DNA of 64,000 nt from Klebsormidium nitens (Eukaryota; Plantae; Klebsormidiophyceae): positions 124,001 to 188,000 of the forward strand of contig DF237018.1 in the NCBI GenBank assembly GCA_000708835.1, given 5' to 3'. Positions 1 through 64,000 of the stretch are shown here, one piece after another. The translations under genes were made by a program, and so were the position numbers. Within the stretch, counting starts at the first letter, position 1; each line of letters opens with the position of its first letter. Under the pieces are notes generated by a model, which saw only the letters and a program-made list of their open reading frames with translations, did no database searches and had not been told where the DNA came from.

Positions 1-186
1 GAGGGGGTTTCCTTCGTCCAGCGTGCCACGCAGGATAGTGAATCTGACAGTGTCCGCAATAGGAATGTTGCAACGCTCCGCTTGCTCTGCGCTGTCAACC
101 GATTTCATCATCACTTTCAGAATATGAGTAAACCCTGTCCACAAATCTAGGCACCAGAGCGAGCTCGACAGATTTGACACCATCAT
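1..186 (-). CDS. Possible 5' part of an unidentified gene running off the window start
   Basis: A minus-strand frame from ATG ATG (186/183) reads MMVSNLSSSLWCLDLWTGFTHILKVMMKSVDSAEQAERC... with no stop to position 1. No recognisable homology. Confidence 0.2.
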   Translation of the reverse strand, partial: MMVSNLSSSLWCLDLWTGFTHILKVMMKSVDSAEQAERCNIPIADTVRFTILRGTLDEGNPL

Positions 187-570
187 TCGCCTGCGACTCA
201 GCGGCCCTTTCCTAGAGCCAGCGGCCAGCTCCTTTCCTGATCTGAAGAAGGGAATGGTCAACCATGTAGTAGTGCACTGTGCAGCATTCCCTTGCACAAT
301 CATGCAATCATGACATGGCTCAGGGTGGGGGATCATCCTAGAAATTGGAGAAGCCGCGCGCGCCCCAGGCAGCATAAGCCTGAACTTGAAGCCTCTAAGT
401 CGCGTGCCAGGCCGCTAGCCGGCCGCGCTAGTCACGCCCGCGCGCCTCTGAAGAGAATTCTTGGTCATGACAGTGCATGGTGGTCAAGCTAAGTTAGAGA
501 GCGGCTAGATCTGCGCCCTTTTAGTCTGTGCAGCGCACACTGACAGCGAGGCTTTGCAGAAGTGAACACG

Positions 571-2442
571 ATGGTTTCCACCGGCGTCGTGAAGCCTCTG
601 CAGCCAAGGATCCTGCCGAAAAGTTTCTCACAGCTCGGTTCGAAGGAAATGGGAGAGCGGTTGACTGAGGAGAGGGCTGTAGAAGTAGACCTGCGCAAGC
701 CAGAAAGCAGTGCAGCCTTCTCAAAGAAGTGCAGTCCAGTGACACTGAGGCAAGGTCGTTTGCATTGTTTAGATTGAGAGCAGGTTTGAACAGCATGGTG
801 CCCACCAAGGGGCGAGCACTCAGCGCGGGGCTCGCAGCTTATGTGTTGGAACAGGGCGTGCTGGATGCAGTCAGGAAGATTCTGAAAGCAGCGCAGACAG
901 AAGGCGACTTTTACGTACTCCCCAAGATCAGGAGTCAGGATGAACTGAATCGTACAAAATACTTTGTGGTCTCAAAAGTGGACATCTGCTTTGGGTTGCT
1001 TCATGTCCTCATCTTGGACACTCGAACGGCACGTTTCGTCCTGAAGGGCATCCCTGACCTCATTCGGTTTCTTGAAGGAGCCTACTATTCCTTGCCAGCG
1101 GTCTCTCCCGTCAGAGACTCAGATTTCGTGCTGGGGTCTGCTTACCTGGAGGGCGTAAGGGATGACGACAGGTTGTCCAGTCTTGAAGTGCTGGTTTCCC
1201 TGGCTAGCTATTCTGATCGAGCTAAGGAAAATCTATGCAGTCGGAAGGTCCTTCTTCATCGGATTCTGCGGGACTGCATGACTGAGAGAGATTTTTTCAG
1301 CCGAGTACTGGAATGCACTCTTCACTGCTTCAGCAACCTTTCTACCACGTGCGATCTCTCAGAGTACCTGAGTGAAATCATTGGGGTCGTGTTGAAGACT
1401 CTGGCGGAGACTCAGACCGCAGGGCTGATCTTCATGGCAATCCATCTTTTTGCTTCAATAGTGCAGCACGGTCAAGTAGAGGCAGTAGTATGTAAGCTTC
1501 ATGAACTCGCAGGCAGTGGAAGAGTAGAGCACCTCTTCCCGGCCCTCTTCGCATTAGCAGCCTGCCCGGCTCTTGACGGGAAGACCAAGCTTCAAGTCTC
1601 TACATTGCTGGGCTCTCTGAATAAGCACTTCAATAGGACAATTCTCGAGGAGCGGCCAACCGAGCCTTTGACACCGACACAGCAAGAGAAGTTGGAGAAG
1701 CTGGTACGCTCGTTACCTGGCGCGATGGTGAGAAGGGAACAGCTGCGTGAAATTTTTGCAGCTCACGAGAGCGAAACGTCCTCACAGGAAGCTGCATCTC
1801 CGAGTTCTGGAACTCAAAGTAGTCTCTTTCAGAAAACCATTGACACTCCGCTTGACTCCGTTCCGGACAAGGCCCATGTGTCATACATACCAGCGGGGGA
1901 CCTCGATGCACACAATAGGCCCTGCAGAAAGTGTTCTCGCGCAAGCTGCTCAAATGTGGAGTCAACTTCATGCGAGTTCAAGGTGTGCAGTGGGTGCCGT
2001 CTGACGATCTATTGCTCCAGAGGTAAGACTTTTGAGCTCGTGCTAAGAACCTAGAGGGACTTTACGAGCTAACATTGAAAACGCAAGCGTAGTCTGATTC
2101 AATTGCAAGCCCTTAAAAAGAGTTGCTTTGTGCTCCTAGCCCCCAAACTGCACTAGGATGAACACGGGAGGAACAGTCTCTCTGACCGTCAATTCTGAGC
2201 CACTCTCTTGACTAGGTTTCCCTAAGAAATGCCGAGGATGAGGAAACAGGATCAGTCTGAACGTGTGAACATCTTTGGAGGGCTTCTGGAAGGTACCCAT
2301 ACCGGAGGGGAAGAGAATCTGAATGGTTGTCCCCTTTATTGCAGAGTGCCAGAAGATTGCCTAGAAGGAAGGCCACAAGTCGCGCTGCCGAGCAGGCGCG
2401 GGCGAAAAGCGCCCGAAAGCTGAGGAGGAGGTCTCAAAGTAA
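571..2442 (+). pseudogene. MYND zinc-finger protein paralog 1, disrupted
   Basis: Collinear with paralogs 2 and 3. ATG 571 (MVSTGVVKPLQPRILPKSF) shifts frame at 715-719, where 5 nt replace the 15 nt coding WFGNI in paralog 3. Intron 2023-2344. The last exon reads ECQKIA*KEGHKSRC with TAG at 2362-2364 where both paralogs have TGG. Ancestral stop TAA 2440-2442. Confidence 0.85.
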
Positions 2443-4365
2443 TGTCAGAAGGTACAGCCGTTCTTGACTCTGCTCATGGCCCGATCAGGAGACGTTAGCT
2501 CATCAACGACTTGTATTGTCTTGCAAAAGGTTTCTTGCTGAGACACGAGTGAGTGAATGGGGCACTGACAACAGTATCCAAGCATTTGATTTACAAGTAT
2601 CCAACTTTTAGGATCATTCCGATGGGTTTTATTCCTTTTGTCGCAGGTTTCATGCAGCCAACATTTTCCAACACAGATAGTCCGTTCGTGAGGTTTAGGA
2701 GCCTCCGCGGGGCAGCCATTTGTCTCTTAGAATGTTGTTCATATTATTGATATAGCTGGATAATATGAACGGACTCTGGTACATGCAACTGATTGCTGCG
2801 TTTATAAACCACCCTAAGCAGTTTTGCGGCACAGATTGATGAAGGCTGAATGTCCCTAAGTTAGCCTAGCGATCTGACGCCTTTATTGAAGTCCATGTTC
2901 TTCCATGAGTTGTTGTATCGCCGTCATATATTATTTCAATCTGGCGCCTCAATTTGGCTGTAGAAGTCACGGATCATATCGTTTTCAATCTTTCACACAA
3001 GTCGAATGCAACTTTGAATCTACATGATGCACCTTGCACCGAAGCGCTCAAGCGGCTTGTCTGGCGGGCCGGTGCAGCCTGCAAATGCCAAGGAACGCAT
3101 GCTCTTTGAGGGAAAGTAGTAAGCCCTCGTTCGTTCACCATGAAGTGACCGGAGAGAGCTTGCATCTAATTTTAATTAGGCCTGCACACGTGATCTAAAA
3201 GACTCATTGACCGCGCCTGACACTGTGGCCCCGGAAGCGCATGTTCTGAAGCTACATGGTAAACCTAGGTAGCGCTGCCACATCCTTGCATGACTGATTG
3301 CATGGGTGGTTCTCGAACACTTAAATCCCTACCATGCATTCCTTCGCGGCTATGATCCGATCAACAAGGAAACAATTTCGTGAAGCGCACCGCGCACTCA
3401 GCTTCTCGTATAGCGCAAGAGCTTCAAGACACGCATGCATGTACAACTTCATGTGCCACAGGATCGAAGTAAACATTTGCAAAACTCAAACTCAATCCAT
3501 TTTGCCAACGCGGTCTTGATTCAGTGCTACTGTAGTGCAATGTGCAAGCAGAAAATCTCACTTGATTGGCGGACATTCATGCAAGGCGTACGCATCAGTG
3601 CGTCACTATTGGAATTGAACGTACACCCGCCTTGGGGCCACAACACCTGATCTACTTCATTTTAACTTCACTGTTGTAAATACATTCAGACCTTAAGGTT
3701 GCGCAAGAAAGGCCGTCTGAGTACGCCACCGGGACGCGTGAGCGCTGATTCGGTACAAGCAGGTACAAGGCTGGACGGTATGTGCGGAGCCAGGGCTTCA
3801 AGTTCCTGAGCCACGTGGCCGAGTCGAAGGGGGGTCGAAGTCATCATCGTCAACAGCTGGCAAGCTGGATCCGGAAAGTTAAATAGAGTCCGGAAGGGAG
3901 GAGATCTTGCGCAAAGTTGTGGAGGCTTGAGAGCGCCTCGATCTTTGTCAGCGCGAAGAACCATGTGAACTTCACGATCGAGCAAAAAGCTTGCACCATC
4001 TGGCATTTGAAGCGGTGCATAGCCAAGATTCTCCGTAGATGTGCTTGAGACCTGCGCTGCAGAGGCAGCAGAGGCGCCCCACTTCGGACGGCCTTGTCAA
4101 ACAACTGGTAAAGAGTACCGATTGTAAGTTTTGATAGAGCTGAGTCTTGACAGAGCTGGTGTTCGCAGCGGCGGCACAGATCCAAAGAAATGAGGACAAG
4201 GAGGTGCGCGTGCCATCAGAAGCTTGACAGCATTCATTCGTAGTAAACGCATGATGGGGTCCAAAGCCGCTGAAGTGCGGATTGCACAAGGTCACGCTGA
4301 TGCCGTGAAACCCCCTGCAGCCCAGGTTCCTGCCTCACACTTTCTCCAAGCTAACCTTAAGAGAG

Positions 4366-6132
4366 ATGGCGCAGCGGCTCACGGAGGAGGGGCCTGTGGA
4401 ACTGGACCTGCACAAACCGGAGAGCAGTGCATGGCTCAAGAACATTCTTAAACAAGCGCGAAATAAAGATTTTGAGACACGATGCTTCGCTCTGTCTAGG
4501 TTCCGTGCAGTCTTGAACAGCATGGTGATCAACAAAGGACATGCACTTTGCGCTGGTTTCGCAGCGTACGTGCTGGAGGAAGGCATCCTCGAAGAAGTCA
4601 TCAGGAATCTAAGAGCAGCTCAATCAGAAGGCGACTTCTACGTCTTCCCGAAGATCGAGTTCCGGGACCTTATGATCAATCAAAGATCTTTTACGCTCTC
4701 GAAAGTGGAGATCTGCTTCAGACTGTTGCATGTGCTGATCCTAGACACTCGAACTGCGCGCTTTGTCCTTAAGGCCATACCCAACTTGCTTTCCATCCTC
4801 GAAGGAGCTTACTTCTCGTTATCATTACGTTTCTCACACGAAGGGTTGGAATTACCTGACAACACGGCGGAGTTGGAGCTACTCAGAGAAGGCGTCAAAG
4901 CTTCTAGCCTCTCGGTGCTTGTTTCTCTGGTGAACTGTACCGAGAAATGCAGGGACAAGATAAGCAGCAGAAAGGTCTTTCTTCAGCACATCCTAAGAGA
5001 CAGCGTCGCGGACACGGAGTTCTCGGGACGAATCATTGAATGTGCAATTCCCTTTTTCAACGACCTCTCCTCTTCGTGCGATCTTTCCCAGTTCCTCGAC
5101 GAGACTATCAGGCTTACTCTAAAAGGTCTGACCGTGCTTGACAGCGCTACTCTGCTGAAAATGACCGTCAGCCTTATTGGCAAAGCAATGAAGGAACACA
5201 TCAATGAAGTGATTGAGAAGCTGTACGAACTCAGAGCGAACGGGAGAGTGAAGCACGAAGTGCCGGCACTGTTGGGAGTAGCATCTTGCCCTGACCTCGA
5301 CGAAACAACAAGAGCGCTCGTTTACATGCTTCTGGCCAATCTGAACGAGCAGTTTGAGATGATTTTCGACCAGACTCGTCCATTTTCTCTAACGCCAGCG
5401 CAAGAAGAGAAGCTAGAGAAGTTGGTAGCTGCCTATCCTCAAGCAGTGGCCAGGAGAGAGCAACTGAGCAGAGTTTTGCGGGCAGCGGAAATCCAGTCTG
5501 CGGGAGAGCATGGAATGAAGTCAACGCCCGGCACTCCAGCTACGATTTTCCAGGCGGCCTCTAAGAGTCTACTCGAGTACGTTCGAGACAAGGCATACTT
5601 TCCAGGGGTACCAGCTACGGATCCTAAGGCACGGAAGAAACCCTGCAGAAAGTGCTCCCGCTCAAGTTGCTCTCGTGTGGAGTCTGCCCCGTGCGAATTC
5701 AAGGTCTGCAGCGGGTGTCGTCTCGCGGTCTACTGCTCCAAAGGTGAGACTTGGTTTCTTCGAGCCCTTCGTCTGATGAGAACTCAGCTGAGGACATGAA
5801 GCGGTCTGAAGAGGCTCAATCTTCCGAGGTTAATGTGCTGTCTGAATCCTTTGATGTGTCTTCGTGACGTAACATGTGTGCATCTTGCCTTCCAGTCCGG
5901 ATGGCTCTGACAACTAGAACTGATTGTTCTGAGAAGGTTCAGTCGAGACTCCAGATCTGACCTCTGAGGCGGCCTGAAATCTCTTTTCTCAAGAGGTGAC
6001 TAGTCTCGATCGTTTGCCATGATCATCTCTACAGATTGCCAAAAGCTTGCCTGGAAAGAAGGACACAACCTCCGTTGCCAAGCCGGATCAGATGAACAGC
6101 GGCCCGAGGCGCAGAAGAAGTCTTTTAAGTGA
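4366..6132 (+). CDS. Helical N-terminal domain + C-terminal MYND zinc-finger protein, paralog 2 (exons 4366-5753, 6035-6132)
   Basis: Long ORF, donor AAAG|gtgaga, acceptor ctacag|ATTGC. Spliced C-terminus CSGCRLAVYCSKDCQKLAWKEGHNLRC is a MYND pattern. The homologous 5' segment (4251-4310) is out of frame. Confidence 0.8.
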
Positions 6133-7831
6133 GGAACTACAGCTGGATGGATTTCTTAGATCTCAACGCTTCTGCTTTCCTGCTCCAAAGGATTGGATGT
6201 TGTTGGCTACATGGAAGCAATAACAAAGTTATCACCACAATATCCAACTCGCTTTCTTTACTCGACTTTCCCCGTATTTCTCGTCTCGTAAGCAGAAGGC
6301 GGATGCGGAATGGGCACTGATGCACGCCACTGCTTTACATCACTCGTCTTCTCCGATTGGATTGGGTAGGTCGAGCAGCGCATGTGTGCTCAATGCATTT
6401 AGAATGCTAACTTAATGTTCCGAAGTTCCAAATCAACTGCAAATACTATGTCTACGTACATGTTTGCATGAAGCAATGATAACTCAGAAGCCGGGCATGC
6501 GCGAAGTTGATCCGATCGCGGCTCAGTGCCAGGCAACATATCAAATGGATCGAAATTGTGACGTACGTTTAGGCCAGGCTCTGTTCTCATGTGGTCCATG
6601 CAACCAATCATAGAAGATATGATATGCTAGCTCATGCGCCGTACCGGGCTACAGAACGAGTTACCTACGTGTCTCTGCTTGAAGCCTGAATGATACTGTT
6701 GCCGAGCTTAGACCATGAGCAGATTGGATTGAATGTATCATGGTGGCGTCAAGGGCCGTTATGGAAAAGCGGCCTGCAACGTATACCGTAGGGCACAGAT
6801 CATTGCTTATAAGTCAATGCGTTGGTATATGTGTGCATGCCGCCACATCTTAGATGGCAAGTCCGACAGGGAATCGGTCATAGACCACGTCGTTTCAGTC
6901 AGTTTTTCTGCGAATCTGAAGTGGACTGTGCACAGTTACATCCTCGCTTGCGAAGGCCAGCATATGCTCATACCTCGGCAATGCTCTGTTATTGAAGCCA
7001 CACTGAGTAACGGCCGCTCCACTCCTCAGTGGCACCGCCGCGGGCTTAAGTCAGTGACAGTGTTCACGGTTCTATTCGAGCTGGCCGGTCGAACATGGAC
7101 CGTATCTCGGCAGGCTGCTCATTACATGCAGTCTAGTCACTCAATTGCGTCCCTCGCCTGATCTGTTTGGCCCCTGAGTGGATCTTGTTTGGCAACGAAC
7201 GAGTCTGTTATCGACCAAGGGCGGAAAGTCAAAGCCGCCGTATTTTGTATTCTGTCACACTGGGTGGTCCTGAACACTTGGATTTACAACAGCGAGCGAA
7301 AGTTGACGTCCCAGTATGAGACACGGCAAACCTCTTGTTACGTCCTCGGATGTAGTTGCAAAGCAGAGCTGATGCTTTTGGCAGATTTACCGTTTTCGTT
7401 TTGCCGGGGCTCGGGGTTTGGGCGGGGGCATGTCGCTGTCGTCACGGCGTGGGGCCGCCTTTGCAGCTGCCTTTTGTCTCCTGATCTGAAACGAATTGCA
7501 GTGAAAGATCAGTTTCCTGTTCACGAAGGTGCTCGACGCTTCAAAAGGGCAGCCGACCTACAGAATCCATCTTTTCATGCTGATACGAAAAGCGTAGACG
7601 CTGTCATGCCAGCGTCTGCATGACAGCGGTAGCACTTCACGGGTGCCGTTGATGAAGAGCCATACGGTAAAACGACGAAGCAGGTATTTGCCTGCTTCGT
7701 GATCACCAGAGGAAGCGGTCTCCCTACTCCCTTACAGACCAAAACACGCAGACGCAACCACGCTTCAGCTACAAACACATGCATTGCTCATCCGCGCTAA
7801 CGAGCAAAAACTAAACCCATAATGCACAATA

Positions 7832-10800
7832 TCAGCACGCAGTGCGTGAATTGCGGTTCGACCGTCCATCCCTCACCTTTTCAGCGTTGAACAAGTCGTC
7901 TGCGGCCGCCGCTGCGACCGTCTTCGCCTTCTCTTCGCGCACGAAATCTTCCACTTCGCGGTTGCGAAACTCGTTGGACTCCCTGCCAAGCGGGAACAAC
8001 TTTTTCAGGTAAAGGGTCTGAGGCCTACCGAAAGCGTTCCACAACCGCAATGTTTGGCGACTCCAATGCTCTGCAAGCACCTGGTCAATCGCTTTCAACC
8101 TTACCACAGGGTCCGTCCCAGTGCCCAGTGGAAGCCGAAACGCAACACGGAAATACGCTTTTTTCCAATCAAAGGCAAGCGGTTGTCCACACTACTAACC
8201 GTCAAGCCGACCCGCGATTTGATTCTAAGCTGAATTGCCCTGACGGCCCTTACAGAACGGGCATCACATTCACTCGCCAAAATGGACCCTCAGCAATACC
8301 CGTGAACAAGGTTCTGTGCGACTTGTGCTCCTGAGAGCGCGCAACATCTGTTCAAGGTGAGCTTCCCTGTGGACCCTGGGACAGCTTTTCAACCTCATAT
8401 ATCCGAGTTCCAAGTATTTTCGCTGCCGGCAAAAAGATACCCCTGCTTCTCCCCGAGCCACCTGCCTACGGGGGTCGCCGAGACCTGCACCCCCATCAAA
8501 CGGACACTGCACTGAACAAAAGCCAACCTCTTTACGCGGAGCATTGAGAAAGGCGGTACTAGTCAAGTTTCCACACCATGAAGCCGTGAACCGGCCAGCT
8601 TACTTGTAGGGCTCCTTGGCGTAGGGTATCAATGTCTCGAAGCTGTTCCCCGCGCCCCCGATCGGAAGGACCTGTCGTTCAGGCGCCACGTGTCAAACCC
8701 TTAAAGCGCAGACAATCAGGACTGGTGTCACCATGAATCCACTGAGTTCCGGCCATTCCGTCCGATCCGTTGCGGGCGGAGGCAGCAGCTCGGCAGAAAA
8801 ATGGACCAGAGGGCGGAGTAGAGTGCCGAGAACTGACTTCAACGCAATATTCTGCAGGGCCCCGTATCGGCGGCAGTCGAGGGTGGGGAAAGGATGGAAG
8901 CAGATGTAAACAAAGGTTTCTGCAGGCTACGCAACGGTACAGTAACAGAAACCCAGGAAGGACAAACCAAGTGGTGCTTATGCTTGTGCTTCTTCTGGGA
9001 GCGGCGCACCTTCCTGAACCGCTTGAAATTGGGCCCCGTTCCGTCCCACTGCGAACTCGCTCCTATGCCGTACACAGGCTGCGGCCGGTTGAGGTCCACC
9101 TTGACAAGGCCCGGCTCGAAGAGAATCTCCGCTTTTGAGTCTGCGCCGGATCCCTCGCGGTCGCCAGCTGGCGTCGCGCCGTTGGCTTGCGTCGCGCGGC
9201 TGGGGGATTCCGCCGGAGTTGACGGGGTGGCAACGGAACGGCGAGGGGGAAGCACAACGGGAGGCCTGCACCGAAGAAAAGAGCAAGGATTGAGGGTTCG
9301 CATGCAGTGGTATATTTGAGAAACTGAAGTCTCAAAGACCTGCCTGGGTCAGCAAAACAAAGAATCTGGGCCCAATCTCTCCTGGAAAAAGTGCTGGAAA
9401 GCAGGTATGGACGGTAAACGCGGAAGATGCCATACATACAACTTGAGGATGAGCCGTTGACAGGCAAAGTGGTCGCGAGACCCCGCTGTGCTGAGGCCAT
9501 GCGGAACACAAGCCAGGACAAGATACCTGTAACGATTCACGATCCGTAGTAGGTTCGGCCCCCACGCGCAGGGCAAGACCACAGATCCGACGCTTGTCCA
9601 TACTTATCCTCCCTCCTCGAATCTCCTTTTCAAAAAGCGCACTAGCCCGACCCAGGCAGGGTAAGTGCTGCTGTAATCGTCAAGGCGGCCAGGAAACAAG
9701 CTGAAAATCCTACCTGGGCGGTGGTTTTTGCGCTTGCGACGTGCGTATGTGCGGTGTGGAGTTCCAGCCGTCTCCTGGGGCGGTCGACGGCCCCGCCACC
9801 TCCTCCCCGGCCTCTGCCATCTCGTCGTCCGTTGTCACGTCCGTTCCTTTGCTGCCCTCGGACGCTGCGCAGGGGTTACAGGTGTCACAACTCTAGGACA
9901 TTGTTCTTTCTATCAGAGCGGCTGACGCAAATCTAATGAAGGAGAAGCAGGAAAACAGCTCACTAGAGTTGGCAGGTCTCATAAGCAGGCGAAACGAAGA
10001 CTGAAGGCCAAAGAAGCATACTCTACAGCTTTCAAGTCAGGACTTCGACGGGAAAAGCGGAAGCTTGCATACATTGACGAAACAGCCACGCTTGCGGCTC
10101 GCCACGTGCAATTTTTTGGTGCTCAGTTGCAACCGTCAAAATCTCTCTCAAGTTTGAGGCAACAATCTGAACGAGCAGCAATGTCCACGGCGGCTGTCTC
10201 ACCAGCAGGCTGTGGTACAGTGACGTCAGCCAGTGCCAGCTGTCCCGTCAGGATCGCAAGCATGAGTTTTTGCTCCGTCGCCTGCTGACACTTCTCTGCG
10301 TCCGCCGGATCCTCGTCCCCTGCCGCAGCTTTGCTGGCCTTGACGTATAAGCGTTGCTGCAGATGAGAGTATGGAGGATAGCGTATGGTAAGACATTCTG
10401 CTCGTCCCAGAATCAAACACGAGGAGTCTGCTTTCGCACGCTCACACAAACCGAAACTTGCTCGCACGTAGAGATGCAACGACTGAGCGGGACGAGTTGC
10501 GCATTAGATCCAAAGACTACGCTCAATCCTTCTGGGTTCGCAACCGGCTCCAAAAGCGGGGTAGGTCAAGCTGGCGGCGTCACCAAAGCTCGACGCTCAC
10601 CACTCGACTCAGTCAGCGTCGTCCGTGGTTTTCGATTCTTTCGACCCAGTTCAGACAGAAGTGCGCCTGCTGTGCCCATTCGAAATTCCAACAAGGAAAT
10701 GATTCCAATCTGGTCCACGAATCACACCAGGCCCTACTGTACTTACTCGGTGTTTCTTCTCGGACGGCAGAGCTGTCTCCTCGAGCTGCCCGCCAGCTGC

Positions 10801-13800
10801 GGAGATCATATCCCGAAGGTGCGGGTCATACTGCGATGGCGAGAGTGGAAAAAGGTGAGCGTATCTCCAAAGATATATCGATGTCTAGTACCACAAAGAA
10901 GTCTAGTACCACAAAATCAACCACAACGGCACGACTCGCACCCTCCTCTTCTGCAACAATGTCAAGACCTTTCGGCCTGCCGTTCAAGGAAATCAGGAGG
11001 TTTCGCATTTTAGAAATCAGCAATCAGCAATGACTGCTACTCGCGCTTTGCTTCACCTTGTACGACACTCTAAATCCGGAAGCTGCTCTGCATAACACCT
11101 TGCTCACATTGAGGAAGCACCGCTTGATTACTCCGTGACAAAACTCTTCACGGTTGGCTATGTCAATCCTGCATGGTCTCCCCGCAGATAGAAAAGGGAG
11201 TCGCAGAGAGTCCACTGTTCTTTGCAATAGACTGCGGGGTTCCGCTGATCGAGTACTTGAACAGCTCACCGGTGCGGTTGCGGCAAGCAGTACCACAAAG
11301 CCGCTCAAAAGGCCTCGCCGCGCCTCAGGAAGGGCGACTTGGTGCGAGGCTGGGGGTGCTCTTGCGCGAGCGACTGTGAAAGTTGGTAAAAAGCTGCGCG
11401 CGCGAGAATTATGTGCTCGGTGAATTGGGGCCCGACAAGTGTTCGAATGTACTCGATTTCGAAGGTGCGAAAATCGCCTGATAGGGGATATGCGAGCTGT
11501 TGGGCAGGGAGACAGATGCAGTCAATCGCGTAAGGCGCGAGCATTAAGGAGCGAGCTGTTCAGTGTCCGGTTTAATATTCACTTCAAGATCTGCCTTTTC
11601 TGATTGTGCTTCAAGATTCTCATTGTCGTAGGACGCTGCTAGGATATCTACGACCAACAACTTTAAGCTGCCCTGGCTGGAAGGCCAAGGTATTCAGAAC
11701 GACGGGAATTAGCAAGTGATTTTCGTGCAAGTTCGGAATGTTGTTCGCACAGTGAAGTGGGCCCTCTTAAAGTGTTCGGTCCTTTTCATCCTCAACCAAA
11801 CAACCAATATCAAAGGTTGAGTCCAAGTCCTACTCAAAAGCGGCGCTTCCTCTCCTATTCGGACAGTTCGCCAACCAGGAAAATTGAGCAGGTGAAGCAG
11901 CTGAAGCAACAAACGGAAACACACGTAAAGGTCTCCCTGACAAAGGGACACCAGATCGTCCTGACCTCTAAGGAACTTCGGCTCACCTGGACGGGTCTGG
12001 TACGGGTTTCGAAGGAGTCTCCCGGGCAGCAAACGCCTGTATCCATTCTAGCGTCACAACAGGCTTGCCGGCGCCAACCGCCTCGTAGAACAGGGGGGAG
12101 AGAGCGGTGCCGTCTTCCGCCAACAGGTGAGTACACTGAGGGCTCCAAGTGTCGACCAGAAACGCCCCTGAAAACAAATCAGAACAGTGGATTTCAGGAT
12201 TGTTGTCGACCAGAACAGCTCAGGTCGACAGGATCCTTATTTCTGGTTCACAAACAGGCTGTCACACGTCTGCTCCAAAGCTCTGACTAAGGGGTGTCCA
12301 GAGGGAAAAAGCATCAGACACAGCCTGCGTGCTTCGATTGCAAGAGCACACAAATATCTCATACCCCATTGCTTACTGAGCTACGCGTCCGGCATGCCTC
12401 AAACACCCTAAACGAGTAGCTATTACACAAGGTAACTCTCTGCAAGCTGAAGAGTCCTGTCGAAGAGAAGGCAGCCTCACCAATCTGCTTGGCTGCCCTC
12501 TCCACAATCTGCGCCTTGGATGTGCTCAGTCCGCAGGGAAGGCACAACACTAGCGGGATGAAGGTCAACCTGCCAAAAGATGAATGGTTCAGAATCGACA
12601 GAAAGGGCCGTTTTGCTGTATCACAAGTTCTACCTGAGCTCCAGCTTGACACAGGGGTGTACAACTTGTTTGAATGCTCTTCAGGAAGGATCTGCTAGTG
12701 GAGGCTTCTTGAAGTGAAAGCAGTTCCGAAATTGCAAGACGGTTGAAACTCTTCGTCAAGCCCTGGCACTGAGAAGCAGCGGTGCATACCTGAAGGAACA
12801 GTGGGTCGAGCCAAACGTGACGATGTCGCCATCCTTGAGGTGCGCTTCAGCGTCCGGCAGGTCCTTGATTGGGTGTGACTCGTGCTGCTTGTTGATGAAG
12901 GTCCCAAACTTGGACAAGTCCTTGATCTTAATAAAAGGCCTGGGAATCGCACCCTCCGGTGACAGGACAGTGGGAGAAGGGCCGACGATGATGTCAGCGT
13001 GCAAGCGCGAGACGGTCTTGTCGGTGTTGATGGTCACGGTGCAGTCTGCACAGATAGAAGAGACTGGTTGAGTTTGATACGAAATTCACAGCATTTTGTC
13101 CTAGACGTTTTGAGAAAGCTGATCTTCAAGCGTAAGTAATTGGTGAATCCCAGTTCCTTACCAAGGGCCAGAAGAGAAGCCACAAGAGAACGTATGGTTC
13201 AGAGTCCATGACAAGTGAGACAGCAGATTGTCTCCAAAAAAGGGCCCCTTGCCTTGAGAGCCAGCTTGAGCCTCAAAGAAAGCCCTTTGGTACCTCTATC
13301 CCATGCTTCCAGGACTTGAACCTGTGCTGCTTTAGGTTAATCAACACCAAAGTCCCAGACAGCTTCAGATATCTGAACAAACGGCAGCAGTAGACTTCCT
13401 GACTTTATGCGGCTGAGGGTTTCTGTTCAATTGAACAATCAAGATGCCTATCCAGAACCAAGCCAACACGATGCACGGCAGGTTTGCCACCAACACAAAT
13501 CAGCAGGAGGCACTTCCAAAAAAGATGGCTTCGCCAGTTGGTTGCTGTGTTCAGTCTCGTTCAGTTTCTACAAGACAGTGTCAGGCGCTGTGCTTCATAC
13601 CCAGCTAGCTATCATGAGCCCTCAGTATGCTGGGAAGGTTCTGCCTCTCACCTTTTCTCCCCACCTTATACTCCCCCGGCGCTGTGAAATGATATGTGAT
13701 AGGGACAGGTGCTGCAAGGCAAAACGTTTTTGCTTTGACAGGCGCAAACAGTTGCTCTAGTCTTTTAACAAACAGAAAACAAGCTTATGCAGCATCTGGC

Positions 13801-13944
13801 AGCTGCTTGCAAAGAGGGGCGCCAAGCGCTAGCACTTTCATGAAGCTCCATGAGCACACGAGAAGAGCAATGCAAACCCAATGGAAAATATTGGGGGTCC
13901 AAAATACCTGGATTAGTTGGGGTTGAGGACAATTGCCAGACCAT
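7832..13944 (-). CDS. NBS1: Nibrin / NBS1 (MRN complex subunit), multi-exon
   Basis: Exon 13908-13944 MVWQLSSTPTNP; next exon ...TYHFTAPGEYKVGRK; FHA exon from ~13050 (DCTVTINTDKTVSRLHADI...DLSKFGTFIN...LKDGDIVTFGS); BRCT segment ~12000-12150 (THLLAEDG...KPVVTLEWI); MRE11-binding-like NFKRFRK (~9000); GNSFETLIPYAKEPYK (~8600-8670); C-terminal ADDLF. The 3' end is uncertain: a donor after ...NAEK could add an exon near 7770. Confidence 0.92.
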
Positions 13945-14747
13945 GGTGCCTCACAAGTTGTAAAACTTTTTGATGCGGCAACGAGAACCGTGAATCGAGA
14001 GTATCTGTGCCGCTGCCTGCTGCACCTTTGATCACCAAGCAGCATCTTCAATCAGCATCCCTCAATGCATTTGACATGGTGATGCTTGGTCGAGGATGCC
14101 AGTGCCACGGCCAATGGCGCCCTTTTGCTTGAATTCTCCCCTAGCCCTAGGCTCTAGAGCTGGTTGGAATGAAACTTGAAAGCAGACCTTCAATGCTGGC
14201 CAGACTTGTTCAAGTTCTTGTTTCAAGAAGTTCCTGAGGCAAATTCTGGAGGCCGCCAAAATGTAATTAATCTCAATTGGCCTGACGGTTTTCCGTCCTC
14301 CAAAAGACGTTGTGGCGGGCAACGTCCGAGAGCCGTAACGTCTTGCAGCATTTTGCAGGCGGAGCTACACATCGAGCAATGCGGAGGAAGCACGCCCGGG
14401 CGCTCCGGTTCGCCGTCTCTTTAAGAGATTGTCTCCGCGTCTCTGCTCTGAGATTCATCGGCGAATTCAAACTATAAAGTCTTAGCTTCTCTCGATCGTC
14501 GAATTTATTTTTACTCGTATCGGACGACGCAAATTCAGTAATGGTTCGATTTGACTGGCGCTCACTGACGGGTAACGACGTAAACTACTTCAACCGTCGG
14601 ATACAGGAATCGACGACTGGTGCAGCAAACTACAGCACGCCTGGCGGACCATAGGACGGTCCAAACTGTCCAACCGGGACCATCCAGCACTCAAGTGCCG
14701 ACAAACTCGATTATATAGAAACTTCATCTCAAAATGGTATTGCTTAG

Positions 14748-14899
14748 GTACGTCGGAGCTTACAATTATCTATTAGGTATGCACATCAAGGTTGAAGATC
14801 TGATAGGTAATTGTTCACAAATACCTAGGTACGATACCGTAGTACGGTATCCTACGTACTTGTGTATCCGGATATCCGGCATGCAAACATAATACGTAC
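14748..14899. promoter_or_regulatory. GTAC-rich palindromic patch in the NBS1 / unknown-gene divergent intergenic region
   Basis: GTAC at 14748, 14829, 14842, 14856 and 14896. Hairpin gataccgta-g-tacggtatc (14833-14851). Palindrome ccggatatccgg (14868-14879). Confidence 0.3.
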
Positions 14900-15274
14900 A
14901 TATTCTAGGATTGAAGGCTCTATATGTGGAGAACATTGGCCGGTAGGCCAATGTTCCACACCCCTCAAAAATTCTCTTAAGCCTCAGGTTATGGCGAGCC
15001 AATCTCTCCACCTCTTAGTTGACGGTCGTGCCAAATCCTTCCGCCAAATTTTGTCAATTGGCTCGAATGCTGATCTCTGGAGTCTACTTTAAGCTGTGTC
15101 TTGAATTTTGGACTGTTCACACTTGAACTCGAAGCTGTAAGGGAGGAAGAGGCGAGCGGAATCTGTGAACAGTGTCCAAAGGAAATGGGTTCAGCCAGTA
15201 TGCAAGGCTAGGGCGGACTATACATAGCTCTAACCCCAGCATCATACCCTTGATTGCTTGATCCGAGTTTGAAT

Positions 15275-18200
15275 ATGGCGGGCGCCAAGGTGGGCGCAAA
15301 GGCAGAGGCGGTTGTTGACGTGCGGCGGACTTTGAAGTTTATAGGCCGCTTGGCGGTCAGGCTGCAGGCAGATACGGAAGCATCAACAGAGCCCCAGGCT
15401 CTGGAGGAAGCGCTTCAGCAAGTGGTGTCAAACCTGCCGGACGGGGTGGTGAGGCAGACGCTTGAGAGTGATTTGGACAGGTTCGGACGGGCGCTTCTGG
15501 ACAGAGTCGCTTCCTTGCGGAGTGCCAAAGACAAGGGTCCCGTCGAACAGGACGCGGGTCAGCTTGACCTCGATGGGTTAGCTGCAGGAGAGCTGGTCGG
15601 CGAAGCTGGTTATCATGCGGCAGTGGATACGTTGCTCAGCAGGTGGGGCGAGGTGCTCGATGAGAGCGTAGGAGACGGCGCCAAGTGGCAAGTGGGGGAG
15701 CTTGAAAATTGGCGCGAGCTATCTCTCAAAGTTCTGGCTGCGAGGCCATCGTTGCCCGAGACATTGGCAGCGGCTTATGTCAATGTGGAGATTGCAATCT
15801 GGAAGGAAGCAAATGGAGGTGGTGGTCATGACAGCATGGGGGAGGCAAGTGCGAAGGTGGGCATGCAACCTAATGTGCGAGACAAGAATGTTTCGCACAT
15901 TCTTGATACGACAAGCACAACATGGTGGTTTTCCATCAGTGACTGGACTCCCTGTAAAAGTATGTAGATGAGTGGTTTGAAGAACCATTACCATGCTGCT
16001 GGAGGTATCATCAGGTCCACTTCTTTTTTTGCCGTGCTCTGCATCTTCAGCTGCCGGCCTTTTATCTCTCATCTTTTATGTATCTTGTTGTCGCACTCGG
16101 AGCCCTCATTATGGAGCGAAAACTGGTCCATTGATATGAAACGAATGATGGTTGATTGACCAAGAGGCTGCTCTTTTGCTTGATAAAGAGGCTGCTCTTT
16201 CGCCTTAACTGTGGAACTCCCTTCATCTTGAATGTTTTGGAGACTTGGTTGGCTTTAAACGGGTCAATAAACGAGTCAATTTTCCTCCCCTGCAGATCTC
16301 TGCGGCTGAAGCAGTGACGTCCTCCGTTCTTTTCTCCTCAGCCTTTCTCAGTCCTGAGAGCCGCCTCGTCCTCCTCTCACCGCTCGCCACCCTTCTCTCA
16401 ATCACTATCACATCGCTTGTTAGATCTGCGGCAGAACTGCAAATCACCAGCGCAGCCAAGCGACTCCAGAAGCTCGCCCGCATCCTTGTCACAGTTCACA
16501 GCTCCCACTTGAAGCAGTGTGCTCTGCCTCCGGCAGGCGCGTCTAGAACTGGGGCTGTGCTGGTTGTGGGGCTGGTGGTCACCAGGTACCTGTTTCTGAC
16601 TAGCAGGTTAGAAGGGGAGCTAGGGGACGCAGGTCTAACCAAGCTGCAGCAGACGGCGGCTGAGGCGCAGGCAGGTCTGGCAGCGGGGGAGAGAGGGGCG
16701 CTGGTCGAGTTGCTGTGTGAACCAGAGGAATTGGAGGCAGTGCAGAATCTGGACAAGGAGGGGGGGTATGCAGTGCGGGGGGCGCTTTATGAGGCAGCTG
16801 TGAGGGTGGTGCCATTTGAGGAGGTGGATGCGACGCTGGGCGGCTCGCTCAGGAGAGTGGAGCTTGCGAGGAAAGCCGTGGCATTGCTCAGGTCAGACAA
16901 ACCGAGTTGTTTGGTTTGTCTGTTCTTTCCTTTTCTCACATATGCTGATCTACTTCTGAAAGATGCTCTTTTCATAATTTGGTTGGTTCTAGCGCTTTTG
17001 GGCTGAAATGTCCATGGAGCGTTCTGATTATTCGACCTGTGAAGGAGATTTGCATAACTTGAAGTTGGTCCTCTTTGGCGTTGAAGACCAGCGGGGATAA
17101 GGTCAAACGCGAAATTACACATTCGTGAAAGACTCGAATAGCAATTTGGCTTGCATCGGATACAAAACTGGGAGACAAACCCATGACGAAGATCAGTAAT
17201 CTAGGAGCGCTTTTCACCTCCAGGCAGAAGTTTTCACCTCTGCTTCAAGTCTGTCAGTCTGACTCCTTCCTGGCACCTCAACCAAGAAAGCCCTGCTGAC
17301 GCTGAATATCTGGTTCTGTGTCCCCCAGGTCAAACGGCGATCGTTCTAGAGCGTCCGCAATCTTGACAGCTGTCCTTGACGCTGGAGGCCATCTGAAAAT
17401 TGCGGCTGCATCGAAGGCGCAGCTTGAGCGCCTGAGGGCAGTACTGCCCTCCGAAGGGCTCTTGACCGACCCCCGGGGACTTACGAGTGAGTAGCCAGTG
17501 CACTACTATCGAGCTGTCTTCTGGTCAGTTGGACATTCTTTCAAATTTCGACTTCTATTTTGGATCACACGCTTTCGGACAAAGAGTGACACGGGCGGGT
17601 TCGACGTTACATTCTCACATCTAGAGGCTATTTCGTTACAGCTTTTGCTTCCTACCTTATTGACAGCCACTTCAAAAAGCAACATTGTGCTCGAAACACA
17701 CTGTGGTTCGTTTCAGATTGCTAAGTCTGGAGTCAATCTTGTGCAGCCTGGCTCGTCAACTCCGCAAGCGACAGCGCATTTTCTGCCGCCCGCGCTGCCC
17801 TTCAATCCGATGGCGATACTGACATTCCGTCAGCGGACCGCCCTTCAGAAGCAGTCCCCCAGGCGAGCCCCGCAAAGGCCGAAGATGAGACCCTGTTCTA
17901 CATTGACAAGACGGGCAGTGGGGCTGCAACTGATCCTGCGGAGAGTCGACTCATAGCCGCAGTGGAGCAGATTGCGCAAGCGGGCCCGTCAAAGTCGACA
18001 ACCAGGAGCGGTCGCAAAGGTCCGCGGGCGCAGAACGGAAACAACGCAGGCGACGAAAGCGAGAGGAGTGAGGAGAATGAAGAAAGTGATTTGGACCGGA
18101 GCGGTTTGGAAGGGGAGTCGGACGATGAGAAGCGTCCGGCAGAAGAACTAGGGAGGGCGGATTCGGACGAGAGTTCAGAGGACGAGGACGACGATCCGGA

Positions 18201-19668
18201 CGAGGATGAGCGTCCGAGGAAGAAACGGTTGACAGCAGAACTGGTCGAAAAGGCGTCTGCAGAAAAGCATGGGGAGGCCGAACCAGCCGCACAAAGCGAA
18301 GGGCCGCAGGCGCACGGGGAATCGGACGGCGAGAAGCGTCCGCAGGAGGAACTAGAAAGGGCGGGTTCGGACGAGGGTTCAGAGGAGGGGGACGACGAGT
18401 CGCGCGAGGACAGTGATGCGGACGAGGATGAGCGTCCGAGGAAGAAACTAGTAATGGCGAGAGTCGACGAAAAGGTGGTTGAAGAAAACACGGCGGAGGT
18501 CAGACCAGACGCGCAAAGCGAACGCGGGCAGGCGCAAGCTGAAGACGGCGAGGAAGAAAGCGGGGAGGGTGATTCGGACGAGGGGCGCTCTTTAGACGAC
18601 GACAACCCGTCGGACGGGGATGACTCGTCCGACGATGGGCTAGACGAGAACGCGTTCATTGCACGGATGCCGTTCGGGCCGCTGGATGAAAGTAGCGAGA
18701 GCGAGACCGAGGAGGGGCGGAAACGTCAAAAGGAGGAGAAATTGGTGCCGCTGCCGGTGCCTGTAGGGATACCCATACCGGGCCCCAACGACCCTTACTA
18801 TACGCGCGTCGACGGGAAATCTCCGGCGGCGGAGACCAGACGGAACGACGGAGTCAGCGGCCAAGAGGCGCCGAGCGTGGGGACAAAGAAGAAGGGCTTG
18901 AAAAGCGGGGGGGCGGCAGAGGAGAAAAGCGGAGGGACACCGGCAGCCGGCAAAGTGCAGCCCGTAAAAGTTGGGTTGAAGAAGAAGGGTGCCAAGGGGG
19001 CGGAAGCGGAAGACGGGATCTCGCCGCTGCACACAAGGAGCGGACGGACTGTGGTGATGTCACCAGGGCCGGGTTCGGTGTCGAAGAAGACGCCGGGGGG
19101 TGCGGGAAGAAAGAAAGCGGGGCTGAGCGCGGTTGCGGAACAGGGGGGTGCGGACGAAGCAGGGGATGCCTTGGTGGGGGAACAGAAACCAATAAGGAAG
19201 AAGGGGGAGGTGGAGGAAGCGGTAGACGCCGGGGGGGAGGACGAAACCGCCAAAGTCGGCGGTTCTGATGCTGGCGGAACGGAAAGGGAACCGGCAATGG
19301 CGCAGAAGGGGGGTGATAGCACAAAGCTCAAAGCGCCCATGCCGTCCTCCGTAAAGAAGGGACAGAAGGGGGATGATGCGATTGCCGCTCAGGAAGAGGG
19401 GGCCGAGGATTACGTGTCTCCGCTCCATACGCGGAGCGGAAGGATCGTCGGGCCGCCTAGTACGGTCAAGAAGACGGTCAAGAAAAAGAAAGGGGCGCTG
19501 GACGGGGTGCTCGAAGAGGGGAGAGAGAGAGACGTGTCGCCGCTACACACACGTAGCGGGAAAGCAATTGGTATGGTTACCCCGGCCCCTAAAACTGCGG
19601 TAAAGAGTAGAGCCGTGGCTACGCCAGTTGCCGGTGCTTCTACTGTGAAGCGCTCAAAGAAGCAGTAA
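15275..19668 (+). CDS. Unknown protein: helical N-terminal region plus long acidic then basic low-complexity tail with internal repeats
   Basis: ATG 15275. Coding-like segments 15275-~15857, ~16296-16890, ~17329-17486 and ~17830-19668 bounded by GT-AG sites; the middle joins read ...ALLR|SNGDRSRASAIL.... Internal exon boundaries are approximate. No confident family assignment. Confidence 0.7.
18115..18540 (+). repeat. Intra-CDS tandem duplication of about 70 codons
   Basis: GESDDEKRPAEELGRADSDESSE...DEDERPRKK versus GESDGEKRPQEELERAGSDEGSE...DEDERPRKK, also similar at DNA level. Confidence 0.8.
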
Positions 19669-20638
19669 GCTGAGGTTGCGAGGGGTCCATTGTAGATTTA
19701 CCGATCATGCAAAATCGTGTAGCCTCCTTGACCCAGCAACGGAAATTGCAGGTCTTTCCGTCCTTGTTTCTCGATCTCAAGTTGTGTCTGATTATTTGGA
19801 CTCCTACGATGCAGGTTGTGTCGTTGCCGTTCATGATGATTGTTTGTGCATGCAACTAATGCACTTGCGAGCATGGCTGTAAACTGCGCTCATGGGTTGC
19901 AAATGTTAGGAATGGACGGATCCTTAACTAGCTAAGCCTAGGTTCGGTACTAATCATGGTACCCAGCCACAAAATGCTATTTGAGCGGGCGCAGCTTACA
20001 AGAAGAACAAGAAATCTGGCCGCGCTCGATCATGAAGTGTCCGGCCAAAAAAAGTGCACACGCATCCGATCTGGGGCAGTGTGACCTTCGATTGTACAAT
20101 ATCAACCGGCAGCCGCGCGGGACGACAATCTGCAGGGCTTGCATGCGTAGGATACCCGCCGGTGCGGGTACTAATACAGACCGTCTCAAGGATCGATCAA
20201 GTACGGCAAGCAGCAGTGTTACATGAATCACACAAACAGCCGAACCCTGTAAAGGCCTGCATCTCATTGCATATACCTGTCGGACAGCTTTTGCAATCAA
20301 TAGCAGTATACGGACCTGTGCAATGCATGAGGATCAATCTGCGCCAACTGCGCGGCACACACAGATCATCAGCGCGTTCAAAGTCGACGCGCCTATATCA
20401 TTAGACTTCCGTTCCGAATCGGACACAGTTGAAAAGGCCACGAAGGAGGCTAAGCTCTGCACAAGCTTGTCCTAAAACTTTATGCAGTCGTGCACGACAG
20501 TGTCAAATACAGAAGTCAGTGGCCAGAGCTATGTAAGTCATCTGCAGATCCTAATCTCTTGAACCGAGGTCCACACCAATTGTCTACCAGATCTCATAAA
20601 GCCGGAAAGCCTTTGAGCATTGAGCGACACAAGGAAAC

Positions 20639-22959
20639 TCAAACGGTGTCCTCTTCCGCAGCCGTGAGCAGTTTGCCTCGGTCCTCTCCCCACTCCGGAA
20701 TGACCACCAGCAGAGCTGCCACGCAGTAGTGGACCTCAACGCTTGGTTCGTTGCCATACGCCGATCCGATCTTGCCTGGCTCCTGGAAGTTGCTTCCTTG
20801 GACACACCAGGTGACGTCATTGTAGTCAACATTGCAAGAGAGCCTGAAGTTGTTTCTGAGGTGGTCAAGCCCACGCTCTTCTTCGTTCTCGTACATTGTT
20901 GAGACGTCTTGCACGTCGAGTTGATCAAGCTCGCTGTCGTAGTAGACCTGAACAAACTGGGTCTCCAAGCCGAGCTGCTTTGCGACCGCAAAGATCACAG
21001 CGTCCGCTCCTTTCAGCATCATTTCAGGCGCCTTGACAAACACCTCGCTGACGTGCGGGTAACGATGCTGTAGCGAAAGCCCCAGAATGCCCCCATCGTG
21101 CATGAAGCTGTCGAGGCTCAATGCTTTGACCAGAGTCTGATACAGGACGGTGTGCTTCAAAACCACGTTGGGATGAGTAAGCGGGCTTTTCCGCGGGCCA
21201 GGCAGAGGATCTGCGTACAGGTTGTACGTGAGCGTGACTCGGTAGCCTCCCAGCACTTCTTTCACCTGCAACAGGAAAAGCGGTTAGGTGGTTCCTAGCA
21301 CGGTATTGCAGCCTTTTCTGTCGTGTTGCCCTCGGTAGAAGATGCGAGCCGCAAGAGCGCGTTACAACTCAAAAAACAGGAGACCTGAGAAGGCGATGCA
21401 TTTCGAAGTTGGACGAGCAACTTGCAAGGAGGGCTTTCCAACTCTGTAAGCTATCTTCACAGTAGCTATCAATCTTTGAGACAATTCGCGTCACCCTGCA
21501 AAGACTGAACCAATTCAAGGGATGCTGTCAGAAATCGAGCCCTGAAAGAAAGGCTTGATTTACCTCGTGCTCGCAATCCGAGTATAAAGCTACCCACTGG
21601 ATATGATCTTCCGACTTTTCGCTCCAGTCGATGTTCACGTTCTTCTTGCCATGAGATATGCGGAGATTGCCGCCGTTATGAGCGCTTGGCAAGCAGATGA
21701 TGAGAGAACCGAACATCTGAGGTCCTCGAGGAGTGTCCACGTGCGCCTTGAAGAAGTCCCCAGCCCTGCGAGGAGATTACCAAACAGGTCTGGCACCATC
21801 ATACATCTGATGAGCAGATTGTACAAATAAACAGCACGGAGTTCATCCAGTATGCGGCTTTCAAAGCAAACGACAGGTTCTTCCCATAACGTTAGGTTGA
21901 GCTTCTGCTGAAATGTACAACGATGGTAGGATCCGCAAACTGGAATTCCCTGCACAGAACGTAAAAAGGAGCGACACGGTGGTGACGCCTTTGACAATTC
22001 TGAACAAAAACAGGACTCAAAGCTGAGCTTATGATGTCCTTCGCTTCTTAGTGCCTCACCTGTAGACGTTCAGCTTATGCAGCTCTGTTCTGATGCACTT
22101 GTCTTCCGTGGTCATGACCTTCTGAATGGCACTAAGGATCCCGTAATCTGACACCTGGAACGAGCAGGTGAAGGCACTCGGATCGAGCTTGAGGGCCTTC
22201 CTGCAGAAAGTCAAACAGTGGTACGTGGTTTGAGTGTCCTCCAAAAAAGACACAACTGTTTTCAACATGTTGCAATTTGAAGCTTGACAGGCTAGGGAGT
22301 CTATATTCAAGAAGGACGTGGCATGTGAAGTAGTTGTGATGAACATGTTGGGTATCTTCAAGACATCTTGTTGAAGAGATGTACCAGTAGCTTGGATCCA
22401 GAACCGGATTCTCTTTGCCAGCTTTTCCAAAGGTCGCTTCTTCACAGGCACTGCAAAGGTCAGCCATCTCCGTGCTCTGGTCACCGCGTACTGGGAAGCT
22501 GGAGGCGTGCATAGTGGTGTTTTCGTCTTTGACCTGTATTCGAGTTCAGAGTTTTAAAAGCGATTTCAGCTCTCAGTCGCACCGAAAAGGAATCTGATCT
22601 CGGAGCAGTCTTCGATGTCCTCCTTATAGCATCTTCAAAATTTGTTGAAAGAAAGGCACTGGGTTTTTGTTTCAGATATCATGGAAGTTTATAGAAACAT
22701 AGGTGAGATGCGCTCCACCACACCCTCAAATATCCTACAGAGATTCATTCACATTTGAAGACGCAAGCCAACAGGAGGTCTAAAAGATTTTCCTCACTTT
22801 CTCGAAGTGCAGCCGGATCTTGTCATTGTCCTTCACATGGAAGCTTCCCTCACAGAAAAATGTGGCCGAGACGCCTGTTACGCTTTCAGCTTAAGAATCC
22901 ACGACAGCATCCTCGCTCATCTTGACAAGAGATTTCTCCTCTACCGTACTGGAAGCCAT
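20639..22959 (-). CDS. 2OG-Fe(II) oxygenase, fungal-type family (HVDTPR...FGSL...GG...YSDCEHEV...RVTLTYNLY); may be a pseudogene
   Basis: Five exons splice in frame: ...ATFFCEGS..., ACEEATFGKAGKENPVLDPSY, KALKLD...IRTELHKLNVY, DFFKAHVDTPRGPQMFGSL...DCEHE, VKEVLGGYRVTLTYNLY. HxD...H iron ligands and the 2OG-binding Arg are intact. An in-frame TAA at 22891-22893 interrupts exon 1. Confidence 0.8.
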
Positions 22960-23123
22960 GATGTTCAAGCTTCTTTCGAATAGAAATGTGCAGAGAAGGC
23001 GCTGCGGTTTCGAAGCTTTGAAGGCTGCACTGCTTTGTTCAAATGCAAGACTTGCGGTGCTTATGCACTTTGGCAACTCTCGTGTGACTTTAGAGGCGTG
23101 TGACTTAAGATGGGCGCCCGGGA

Positions 23124-23476
23124 GACGGGTGGGGTAAGTAAGGTGGTTAGGGTGGGTTGGGGTGCGGAGCGGGAGATTATTTCGGTTAGGATTTTTAGTT
23201 TGTATGCCCCGGTAGCTTGAATGTTAGGTCACACGCCCGTTAGGTCACACGAGAGTTGCCATTATTGCTTATGCCAGCAACTCGTGGCGGGAACTACTTT
23301 ATGCTTGATCTAGCGCGGCCGCGGAACTTCGCAACATATCTCTCGATTTTATGAAGGATAAGCGTCATGAAGGGTAACAGCAAGACTTAACTAAAAACCT
23401 AGACCAATAGTTTACATGCTCCGCACCTGTACCCATGCCTGTACCCATCCTACCCCCCTAACCAACCCCACCCGTC
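23124..23476. mobile_element. MITE-like element with long imperfect terminal inverted repeats
   Basis: Left arm gacgggtggggt...ggtgcggagc...taggatttttagtt pairs with the reverse complement of the right arm aactaaaaaccta...gctccgcacc...accccacccgtc. Internal direct repeat gttaggtcacacg x2. No TSD found. Confidence 0.6.
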
Positions 23477-24070
23477 CCAGTTACCCTTCATGGCTCTTTA
23501 CCTTCATAAATTCGATATCAGAATTTTCGCAACCCGGACCGACCGGCGACGCGCGCATCGAGTTCAGCGCGGCCGCGCCGCGCCGCCTCGATCGTCACAT
23601 GCATACGTGATGTCTCATACCAACTGGCATGAGTAGCACATGAAGGATTGCGGCTTTCCTTGCTGACTGGGACGAAGTAGGCCAGACTAGGTAATTCTTT
23701 TGTTCATCGAAGCTTACCGTCACCCAAACTTCCGTTGCATTCGGTTTGTTTGCGCGCAAAAGTTCAGGACCTGACGTCAACAAATGCTGCCTGCGCTAGC
23801 AGAGGTCTTTTCTCCTCGTAACCATCTCGAAAGAGGCCACTTCATCGAGCTTCAATTGAGCAAACCTTGGGCGCCTGGCTGTGATCCTACTCTCAGCAAA
23901 CCAGATCTGGATCGTTGAACAAAAGAGTCACGCTGAACTTCTGCACAACGGGCAGCTCTTCTCAGAGCGCACAAAGCATCTGAAAGGGAGGACTTTCTAG
24001 TCAAAAATCAGTCTTGCCGCAAGCGTGCGCGCCGATCCTCCACTAGGATTCCTCCGCCATACCATACCGC

Positions 24071-27000
24071 ATGAAATTCACGGAGCTTGACCAGGCGAGC
24101 TTCTGGCAGATCCTGCAGCTAACGCAAGCTCAGGGCAAGTACGTCCTGGAAACATTCAAGGCTAAAACAGACGCATTCATGGATCGCTTTGAGGATGCCG
24201 TTCTGGTCACCGTCAATAGGGTTCTCGAGTTTGCGGCTCCCATTGCTGTGTTCCTCTGGCTGTTCTTCACGTTCCCTGCTGTTGCCACGTGGCGCTTCCT
24301 GAAGTGGCTGTTTACTCTACCTTGGGACATGAACAACCGGGTGGTGCTTGTACTGGGGGCGTCTTCCGGCATCGGGGCAGTAAGTGGATTGAGCCTTCCT
24401 TTCCGGCATCGATTGAAAATCCCCGTCTGGTTTGAGGCCCCTTTGGCGAGTTGGATGACATGGCTGATACAACCCCTCTTGAAACCATTGCTCATGACTT
24501 GTAGTCTGGATCCCAGGCTTTTTTGAATGCTTCAATCCTTATTGGTTGATCGATATGTTTCAAATTTTCACGAAGCAAAGTGCCTTCTGAAAGGATTATT
24601 AAACAGCTAGGATTTTAATCAGCAACTTCCACTCGCATTCAACGCCTTTCCACATACCCCTCTGTCTTAATTGCTTCTGTCGGATTTGTTCGAGCATAGT
24701 CACGCCTTCGAAGCTGCAACCCGTCGTAGACACAAAGGATGTGGAAACACCAGAGCGCGATCTAGGTGGCTTCAAGCTGTTTTTCCTGCAGACCATCAGC
24801 TCACTTATGAACAAAGACCAAGGTTCGATGCTTAGATGTGCCTCCTAAGCTCCCTTGAGGGTCCCCAAGGTATTGTTCCAGGGGCATTCTGTGGTGGAAG
24901 TAGCTAACGGGCCACGAAATAAGCAACCTGTTCCATCTAGCCTTTTCATCTCTGTCATTCTGGGCCCGTTGCAGTTCTTGGCTTACGAGTACGCGAAGCT
25001 CGGAGCGCGCCTCTCCATTGTAGCAAGACGGGAGGAGAAGCTGGAGGACGTTGCAGAACGATGCAGGTTGGCCTCAGACGTCATCAGAACCTTCGAATTC
25101 TTCTTCATTCGTCCGGATTCTCACCTCGAACCGTTTTTTCTGTCTGAGATGCGAACCTGTACCCTGATCCTGCGAAGAAATTGGAAACGAAAGTTTCTAA
25201 TGACAGGTCTGGTTGTCCTATTCTCCGGGAAGAGCAAAGCTGAAACCCTTTCCAGGCTACACACACTGGCAGTCTGTTCAGGGCCTGAACTCTGATTCGC
25301 CCTCTGTCTACGAAGCCCTTCTCAAACTCTCAGCTTTTCTGAATTCTGGCGAGATGATGCGTTGTTTTACGAGCTGGATAGCTGGTTTGGTAATTCAGTA
25401 AGATCTGTCTTTCACGCTCTGTCACGGCAACGTCCGTTCAGCTTATGAGCTACCATGTCGAATGAATAGCAGCGAGGTCTGTAGCTCGTTCAAAGATAGT
25501 GGGGTCCGCTAAGCAGTCGTACCTGCAGGGTCAGTAAGTGATTCGTAGCGAGCGTAAGCTTCGAATAAGTTGATTCAGTTCTTCTCCTCTACCTCGTTTT
25601 ACGCCCTCCTTGAACAAGCTGAAGCCTCCGCATCTCCAGGTGTTTCCATGACGTGCACGCCCTCTGTCCGCGTGCATCATCTCCGCCTTTAGCGTCTCGA
25701 TTTTGGGAAGCGCTGCAAGACTTCCAAATCTGTTGCAGGCGACTTGGTTCTCCTGACGTCCTGGTCGTACAAGCTGACGTCAGCCAGGAGGAAGGGTGCA
25801 AGCAGGCAGTGGACACGACCCTTCGGCACTTCCGCAGACGTGAGATCAGAATCCTCTGGTTTTTGGCTCTCCTTTCTCGACGTGCGGAATAGCGTCTCCG
25901 TGCACTGTAGACATTCGCTGTTGAAAATCTTCTTTCACGGTTCGTCACATATGATGATAGGACCGTGTCGGTTCCCGCTCTCAGATGCGGCCGGCTCAAA
26001 GACCACTGTTGGATTCTCTAAAAGAGGCTTCAGCGAATGCTGACCACGCAAACCGCCAATATGACCGAACGTCTGTGACGAGATGTCATTCAAGTAGGGT
26101 AAAACATACCGTCAAGTGAGCTTAGAAAGCAACGGGATCGCGCAGTTTGGAAACGTCGGTCTGCGTCTTGGTCGTTGCAAACCGTTTGAAAGCGTCGTAA
26201 ATGACGGTCTCCGTTCAAGTAAAAAGTCTGTAATTCCAGCACTCTTCATTACTTATTTCGATATGACCTAAACAGCGCTTGGAGGTACTTGTTCTTGACG
26301 ACGCTCTGGTGCCATCTGGTTTACCGCCAGAAACTTGCGCGTCGGGAAGTTTCTTCCGTTGAGTCTCTTCGTTCATCACTTACAAGGAAAAGCGACTTGA
26401 AGAACGTGGATAGTAGTCTTTTGTCTTGAATGGTGCGCAGTCTGCAAGTAACTTCTGCTAATTGTGCAGTCGACGCGCTGGTTCTCGCCGCGGCAGTGGG
26501 CCACATTTACTACTTCGAAGAGGCGGAGGACACCAGAGGATTCCGCCAAATCATGGTGAGCTTCTGAAACTTATTGCCCCTTCAATCCATGGGACATCTC
26601 TTGGCCGCGAGGTAATTGGCGCCTTCAGTCTTGAGGGACATTATCATGCGGAGGGGCTGACGGTTTGCAAGAGTTCATGGGTCTGAGATCTTCAGGCACC
26701 TTTGACCAGATTGCTGTAAAAGATTGTTCACGTAACGGGACACGTGGACCTTTATTCCTTTCGCGAACCTAGCGAGCAAGAATTGATCTCAATCGTGCGC
26801 GCCTCGATCCACTTTGGTGCGGCCAAGACCACCAAGTTCGTTGTCCTGCTTCGAAAGGTACCGAAATGACCGACCCTCCGAATTCACTCTGCGCAATTCT
26901 CTGCACGAAAGTGCTGAGAAGTCTCCAATGTCACCGCGCGCGGCACTGACCCCTTGCTGACGCGGCCAGGACGTCAACTTCTGGAGCTACGTGTACACGA

Positions 27001-28885
27001 CCAAGTTCGCGCTGCCGGCGCTGCTCGAGAGCCAGGGCCAGATCGTGGCCGTTGACTCCTGCACCGCCTTCATCAACCTGCCCGCCTTCAGCCTGTACAA
27101 CGTGAGGAACAACTTCCGTTTCTCGAACTGTCGTCGCCCTTGGTTCCGCTGTTTTCAGGGCACTAGTACTCCTGGTTATCAAAAATGGAAGGGAAACAGT
27201 CGCGGGTTCCATAATTAACTGATGTTCGCATTTTGACGCTTCAGCCATCCCCCTTCAACTGGAGTCGTCACCTAGAGCTCCATCCCACTGATTTGGCGCA
27301 CGGCGTCAAAATTGGCGGTGCTTCAGCCCTTCACGTTTTCGTCCAGACCACCTGTTCTTGCAGATTTTGAGGGCGTTTTCGATTCTTCCGTGACCCTTCA
27401 AGACTGACGGGTGTTGAGTTTCTGCCGTCTAAGTTGTTTTGCAATATATCCGTCCCGTTCAAGTTTCTTACGGAGGCGATGTTGCAACCTAGAGCAGCTA
27501 GTGAAACAAAAACGAGTACACGGAGCCGTTGTTTCTCCACTGGTAAGAAAAGTGAGAAGCACTCCTCGAGCAAGTCAGAGAACGGGGAAACTTACTTCGA
27601 CGCGACCGGAATCCGTTGTTCCACTGTTCTGGTGCTTCCAAGGCAATCGATGCTTCTCCGGTTCCCAGGGATGGTTGTATCTGAAACAGGCTACGGACCT
27701 GCTTCTCCATCGTAAGAAAAGTAGAGAAGGTTGGAAGATTGCTTCGGCCCCAGAACGCATTCCGCAGTTCCGCCGTTCCGGTGCAGGCGTCCAAGGCGGC
27801 GGTGACGCAGTTCTTCGAGACGCTGCGCGTGGAGCTGGGCGACTGCGTGCCCATCACGGTGCTCTTCCCCGGGGTGGTCAAGACGGAGCTCACCGACGGC
27901 AAGGTCATCCTGCCGACCGGCGAGGTCGCCTCCCCGCTCGAGGGTGCCGAGCTGCGCAAGGTGACGTCACTCTTACGCGCGCACCCTTCCCCCATGCCCC
28001 GCTATTTGATTCGCCGCACCCGGGTCGTCGGGGCCCCTGACGTGCGGCGTGAGGTGAGAGTGTGGGGGAACGTGCTTGAAAACGGAACGTTTGTGGGTGC
28101 TGGTCTTCTGCGGATTCTAAACTTGTTTCGGTAGCTTCACGAGGTTCTGAGAATTGGAGACGTCACGAAAGTTCCAGTGGTGACTACAGTAGCTTGAACG
28201 CTAAGCCGAAGAGATGAACGGCTGTCAAGGGCGGCGGTCATTGTGGCGGCAGCTTCGAACCTGCCGTGAACGGATCATCGGTTCTCATTTCAAAGAAAGA
28301 GAATTCAATCGGCCGTGAACGGATCATGGTAGGGCAGAAACATCTTGGCTATTGTTTGCAAATTAATGGCCGTCCAGAGTAAAGTAGACTTGACTGTTGT
28401 ATGGAGACTTTAGCTTCCCTTGCGACCCACTTGAAACTGCCCTGGAATATCGATTGATGTCTGATGTTTGCGACTCGGATTAAAATGCTGATCACGTGCT
28501 GACGGACGAACTTGAAATTAGAATCTGCATTTTCTTATTTGACTACTGCTCACAGACTTCGATCCCTCTCTTTGACTCACCCTCGCCCGTCTTCTCTTCG
28601 CAGAAAGGCGGCTTCGGCCTGGCGCCCGTCATCCCCGCGCCCTACTTCGCCAAGCGTGCCGTCAAGGCCGCCCGCTATCGACGTCAGCGTGCCGTCATCC
28701 CGTCGTGGTACAGCATGGCGCTCTACCTGCAAGTCTTCCAGCCGGAGGTCCTGCTGACGGTTCTCGGTTTTCTCTACCGGGGGCGGCCGTCCGTGGCCAA
28801 GATCGCAATGGAGGCCCTCGGGGGAGGGGTGAAGCACCCGGGGGGCAAGGAGTTCAAGGAGGCGGGATACAGGAAGGGCGGGTGA
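24071..28885 (+). CDS. Steroleosin-like 11-beta-hydroxysteroid dehydrogenase (classical SDR), 7 exons
   Basis: N-terminal hydrophobic segment (PIAVFLWLFFTFPAVATW); Rossmann motif VLVLGASSGIG; VVQADVS; DVNFWSYVYTTKFALPAL; catalytic YxxxK split by an intron (LYN|ASK); FFETLRVELG...PGVVKTE. All exons join in frame at GT-AG sites. Confidence 0.9.
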
Positions 28886-30737
28886 AATGGTCGGGAGCAC
28901 TAATTGCGGGTGCTTTCGTATGAAGGTGAATGCATGTGAAGCTGGCAAAAGGATGGCGTTCGCGTGTCTCAGACAGGACGTGACAAGGGAAGGAGATTGT
29001 CTTGAGACGTCGATTGATCAAGCTAGCCCTCTGTAGCATGTGCAAGGTGTACAGCAGTAAGAGGCAGGCACAAATTATGGGACAATCAACTTTATGCATG
29101 CATAATAACGTTTTGTGAGACAATTAAGGGGTTCGAGCAAGCTTTGGATGTCGTGAACTGAGATTTGCACAACGCCAATTAGCCAGCAAGGACCTAAAAA
29201 GCAGGCAAGGAAAGCTACGAGCATGCAAATGTGGTCAAATTCAAAGGGCTTCTCAATTACGAAAGTCTGCCAACATTCCGAACAATTACACTCTACTTAA
29301 TTGGGTCGCAAGCTGCTGCATGCAAGATTAGCATGTAGTCGTGGTTGGTGGAAGTTGTTGAATTGGAAATTTGACATACACTTCTCAATGTTGAACCATG
29401 AACCGAGTGCAGCTATGCAATGAATGACTGTAAAAAGGTATCAAGTAGATGCACATACCAACATGATTAGAGCCTGCGCATGGAAGTCTCTATAAAGCAG
29501 GCCTTCACAAGGTATTGGTGGACACCTTACCTTAATCACGCTGAACATGGTCAGACGCGCGATACTACTCACTCGCCAATTGTAGGGAATTCGAACGAGC
29601 ATCACATGCCAGAAACTGCGAAAGGTTTCTGGGAGGCCATGCCAGGCAATGATAGTTCACTGCTGCTCCATAATGGCAGGCCGGCGGAGTCGGATATCAT
29701 ATATGTCATTAATACAATCTAAATGTTTTGGATACCTAAATGCTCACGTGCATGATTCAATCATGCTCATGCGAAGTTCGTATATATGTATTTTGCGCGT
29801 CAAAGCGCACGCCGGGTCAGTGACTAGGAGAATTGGCCGGCCAAGGATGCCCAGCCACGGACCATTGATTACTTGATCGACGAGATTCATGACGTGTTGC
29901 CTGAAATTGAATGCTCTGATTGAATGCAGAGCATTCATCAAGCTTAGCCGCTGGAATTCATAGGCCGCCTCTGGCATAACATTGAAGTACGTTTGACTGC
30001 GTAGCCTGATTTGCAGGCTGTGCGTTAAGCAGATTGTTGAGAAAGCCCACTGCTAGTAAGACGAGACACGGTTCAAGTTATCATTCCATCTGCAAGTCTC
30101 AATTCGAACATGGGGGCCATCGAAGGAAATTGCTGACCTAGCAGTCCGTTTTTCTAGCACCTAGAGCGGTCCTGCCAACTTTCTAACGTTTACCTGTATT
30201 GAATGGCCGAGCCTGCCTCAAGATCTGAGTTGTTTCAAAAAGCTCTTCCAACTATCCAAACTGATGGCGCCCAGACAACACTGATATTCTAAAACTGCTT
30301 CAGCCTATTAGTACATAGTAATATAGTAAATGTCAAGCAAACAAGAATCTACACGAGGCCTTATTCCTTCAAATCAGTACCCTTTCACTGGCCGTATGAG
30401 CTGCCCAGGGATTTAAGGTAAAACTAAGTTGCGGTCTAGGAGGCAGCAATAACCCGCAACACAGAGACAGCTCCCCAAGCTTAATGCCGTCTTACCATTG
30501 ACAGCTTTCGTCAGGAAAGTCGTGCCTGACGCACTACATAGCCGCACTATCCTTGCATCTCCTTTTTCTCATGTTTGCCCAATTGCCACCTGATTTCAAT
30601 GTCCACCTGATTCCTATTTCTTATGCCGCCTACAAGTCAAATATATGCAGATAACCAACATCTCAACTTGCATTGGAGCAATTTGCAGCCTCCGCCCATC
30701 ATTGCTTGATGACCCGGACATCAAGAGTGCCGCCTTC

Positions 30738-30989
30738 TCACTTCCGTTTCTTTGACCCACCCTTCTGACTCCCCGCCCTTGCTAGTTCCTCATTCTCTGC
30801 TGCTTCCTCTTTCAGTGCTTCCTGCACTTTCCGAGCCTTCTCTTCTTCGTTCATCGCTCTTCTTGACAGCACGAAAAGCGCCATGAGGGCAAGTGCTGCG
30901 TGCACATCAGAGATGATCTTGTAGTAAAACAGCGCGCCCGGGATGATTCCCAGGAAGAGCAGAAAGATCTGAACCTTGCGGTAATCCAT
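30738..30989 (-). CDS. Small (83 aa) predicted membrane protein with charged, Lys-rich tail
   Basis: Single ORF with two hydrophobic stretches and a tail EEEKARKVQEALKEEAAENEELARAGSQKGGSKKRK. Coding-like composition, no recognised family. Confidence 0.6.
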   Translation of the reverse strand: MDYRKVQIFLLFLGIIPGALFYYKIISDVHAALALMALFVLSRRAMNEEEKARKVQEALKEEAAENEELARAGSQKGGSKKRK

Positions 30990-31276
30990 TAATTTGAGCC
31001 AAAGTAGATCTCAAAAGTGTATGCTAGGAGGGCAGTTCAGCAAAGCGCTAGCTGTGAATCAGCTGTATTGAGTCATCTTGCTGTACACGAAAGGTTGCAA
31101 CCAAAGAGCGCAAGCATGTGCGTATTGAGGCAGCCAACTGTTGAAGAGGACAACGCAAGCTACCCTGTTGATGCAACGACTTCGCGGATGTACCTACGTG
31201 GTCTGTTGACATCATGATCAGGTGCTGCTGCAAATCGCAATGCTCGCTACGAAGCTAGCCAGCACAAACGCTAGCT

Positions 31277-31322
31277 AGCTGGCTGTACCTAGCTCAGCTG
31301 GCTGTACCTAGCTCAGCTGGCT
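31277..31322 (+). repeat. 19-bp tandem repeat (agctggctgtacctagctc, about 2.4 copies)
   Basis: Perfect direct repeat in the divergent region between the small membrane-protein gene and fibrillin. Confidence 0.85.
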
Positions 31323-31570
31323 CCAGCATGACGCCGCAAAGTGTGAACACCTCCGACGGTACAGTCTGAACTTGCCGGCTTTTGCAATCAAGATTTTGAA
31401 GGAAAGTTCACGAATTCATAAAACGGCAGGACCAACGGCGCCCGGCAGCTATTTCACACCTCGCTACGAATGGGTCTGAAGGGAAAGAAATTTGAAAAGC
31501 TTGAAGCTGGCCCGCGGCCAGGTTTGCAGAATTTGCACTTCAATCTAGGCAGCCAAAAGAGTGCAATCGC

Positions 31571-34500
31571 ATGGCGCTCTCCATCAGCAAAAGCCTGGTC
31601 CACTCTCCATTGCTTGCTCCCGTCCAGTTCCCCAGCAAGCAAGGCAGCCAAGAACGCCCCGTCAGCGATGCTGCATTCACGCGCCCATCTCGCAGGAATA
31701 GGAAATGCAATTGCTGTCAAGCAAAGCCTACAGAGCAAGATTGGTTCTCACTTGAACCTTTCTTGGGCAGCCTCTCGCGGCTGCAGGTAAGTGGGGCTTT
31801 GGTTTCTTTGCCCCATGCAAGTCCCATGCAAGGTGTGCCTCTGAATGAGGGCCAGCGTGTCAAACGCCACTCAACGCTTTTGCAGAGTGGTTCCAGCACA
31901 AAAGTATTCCAGTCTAGTTGGCCTGCTGTCCACAGCTGCTCGCTTCGCTTCTGAGCTGGCAAAACCACTATTCTGCATTTACCCCTTGATTTACATTCTG
32001 ACAGATTTACTTAGTACCTCTCCTGAATGGTGATGACACATCGTGTGGGCTTTCAACTCTGTGCCCCTCTTAGCTTCTCAGATAGACGTCATACAATTCT
32101 TGGAGTCTTATGCTGGTTCTAGACAAAGGCAGCCACCGATGTCATACCAACATCAGCTTTCATCTTCTGCCAGGCGCCCTTGACGAGCCCACGTAGATTT
32201 TCCCCAGATGCCAGCAAACATCAAAGCAGGCAGGCAGCCGCACGGGCGAGCAGCAGTGCCAAGGTCAGCACAAGTGGCAGTAGTGGAAGCGCAGCTCCCC
32301 AGAGCTTGCAGGAGCAGAAAGCGGCAATACTCAAGGTGGTGGCAAACACAAACAGGGGCAAAGTGAGGGGGCTGCCAATCTCGTTCAGGGGCAATTAAGT
32401 GGAAAGATTGAAGTGTCCTGTTTGTTGACTACCTGCTTTTAAATATGTTTGTGTGAATCATCCATCAAGAAAGGCAGCCGTTTGAAACCAGTGCTTCTGT
32501 GGACCATTTTGATCAGCAGGAGTGCGTTTGCGCTTGCGCTCCTTTCCAAATAGATGAGCAGCACTATCACCGTAGATTGGTTCACCGACTTCCTCTTACG
32601 TCTGCCTTCTCTTAGATGAGCTGTCACACATGTTGAAAACATAGTCAAACAAAAGCCAACAAAAAACATTTGGCCTTGCAGAACACCACCGCGTGGCAGC
32701 GGAGGCAGATCCTCGACCTTATAGAGGTACGACTTCCTCAAACGCTGAGTTCGTTAGAAACTTTCTTAGCCCCAAACCGAGAAACTTCAGTTTCATGATC
32801 CCCCTGTCCTTGTATAAACAGCAACAGCAGTTCCTCGCAGGCCTGCCGATTCAATTCCTTGAAATCGTCCTTGCCCGGAGGTAAGTCAATGGAGCCTCGC
32901 ACAGGCTTTCTAGTGAGGCAGCTCTGCCCTCTGTGCTCAGACTTAGCACTTACAGCTTCTGAATTATGTCGAGCCTTCAGCGTGCTGGGTGCGAGAACAG
33001 GGCTGGATTCATGAGTCTTTCCTGTGACTATCCGATCGCTCTTTGTGTCTTGCAGAGCGTCGAGCCTCAAAACCCAACTCCAGACCCGATCAGGTCTCCC
33101 CTCATCTCTGGCACGTGGTCCTTACTCTACACTGCGTCGACAAAAGGTGACCCCGCTGCTCATGATAGAGTGCACTTGTTCCCCATATGTTGATTCGTAC
33201 TTCTAATTGTATTGCTTCTTCGAATGCTACCGAGTGGATGCGCTCGATACTCGTCCCTTTCTGAGCGATGACTTGACGCTAAATGGAGACCAATCTTTTA
33301 GAGCTTCGACCTGCACAAAGGCCAGCTCTATTACAAGAGCGTTGGTCCTTGAAAGCCAATTGCGGAATCGTCTCTTAGTCTCTTTCTGGCGGGTACGTTG
33401 TCTCTCAAAGTTAACACGTAGGCGGATTCTTCGGAAGGTACCTCATCGGCGGTTCTCCTGTTGTACTCGCATCCGCGTTGATAGATGATAATATGCCATA
33501 AGTAGAAGTAAAGAATGTGCTAACTGCCGTCGGAATCTCTTTTCTCGTGCGAGGAGTTCAAAGGAGCGGTCATTAGACAAAGGCTATTACGGAAAAATAA
33601 CAATTTAAAACGCTCCATGTGAGACTTGACTTCATCAAGAACTTGAATCTCGAAAGCCGTGGTTCTGTAGGCTCTTGATTTTGAACCGCATCCAAGAGCG
33701 GATCTAAGATCAACAACAGGACGTACTATCATGACATTCTGTGCCGTACATTTCTGCTCCATCCTTGCAGAGGAGTTCACATATGCGGGTACCGAAGAGG
33801 GTCCGTTTCTTGCGCGCGTAAAACCGGCGGCGTTCGGGCAGGTGCGGTCCAAAGGCAGCACGCAGATCATCCAATCAGATACGGGACACGTGGACAACAT
33901 TGCTGAGTTCTCCGTTTTCGGCAAACCCGGTGAGCGCGTAACAGCGTTCGCGGGTTCCGTGCTCAAAAGATGGCCGGTGGTTCGAGATGTACTGGCGTAG
34001 GTTATGATTGATATTCGTGGAGTCGTTTGAAGGGTTTGCATCGCAGCTCGTGGCAAGTTTCCGCTCGAACGAGACTGGCTTTTTCCAAGTCAATTCAATG
34101 TGACCGGCTGGAACACACAAGGTTTTCGAACCCCACGTTGGTTTCTGCTAGGAGCTCACTCTTTCCGCGACCACTCGAGATTGAACGGTAGAGCTCTGTA
34201 ACGGATTCTGCACTGTTTCTACGACGAAATAGAATATACATGACTTCAGATGCAAAAATCCCTAGAGACAGTAAGAAACGAACTCCACTCGTCCGGAAGA
34301 ACGAAAGCATCGAGCAAAGCCAACTTACCAAAACGATCTAGTCGCAAACCCTCCAACGAACAAACTTCCTAATCGAGCCCCCCCTCTCCTCCAAGTTTCG
34401 CAAAAGCCTCAAACAAGAAAAAGCCCTACACAAGCCTCGCTTTCCTCGAGGTCCTGCAAACCCCGCCAACAAGCCACCCCCCCTGACCAAGCCCGTCTTC

Positions 34501-36056
34501 CCATCCAGGTTCGCTGACCATCACCGGTAGTTTTGTCCCGGCCGCGCCTCTTCCGGACCGGGGAGCCGTCCGAATTGACGTCCGCTTCGAAAGCTTCAGA
34601 CTCAAACTGGGCTGGATAAGTCTCCGGGTGCCCCTCGGGTGGGTTAATCCAACCGGGTGAGTGGCCCGGTTTTCGAAACCAGTTTTTTGGACAACCGATT
34701 TATGGTTTTGAATGTTCTACGCTCAAGCTGGGCTGGCTACATCTCCGGGTGCCCCTCCGGTGGGATGAATTGACCGGGTGAGTGGCTCGGTTTTCCAAAC
34801 CATTTTTGCGCATATTGCTTCAAACCTGGGTGAGATTTCGAACGTTCGACGCTTAAGCTGATTAGCTCGAACCGGAGGTCTCCCTCAGGTGGATCAACTC
34901 GACCGGGTGAATGGCCCGATTTGGAAACCAGTTTTTGGCATGTTGCTTCAAACCTGGTTAAGATTCTGAACGTTCTATGCTTAAGCTGGTTTAGCTCAAT
35001 CCGGAGGTGCCGCACGGGTGAATTGATTCGGCCCCGGTTTTTCATACCGGTATCTCGTGTCAAACTTGATCACTAACGAAGCTATGCCTGCACAGTGCGC
35101 ACCATGTCGCACCACTTTTTAGAACACATGGCGCAGAGAAGGCGGCTCAACTGATGGCGCAGAGTTCGTTAAGCGGTATCAGATTCAACTTGAACACTGT
35201 ACGCTTCCTCAGGCATGCTTTTCCTGTGAGAACGTCATATTCCCGCTTTTGATCCGTCGGTTCGGCCGATTGCCTGATGCGGGGCCCTCGCGGTCGAATG
35301 ATTCTTGGAGGCGCGAACGATGTGAAACATCGTCAATAGCCGTTATCTTCAAAGCAGAATGTGGACCCGTTATCACATCAGGAATATTGTAGCACCCCTT
35401 TGTTCCGCTCCCCCCTCTGAAGTTTTCAACAAAGAGAATCGAAAAATGAAACCGAGAAAGATAGGCGGAAGCACCGGCAGAAGAATGCGATTCTCCGCGT
35501 TTAAGAAAAGCATGGGGCACGTTGGACACATCCTCTTCTCGACAAAGTCGCTTGTTGTAGAAAGTCCTGAAATAGGATTCTATCTATTATCACCGACGCC
35601 GTGACACTCATCAGTGGACAAATGAAGTCCTCAAGGCGACCTATTTGTCAGTTGGAGAACTGTCAAATCTGTTGCCCCGGGCATTCCTCTTTGCTAGATT
35701 CTTGAATCTCTTGTTACGGAGATCTGTATGCGTCTGATGATGTGTGATATTCTGTTTGGAAGGGCCGCGAAACCTTGTCCACTCAACCTCTTGCGCCCGA
35801 TCGATTTCACCGGCCATCAAGCAGCGGGTAGAGACACATCTCCTAAACACGTCAAGTAATTGTGCTCGACGCCAAGCGCTTTCGTCTTACAATAAGAGGC
35901 CCCCGCCAAGCATTCCCTCGCAAATCCTTCTTCCAAATATGGTTTAAACCCATGCCGTTATTTTGCAGGTGGATTGACACCACATACTTGGACTCCGAGC
36001 TCCGGATAGGAAGGGGCGATAAGGGCTCCGTTTTCGTGACTGTACGGCGAAAGTGA
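31571..36056 (+). CDS. Plastid lipid-associated protein (PAP/fibrillin family), multi-exon
   Basis: Ser/Arg-rich transit-peptide-like start. Exons read KAAILKVVANTNRGK, NTTAWQRRQILDLIE, SVEPQNPTPDP...LISGTWSLLYT, ...VDNIAEFSVFG, GSLTITGSF...RIDVRFE, WIDTTYLDSELRIGRGDKGSVFV; the motifs are fibrillin-like. Confidence 0.88.
34604..35035 (+). repeat. Diverged tandem repeat (units of about 121, 130 and 128 bp, about 3.5 copies) spanning a fibrillin exon end and its splice donor
   Basis: Unit starts at 34604, 34725, 34855 and 34983. The first three units contain accgg-gtga(g/a)tggc..., and unit 1 overlaps the exon ending CCAACCGG|gtgagt. Confidence 0.85.
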
Positions 36057-37860
36057 GTCCTTGGGCTAGTGCTAAATGTGTTGGCCTGTCGTTTAAGCTC
36101 AGGGCCTCGACCTGAATAGTATAAGTTAGGTCTGTCTCATAGTTCGTTGACGTGCAGAGTGTGCGTGGCTGAGGTTCACTAGTTGGTCACGGTTGCTAAA
36201 ACAGACTGTGTTGTTGGCTAGCCTGGGCGTTGCGTGCAGAACTGCGTTGGACAGTCGTGTTTGTTCTTACAGAATGGCAAATCTTAGTTTGTTTGTACAT
36301 AGATGGATCACGACTTTTTGCAATTGTAGCACAGGAACGATCCAGCAGCTGGCCCTAAGGTTCGGCTGTAGCCAACTCCACGCTTTCCTTTTGACAACGT
36401 CACTGCTTTTTGTGGACGAAGTGAGTCTGGGTCGCTCCATCGGGTGAATCGGATTTGGGGCAGATTCATACTTCTACACACATATCTTCTTTAATTTACG
36501 GTTATCAAAGTTAAGTTTCAAGATGGCCCTAGAAAGATTGGATAATTTGATTGTCGGGCAGAACACGGCCGCCGCCCCGAATGATGTACTCATATTAAGC
36601 TACATGTGCTTTGGCTTGCGGGCTTCTAGTGTGACGATAGGGTATGTATGTACGCACCAGTGACATGCTGGCACCGGCCCGTGCCTACCTGACCTATCGA
36701 CGGTTCGAACGCATTCTTCATGCGAAAGTTCGACTTGGCAATCAGGTTGCATTCATGAGCTGCCGTACTTAAGTTATTTTACGATTGACATGTGGCCGAC
36801 GAGATCAGTCATGAGTGCTTGAAAGTGATCGGACGCGTGATCTCGTGGATGGTCTACACATCATCGGGTGCAGTGCACCGTCCCTTAAATGGACTGCGGC
36901 TTGCAATCAGTATATGCATCTGGATTGGATTCCTTGCAAGGTTGCGGATCGATCATTCCTACCAGCCTAAGATTATTAAGATTGTTGAATCGTAAAGGCG
37001 GCCCCGGGCAGGGGACAGGGCGCCCCGCATTTTGCACTGGCAGATAGCAAAAAGGCCTGCGATAATCTAGTGGATGTCTGTTGCGATTTGAACTCCTCCA
37101 GGCCAATCAACGACTAGATGACCAGATGCCGGCCTGCCATGCCAATCGTTTTGCAAGTCTCACGGACTGAGCAGCCGGACAGCCTCAAACTGCATGAGCC
37201 ATTGCCCCCATGTTTCAATTCCTTCCGTGTTCTGAAACCAGGTTGGATCACTAACTTGCCATAACCTGGATGCACTTGATATCCTTGCACTTGTCCTCCT
37301 CGTTTTCCAACACACTTCTCATTATGTAGATTATCTCAGACTGCTGCAACAGCAGAATACACAAAATGGCAGAGAGTGTGCTGACTGACGAACCGCATGC
37401 CATGACAAACGAAGATTCCATCAGGCACAGACGTGGCAGTCTATCTGGCAAGTCCATCTAGAAGTCCGGCTTATATATACAGTTGACCCGACAACCGAGT
37501 GCAAGCTTGGCTTTCCACGTCAGCCCTGCCTCCCGCAGTCAATTGACCAAACACCGCAGCCCCAAGTATGAGCTTGCTCGACTACCCTACCGATTATGGT
37601 AGCCGGCTCCCTGCATCACAAGCAAGTTTGGGAGTCATGTACAAGAACTTACAGTATAAGAAGCTGACTGAGAGGGTGAAGCAAAGCCCAGAAGCTTCCT
37701 GTGACTCATTACGTTTTGGCGACCAGACACCGCATGCATGGCCATGTTGGTCGCCGAGGCAGAACTTCGAGATGCAATTCAATGTGTACAACGATTGAAA
37801 TGCAAAAAAAATACATAAGATGTGCGAAGCCACAGCTTTGATGAACGAGGAACGCACCGG

Positions 37861-40800
37861 TCATGAGTAAGTGCTCCCCTCTGGCGGCTGCTGCAGCTTC
37901 CGATTCTGCGGCTGCGCCATTTCCCGCCGGAGGTCGGTGAGGATCTTCTCCATGTTGTACGAGCGGTCCCAGTTCGCTAGGGTGCTAAAGTGTCGGGGGT
38001 CTACCTGCGTGACACGTGAGAGCAAGGAGATTCATATCTGCTTATGAGAACTGAACTTGCTCATCAGACTGTGCTGTGCATAATTGGGTCACGCTTCTTG
38101 GACGTCCAAGGCCTTCCCAAATACCGACAATGACCTCATAGTAGCTGCTCCAACAAGCTCCTTGTCCTATCCTTAGAAAAGCCGGTAAAAAACTCATTGG
38201 TTGCGAAGTCGGACGCAAATGTGCGAAAACAAAGAAAAGTGGGTCTCGAGATTCAGACTAAGCCATTGATCCTCTGCCAAGCAGCTTGCGCCCAAAAGTT
38301 GCATGTACTGGAAGTGTACTCGTCTGAACTTGCAAAACACAGCCGATTGATTGAAGCCAGCACTACTGCAGATAGAGACGGAATCACTCCTGACTTTCAA
38401 ATTCTGGCTTGCTACAACAAGACTTGCAACTTTCCTTCGAAGTACCCTTGTCCAACAATCGACTTGTAAACATTAGGATAAATTCTTTCCCATCCACCAT
38501 CACTGCGGAACAACATGACAGCCAACATCTCTGGCACTGCCCAAGATCTCAAAGCTGGAGCCACATAATACATAGAACCATACGGTATGGAATCTGTACA
38601 TAAACGAGAAGACAGCGAACCCAAGCAAGCCCTTCGCGAAGGTCGAACCTATTCTTACTGTGCAATAGGGAGCGGCGGTGCAGAGATTAACAGTAGGGGT
38701 GCCTCAAGGGCCGAACTCAAGCTGCAAATGCCAGGTGTCAGCGACTCAATGGTGCAAAGGTTCACGACAGCCCACCGCAGGGTCCTGCTTACCTTCCCGT
38801 TCTCCTGATTCACGCACGACATGTTGATTCGGCTCTGGAACCGAACAAGGGGCGGGGCCTGGGGATAATCTTTATCGCAGTAAAGCTTCACCGAATAGAT
38901 CCGGTTCTCATGCGTGGTCTGCACAGCAGCACCTTCCGGTGAGTGACAACAACCACAGCCAGCAGAAAACGCTGTCACAATCTGAAACGCTCACCACTCC
39001 GTCCTCTGCCCTCACAACCGACAAGTTGATTCGACTAACGAACTTGACCCGGGGGGGAGCCTCGGGATAGTCTTTATCGCAATAAAGCTTAAGGGAGTAG
39101 ATCCGCCCCTCGTGTGCTGTCTGCAAGGGGAGGAGGGTGACAACGGGGCGAAGGATCAAAGCACCGCCGTTGAAATAAAGCTCCTTTGTTCAACAAAGGA
39201 ACAAACCAAGAAGCTTGTCAAGACTCACGAGGGATTTGTTTTCCTCCCCTTTTTTCAATTGTTGCACACGTTTGACTGAGAAGGCAGTCCTCTAAAACGC
39301 AGTGCAGAGGGGTCAGGCACGTATAAGCATGGACAATTGAAAGGTTGAAAGATTCTGTGAGGGTACAATCAGAATAGGTTGCGTTTCTGACTGCGCACAG
39401 GGCTAAGAGATGAGCAAACGTCACCATTTGAGAAGCGCCATTTGCAGAATATGCTCCTAAGGCCTTTCTCAAAGTTCGCTGCAGTAGCAACCAGCAGCAG
39501 CCAAGGTTGGTTTCCATTATGATCTGGCGTTTGTCCACTTGCAGCTCATCTAGCCTTACAGATCAGCAAGGTGCAGAATTGCTCCACCTGATATAACTGA
39601 TACAAATAAAAGACGAATCAACAGCTGCCAAATCTCCCAGGCAATCTGCTGAATCCTGAGGCTTTGGCTGCTGATTCGAGTCACTACTTGGGGACACCGG
39701 CGAGCTCTGTGGTTCTGGTAACAGAAGAAAGGGACTGAGCATGTGAGCACCTGAAGTATGGAGCAGAACACACTTGAATGTTGACAAGGCTTACTCCAGC
39801 TTGAGAGCGGCTGAGAGCTCAAAGGCCCAGCCTAGCACTGCTCTTAGCCAATCAAAAGCATCCCCCAAAGATGCGCATCTGCACAAATTTTTTACGACAC
39901 AACAAAAGACTATTCACTTTGTTGAAAAGATGGGCCAAGGCTACGACAGACTCACATTGTTCGGCCCAATGATGGTGCCTGTCCACGAGCGCATGAAAAG
40001 GTCGTCCCCGTCGTCCATTCCGTAACTGACATTTCCATCGCCAAACCCTTTCTCTCCCTTTTCCAACTCCTCTAGCAGTCTGAAATTGCGAGGCACTGCA
40101 GGGGAGAGCAGCAGCACGTCAGGGCAGGTCCACGCTGTCCTCTTACTCAAAAGGACAACGTTTGGCTTCTGAAAGAAAACCTGTTCTCGACACATCAGCT
40201 GACTTTAACCACAGCCGATCAGACCTACATTACAGGTCTCATGATCATCATTGCTTACGTGAGTTGGTGTTGGATGCAGAGCCTATTTCAAAGAAATCTG
40301 AACTCTGACCGCTTTGTTTGATCGAATCTAAAAGCAAGCATGCATCAATCATGACAAGCACTTCTGCTCCAATCACAAAAGCCGTATCAGAGATTGCAAA
40401 GAGGAGCGAGACCAGTTGGTAAAGGTTTTCAAGCTTTCTAGAAGACTGCAAGACTAGAACGTCCAAACGCAGAAAGCAGGCACTGCACGCGCTACCGCAA
40501 ATGGAAAAAATGTCCCAGACCACTTGACTTCAGGTGAAACGCATTTTCTGCATAGTCTATTGGTCTTAAAGTGTCCAGGTGAGGTAGCAGTCTGATAGAA
40601 TTGAGGACTTCGAGCGCCAGAGCCAAGTAAGCAAATAGAACACTTTGAAAGCAAAACGCACCTCCCAGAACTTCTTGGGTTGCCATGAAACAAGTTTACT
40701 GACTGATGCTACAGCTGCTTGGAAGGGTGTTACAGCACGCCAACCTGCTGCTGACAATCAAATTTTGACAAAATGCAGGGTTGTTGAAGTATTACAATCA

Positions 40801-40925
40801 GAAGACTCCCCCTCTGTGCAACAAATGAACACGTATAACAGGACCATAAGACAGACAATCAGCCGACTAACTGGAACTCGCAAGTTAAGGTTCTCACCAA
40901 CCACACTCTGGCCAGACGCAGCCAT
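37861..40925 (-). CDS. UEV1: Ubiquitin-conjugating enzyme E2 variant UEV1/MMS2. Exons 40898-40925, 39956-40095, [38995-39120 or 38793-38918], 37861-38004
   Basis: Spliced product [36 protein letters not shown]...[10 protein letters not shown]...[16 protein letters not shown]...[29 protein letters not shown]...PPEGSTYS*. This is the canonical UEV signature, and all junctions are GT-AG and phase-compatible. Confidence 0.95.
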
Positions 40926-42385
40926 GGCGACCGCCTTAGAATACGAAAGTAATCAACTCCTAGCTGCGTATGTCCGCAGCGCTCCTTTCACAATCTAAGA
41001 ACAAACCCAGGATCCGCACAATATCAGTTCAGATCAAGAGAGAGTGGGCAGGGAGATTTGCAAACTATCTTATCCAAGACCAATGAGCCACGTATGTCCG
41101 CTAGGATACTTTCCTGTTGAAACCTGAATGGCAGGGCAGAAAGGAGCGCCTTTTCTTGCTCCCTTTATGTTTGTCTTCTTGTGGCTCGAGGCCGGCGGCC
41201 GCCCAGGCAATACCTCTAGGCTCTCCGCATTGAGCAACTAGGACGGCGGTTGCATTTGTCTCTCTTTCGATTACCGGTTGATGTCAATGCTGAGTGTCCG
41301 ATCCGGTTGACAAGTCGGAGCCATCTTGACCGTTGATGGAAGTCCGTGAAGCAATTTTTGTTTGGACGGCTCCGCTCGCGCACAGCACAGCTCTTCCAGC
41401 GGGCGGGCTGAAGTTTTCTGAAAAGTTGCTCTCAGAACCGGCGTGGAGGTCGGTTACCGTAGTCTCCGCACAATGCCTCGGGGACTCGAACTTAGTCCAG
41501 ACTCACTGACTCAGTCGATAGCCAACACTCCGGCTGTACTGAAGATTTCAAACTGGGCACTCGGCGACGCTTGTCAAGCTAAACCCGCTGACAAATCCGG
41601 GACCGCTGGCGGGGGCGGCGCGATTGCCGGAGGGCGCTCCGCATGAGCAAAGCACTGTCAATTTGGTCTCAGCCTGCATCATTGAGGCGTCAGATGGGGG
41701 CAGTGCGCGCACGGACAGCGCCCAAGCTGGGCCTGGGCCCTACCTACTTAGATTGGCAGGATCAGGGCCGAGCATTGAACCACTTGGCGTATCAAACAAA
41801 GACAAAAGCCTAACGGCCAGTCGGGCGAAGTCCCACCCTGCCCTCATTCTGCAGGACTTGTGAGCTGATTGGTCTGCTAGCAGCTGGCTGCGTGCTCTTG
41901 CCTAGTCCCTGAAACATCATGGCCAGCCACAAGCCCTTGAAAAGGCCGAATGTGAGAACGCTTTTGAAGAGGAAGCTCCACATTGTTCCGAGCACATCTG
42001 CAAAACTTTTCTTGCATTATCCTGCGGCTGTTAGAAGGAAAAGGAAGAAGCGCAAGCTTTCAGGAGCAGGCCTGAAGCTGGAAAGCAGGACAAGTCGACG
42101 TTCTGCGACAGCGGTAAGCGGGCCTCCGTTTTCCTGCGTTGTGACATCATGAGAATTTTTGGGCTGTTGCTGAAACGAGGGGCTGGAGTCTTTCTACTTG
42201 CATTCTCTCCTTTTCAGCTGGTGGTTCCGCAATTATCTTACAGAAACACAGGTAAAGGAAAGTAGAAAGCTGCGGCTGTGTCGACACCAGCTGAGCTTAC
42301 TTCCAAAGCAATGCATTGGAAAAAACTGCTTATATGGCATGATAAACCCGATGTTTGTTGCAGTAGTAGTGTTGACTCTTGCATT

Positions 42386-42446
42386 GCAATAGTGGTGTGA
42401 ACTCCTGCAATGGTGCTGTGAACTCCAGCAATAGTGGTCTGAATAG
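42386..42446 (+). repeat. 21-bp degenerate tandem repeat, about 3 copies
   Basis: gcaatagtggtgtgaactcct / gcaatggtgctgtgaactcca / gcaatagtggtctgaatag. Confidence 0.75.
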
Positions 42447-43167
42447 TATCTGCTCAAACGAGTAATTCCACCACTCCTCCTGCCGCAACTACATTCCTCA
42501 AACAGAGCGCTTCGGCCGAGTCTTGCGCAGGTGAGCTGTGTGTCGTATCAGCCTGACAACAGAGGATATTCATGGGACATCAGGTAGTTGCTGCGCAGTG
42601 CTTGTCTAACTCCGTCAAGCTCTCAAATTTGCAGCTTGTGCAAACCCCAGTTTGCACCCTTTCTAATACCACCACAAGGAGCTTCACAACCGCCAACTGC
42701 ATTGCAGCGCTCCGGCTCTTAGGTTACGGCATCTTCTGACATTCAGAGGTAAGTTCAGGGTTCAATCACTTGGTGATTGCAGACGCTTTAGGGGGATTGT
42801 GAAGCTACCGTAACATTTGACAAAGTGATTGTATCTGGAGCCCTATAAGCAGAGAAATTCCCATCACACCGCCGGCTGGACAGATACAATCTCTTTAACA
42901 GCCTGCTGACAACAGTACTTCATCATTTTTTGTACATGTTCTTGATTACATAGTTGAGTTTGCGGGAAGAGCTCACTGAATCAGAGTCCACCTTTGAGCA
43001 GAGTGTTAAGAACTTAATTCATGAAAGGCTCTTGGATTCACTGTTAGTCGCTACATGCCACTCGCACTTTTGCCGCCGCACATTCAGTAGTCCCTCGGTC
43101 ATAAAGTTTTGCCTTGATGGAAACTGTATGGTGGCACACTTTCCGATTCTGGGCCCAATCGACATAC

Positions 43168-43373
43168 TGTAGTGGCACGACTTTTCACACCAAAAATGTT
43201 TATATTTGCTTTGTCTGAAAGTTTTGCCAGATTATTGGAGCAGAGAGTTGCCTGGTTGAGGCTTGGTTTGAGACTTAAGAAGGGTCTGAACCAGGGGTTA
43301 AGAGGTTTGTGTGAAATACAGTAAAAAGATAATCGTTCAAAACGAGGTGGTGTGAAAAGGTCGTGCCACTACA
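43168..43373. mobile_element. 206-bp MITE-like element with about 25-bp terminal inverted repeats
   Basis: Left tgtagtggcacgacttttcacacca; right tggtgtgaaaaggtcgtgccactaca. They are reverse complements except for one indel. The interior is AT-rich and non-coding; no TSD identified. Confidence 0.7.
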
Positions 43374-43451
43374 CCCTCACTGGTAGAATTGTTCAACAGC
43401 TCTCGCTCGCTTGTTTCACAGGTGTCTACGGAGCTGCCATTTCAAGGAAGA

Positions 43452-46132
43452 ATGGCAGCGTCGACGGCTATGTTCCTGGGCCTAGCTCTCTTTGCCAGCC
43501 TCATCAGCTCAAGTAAGTCCAGACGCGCCTGGCTCGTCTAATCAGTTCCGCTCATGTTGCAATGTCAGAATGCTTTACAAGAGCTGGACGCGAAGGCTCT
43601 TGGCTTGAGTAACTCTTCACGATTCAGTGGTATCATTCTTTCGGATGGCCTTTGCCGTAGTTTGTCCACATGTTACTTGAGCTTTCAACAGGCCAGTTCT
43701 TGACCAACCTTAGGATGTGACAAGAACTGCCCATGCCTGTTCTATCGTTGCGCAGGCTTGGCCACTCAGATCCAGTGGGCGGGGCGCACAGTAAGTCACT
43801 CTTTCACTGCTTCTGTGTCGTCAGATGCTTGCCTCTAACGCCTAACTTGAATGCATCGCTGCTCTGCTCCTCCTATTGACGTGGAGAAACGCCGACAAGG
43901 GCTCCGCTTTCGTTATGCCCTTCTATCAACAGGCGCTGCCGTTGCAAAGAAGCCTGATACCCTTCTAGCCATATTAGCAGAATTCGCCCTTATCCCTACA
44001 GAGTGGCATTCACATGGAGACAGAGCTTCATCCTTGATGCACTCTAAAAATGGTTCTTCGCCTTCTCTAAACCGGGAAACTCCCAACTCCCATAGAAGCT
44101 CTCCTGTTTCTAAACCCTTGGAACATATTTACGAATCTCTTGGCGAGCTTGAAATGTTCATCTCTTGGTCCCCTTGCAGTGGAACGTCCGCACCACTGGC
44201 AGTGGCACGGAGGGCCCCGGTCCGAACTACTTCTCAGACAACGTCAGCAACGTCATGGTTGACGCAAGCGGGAAGCTGCGGCTCCAAGTGACAAAGACCG
44301 GAAGAAAGTGGGCCTGCGCTGAGCTTATGCTGCCCGCCAGTCTTGGCCACGGCACGTAAGGCATTCCGTTCTCGAGTCGCCCTGCCATTAGAATCTTTGC
44401 TGCCACCGTAATCCTCTTTTCAATCTTGTTTGTGTTGGACCCGTTATGAGCCTCAGAATCTTCTTCTTTCAAACAACCTGAACGCACGTTTTTCCGTTCA
44501 AATTTGGAAAGTCAAAGCCGAGCGGAAACTGCAGATTGAAACGAGAAGGATAACTTTGGGCACAACTCTGCCGACTGCTTTTAGCCATATAGGGCGTCCC
44601 TGATGCTTGTCTAAGCACCTGGATGTTTGTCCTGTGGTTGTCTGACTATCTCGAGGACAAGGCCTGGGCCATCCGGAGACGCCAGATATGGTTTGACGAT
44701 TAGGCTTAAAAGGGCCGGCACTCGAGTTGTTGTATCATGTGGAAGGTTAGATCTGCCGTCATTTCTGCTCGATTCGCGTTTGGATCCCTTTCACCTCGAT
44801 GCAAACCCTCGTCTTTTCTTGTCTTCATTATGGGTTTCTCCTCCTTTCCCCGGAATGCTGCAGACCTCGTTTCCCCGGAATGCCAAATTATCGTTCCTGT
44901 GCATGTCCTCTCCTCTGCGAGTTGTCACTGTAAGAGGGACGCTGCGAGTTGCTTGATCGTTATGTGGCAAACCTGGTCGCCAACCCCATTGTTTAACTTT
45001 CCGTGTCGGATAGCAATGGTCGTTGACGCCTGGCGCAAGCTCCTTCAATCCATTCCTCTTGCTTTGTTTCTCGTTCCATCTCCGTACGGAACCAGCCGAA
45101 TCCTCTTTCATTCTATGAAGCAATCTTTACCCACTTGAACCCGGTGCTTAACCCCATTTCTGTTTCTGCAGTTACCAATGGACGGTGACGTCCGGCGCGG
45201 GATCCCTTGACCCCAACGTGGTTTTCGGCCTGTTCACATGGGACGACAGCCCGATCCAAGCCCACAGAGAGATTGACATCGAATTTGCGCGCTGGGGCGC
45301 AACGCCCGCGCAAGACGGGTCCAACGCGCAGTGGGTCGTTCAGCCGTACGATGGTTTGGACCATCTGCAGGTAAGCTTCGGCTTTGCTTTGAGCTGGATT
45401 ACATTTCGCCATCAGGTTGGACTTCGAGGCAGGTCCTCGAGCTTTGTTCTCGAGTCTGCGTATTGCTATGCTCGGGCATCGCTATGGAGTTTAGGTAGAG
45501 TGGTATTTACGGATTGCAGACTGAGCTTGCATCCCTTTCAGAAAGATGGATGTAGGATTCGCTCTTAAGTCCTTCAAAATCGAATGAGGACGTACCACAT
45601 AGTTGACCAGAGGTCCAGGAACCCATTCCGTCCCGACGAGAAGTGTTTATTCTGAAATTCAGTGGTAGTTTGAAAAGGCCGTCAGCTGTTCCAACGTCTA
45701 CCTTTTGTACGATTCCCTTCGTGACTTTTCAGCTGTCGAAGAAGGGCTGTCAACTCTCTGACTGACTATTTTCCCGGCTTGAGACTGCCTACGGCCACTG
45801 CTGAATGTACGAAGAACTTGCCGAGCCACAGTTTCTGACTGCTGATCCACCCGCCTTCGCAGAGGTGGCTGGCTCCGCCCTTTTCCGCCTCCTCCGCCCC
45901 ACTGGTCGTTTCCTTCCGGTGGGCGCCCGGAGCGATCTACTGGGCGGGCAGCCAGAGCGGAAAGCTGATCAGCACCAAGGAGTACGAGGCCGAGGATGTG
46001 CCCGTGCCGGGCGCAGAAACCGTGCACATGAACCTTTGGCTGTATCAGGCGAATCCCAACGTGTTGGCCGGACCGCAGAATGGGAAGACGGCTACAGTGT
46101 TCCTGTCGAACTTTACTTTCACTCCGTTGTAA
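43452..46132 (+). CDS. Secreted glycoside hydrolase family 16-like protein, paralog 1 (exons 43452-43512, 43756-43790, 44180-44355, 45172-45370, 45863-46132)
   Basis: Signal-peptide-like exon 1; GPGPNYFSD; LDPNVVFGLFTWDD; catalytic-type HREIDIEF (ExDxE). All exons join in frame. Confidence 0.85.
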
Positions 46133-47854
46133 GCTTGCGGAAAACCGTACAGGGGTAAACAGGGGTGAACAGGGGTATTGTGTTCGAGGACTTTAGGTCC
46201 TTCGTTCTTATATCGAATTTCCGAGATCCACAAAGTGACACTTGAGCTGGTGATTAGTCGGGAGGAACGCAGCAACGCTGCTTCGTTGCCGTTCCGACGG
46301 TCGAAGTCGGGCGTAAACACTCGATAAGCCCTTTGGACTATCTAGATCAACTCTTCTGAGCCTCTCCTTTGATGCCGCGCGCTACATAGGTCATGAAACT
46401 GATGAAGTAATGAGGCATCATCAATGCTTAACTTTTAGAAGCCTCAATAGAAATTTCTATCAGAAGACTTGGGCCCGCGGCGCCGTGCTAGCTAGCAAGG
46501 TACGTAGTTTCAGCACCAATATACTGTTTGATAGGGCAGCGAACAGACTTACACGGATCGAAAGATCCCAACTGTTTGTCAGTCTTCAAGCAGAAGATAG
46601 AAAAGCGGGGTGGAGACGAAACCAACCCCATAACACTGTCGAGCTTTATATCAGAGTCAGGACCAAACGATTGGCAACACGTCAGGGCAAGGTCCGAGTC
46701 GCATGTGTGATATGACAGGTTAATATATGAACACGTACAGGCGGCCCTTGAGGCCCGCCTTCGGCTTCATGCTAAATGCCAGTCGAGGCGCCACTCTAAT
46801 TGGCGGCAATTAAACCTTGGCATGAGTCGCAGCTAAAGTGACAAGAGTGCACTAAACCTCCGAGGCTCGGCAACTTAGGGGCCGGTCACCTCCCTAGTGC
46901 ATTCGCACATGAACACGTGCAAACCTTAGCTCCTCAACGCGGTACGTGTATACCGTCTCAACCGGACACATACAAATTCTTTGTATGACATTCAACTGAC
47001 GTGGCAATAGGAAATAGCATGTCGAGGTAACGGCATGGTGAACACAAGAAAGCTTAGGCTGGGTTGGAAGCGACCGTCCATCTTTTGACGTGTACTTGTT
47101 TGAACTTACGTCTATCGTAAACACCTCGTATCAAATCCTTCAGCCGCCCACGTGATGCACACGAATGGCACAGTTTTCGGCGCTTGCTACAGGTCAGATA
47201 TGCTGTTTTTCGATTTTGCCAGATGCATCATGCAGGTCTCGATCTACTTCAAACAACGATGAAGGAGCAACAATGAAGGAGCAACTCGTCACTCAGACGA
47301 TACATGATGGCGCAAAGGCGTTAAGAGGGATTTGTTAGCTCAATTCAACAAACTTCTGATGGCAGGATAGTACCTGATGGACAAGTGGAAAGGGGATAGC
47401 ACCAAAGTGGCGTCAAAGCCTTGACGCACAACGAACATTCAATTCAATTAGTCGTCAAACTCTTTGAACTTAGCGGTAGATGTACGAGGCATGGTTTAAA
47501 TGCTTGTAGCGTACTCGATTCAGATTCTGCAGCTAAGTGCCCTCGATTCTAATGGCTCAATGGCAGATGGATTCCCTGCGGCGGCCGTTCCCAACTTAAC
47601 CGGACCCATGGCAAGAGGAGGTTGTTCTGCACGAAGCCTGTGACGAGAGCCTGTTAGAAACCATTAGCAGGAGCCTAAACACCGTGTAAGTCTAAATCCA
47701 AAAGCTTGCATGTTTTTCACTACATCCTGCTCCACAAACCTCAGCCAGAGACCTTCTGAGAGTTGACACGGCTGCCGAATTGCTCCGACTGGCTAAGAGC
47801 ATTATCTGTTGAACCGCTGAGCAGATTGAAGAACGGAAATCGTACCTTTCAATC

Positions 47855-49742
47855 TCACTTCAAAGCGTCCTTCTCGGGTTTCGAGCGCTGTCTGCCTATC
47901 CCTGCCTGGCAGCGCAACTTGTGGCCGTCCTTCCAGGCAACCTTTTGGCAGTCTGGAACTTCACGGCGCCCGTCAGAGGAGTCAGAATTTACGTCCCTTC
48001 GATAGTCGTAGCTCCACAGCATAGGACCTCACCCTTGAGTTGATACAAAAGGCTGGCATAGTGGGATAGAAGTCAAGCGAATGGCATATATGTTGAGTTT
48101 AAACCACAAAGATTTGGGGGCTAAGAGCACAGATTACTGTTTGACAACTCAGTTCGTCAAATCAAAAGCCAAAGGATACAATTGTCACTACTATAATGCT
48201 TCAAAAAGGTTTCACAGAGCTTCAGTAAGAGATATCAGGGCCCTTACTTCTGGAGCAGTAAACCGCCAGACGGCACCCACTGCAGACCTTGAACTCGCAC
48301 GAAGTGCTCTCCACATTTGAGCAGCTTGAGCGGGAACATTTTCTGCAGGGCCGCTTCCGAGCCTCGAGGTCCCCATCATCTGGTACGTACGAAACATGTG
48401 CCGTGTCTGGGACGTAGTTGAGCGGTGTGTCAATGGTGTTTCGAAAAAGACTGGCTGGAAATTCAGAGTCCGGACCGCATTTGTTTGAGGCTACGTTGAG
48501 TCTTTCGGCTGTAAAGATCTCGCGCAGCTGTTCCCTCCTCGCCATCGCATTAGGAGACGCGCGTACCAGTCTCTTAAGATTCTCTTGCTGCTTTGGTGTC
48601 AGATGCTCTGTCAGCCGCTCGTCGCTGATTATCCCAAACCGCTCGTTCATAGCCGCAAGCATGACGCAGACGATCCTCTTTTCATTCCCGCCAAGATCTG
48701 GGCATGCTGCTAATGCCAAGAGGGCCGGGAGAACGTGCTCTGCTTTTGCGCTGGCTCCAAGCTCACAGAGCTTACCTACTACAGCCTCTGCTTGACCCTT
48801 CTGCATTATCAAAACCAAAAGATGCACGGCCACAATGATCAGAACTGCCTCTTGAGTCTCCGCCAGAGTCCTCAAGACGACCCCGATGATATCATCCAGG
48901 TATTCTGAGAGATCGCACGCGGAAGAAAGATGGCTGAAGCAGTAGAGAGTACAGTTCGCCATTCGGCTCGAGAAGTCTCTTTCGACCATGCAGTCCTGCA
49001 GAACCTGACGAAGAAGGACCTTCCGGCTGCTTAACTTGTCCTTGGCACGATCAAAGCAGCTGACAAGGGAAACCAGCACAGAAAGACTGGATGCTCTGAC
49101 TTCATTCCTTAGACGCTCCAGGAAAGCTGAAATGCCCGGTACCAGATCTGATTCTTTGACGAGAGAGACCGCTGGTAGGGCGAAGTAGGCTCCTTCGAGG
49201 ACCAAAATGAGGTCATAGATGCCTTTCAGGACGAAACGCGCCGTTCGAGCATCCAAGATGAGAACATGAAGCAGCCGAAAGCAGATGTCCACCTTTGACA
49301 CCACGAAGTACTTGACATGTTTAAATTTATCCTGGCTGCTGATCTTGGGGAGTATGTAGAAGTCGCCTTCTGACTGCGCTGCTTTCAAAATTCTGTTGAC
49401 CTCATCCAGCACGCCCTGTTCCAGCACATAAGCTGCGAAACCTGCGCAGGGTGCATGTCCCTTAGGTATCCCCATGCGATTTAATACTGCCCTAAATCTA
49501 AACAAGGCAAAGGACCTTGCTTCTCTGTCATTGGACTGCAGTTCTTTAAGAATATTGCCAAACCATGCACTGCTTTCTGGCTTGCGCAGGTCTATTTCCA
49601 CAGCTTTCTCCTCTGTCAGCAGCTCTCCCATCTCTTTCAGACCGAGCTTTGAGAAGCTTTTTGGCAGGATCCTTGGCTGCAGAGGTTTCACAGCATCAGC
49701 AGGGAACCCCTCTCTCTGCGCGCTGGCGCCGCTGGAAGCCAT
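47855..49742 (-). CDS. Helical domain + MYND zinc-finger protein, paralog 3, intact (exons 48248-49742, 47855-47952)
   Basis: Uninterrupted first exon. Spliced C-terminus CSGCRLAVYCSRNCQKVAWKDGHKLRC is a complete MYND finger; the intron is at the same position as in paralogs 1 and 2. Confidence 0.9.
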
Positions 49743-50846
49743 TCTGTTCGTCTCTCAAGCTTGCTGAGCGCTCGTTAGCAAGCGCATATGCTCTTAAAGT
49801 GATTCGTCATATGAATCATTCTGAGAAATCGAGAAAGCGCGGTTGACTGTGGTGAACGGCCGGCCGCGTGCACTCATAGCAGGCCGGCCGCGCCGCGCTA
49901 ATCGATCGCGCGCGGTAACCAAGGGGCGCGGCCGCGGCACTGGGCGCGGCGCGGCTGCACTTGGAGCGTCACGGTCGCCCTAGGGTCGCATCAGCAGTGA
50001 GCTTGAGTCGCCTTGCCTAGCGCTGCAGGTATTTTATCTGCACGCCCGCGATTATTTCGGGCGCCTCCCTGAAGCCCCGCCAAACAGCGGCCAGCTGTTA
50101 TTGAAGTGGACCTGCCACCTCGAAACACGTCAAGGACGCCAAAGTAAACAGCTGCTCAGCTGAACGCAACGTGCGGCTGTGATCAAGGCCTCTATTGATA
50201 AAGTATCAGTGAGCTGCAGGCCATGATACTCGGCCACTGATGAATCTTGCAGAGTCACGAAGGCCAATTTCTAGGAACTAGCGGAGACGGGGCCTGCCAA
50301 AGACCCCTAGTGGTCGAGATGTTTCGACGCTTTCCGAGGCGGATGGTTTTGAAGGAAGTGAGAGAATTGTATTTAAGAAAGGAGCATCAGTCACCTTTTC
50401 TTTCGCCCTTTGACGTCGTCTTCCGTTTCTGTTCTGTGAAGATGCTTACAGAGGGCTTCCCTTGATTGAAGAGTGCTTCTCAACAAAGACACGCTCTGGT
50501 AGTTCTAGGATTGTTTTGGAGCAGAAACCTGAAAAGCACCAAGGACTGATTCGACTGGTGACAGGTAGATCTTTAAAACACTTCTTGAAAGGACCAAAGA
50601 TTCATGGTCTAGGACTGAGATTCGCCCGTCTCATCAGCTCCTAGGACGCCTTGCCAACCATTTCCTTGAACAACCCCGCAGAAACCTGCGAGCCACCTCT
50701 CAAGCAGCAACCTTACATGAAAAAGAGGCTCTTTTCTGACCCCGCCCCGACCTTTCGCAAGAAAGCCCGCGAGAGAAATCATTCTCCTGCCCCAATCCTT
50801 TCTGCAACAGGCCGGGCTGCTGTTTTGCCCATCTCTTCTTGAAAAA

Positions 50847-53302
50847 ATGGCGGCATCTCCGGCGGTCGTTCATCTGATTCTGGCTCTGTTCACCACCCTC
50901 TTCACCTCAGGTACGCACTATATTCTTGCACAAGTGAGATACGGAAGCGGTCACAAGCTATCCTGTTGACTTCTCTTCCAAGCGCAGAGGCTAGGCCGCC
51001 ACGGCGGCTCGATCTACTGAGATTTATTGAGATCAAGAACCTGCTTTAAAATGTTACATCTGAAGAAAGATCAAATGGTACCTGCTTGAAGCTTACCTCA
51101 CCTAAATGACGCCCTTCTAAGCCCTTGTTCTTCTTACTGCAGGGTCAAGCATTCAGATTGAATGGGCGGGGCGCACTGTGAGTCATCTTTTTGAGCTCTC
51201 ACACTGTTGCACCTTTTGTCTTGCCTTATGCAGATCTGGATGTTTTGAACGAAGCTGCCAATCGGCTATGTTGCACGTCTCTTGATCCTGCTAGGTCTTC
51301 TCCGTTCGTGTGATGTTCCGCCCACTCTTAGTTCCAGTGTTCCCGTTCGCTTCTGCTGGTTAGAGACTTCTGACCCTTGTGACCTTCCTGGACAAGTATT
51401 GAACTGCGCGAGCTTCGTAACTTGGTACACGACCTGTTGACAAGATGCTGTTCACTTCATTTCAAGGTCGCGTAAGCGACCGTTGAATAGATTCTTTGCC
51501 CGCGCTTCGTTCTTCTTTTACGTTCGCCATACCTGGTCGGGAAAATCGTCGCGTTACCACCGAGAAGCCTTAAAAGTTTGCCCAATCGACACAGAGCACT
51601 CGTACACTTCTTGAATGGAATCTTCAGCTCGTAAAAAGGCAATAGATATTGAGACCAGCATGAAAACCGCCAAAACCCAAGAACGCTGAGACTTTTGCAG
51701 TGGAACGTCCGCGACACGAAAGGCACTTTGTCTGGTCCTGGCCCGAACTACTTTTCGGACTCCCCCGAACACGTCACGGTTGACTCGAGAGGCAACTTGA
51801 GGCTTCAGGTGACCAACACCAGTGGAAAGTGGGTGTGCGGAGAACTGTCGCTGCCAAGAAGTCTCGGCTACGGCACGTGAGCAGTGCTCCCGGTTTTTCA
51901 TCAGCTTTTCTTCCCTTTCGCCATCGAACCTTTCTGACGGATTTGAAGCAAACCCTGTCTGCTCTGAAACGCTGCAATTCTAACGCGGACGTTCGCAGAT
52001 GAGGCGGCGTTCAGGACATGAGTGAAGCACAAAGAGATCAAAAATTTTTACAGCTCAGAATGTGCGCTGAATTGCTTCTTAACTTGTCCAAACGAAATAG
52101 CAGAACCCGTTCTGATTTTGCACGAAGGATTCTGACGTCATGTTTTCCCTACTCCTTTACAAAGCTGAGGACAGGAAGCAGCCATCTCTGCCGGCGACCT
52201 TATAAGCACTGGCAACAGACCAGGCTGAAAAGGGGTTTCCGTGCTCTTCCACTGTTCCGAAATGCAATATGAATGTGACAGTGCCTCTCGCTGTGTTTCC
52301 GCTCTCAACCCCTTCCCCGACGTGCTTTCAAGTCTGTTGTTAGGATTTCGACTATCCTCGACCCGTCATATCTTCGTTTGACTACTCCTCCGACTTCGTT
52401 CTCAGGAGACAATTCACCCGCTTCAAAAAAGAGCTTCCGTTTCGTATCTGCAGCTACGAATGGACAGTGACGTCAGACGCCGGCTATCTCGAGAACAACG
52501 TCATCCTCGGCCTGTTTACATACGCAATGAATCCCGAACAAAATCACAGGGAGATCGACATCGAGTTTGGCCGCTTCGGCCTGTCTCCTGCCAGGGACCC
52601 GACAAACGCCCAATTCGTTCTTCAGCCGTTCAACGCGACTGGCCACCTGCAGGCGAGATGCTTTCGTCACCATCTCTTGTTGAGAAAAGCAAGGGGAGAC
52701 TTAAGCCTTTTCTTTGAGAACTCTGATCTTTCTGCTCTGATACGTTTCTTTCGATTGGGTCGATTGTGGAACGCGCTTCGCCTGGCGGAAACTTCGTTGC
52801 AATTTGTAAGAAGAAGACGTCGACTCTTTTTCTGGTTTGCCACAAAACGAAGCAGAGATGCCCATAGACCCCCCACAAACCGCCAATTCATCACCTATTT
52901 CAACCCGCGTCTCTCACCGTTTCCTACATCAATAACTTCTCACGACAGGCCAAACGGCCCATCAGAACCTTACCTCAGCCAAACGGCCCATCAAACCTAT
53001 ACCTCAAACGCACCCTATTTTATTTCCAACTGCAGAGATGGTATGCACCCCCCGTTTCCGCGTCATCCCCCCCCCTCGTCGTGTCCTTCACGTGGACCCC
53101 CGGGCGGATCGACTGGGAGGCACGTCAGGCTGAGCTACTCTTGAGCAGCAAGACTTACGCGGCCGGGGATGTGCCCACTCCAGGACCGGAACTCACGGTC
53201 ATCAATTTGTGGGTGTACAAATCCAGGGGGATTACTGGGCCGATCAATGGGAAGGGTGCGACGGTGTACCTGTCGGACTTTATCTTCACGCCGTGCTACT
53301 AA
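50847..53302 (+). CDS. Secreted GH16-like protein, paralog 2 (exons 50847-50910, 51143-51177, 51701-51876, 52454-52652, 53036-53302)
   Basis: Internal exon lengths match paralog 1 (35, 176, 199 bp). GPGPNYFSD and HREIDIEFGRFG are present. Intron 4 begins GC. Confidence 0.85.
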
Positions 53303-53766
53303 CGTTTTTGTCAAAGCACCTTGTAAGATAGGAAAACTGTCCTTGAAATGTGTCTCAAAGTCCCGAGCCGTTCAGCATCTCGTGAAGCCGGAGACCGCAT
53401 ACTACAGTGAGCTGAGTCGATAACAATTACACACTTGGAAGAATGCTCCAGTAGAAGGTATCAGAAGTGAGTGCTTCTTAGCTTCAGAGAAAGAGGATCG
53501 GAGGGAGCATGTGAGAAGGGATCGATGACGCCCTCCAATCAACAAGTCGACTTGTAGAAACAAATTCATGCAGTCCATAGTAGCTAATGTGACTCACTCT
53601 ATGCACATAATTAAGTGAGCCTGCTCGACTGAGTTATAATAAATACGCTGACGACATGATAGATGTACGTATGATGTCGCCGCTCCCTCTCATAACAATT
53701 AAACTCAAGTGTACCGTGTATTAAATGCTGCTGTGAATACATGTGCAAAACTAGGGCGGTCTCTCA

Positions 53767-53829
53767 GGGCCGACCAACGGGAACAATGCTACGTTGTACC
53801 TGTCGGACTTTACCTTCGCGGCGTACTAC
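53767..53829 (+). pseudogene. Remnant copy of the GH16 3' coding end
   Basis: About 52/63 nt identical (by eye) to 53237-53299. Translates GPTNGNNATLYLSDFTFAAYY versus GPINGKGATVYLSDFIFTPCY. Confidence 0.7.
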
Positions 53830-54117
53830 ATGCGAAGAATCATCTGTTACTGGAAGGCAGCGTTTCTTTGCAAGATGAGTTTCGAAATCAGGATCTCGTG
53901 AATTAGGGGAAGGGTAAATATTGAAAGTTGAACGATTACACGCCTGATGAATGATTTGCTTGCTCAAAGATCGCCCTTCGGGAGAACACGCAATTCAGAA
54001 GACCTTTATAACCTGGAGTCTTAGAAAGCTGGGGACGCCTTCAATCGAGAACCGCAGTACTTTAATAGTGATAAGGATCTAATAGTAATAACGAAGAGCA
54101 ATCTCCTGGTCTAATCA

Positions 54118-54192
54118 ACACTAAAACCGTAAGTACTGACGGACTTTCTCCGCACCCGAACCCACCCTAACCACCATACCAACACCACCCGT
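54118..54192. mobile_element. Solo arm of the same repeat family as 23124-23476
   Basis: ctccgcacccgaacccaccctaaccaccataccaacaccacccgtc closely matches the reverse complement of the 23124 left arm (ctccgcaccccaacccaccctaaccaccttacttaccccacccgtc). Confidence 0.65.
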
Positions 54193-55357
54193 CCTCGTCG
54201 AGTCCTTTTACTTACAGTCGATTCGTCGTCTGATGACCATATATGCTAATGCTTCGCGTAACTTTAATCGGGCCTTCGTTGGATTCTGCATCCTGAGTCC
54301 GGATCCGACTTTGCATGATCAAGACGACACGTGCAGGCGGCCGCCTGACAAGTTTAGAGGCGCGCCAGCACACTTGCGCGGCTTCAGCCAGACCAGGCTT
54401 GCCAGCTAGAGGCCCGTCGCATGCGGGTCGCGGCTGCGACCTGAGTCTTGATCCAAGAGATTTAGCAAGTTGCATGCATTCGCATTTGCACCGTACTTCG
54501 ACCGCTCACTGCTCAACCACTCAGTGACTTCCATCGCGTGTCATTGCGGAGGCTCAATTAAGATCAAACGTCGACATATTGGCGTATGCGTTACTGCAAT
54601 ATTATGGTCAGTATCTCGCTTTGCAATCAGACCACTTTGCTGTCAACTCGAATCCACGTACGAATTACCATCCATTCAATGCAATTTCTTACTCATCATT
54701 ATATGTGAAACAAAGTCGATTGACATGCGGCCTCATAAGAACATTTGAATGAATCGCGTGCGGCCTGAGCAACGTTAAGCTATACAAAGCTAAGGGCCCG
54801 GCCCGGCCGCCGCCGGCCGGGCATCGAAGCTGGGGGTGCAGGACATTAACCAATCAAGCTTCCTTCATCTGCCAAACCTTCTAAGTTTTTGGCGGCTGGC
54901 GCAGCCGCGCGCCTGATTGCATCCTAATCGTGGGCGGCCGTACTGTTGGACGTCACGATCTAGTAGCCTTAATTGGATACTTCTAATTTTCACTGCAAGC
55001 TTTGGCAGCTTCGGCGGGACGTTTCGCTGTGCCGACAATGAGTCAAACCCTAGCTACCGTAGTACGTAGTAAATGAACCATGGCCAGAACGAAATGCAAC
55101 ATTTTCTCAGTCCATTAGCAAAGCGTCTGCATAAACTTCTTGCGTCAAGTCCAACGGGGCAATTGTCAGGTCGAGTACCCCTATGTACACCGGGCACTGC
55201 ACACAAAATACATCGTAGACTGGATTCTACGGCGACATGAACAATGATTATTTGAGGAGCGCAGGACGGCGCTTTATCCACACACTTGAGACTTGCCCCG
55301 TGCCAGCAGAACCCGAATTCCATGCAACACTGTGTTAGTATTCTTGAAGACCCGCAA

Positions 55358-58300
55358 TTAGGCTTGCGGCTCCGTGCCGTCATTCAAAGCGCAGCAGACC
55401 GTCGCTTTGTGGTGCCCGCTGTAAACACGAATTGCCTCGCCGGTGCTCAGCTCCCATAAACGTGCAGTGGTGTCCGATGAAGCTGCGGGGCAATGATTTT
55501 GGTCGGTACCGTACTCTCGCGAGGTCAGGTTTTGACAGCGTTTGCATACTGCATGGACGAACTCCCTGAGAAACGACTTCCAGATTACGACGAGCGTCAG
55601 CTCCTTCTACGGGCCATTTTCGATGGCCGGAGGAGCAAGGCCGTTTCAAAAGGTATCGCTTATTACGCCTTCTTACGGCAGAGAATTCGAGGAGGGGAAA
55701 GGAGAAACACAGTCCCCTGACATGTCGTGCCGCTCTTCTTTCCTGACGGGGCGCAAAGTCAACGACCCGAGGGAAGAACTCTGAAGTAGATTAGACCTTT
55801 CCCACTTCTAACCAGCGGTCAAGCGGTAGCGACGATATTAGAGGACCGGTGATCAGGACGTCTTACCTGTGACTAGATACGCCCCATCGACCGAGAAGAC
55901 GCAATCCCACACCCACCGCTGATGACCTGCATGCGGTATAGAGTTGTTAAGCACTCTCGTTCAATACAGCCGCTCATGATGTGGCGGTTAATCTTCCTTG
56001 TACGAGTTTGCACAGGTATCGGGACTCAGTGCAGACGGCCATCTCGCTCTGGTTCAGACGGCTTCAAAGCATGTTGAACAAAACTTGTATTGGGGGCTCT
56101 TTTCGTGTAGGTCACAAGCATGTGCGCTTTAGCTGAGCAAACAATCTCGCCGCGACTGATTATCAACGTCGCGGCTAGATTACAGTTTAAGGGACATCCA
56201 CGTATGACATATTCTGTGACGAAGTACAATAGCAACGGAGGGTTCACGTACTGGACAACACGTACGTAGATTAATTACGTGGGGGCCGTAGATTAATCCC
56301 CCACTGAGGACGGCGAATCGTTGACGACGGGGCCATGATGATCGATCCCACTCACCCACAAGCGTCTTCTCGAGGCCGAATCCGTCGACGTTCCAGATGC
56401 GCACCGTGTGGTCGGACGAGGTGGTGGCCAGGTACCGGTTGGGTTCGGAGAACTCGGGGCTAAGCAAGCACTTGAGGATGTACCCGTTGTGCGCGTGCAG
56501 CTTGTGCAGCGGCTCGAAGTTGGTCGTCATCTGCACCGAATATTGTCAGTGGCTTTCCTTCTTGGTGTTTGCATCTTTGCATCTCTGCATCTTAGGTCTA
56601 AGGTAGCAGATGTTTCTACGATTTCAAATCTCCACAATAAATCCGTTCTGCCCGTACAGCTTCGCAGCGGCATGAAGTCGGTCGTCATTTTGTTGGGAGA
56701 CGGACATCAGACTCCTCTATCGGAATACTCGGAGAGCTGGCTTATTAGATCGAATCCATATGGAGGCGGTTCAAGCGTCGAGTGGACCTCTGATCGTTAC
56801 AGAAGGTGCCGCCCTTGTGCTGATTCGAAATTAGTCGTAGCCTGCAAGGGCCAGCTCCCAAGCAAATCGTACTCTGAGATGCGAAAGTTGGAACGCGTCT
56901 AAAGATTCTCGTTCTAACTTTCGAAAACTCTGATTTTGAGAGTCGAGTCCTCAGGTCGAGGATTCTTCAGCTCGAGACCGATCGTCATCTTAGGAGACAA
57001 AGAGAGCGCACACACGAGGCGTTGCAAGGGTCATTAGCTTGGCGAAACACCCAGCACACCGTTCCAAAGGGCTATTCAGACCCACCTTGCTCCCCTTCGA
57101 CAGGCGCCACACATAGCACGTCCCGTGGTTATTTGCCGCAACCACGAGGCTCCCATCGTACATCACCGTCAGCGACCGAATGGCGGTATCGACTTCCGGA
57201 ACGAGCTCGCAGCTGCACGAGTTCGCGTTCAGGTCCCACACTCGGATGTTCCCGTTCTGGTCGCCGGAAATGAGCTCCGTTTGGTTGGGGTGCAGAACGA
57301 CGGTGTTCACCGCTGCGCGGCTCTCGTACTCGCGCTGGCATCCGGGAGCCCTGGACGAGAGAAGTGAAAACTAATTTACTATGTATTTCACTGGGTCTAG
57401 ACCCTAGGTAAGAAGTTCGATTGAGTAGGGTGCAGGGTAAAGCAGGTCGGTGTGAATCGCGTGCAGACTCTGACACTCGCACTGCGGTCCGCAGGCCCTG
57501 GATAGCAAAGTTTCGCAGCTGGTTGATGTCCTGATTATCTGGACTAAAACAATGTCAGTCAGGAGGAGATGGTGTTTACCGACGCGCAGCTTTTGGCATG
57601 CAGTGGTCCTGGAGAAACGGGTTTCGAAACTTCGTTTCAGTGGTGTCTGGTTCAAACCCTGGTCTGGAGCCTGGACTCGAGCCTTCGTCTGCTGCAGTCT
57701 GAATGCACGGTGGATAGTGGCGCTTATTTCCTTCTCGTGTCACACCGAAACGAGTGCTGTAAGACTGGTGGGCCCTATTTCGGACGTTTTCCATCCTGGA
57801 CGAGCAAAGCCGAGATCCAAGTTCTGGCTATGAGACCAATCGCGGCCGCACGCGCACTTGTGTAACATGTGTCTCGCGCATCTCGACATCTGACAATACC
57901 TTCAAGGCGACATCAGAAACCGATGCGCTCGAGCAGCCGCAGACTAGGTTACCTTAGTTCAAAATCGATTTTTGGGTTTGCCCATCCGAAGAAACAAACT
58001 TTCCGAAAACGGGCGAACCAGTCTTATCCACTCGTCAGAGAAGAGTAATAGAGCTACAGAACTCTTCAAATTGGTACCCAAATGGCATCTTACCAGGATG
58101 TCAATTTTGGCACTGGGGAAATGGAGTCTCCTCAGAACCTTATGAGAACACCATCTTGGCCTGTGCTTTGCAATCCTCCTCTCAGCAATTGTCAAATAAC
58201 CCCCAATCAGAATCCCTTACTATCAGACTCTTAATCAAAAAGGGGCGTAGCACAAACTCACCTGAGGTCCCATATCTTCACCGTGCCATCCTCCGATCCC

Positions 58301-59470
58301 GAGTACATCCACTTGTTATCGCACTGGAACCCGACTGCCGTGACGTTATTCGTGTGGCCATCATAGCTGGTCAACGGCTGCTGGTTGTTTGAGTTGACCT
58401 CAAAAAGGCGGATGTGCGGATTGCCGGCGGCGGCTATGTACTGCTTGTCGGGTGTGATCTCCAGCCGATTCACCTGCTGCAAGACGCAAAACTAGGACTG
58501 TTGAATCAAAAAGCCTATCAAAGATGGTGTATGGGGGATAAGATTGGTCTGATGTAGGTGGTGTGATTCCTTATCTTCCAAGGGTTTGCAGTAAGTTTCA
58601 AGAAAGGTTCGCTATCTTGCTCGTCGGCCAACCAATAAATTGTCTTGAGGTGCAATCGACGAGTGTTTCTTATACCTGCCGAAATAAATGGCCCGTATTC
58701 CTGAGATCGATCCGGCCATGAGGTTAACAGCGGCGATGACCAGCATTGATGGTGATCCACCCCCACAAAAATGGGCATGCCTTCTTTGCCTGCCAAAACT
58801 GAGTCTGAAGTGCACCAAAAACGACCAGTTACTTGGAATTCTGATTTCTGTTGGATTCTAGGCGGGACTTTGGGGTGCTTATTTGTGCACTGAGCCGAAG
58901 TTTCTAAATTTCCAAGAAACCCATCTCAGCACACCCCAAAGCTACAGTGCTCGAACGATGTTGAATTGCGCAGTGATGGCATCCATGTCACTGACTCCAT
59001 TGGGGAATGCTCTTTCTGATTCTGTGAGTGTAATGAAGGGGGATGTACTTTTCTAGGCACATCAGAGCACTTCTTTCAAGAATCATGTAAAGCTGGTGAT
59101 TTATGGTCCATGCAAAGATGACATTGCCCCCACTTGGATAAAAGCCCGATTTTCGTCAGAACTGATTCTCCTGGCCAGGTTTTCTGTGTTATTGAAGTGT
59201 TCTTTAACATTCTTTGAACATTGTTGAACTCTATCTGCAAAAAGCTCAATGCTTGACCACTTCTCTGTTGGCGGTATTCTTTGGAGTTGTTAGCACAACA
59301 GTGGTACATTCTTTTTTATTCAAAAAGAGGGTATTTTTCAGAGGCGATGAAACAATGCTTACAGAATCAGTATACTGCAGAGTCTTGTAGCATCGGCCGC
59401 TGGTAGCCTCCCAGAACCTGATTGTGTGATCGTACCCTGCCGTAGCCAAAACCACTGATGGGTGCGGCAT
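55358..59470 (-). CDS. LST8: TOR complex subunit LST8 (WD40). Exons 59363-59470, 58262-58477, 57086-57350, 56356-56530, 55867-55926, 55358-55482
   Basis: [17 protein letters not shown]; [11 protein letters not shown]...[11 protein letters not shown]; [27 protein letters not shown]; [24 protein letters not shown]; [13 protein letters not shown]. These are diagnostic LST8 sequences. Confidence 0.96.
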
Positions 59471-60373
59471 CGCACCCCGCTAACCCCAGCTCAAGCAACC
59501 ATATTACACATTCTGATGTGCTAACATCAGAAGATCACCGAGCGTCGGCCATGGTTTGGGTAAAGTAATCCACCGTGCGTGCGCACATCAGCTAAAAGAA
59601 GGGGGCCGCATGCCGTTTGGCACTGCGCAGCTCCTTTTTTCCGAGACCTGGAATCTGCTTGAAGACCAAGGAAACCTGGAACTAGAAAGAGAAGCTCCCT
59701 CGTGAGGCGATCGACTTTTGTTGATTCAAAACCTGCCTCTGATTTTGCCCTCGTGAGTGCGCCTTCACCTGTTCAGGCTTCACCTGGCACTGCAGCAGAA
59801 CTTGCCCCCTGGCACATGGACCATTTTGTCAGGGGGTTTCGTGTATGGGGCGTATTTACATGGGGAAATGCCCCCCTGTAGGTGTTCGAGTCCTGTGTGG
59901 GGTTCAAAGACGCGGCACCAAGTCAGAAGCGGCGACGTTGAGAAAACCTTCTACTGGTAGATCAGGCTGTGAACTGCATGGTGTGTCGCCATCCTGCATC
60001 AGCCCGCTCAGAGAGAAGACCCCCGGGAGCGAATATCAGATTCGATTTTTGTTCGCGCCTGTTTTTACAGAGCCGCTGCTGCAACCTCATTCAAATTGTC
60101 AAGGCAAGGCACCTGGCAGGGTGGACGTGCAGTGGGTGGACGCTCCAAACGCAGAGTTTTGTGTGCAGGAACGGGGCGTTCAAGGCGCATGCATGAAGCA
60201 GTTGCGACCTAGGAATTTGGTGACAACTGCATCCAGCAGTTGTGAGAAAGGCAGTAGCAGGCGGCGCGGTTACATGTGGGTGTGGGAATAAACAGCGAGG
60301 GAAACGGTGGCGAACAAGTCGTTCCAAAGCTAACGGCCTCGACGAAGTCTCTTGGCACATTTTCCCATGTCGA

Positions 60374-63682
<3,309 letters not shown>

Positions 63683-64000
63683 TGATCTTTGTGTGTTCTT
63701 TTGGCCTGCCGAGAAGCTGTTGTGATCCTTGAATCTTCTTTGTTCCCGTCTCTTCTTTTCTGCGGATGACCGTTTCTTCTCCCCGGCTTGTGTTTGCCTC
63801 TTTCTTCTGTGCCCTTTCCCATACGAATTCTGCACCAAAAAACGGAAACCTTTCATGCCGTCCATTCACAGGTTCACCCTCTGTTCCGTCATCTCTCTTT
63901 ATCTTTGTTCGCGTGAACTTTCTGTGTTGCACCTCCTGCTTAGCCTCCTCCTCTTGTAATGCGAAGCAAGCGCTCCTCTTCAATTGGTGCCTGCAAAGCT

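What the first reader, a model, noticed from the sequence alone, without database searches (positions are those of the whole stretch)
38793..39120. Candidate mutually exclusive exon pair in UEV1/MMS2
Two adjacent exons are each exactly 126 bp, phase 0/0, with intact AG and GT sites, and encode the same 42-aa segment. A (38995-39120) reads [42 protein letters not shown]; B (38793-38918) reads [42 protein letters not shown]; 29/42 residues are identical. The DNA has many synonymous differences and no stops or indels, which implies selection on both. Only 76 nt separate A's donor from B's acceptor, against introns of 835 and 788 nt on either side, consistent with steric exclusion. Including both would duplicate part of the UBC fold. 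The Ubc13-binding N-terminal helix is in a shared exon, so one gene could make two K63-chain-building isoforms with different surfaces; flowering plants such as Arabidopsis use separate UEV1 paralogs. Mutually exclusive splicing is considered rare in plants. I cannot check whether this case has been reported.
Basis: partly seen in the sequence, partly recalled or inferred. Interest (0 to 1): 0.8.

Follow-up and report, generated by a model that had tools for sequence, protein, structure and literature searches.

The report
Either-or twin exons in algal UEV1
The single-copy-looking UEV1/MMS2 gene of the alga Klebsormidium nitens carries two side-by-side versions of one 126-base exon, and its mRNAs contain one or the other but not both, so one gene makes two versions of the helper protein that builds K63-linked ubiquitin chains.

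Summary
On the minus strand, exon A (38995-39120) and exon B (38793-38918) are each 126 nt and phase 0/0, with GT-AG sites and a 76-nt spacer. They share 29/42 residues (dN/dS 0.20, dS about 1.25), and both align to UBE2V1 residues 53-94.

RNA-derived contigs from four public runs all hold exon2-B-last exon. One run also holds exon2-A and A-last exon with B skipped. No run holds an A-B or exon2-last-exon joint.

Independent support comes from two K. subtile Trinity isoforms of one gene, both 145 aa, that are exactly the A-form and the B-form. Two environmental transcripts from another Klebsormidium (dS 0.61 in constant exons) keep exon A at 41/42 residues. Marchantia, Sphagnum and Chara braunii have the same exon boundaries but a single copy, so the duplication is specific to the Klebsormidium lineage.

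The GenBank model (GAQ81051.1, 117 aa) mis-splices A into B out of frame.

How exclusion is enforced is not shown. U2/U12 incompatibility and NMD are excluded, and I found no RNA-structure signal. Steric hindrance is plausible but borderline.

The scan has flagged about 22 other twin-exon candidates in other genes of this genome, but not this locus. I found no paper describing this case.

The parts
40898..40925 (-). Coding part of exon 1 (MAASGQSVV plus the first base of the Val10 codon). The 5' UTR extends upstream to at least 41169.
   Evidence: Sequence. The joint 40095|40898 is in all four runs, and contigs reach 41122-41169.
40096..40897 (-). Intron 1 (802 nt, GT-AG)
   Evidence: A joint skipping 802 nt is in all four runs.
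39956..40095 (-). Constant exon 2. It encodes [21 protein letters not shown]...[10 protein letters not shown], which holds the Ubc13-binding helix alpha1 and the Ser/Thr acceptor-ubiquitin contacts.
   Evidence: interface residues from PMC7647121.
39121..39955 (-). Intron 2 (835 nt), removed when exon A is used
   Evidence: The joint 39120|39956 is in run X1.
38995..39120 (-). Alternative exon A (126 nt, 42 aa: [42 protein letters not shown])
   Evidence: Joints to exon 2 and to the last exon are in X1. Full-length A-forms are P0154 and P0155.
38919..38994 (-). 76-nt spacer between A's donor and B's acceptor. It is never seen removed on its own.
   Evidence: No 76-nt joint in four runs. Its fold is no better than shuffled sequence, z = +0.85.
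38938..38950 (-). GTTGTCACTCACC, the candidate branch region of exon B. The candidate branch adenosines are 51 and 55 nt from the start of the spacer and 25 and 21 nt from B's acceptor.
   Evidence: Direct repeat D3 matches the motif upstream of A at 39132-39144; motif scan. The branch point has not been mapped.
38793..38918 (-). Alternative exon B (126 nt, 42 aa: [42 protein letters not shown]). This is the default form in the runs examined.
   Evidence: Joints 38918|39956 and 38004|38793 are in all four runs, and X19 and X20 hold full-length B-form contigs. P0153 is the K. subtile B-form.
38005..38792 (-). Intron 3 (788 nt). When A is used, 990 nt are removed, taking B with them.
   Evidence: Joints skipping 788 nt (four runs) and 990 nt (X1).
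37857..38004 (-). Last coding exon (VDPRHF...PPEGSTYS), with the TGA stop at 37861-37863
37610..37856 (-). 3'-UTR intron (247 nt) that starts 4 nt after the stop codon
   Evidence: A joint skipping 247 nt is in all four runs.
37300..37609 (-). 3'-UTR exon. It continues beyond 37300, which was the limit of the stretch laid.
   Evidence: Contigs run over the end of the stretch.

Best explanation
A tandem duplication of about 200 bp within the Klebsormidium lineage copied the third coding exon of the UEV1/MMS2 gene together with short pieces of flanking intron. Both copies were kept and are now spliced in a mutually exclusive way.

Shown: exon 2 joins to B and B to the last exon (the default form). 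Alternatively, exon 2 joins to A and A joins directly to the last exon. Either way the product is a 145-aa UEV. In the one run where A appears, it accounts for roughly a quarter to a third of junction depth.

Shown by mapping to published contacts: the Ubc13-binding N-terminus, helix alpha1 and the loop after beta1 are encoded by constant exons. So are the Ser and Thr acceptor-ubiquitin contacts. The alternative exon encodes beta3, beta4 and the following long loop. It contains the acceptor-ubiquitin-contacting Ile of the RIY motif, which both versions keep.

Inferred: both isoforms pair with Ubc13 and build K63 chains. They differ at 13 positions, which I expect to be mostly surface ones: two flank the RIY isoleucine, four lie in or just before beta4, and six lie in the loop after it. 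This would tune acceptor-ubiquitin handling or partner and substrate contacts, a division of labour that animals and flowering plants obtain from separate UEV genes.

Inferred, about 40% likely: exclusion is enforced because U1 bound at A's donor and U2 bound at B's branch region, 51-55 nt away in a 76-nt interval, cannot coexist. Once A is defined, its donor must then pair with the last exon's acceptor.
For: Anatomy and divergence.

Family assignment exon by exon.

Junction evidence: exon2-B and B-last exon are present in X1, X2, X19 and X20, and X19 and X20 hold single contigs of the complete B-form mRNA. Exon2-A (depth 218) and A-last exon (depth 255) are present in X1, against 647 and 574 for the B junctions. 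No A-B joint and no exon2-last exon joint appears in any run. All contigs are at least 99% identical to the window.

Second species: K. subtile TRINITY_DN552_c0_g1 isoforms i1 and i2 are the B-form and A-form, both 145 aa.

Third source: JGI transcripts L002 and L003 encode a full-length A-form. Against K. nitens they show dS 0.61 and dN 0 in the constant exons, and dS 0.28 and dN 0.011 in exon A.

Lineage restriction: Marchantia, Sphagnum and Chara braunii loci have the same exon boundaries and one copy only. On the tree the Klebsormidium segments form one clade (85/80) with long A (0.33) and B (0.19) branches.

Interface mapping: PMC5325457 and PMC7647121, with S33, T48, I63, F14, L17 and L20 invariant in alignment A1.

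Fold: both isoforms are predicted with the same secondary structure, and the A-form model hits UBE2V1/MMS2 structures best, TM about 0.72.
Against: Exon A was seen in only one of the four K. nitens runs laid, and the evidence there is from assembled contigs, which drop rare variants. A minor A+B or double-skip form therefore cannot be excluded.

The contig depths are flat means and give only a rough ratio.

The condition that raises A inclusion is unknown, because run identities are coded.

No biochemical difference between the isoforms has been shown.

For the steric step: the branch point is unmapped, 51-55 nt is near rather than clearly below the limits known from animals, and an earlier scan follow-up of another twin-exon gene in this genome (s1-355368) reported that a branch-point mechanism was not supported there.
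Confidence: 0.85

Rival explanations
1. The pair is mutually exclusive, but exclusion is not steric. It would instead be set by regulated exon definition. A has a strong polypyrimidine tract but a weaker GTGAGC donor, and B has a weak purine-rich 3' region but a consensus AAG|GTAAGC donor. Trans-acting factors or long-range RNA pairing would then choose one exon.
For: The candidate branch points are 51-55 nt from A's donor, which is not clearly too short. The asymmetry in splice-site strength is visible in the sequence. Inclusion of A differs between runs, which needs regulation in any case. Scan note s1-355368 found no support for a branch-point mechanism in another gene of this genome.
Against: No RNA-structure signal was found. 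The spacer fold has z = +0.85. The intron-2 element complementary to both exons (39611-39623) is matched by 33 of 40 shuffles. Regulated exon definition alone does not explain why neither co-inclusion nor double skipping was seen, although both would stay in frame.
Confidence: 0.45
2. Exon A is a low-level splicing by-product of a relic duplicate, and only the B-form matters biologically.
For: Three of the four runs show only B. B is slightly closer to canonical UEVs.
Against: Exon A is intact and conserved at 41/42 residues in a species with dS 0.61 in the constant exons, giving dN/dS of about 0.04 for exon A. It is also kept in K. subtile with one conservative change. It reaches about 25-30% of junction depth in X1. 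The two environmental transcripts found are both A-form.
Confidence: 0.05
3. A and B are sometimes co-included, giving a 187-aa protein with a duplicated beta3-beta4 segment that contig data miss.
For: Co-inclusion keeps the frame, because 126 is 3 x 42, so NMD would not remove it. Contigs drop rare variants.
Against: No 76-nt joint appears in four runs, including X1, where A junctions have depth above 200. The exon-B search admitted proteins up to 194 aa and found no such product. The deposited model that links A to B does so out of frame and is unsupported by any joint.
Confidence: 0.08

Closest known systems
UEV paralog pairs: human UBE2V1 (UEV1A) and UBE2V2 (MMS2), and Arabidopsis UEV1A-D
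   Same: These are catalytically inactive UBC-fold cofactors that bind Ubc13 through the N-terminal helix and position the acceptor ubiquitin for K63 linkage. More than one version exists per organism. The best sequence and fold matches of both exons and of the A-form model are these proteins.
   Different: There, the versions come from separate genes and, from my own knowledge, differ mainly at the termini. Here, one gene makes two versions by exon choice, and they differ only in the beta3-beta4-loop core segment.
Two-exon mutually exclusive pairs attributed to steric hindrance, such as alpha-tropomyosin exons 2/3. The class is listed in PMC6071210.
   Same: Two adjacent homologous exons are separated by a very short intron, and exactly one is included. 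The mechanism applies only to pairs.
   Different: In alpha-tropomyosin the branch point lies about 41 nt from the upstream donor (my own knowledge). Here the candidates lie at 51-55 nt and are unmapped, so the steric criterion is not demonstrably met.
Docking-site/selector competing RNA structures (Dscam, 14-3-3 zeta, ATE1; PMC6071210, PMC7797038)
   Same: The pair arose by tandem exon duplication, which can also duplicate a selector sequence. One intron-2 element is complementary to the same stretch of both exons.
   Different: That complementarity is not above shuffled controls, and no second genome is available to test whether it is conserved.
Other twin-exon genes of K. nitens flagged in this scan (DTC carrier, prolyl 4-hydroxylase, NHX antiporter, MATE transporter, an RRM splicing factor)
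   Same: Same genome, same layout of tandem same-length exons, RNA support for either-or use, and public annotation that holds one form at most (unchecked scan notes).
   Different: These are different genes and proteins, and I did not re-test them. The UEV1 pair is in frame, so NMD cannot police it.

Membership tests
UEV1/MMS2 (ubiquitin E2 variant, Ubc13 cofactor) | UBC fold, with closest similarity to UEV proteins rather than active E2s | tested here: met
   The top PDB sequence hits of each exon are all UBE2V1, UBE2V2 or Mms2. PF00179 is precomputed on P0151-P0155. The A-form model has TM about 0.72 to UBE2V1/MMS2, against about 0.55 to active E2s.
UEV1/MMS2 (ubiquitin E2 variant, Ubc13 cofactor) | Ubc13-interface residues in the N-terminus and helix alpha1 (Pro, Phe, Leu, Leu of the [10 protein letters not shown] motif) | tested here: met
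   P11, F14, L17 and L20 are invariant in alignment A1 and encoded by constant exon 2. The interface definition is from PMC7647121.
UEV1/MMS2 (ubiquitin E2 variant, Ubc13 cofactor) | Acceptor-ubiquitin contacts (yeast Ser27 and Thr44; the Met/Ile/Ile hydrophobic surface) | tested here: met
   S33, T48, I51 and I63 are conserved, and I63 (the Ile of RIY, exon position 7) is present in both A and B. Residue equivalence was inferred from spacing and alignment, not from a solved complex.
UEV1/MMS2 (ubiquitin E2 variant, Ubc13 cofactor) | No catalytic HPN-Cys active site | tested here: met
   The equivalent stretch reads SRINLSVV in A and SRINMSCV in B. Neither has His-Pro-Asn. From my own knowledge of E2 motifs, the Cys in B, three residues after the Asn, is not at the catalytic spacing.
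UEV1/MMS2 (ubiquitin E2 variant, Ubc13 cofactor) | Binds Ubc13 and promotes K63-linked chain synthesis | not testable with these tools
   This needs recombinant protein assays.
Mutually exclusive exons arising from tandem exon duplication | Adjacent homologous exons of the same length and phase | tested here: met
   Both are 126 nt and phase 0/0, with 70% nt and 69% aa identity.
Mutually exclusive exons arising from tandem exon duplication | Mature transcripts that contain A without B and B without A | tested here: met
   Joints; the K. subtile i1 and i2 isoforms and the JGI A-form transcripts.
Mutually exclusive exons arising from tandem exon duplication | No, or negligible, co-inclusion and double skipping | tested here: inconclusive
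   Neither joint was seen in four runs, but contigs can drop rare forms.
Mutually exclusive exons arising from tandem exon duplication | Both copies under purifying selection | tested here: met
   A versus B gives dN/dS 0.20. Exon A between species gives dN 0.011 and dS 0.28. B is identical in K. subtile at the protein level, and B against the L001 segment gives dN/dS of about 0.10.
Steric-hindrance type of exclusion | Distance from donor to branch point below the spliceosome's minimum | tested here: inconclusive
   The candidate branch adenosines are 51 and 55 nt from the start of the 76-nt spacer. The branch point is unmapped, and I found no intron-length minimum for K. nitens.
U2/U12 spliceosome-incompatibility type | One U12-type and one U2-type splice-site pair | tested here: not met
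   All donors are GTGAG or GTAAG and all acceptors are CAG. There is no ATATCC or GTATCC donor.
NMD-policed type | Co-inclusion or double skipping shifts the frame | tested here: not met
   126 is 3 x 42, so both aberrant forms stay in frame.
Competing RNA structure (docking/selector) type | A docking site complementary to selectors at each exon, beyond chance or conserved | tested here: inconclusive
   One shared complementary element exists (I6 and I10), but it is no better than shuffled sequence, and no orthologous genomic sequence was available.

The most novel reading that the evidence does not exclude
Klebsormidium uses a condition-switched, sterically enforced pair of either-or exons to make two functionally distinct Ubc13 cofactors from one gene. 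One would be a default form, and the other a stress- or field-induced form with an altered acceptor-ubiquitin or partner surface. That would be a splicing-based equivalent of the UEV1/MMS2 gene split of animals and the UEV1A-D family of flowering plants. It would also be one visible case of an unusually twin-exon-rich genome in a lineage where this splicing mode is thought to be rare.
Probability: 0.3. Interest if true: 0.72.

Novelty: new member of a known kind. Interest (0 to 1): 0.55.

Why it matters
Mutually exclusive splicing of duplicated exons is well known in animals but seldom documented with RNA evidence in the green lineage. This is a clean case in a close algal relative of land plants. 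It is conserved across Klebsormidium species, and it sits in the cofactor that sets K63 linkage specificity for Ubc13, which acts in DNA-damage tolerance and in signalling.

It also gives a natural experiment on alternative splicing versus gene duplication as routes to UEV diversity. The two variants are minimal, differing at 13 residues, and both are evidently tolerated by selection, so they are ready-made probes of the beta3-beta4-loop surface.

Practically, the public gene model at this locus is wrong (a truncated 117-aa product), and neither correct isoform of K. nitens is annotated.

Together with the other twin-exon candidates that the scan noted in this genome, this case suggests that a genome-wide study of K. 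nitens splicing would be worthwhile.

Tried and rejected
1. A docking/selector RNA structure. The intron-2 element at 39611-39623 is complementary to the SRIN-coding stretch of both exons. However, 33 of 40 shuffled introns also give a site shared by both exons, so I rejected it as evidence.

2. A special fold in the 76-nt spacer. Its energy is -20.2 kcal/mol against a shuffle mean of -22.7, z = +0.85. There is no signal.

3. Dating the duplication against the L001 relative. dS is saturated, the outgroup-polarised characters conflict, and the ML tree is a polytomy. This stays unresolved.

4. Genomic orthologues of the spacer. No second Klebsormidium genome was reachable.

5. The organism behind SRR10920916. 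No paper mentions this run.

6. Intron-length statistics for K. nitens, to judge whether 76 nt is too short. I found none in PMC4052687, PMC6142364 or PMC11096116.

7. A first attempt at duplex-energy shuffles timed out and was replaced.

8. Joined spliced sequence. Exons were searched one at a time by reference. For the word-index search I used the stop-free reading frame running through each exon and scored only the exon part. For full-length work I used database proteins P0153 and P0154.

9. The representative search with exon A gave mainly land-plant UEV1 proteins and no Klebsormidium entry, because of the 50% clustering.
Full report
**Observation.** On the minus strand the window holds a UEV1/MMS2 gene.
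- The ATG is at 40925, and exon 1 ends at 40898 in phase 1.
- Exon 2 is 40095-39956, exon A is 39120-38995 and exon B is 38918-38793.
- The last coding exon is 38004-37857, with the TGA stop at 37863-37861.
- A further 247-nt intron (37856-37610) lies in the 3' UTR.

Exons A and B are each 126 nt and phase 0/0, with CAG acceptors and GTGAGC or GTAAGC donors. They share 88/126 nt and 29/42 residues. Differences fall 11/8/19 on codon positions 1/2/3, which gives dN 0.25, dS 1.25 and dN/dS 0.20. Each exon alone aligns to the same residues (about 53-94) of human UBE2V1, and to MMS2 and yeast Mms2. Each also aligns to UQ_con profile positions 40-79. The window holds no third copy. With one of the two exons the product is 145 aa, the normal UEV length. 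With both it would be 187 aa.

**Organism and annotation.** The exon-A search returned GAQ81051.1, 'Ubiquitin-conjugating enzyme E2 [Klebsormidium nitens]', at 100% identity. That agrees with an earlier scan note on neighbouring DNA. This deposited model is 117 aa. After exon A it enters exon B at an internal AG (B's last 40 nt, 38832-38793) out of frame, and then reads the last exon out of frame to a premature stop. I verified this by translating the pieces. No RNA joint supports that model. Neither correct isoform is annotated for K. nitens.

**RNA evidence.** I laid Logan contigs of four public runs from different studies on 37300-41200. Spliced joints at depths of 200-700, against intron depths of 3-28, show that the runs are RNA-derived.
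- All four runs hold the joints exon1-exon2, exon2-B (38918|39956), B-last exon (38004|38793) and the 3'-UTR intron.
- In X19 and X20 a single contig is the complete B-form mRNA.
- Run X1 also holds exon2-A (39120|39956, depth 218) and A-last exon with B skipped (38004|38995, depth 255). The B joints in that run have depths 647 and 574.
- By these rough contig depths, A is about 25-30% of the junction depth in X1 and not above the precursor level in X2.
- No run has an A-B joint (removal of the 76-nt spacer alone) or an exon2-last exon joint.
- All laid contigs are at least 99% identical to the window, so the A-form does not come from a contaminating strain.

**Independent support.** The 90% cluster around P0152 contains two Trinity isoforms of one K. 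subtile gene (EukProt EP00243, TRINITY_DN552_c0_g1 i1 and i2). Both are 145 aa and identical except for the alternative segment. Isoform i1 carries exactly the B segment. Isoform i2 carries the A segment with one Asp-to-Glu change. The cluster also holds P0155, a full-length A-form encoded by two JGI environmental transcript contigs (L002, L003). Against K. nitens those contigs show dS 0.61 and dN 0 in the constant exons, and dS 0.28 and dN 0.011 in exon A (41/42 residues). Exon A is therefore under strong purifying selection between species. Only the A-form of that environmental species is in the collection. That hints that A can be the major form outside culture, but the collection is incomplete: the K. 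nitens B-form is also missing from it.

**Age and distribution.** A more distant relative (L001, from SRR10920916, organism not identified) has dS 1.58 and dN 0.028 against K. nitens in the constant exons. It has one known form, and its segment is intermediate: 83% identical to B and 76% to A.
- In an ML tree of the 42-residue segment the three Klebsormidium types form one clade (85/80) that is unresolved inside.
- The intermediate type sits almost at the node (branch 0.009), while A (0.33) and B (0.19) sit on long branches.
- Characters polarised by outgroups conflict: B plus intermediate share N5 and K42, A plus B share A21 and S34, and A plus intermediate share L33. I could not decide whether the duplication preceded that species.
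- Outside Klebsormidium the nearest UEV1 proteins come from bryophytes, Chara, Mesotaenium and Chlorokybus, at about 67-77% identity, each with one segment type.
- At the DNA level, Marchantia, Sphagnum and Chara braunii have the same exon boundaries (the homologous exon begins after ...GPNN/GPNH/GPSN and the next exon begins VDPR/VEPR) and only a single copy in the gene plus 3-kb flanks.

The exon is therefore ancient, and its duplication is specific to the Klebsormidium lineage.

**What the switch changes.** The UEV side of the Ubc13 interface is the N-terminus, helix alpha1 and the loop after beta1, with Pro/Phe/Leu/Leu and a Phe or Met in that loop (PMC7647121). All of this is encoded by constant exons 1-2. 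So are the Ser and Thr acceptor-ubiquitin contacts.

The acceptor-ubiquitin hydrophobic surface is given as Met54/Ile56/Ile67 (PMC5325457). By spacing, these correspond to T50, I52 and I63 here. The last is the Ile of RIY at exon position 7, and it is kept in both A and B.

The 13 differing positions in the exon are 2, 5, 10, 20, 24, 26, 28, 33, 35, 37, 38, 40 and 42. Positions 5 and 10 flank that Ile on beta3. Positions 20-28 lie in or just before beta4. Six of the last ten residues, in the loop after beta4, differ. A is the more charged version there (E20, R24, K26, R37, D40).

AlphaFold models of both isoforms have the same secondary structure (beta3 63-69, beta4 80-83). Mean pLDDT is 75.5 for A and 64.7 for B, and the alignment is shallow. 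The A-form model matches UBE2V1/MMS2 structures best, with TM about 0.72.

I infer that both isoforms pair with Ubc13, and that they differ in fine handling of the acceptor ubiquitin or in contacts with other partners. This inference is untested.

**How exclusion might work.** PMC6071210 lists four known mechanisms.
- U2/U12 incompatibility is excluded, because all sites are U2-type GT-AG.
- NMD policing is excluded, because 126 is a multiple of three.
- Competing RNA structures have no support. The spacer folds no better than shuffles, and the one intron-2 element complementary to both exons is matched by shuffled introns.
- Steric hindrance remains. A motif, GTTGTCAC, is shared upstream of both acceptors (D3) and probably marks the branch region. 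In the spacer its adenosines lie 51 and 55 nt from A's donor and 25 and 21 nt from B's acceptor.

From my own knowledge, that distance is close to the minimal donor-to-branch distances reported for animal spliceosomes, but not clearly below them. Flowering-plant introns of about 70 nt can be spliced. I found no published lower bound for K. nitens introns. An earlier scan follow-up of another twin-exon gene in this genome reported that a branch-point mechanism was not supported there. I therefore rate steric exclusion at about 40%.

The short spacer needs no adaptive explanation. It is simply what a tandem duplication of about 202 bp, covering the exon plus short intron edges, leaves behind (D1).

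**Context and novelty.** Searches of the paper library found nothing on mutually exclusive exons in Klebsormidium, on UEV1/MMS2 twin exons, or on exon duplication in Klebsormidium relevant to this gene. The scan's own notes list about 22 twin-exon candidates in other K. nitens genes, several with RNA support, and widespread tandem copies of exon edges in its introns. Those notes are unchecked by me, and none concerns this locus. I class the finding as a new member of a known kind: tandem-duplicated, mutually exclusive exons. It has good RNA and comparative support, an open enforcement mechanism and an untested functional consequence.

Noticed in passing
window 38793-38832 and 37985-38004 (minus strand): GenBank protein GAQ81051.1 (117 aa) for this gene joins exon A to an internal AG inside exon B out of frame and ends at a premature stop in the last exon. 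None of the four runs has that joint, so the deposited model is wrong and both real isoforms are unannotated.
   Followed up: yes
window 37610-37856 (minus strand): A 247-nt intron in the 3' UTR begins 4 nt after the stop codon and is spliced in all four runs. It is too close to the stop to be expected to trigger NMD.
   Followed up: partly
L002 266-703 and L003 256-693 (JGI samples 3300030743 and 3300030631): Two environmental transcript contigs from another Klebsormidium species both encode the A-form, and no B-form of that species is in the collection. This hints that A may dominate under field conditions, but the collection is incomplete.
   Followed up: partly
window 39611-39623 versus 39025-39036 and 38822-38834: An intron-2 element (UGUUGAUUCGUCU in the RNA) is complementary to the SRIN-coding stretch of both exon A and exon B. 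That is the layout of a docking site with two selectors, but shuffled introns do as well.
   Followed up: yes
window 38938-38950 and 39132-39144 (minus strand): The motif GTTGTCAC is conserved upstream of both alternative acceptors. It is the only recognisable remnant of the duplicated intron flank and is probably the branch region.
   Followed up: partly
protein P0128 (representative library, 114 aa): An animal-like UEV fragment contains the 22-residue stretch DPPSAKFISRVNMNGINSSTGV twice in tandem, in the same part of the fold. It could be an assembly artefact or another exon duplication in an unrelated organism.
   Followed up: no
L001 202-639 (Logan SRR10920916): An unidentified relative has a UEV1 transcript whose alternative-segment homologue is a near-perfect intermediate between A and B, and it sits at the base of the Klebsormidium clade with an almost zero branch length. 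Whether that species has one exon or two is unknown.
   Followed up: partly
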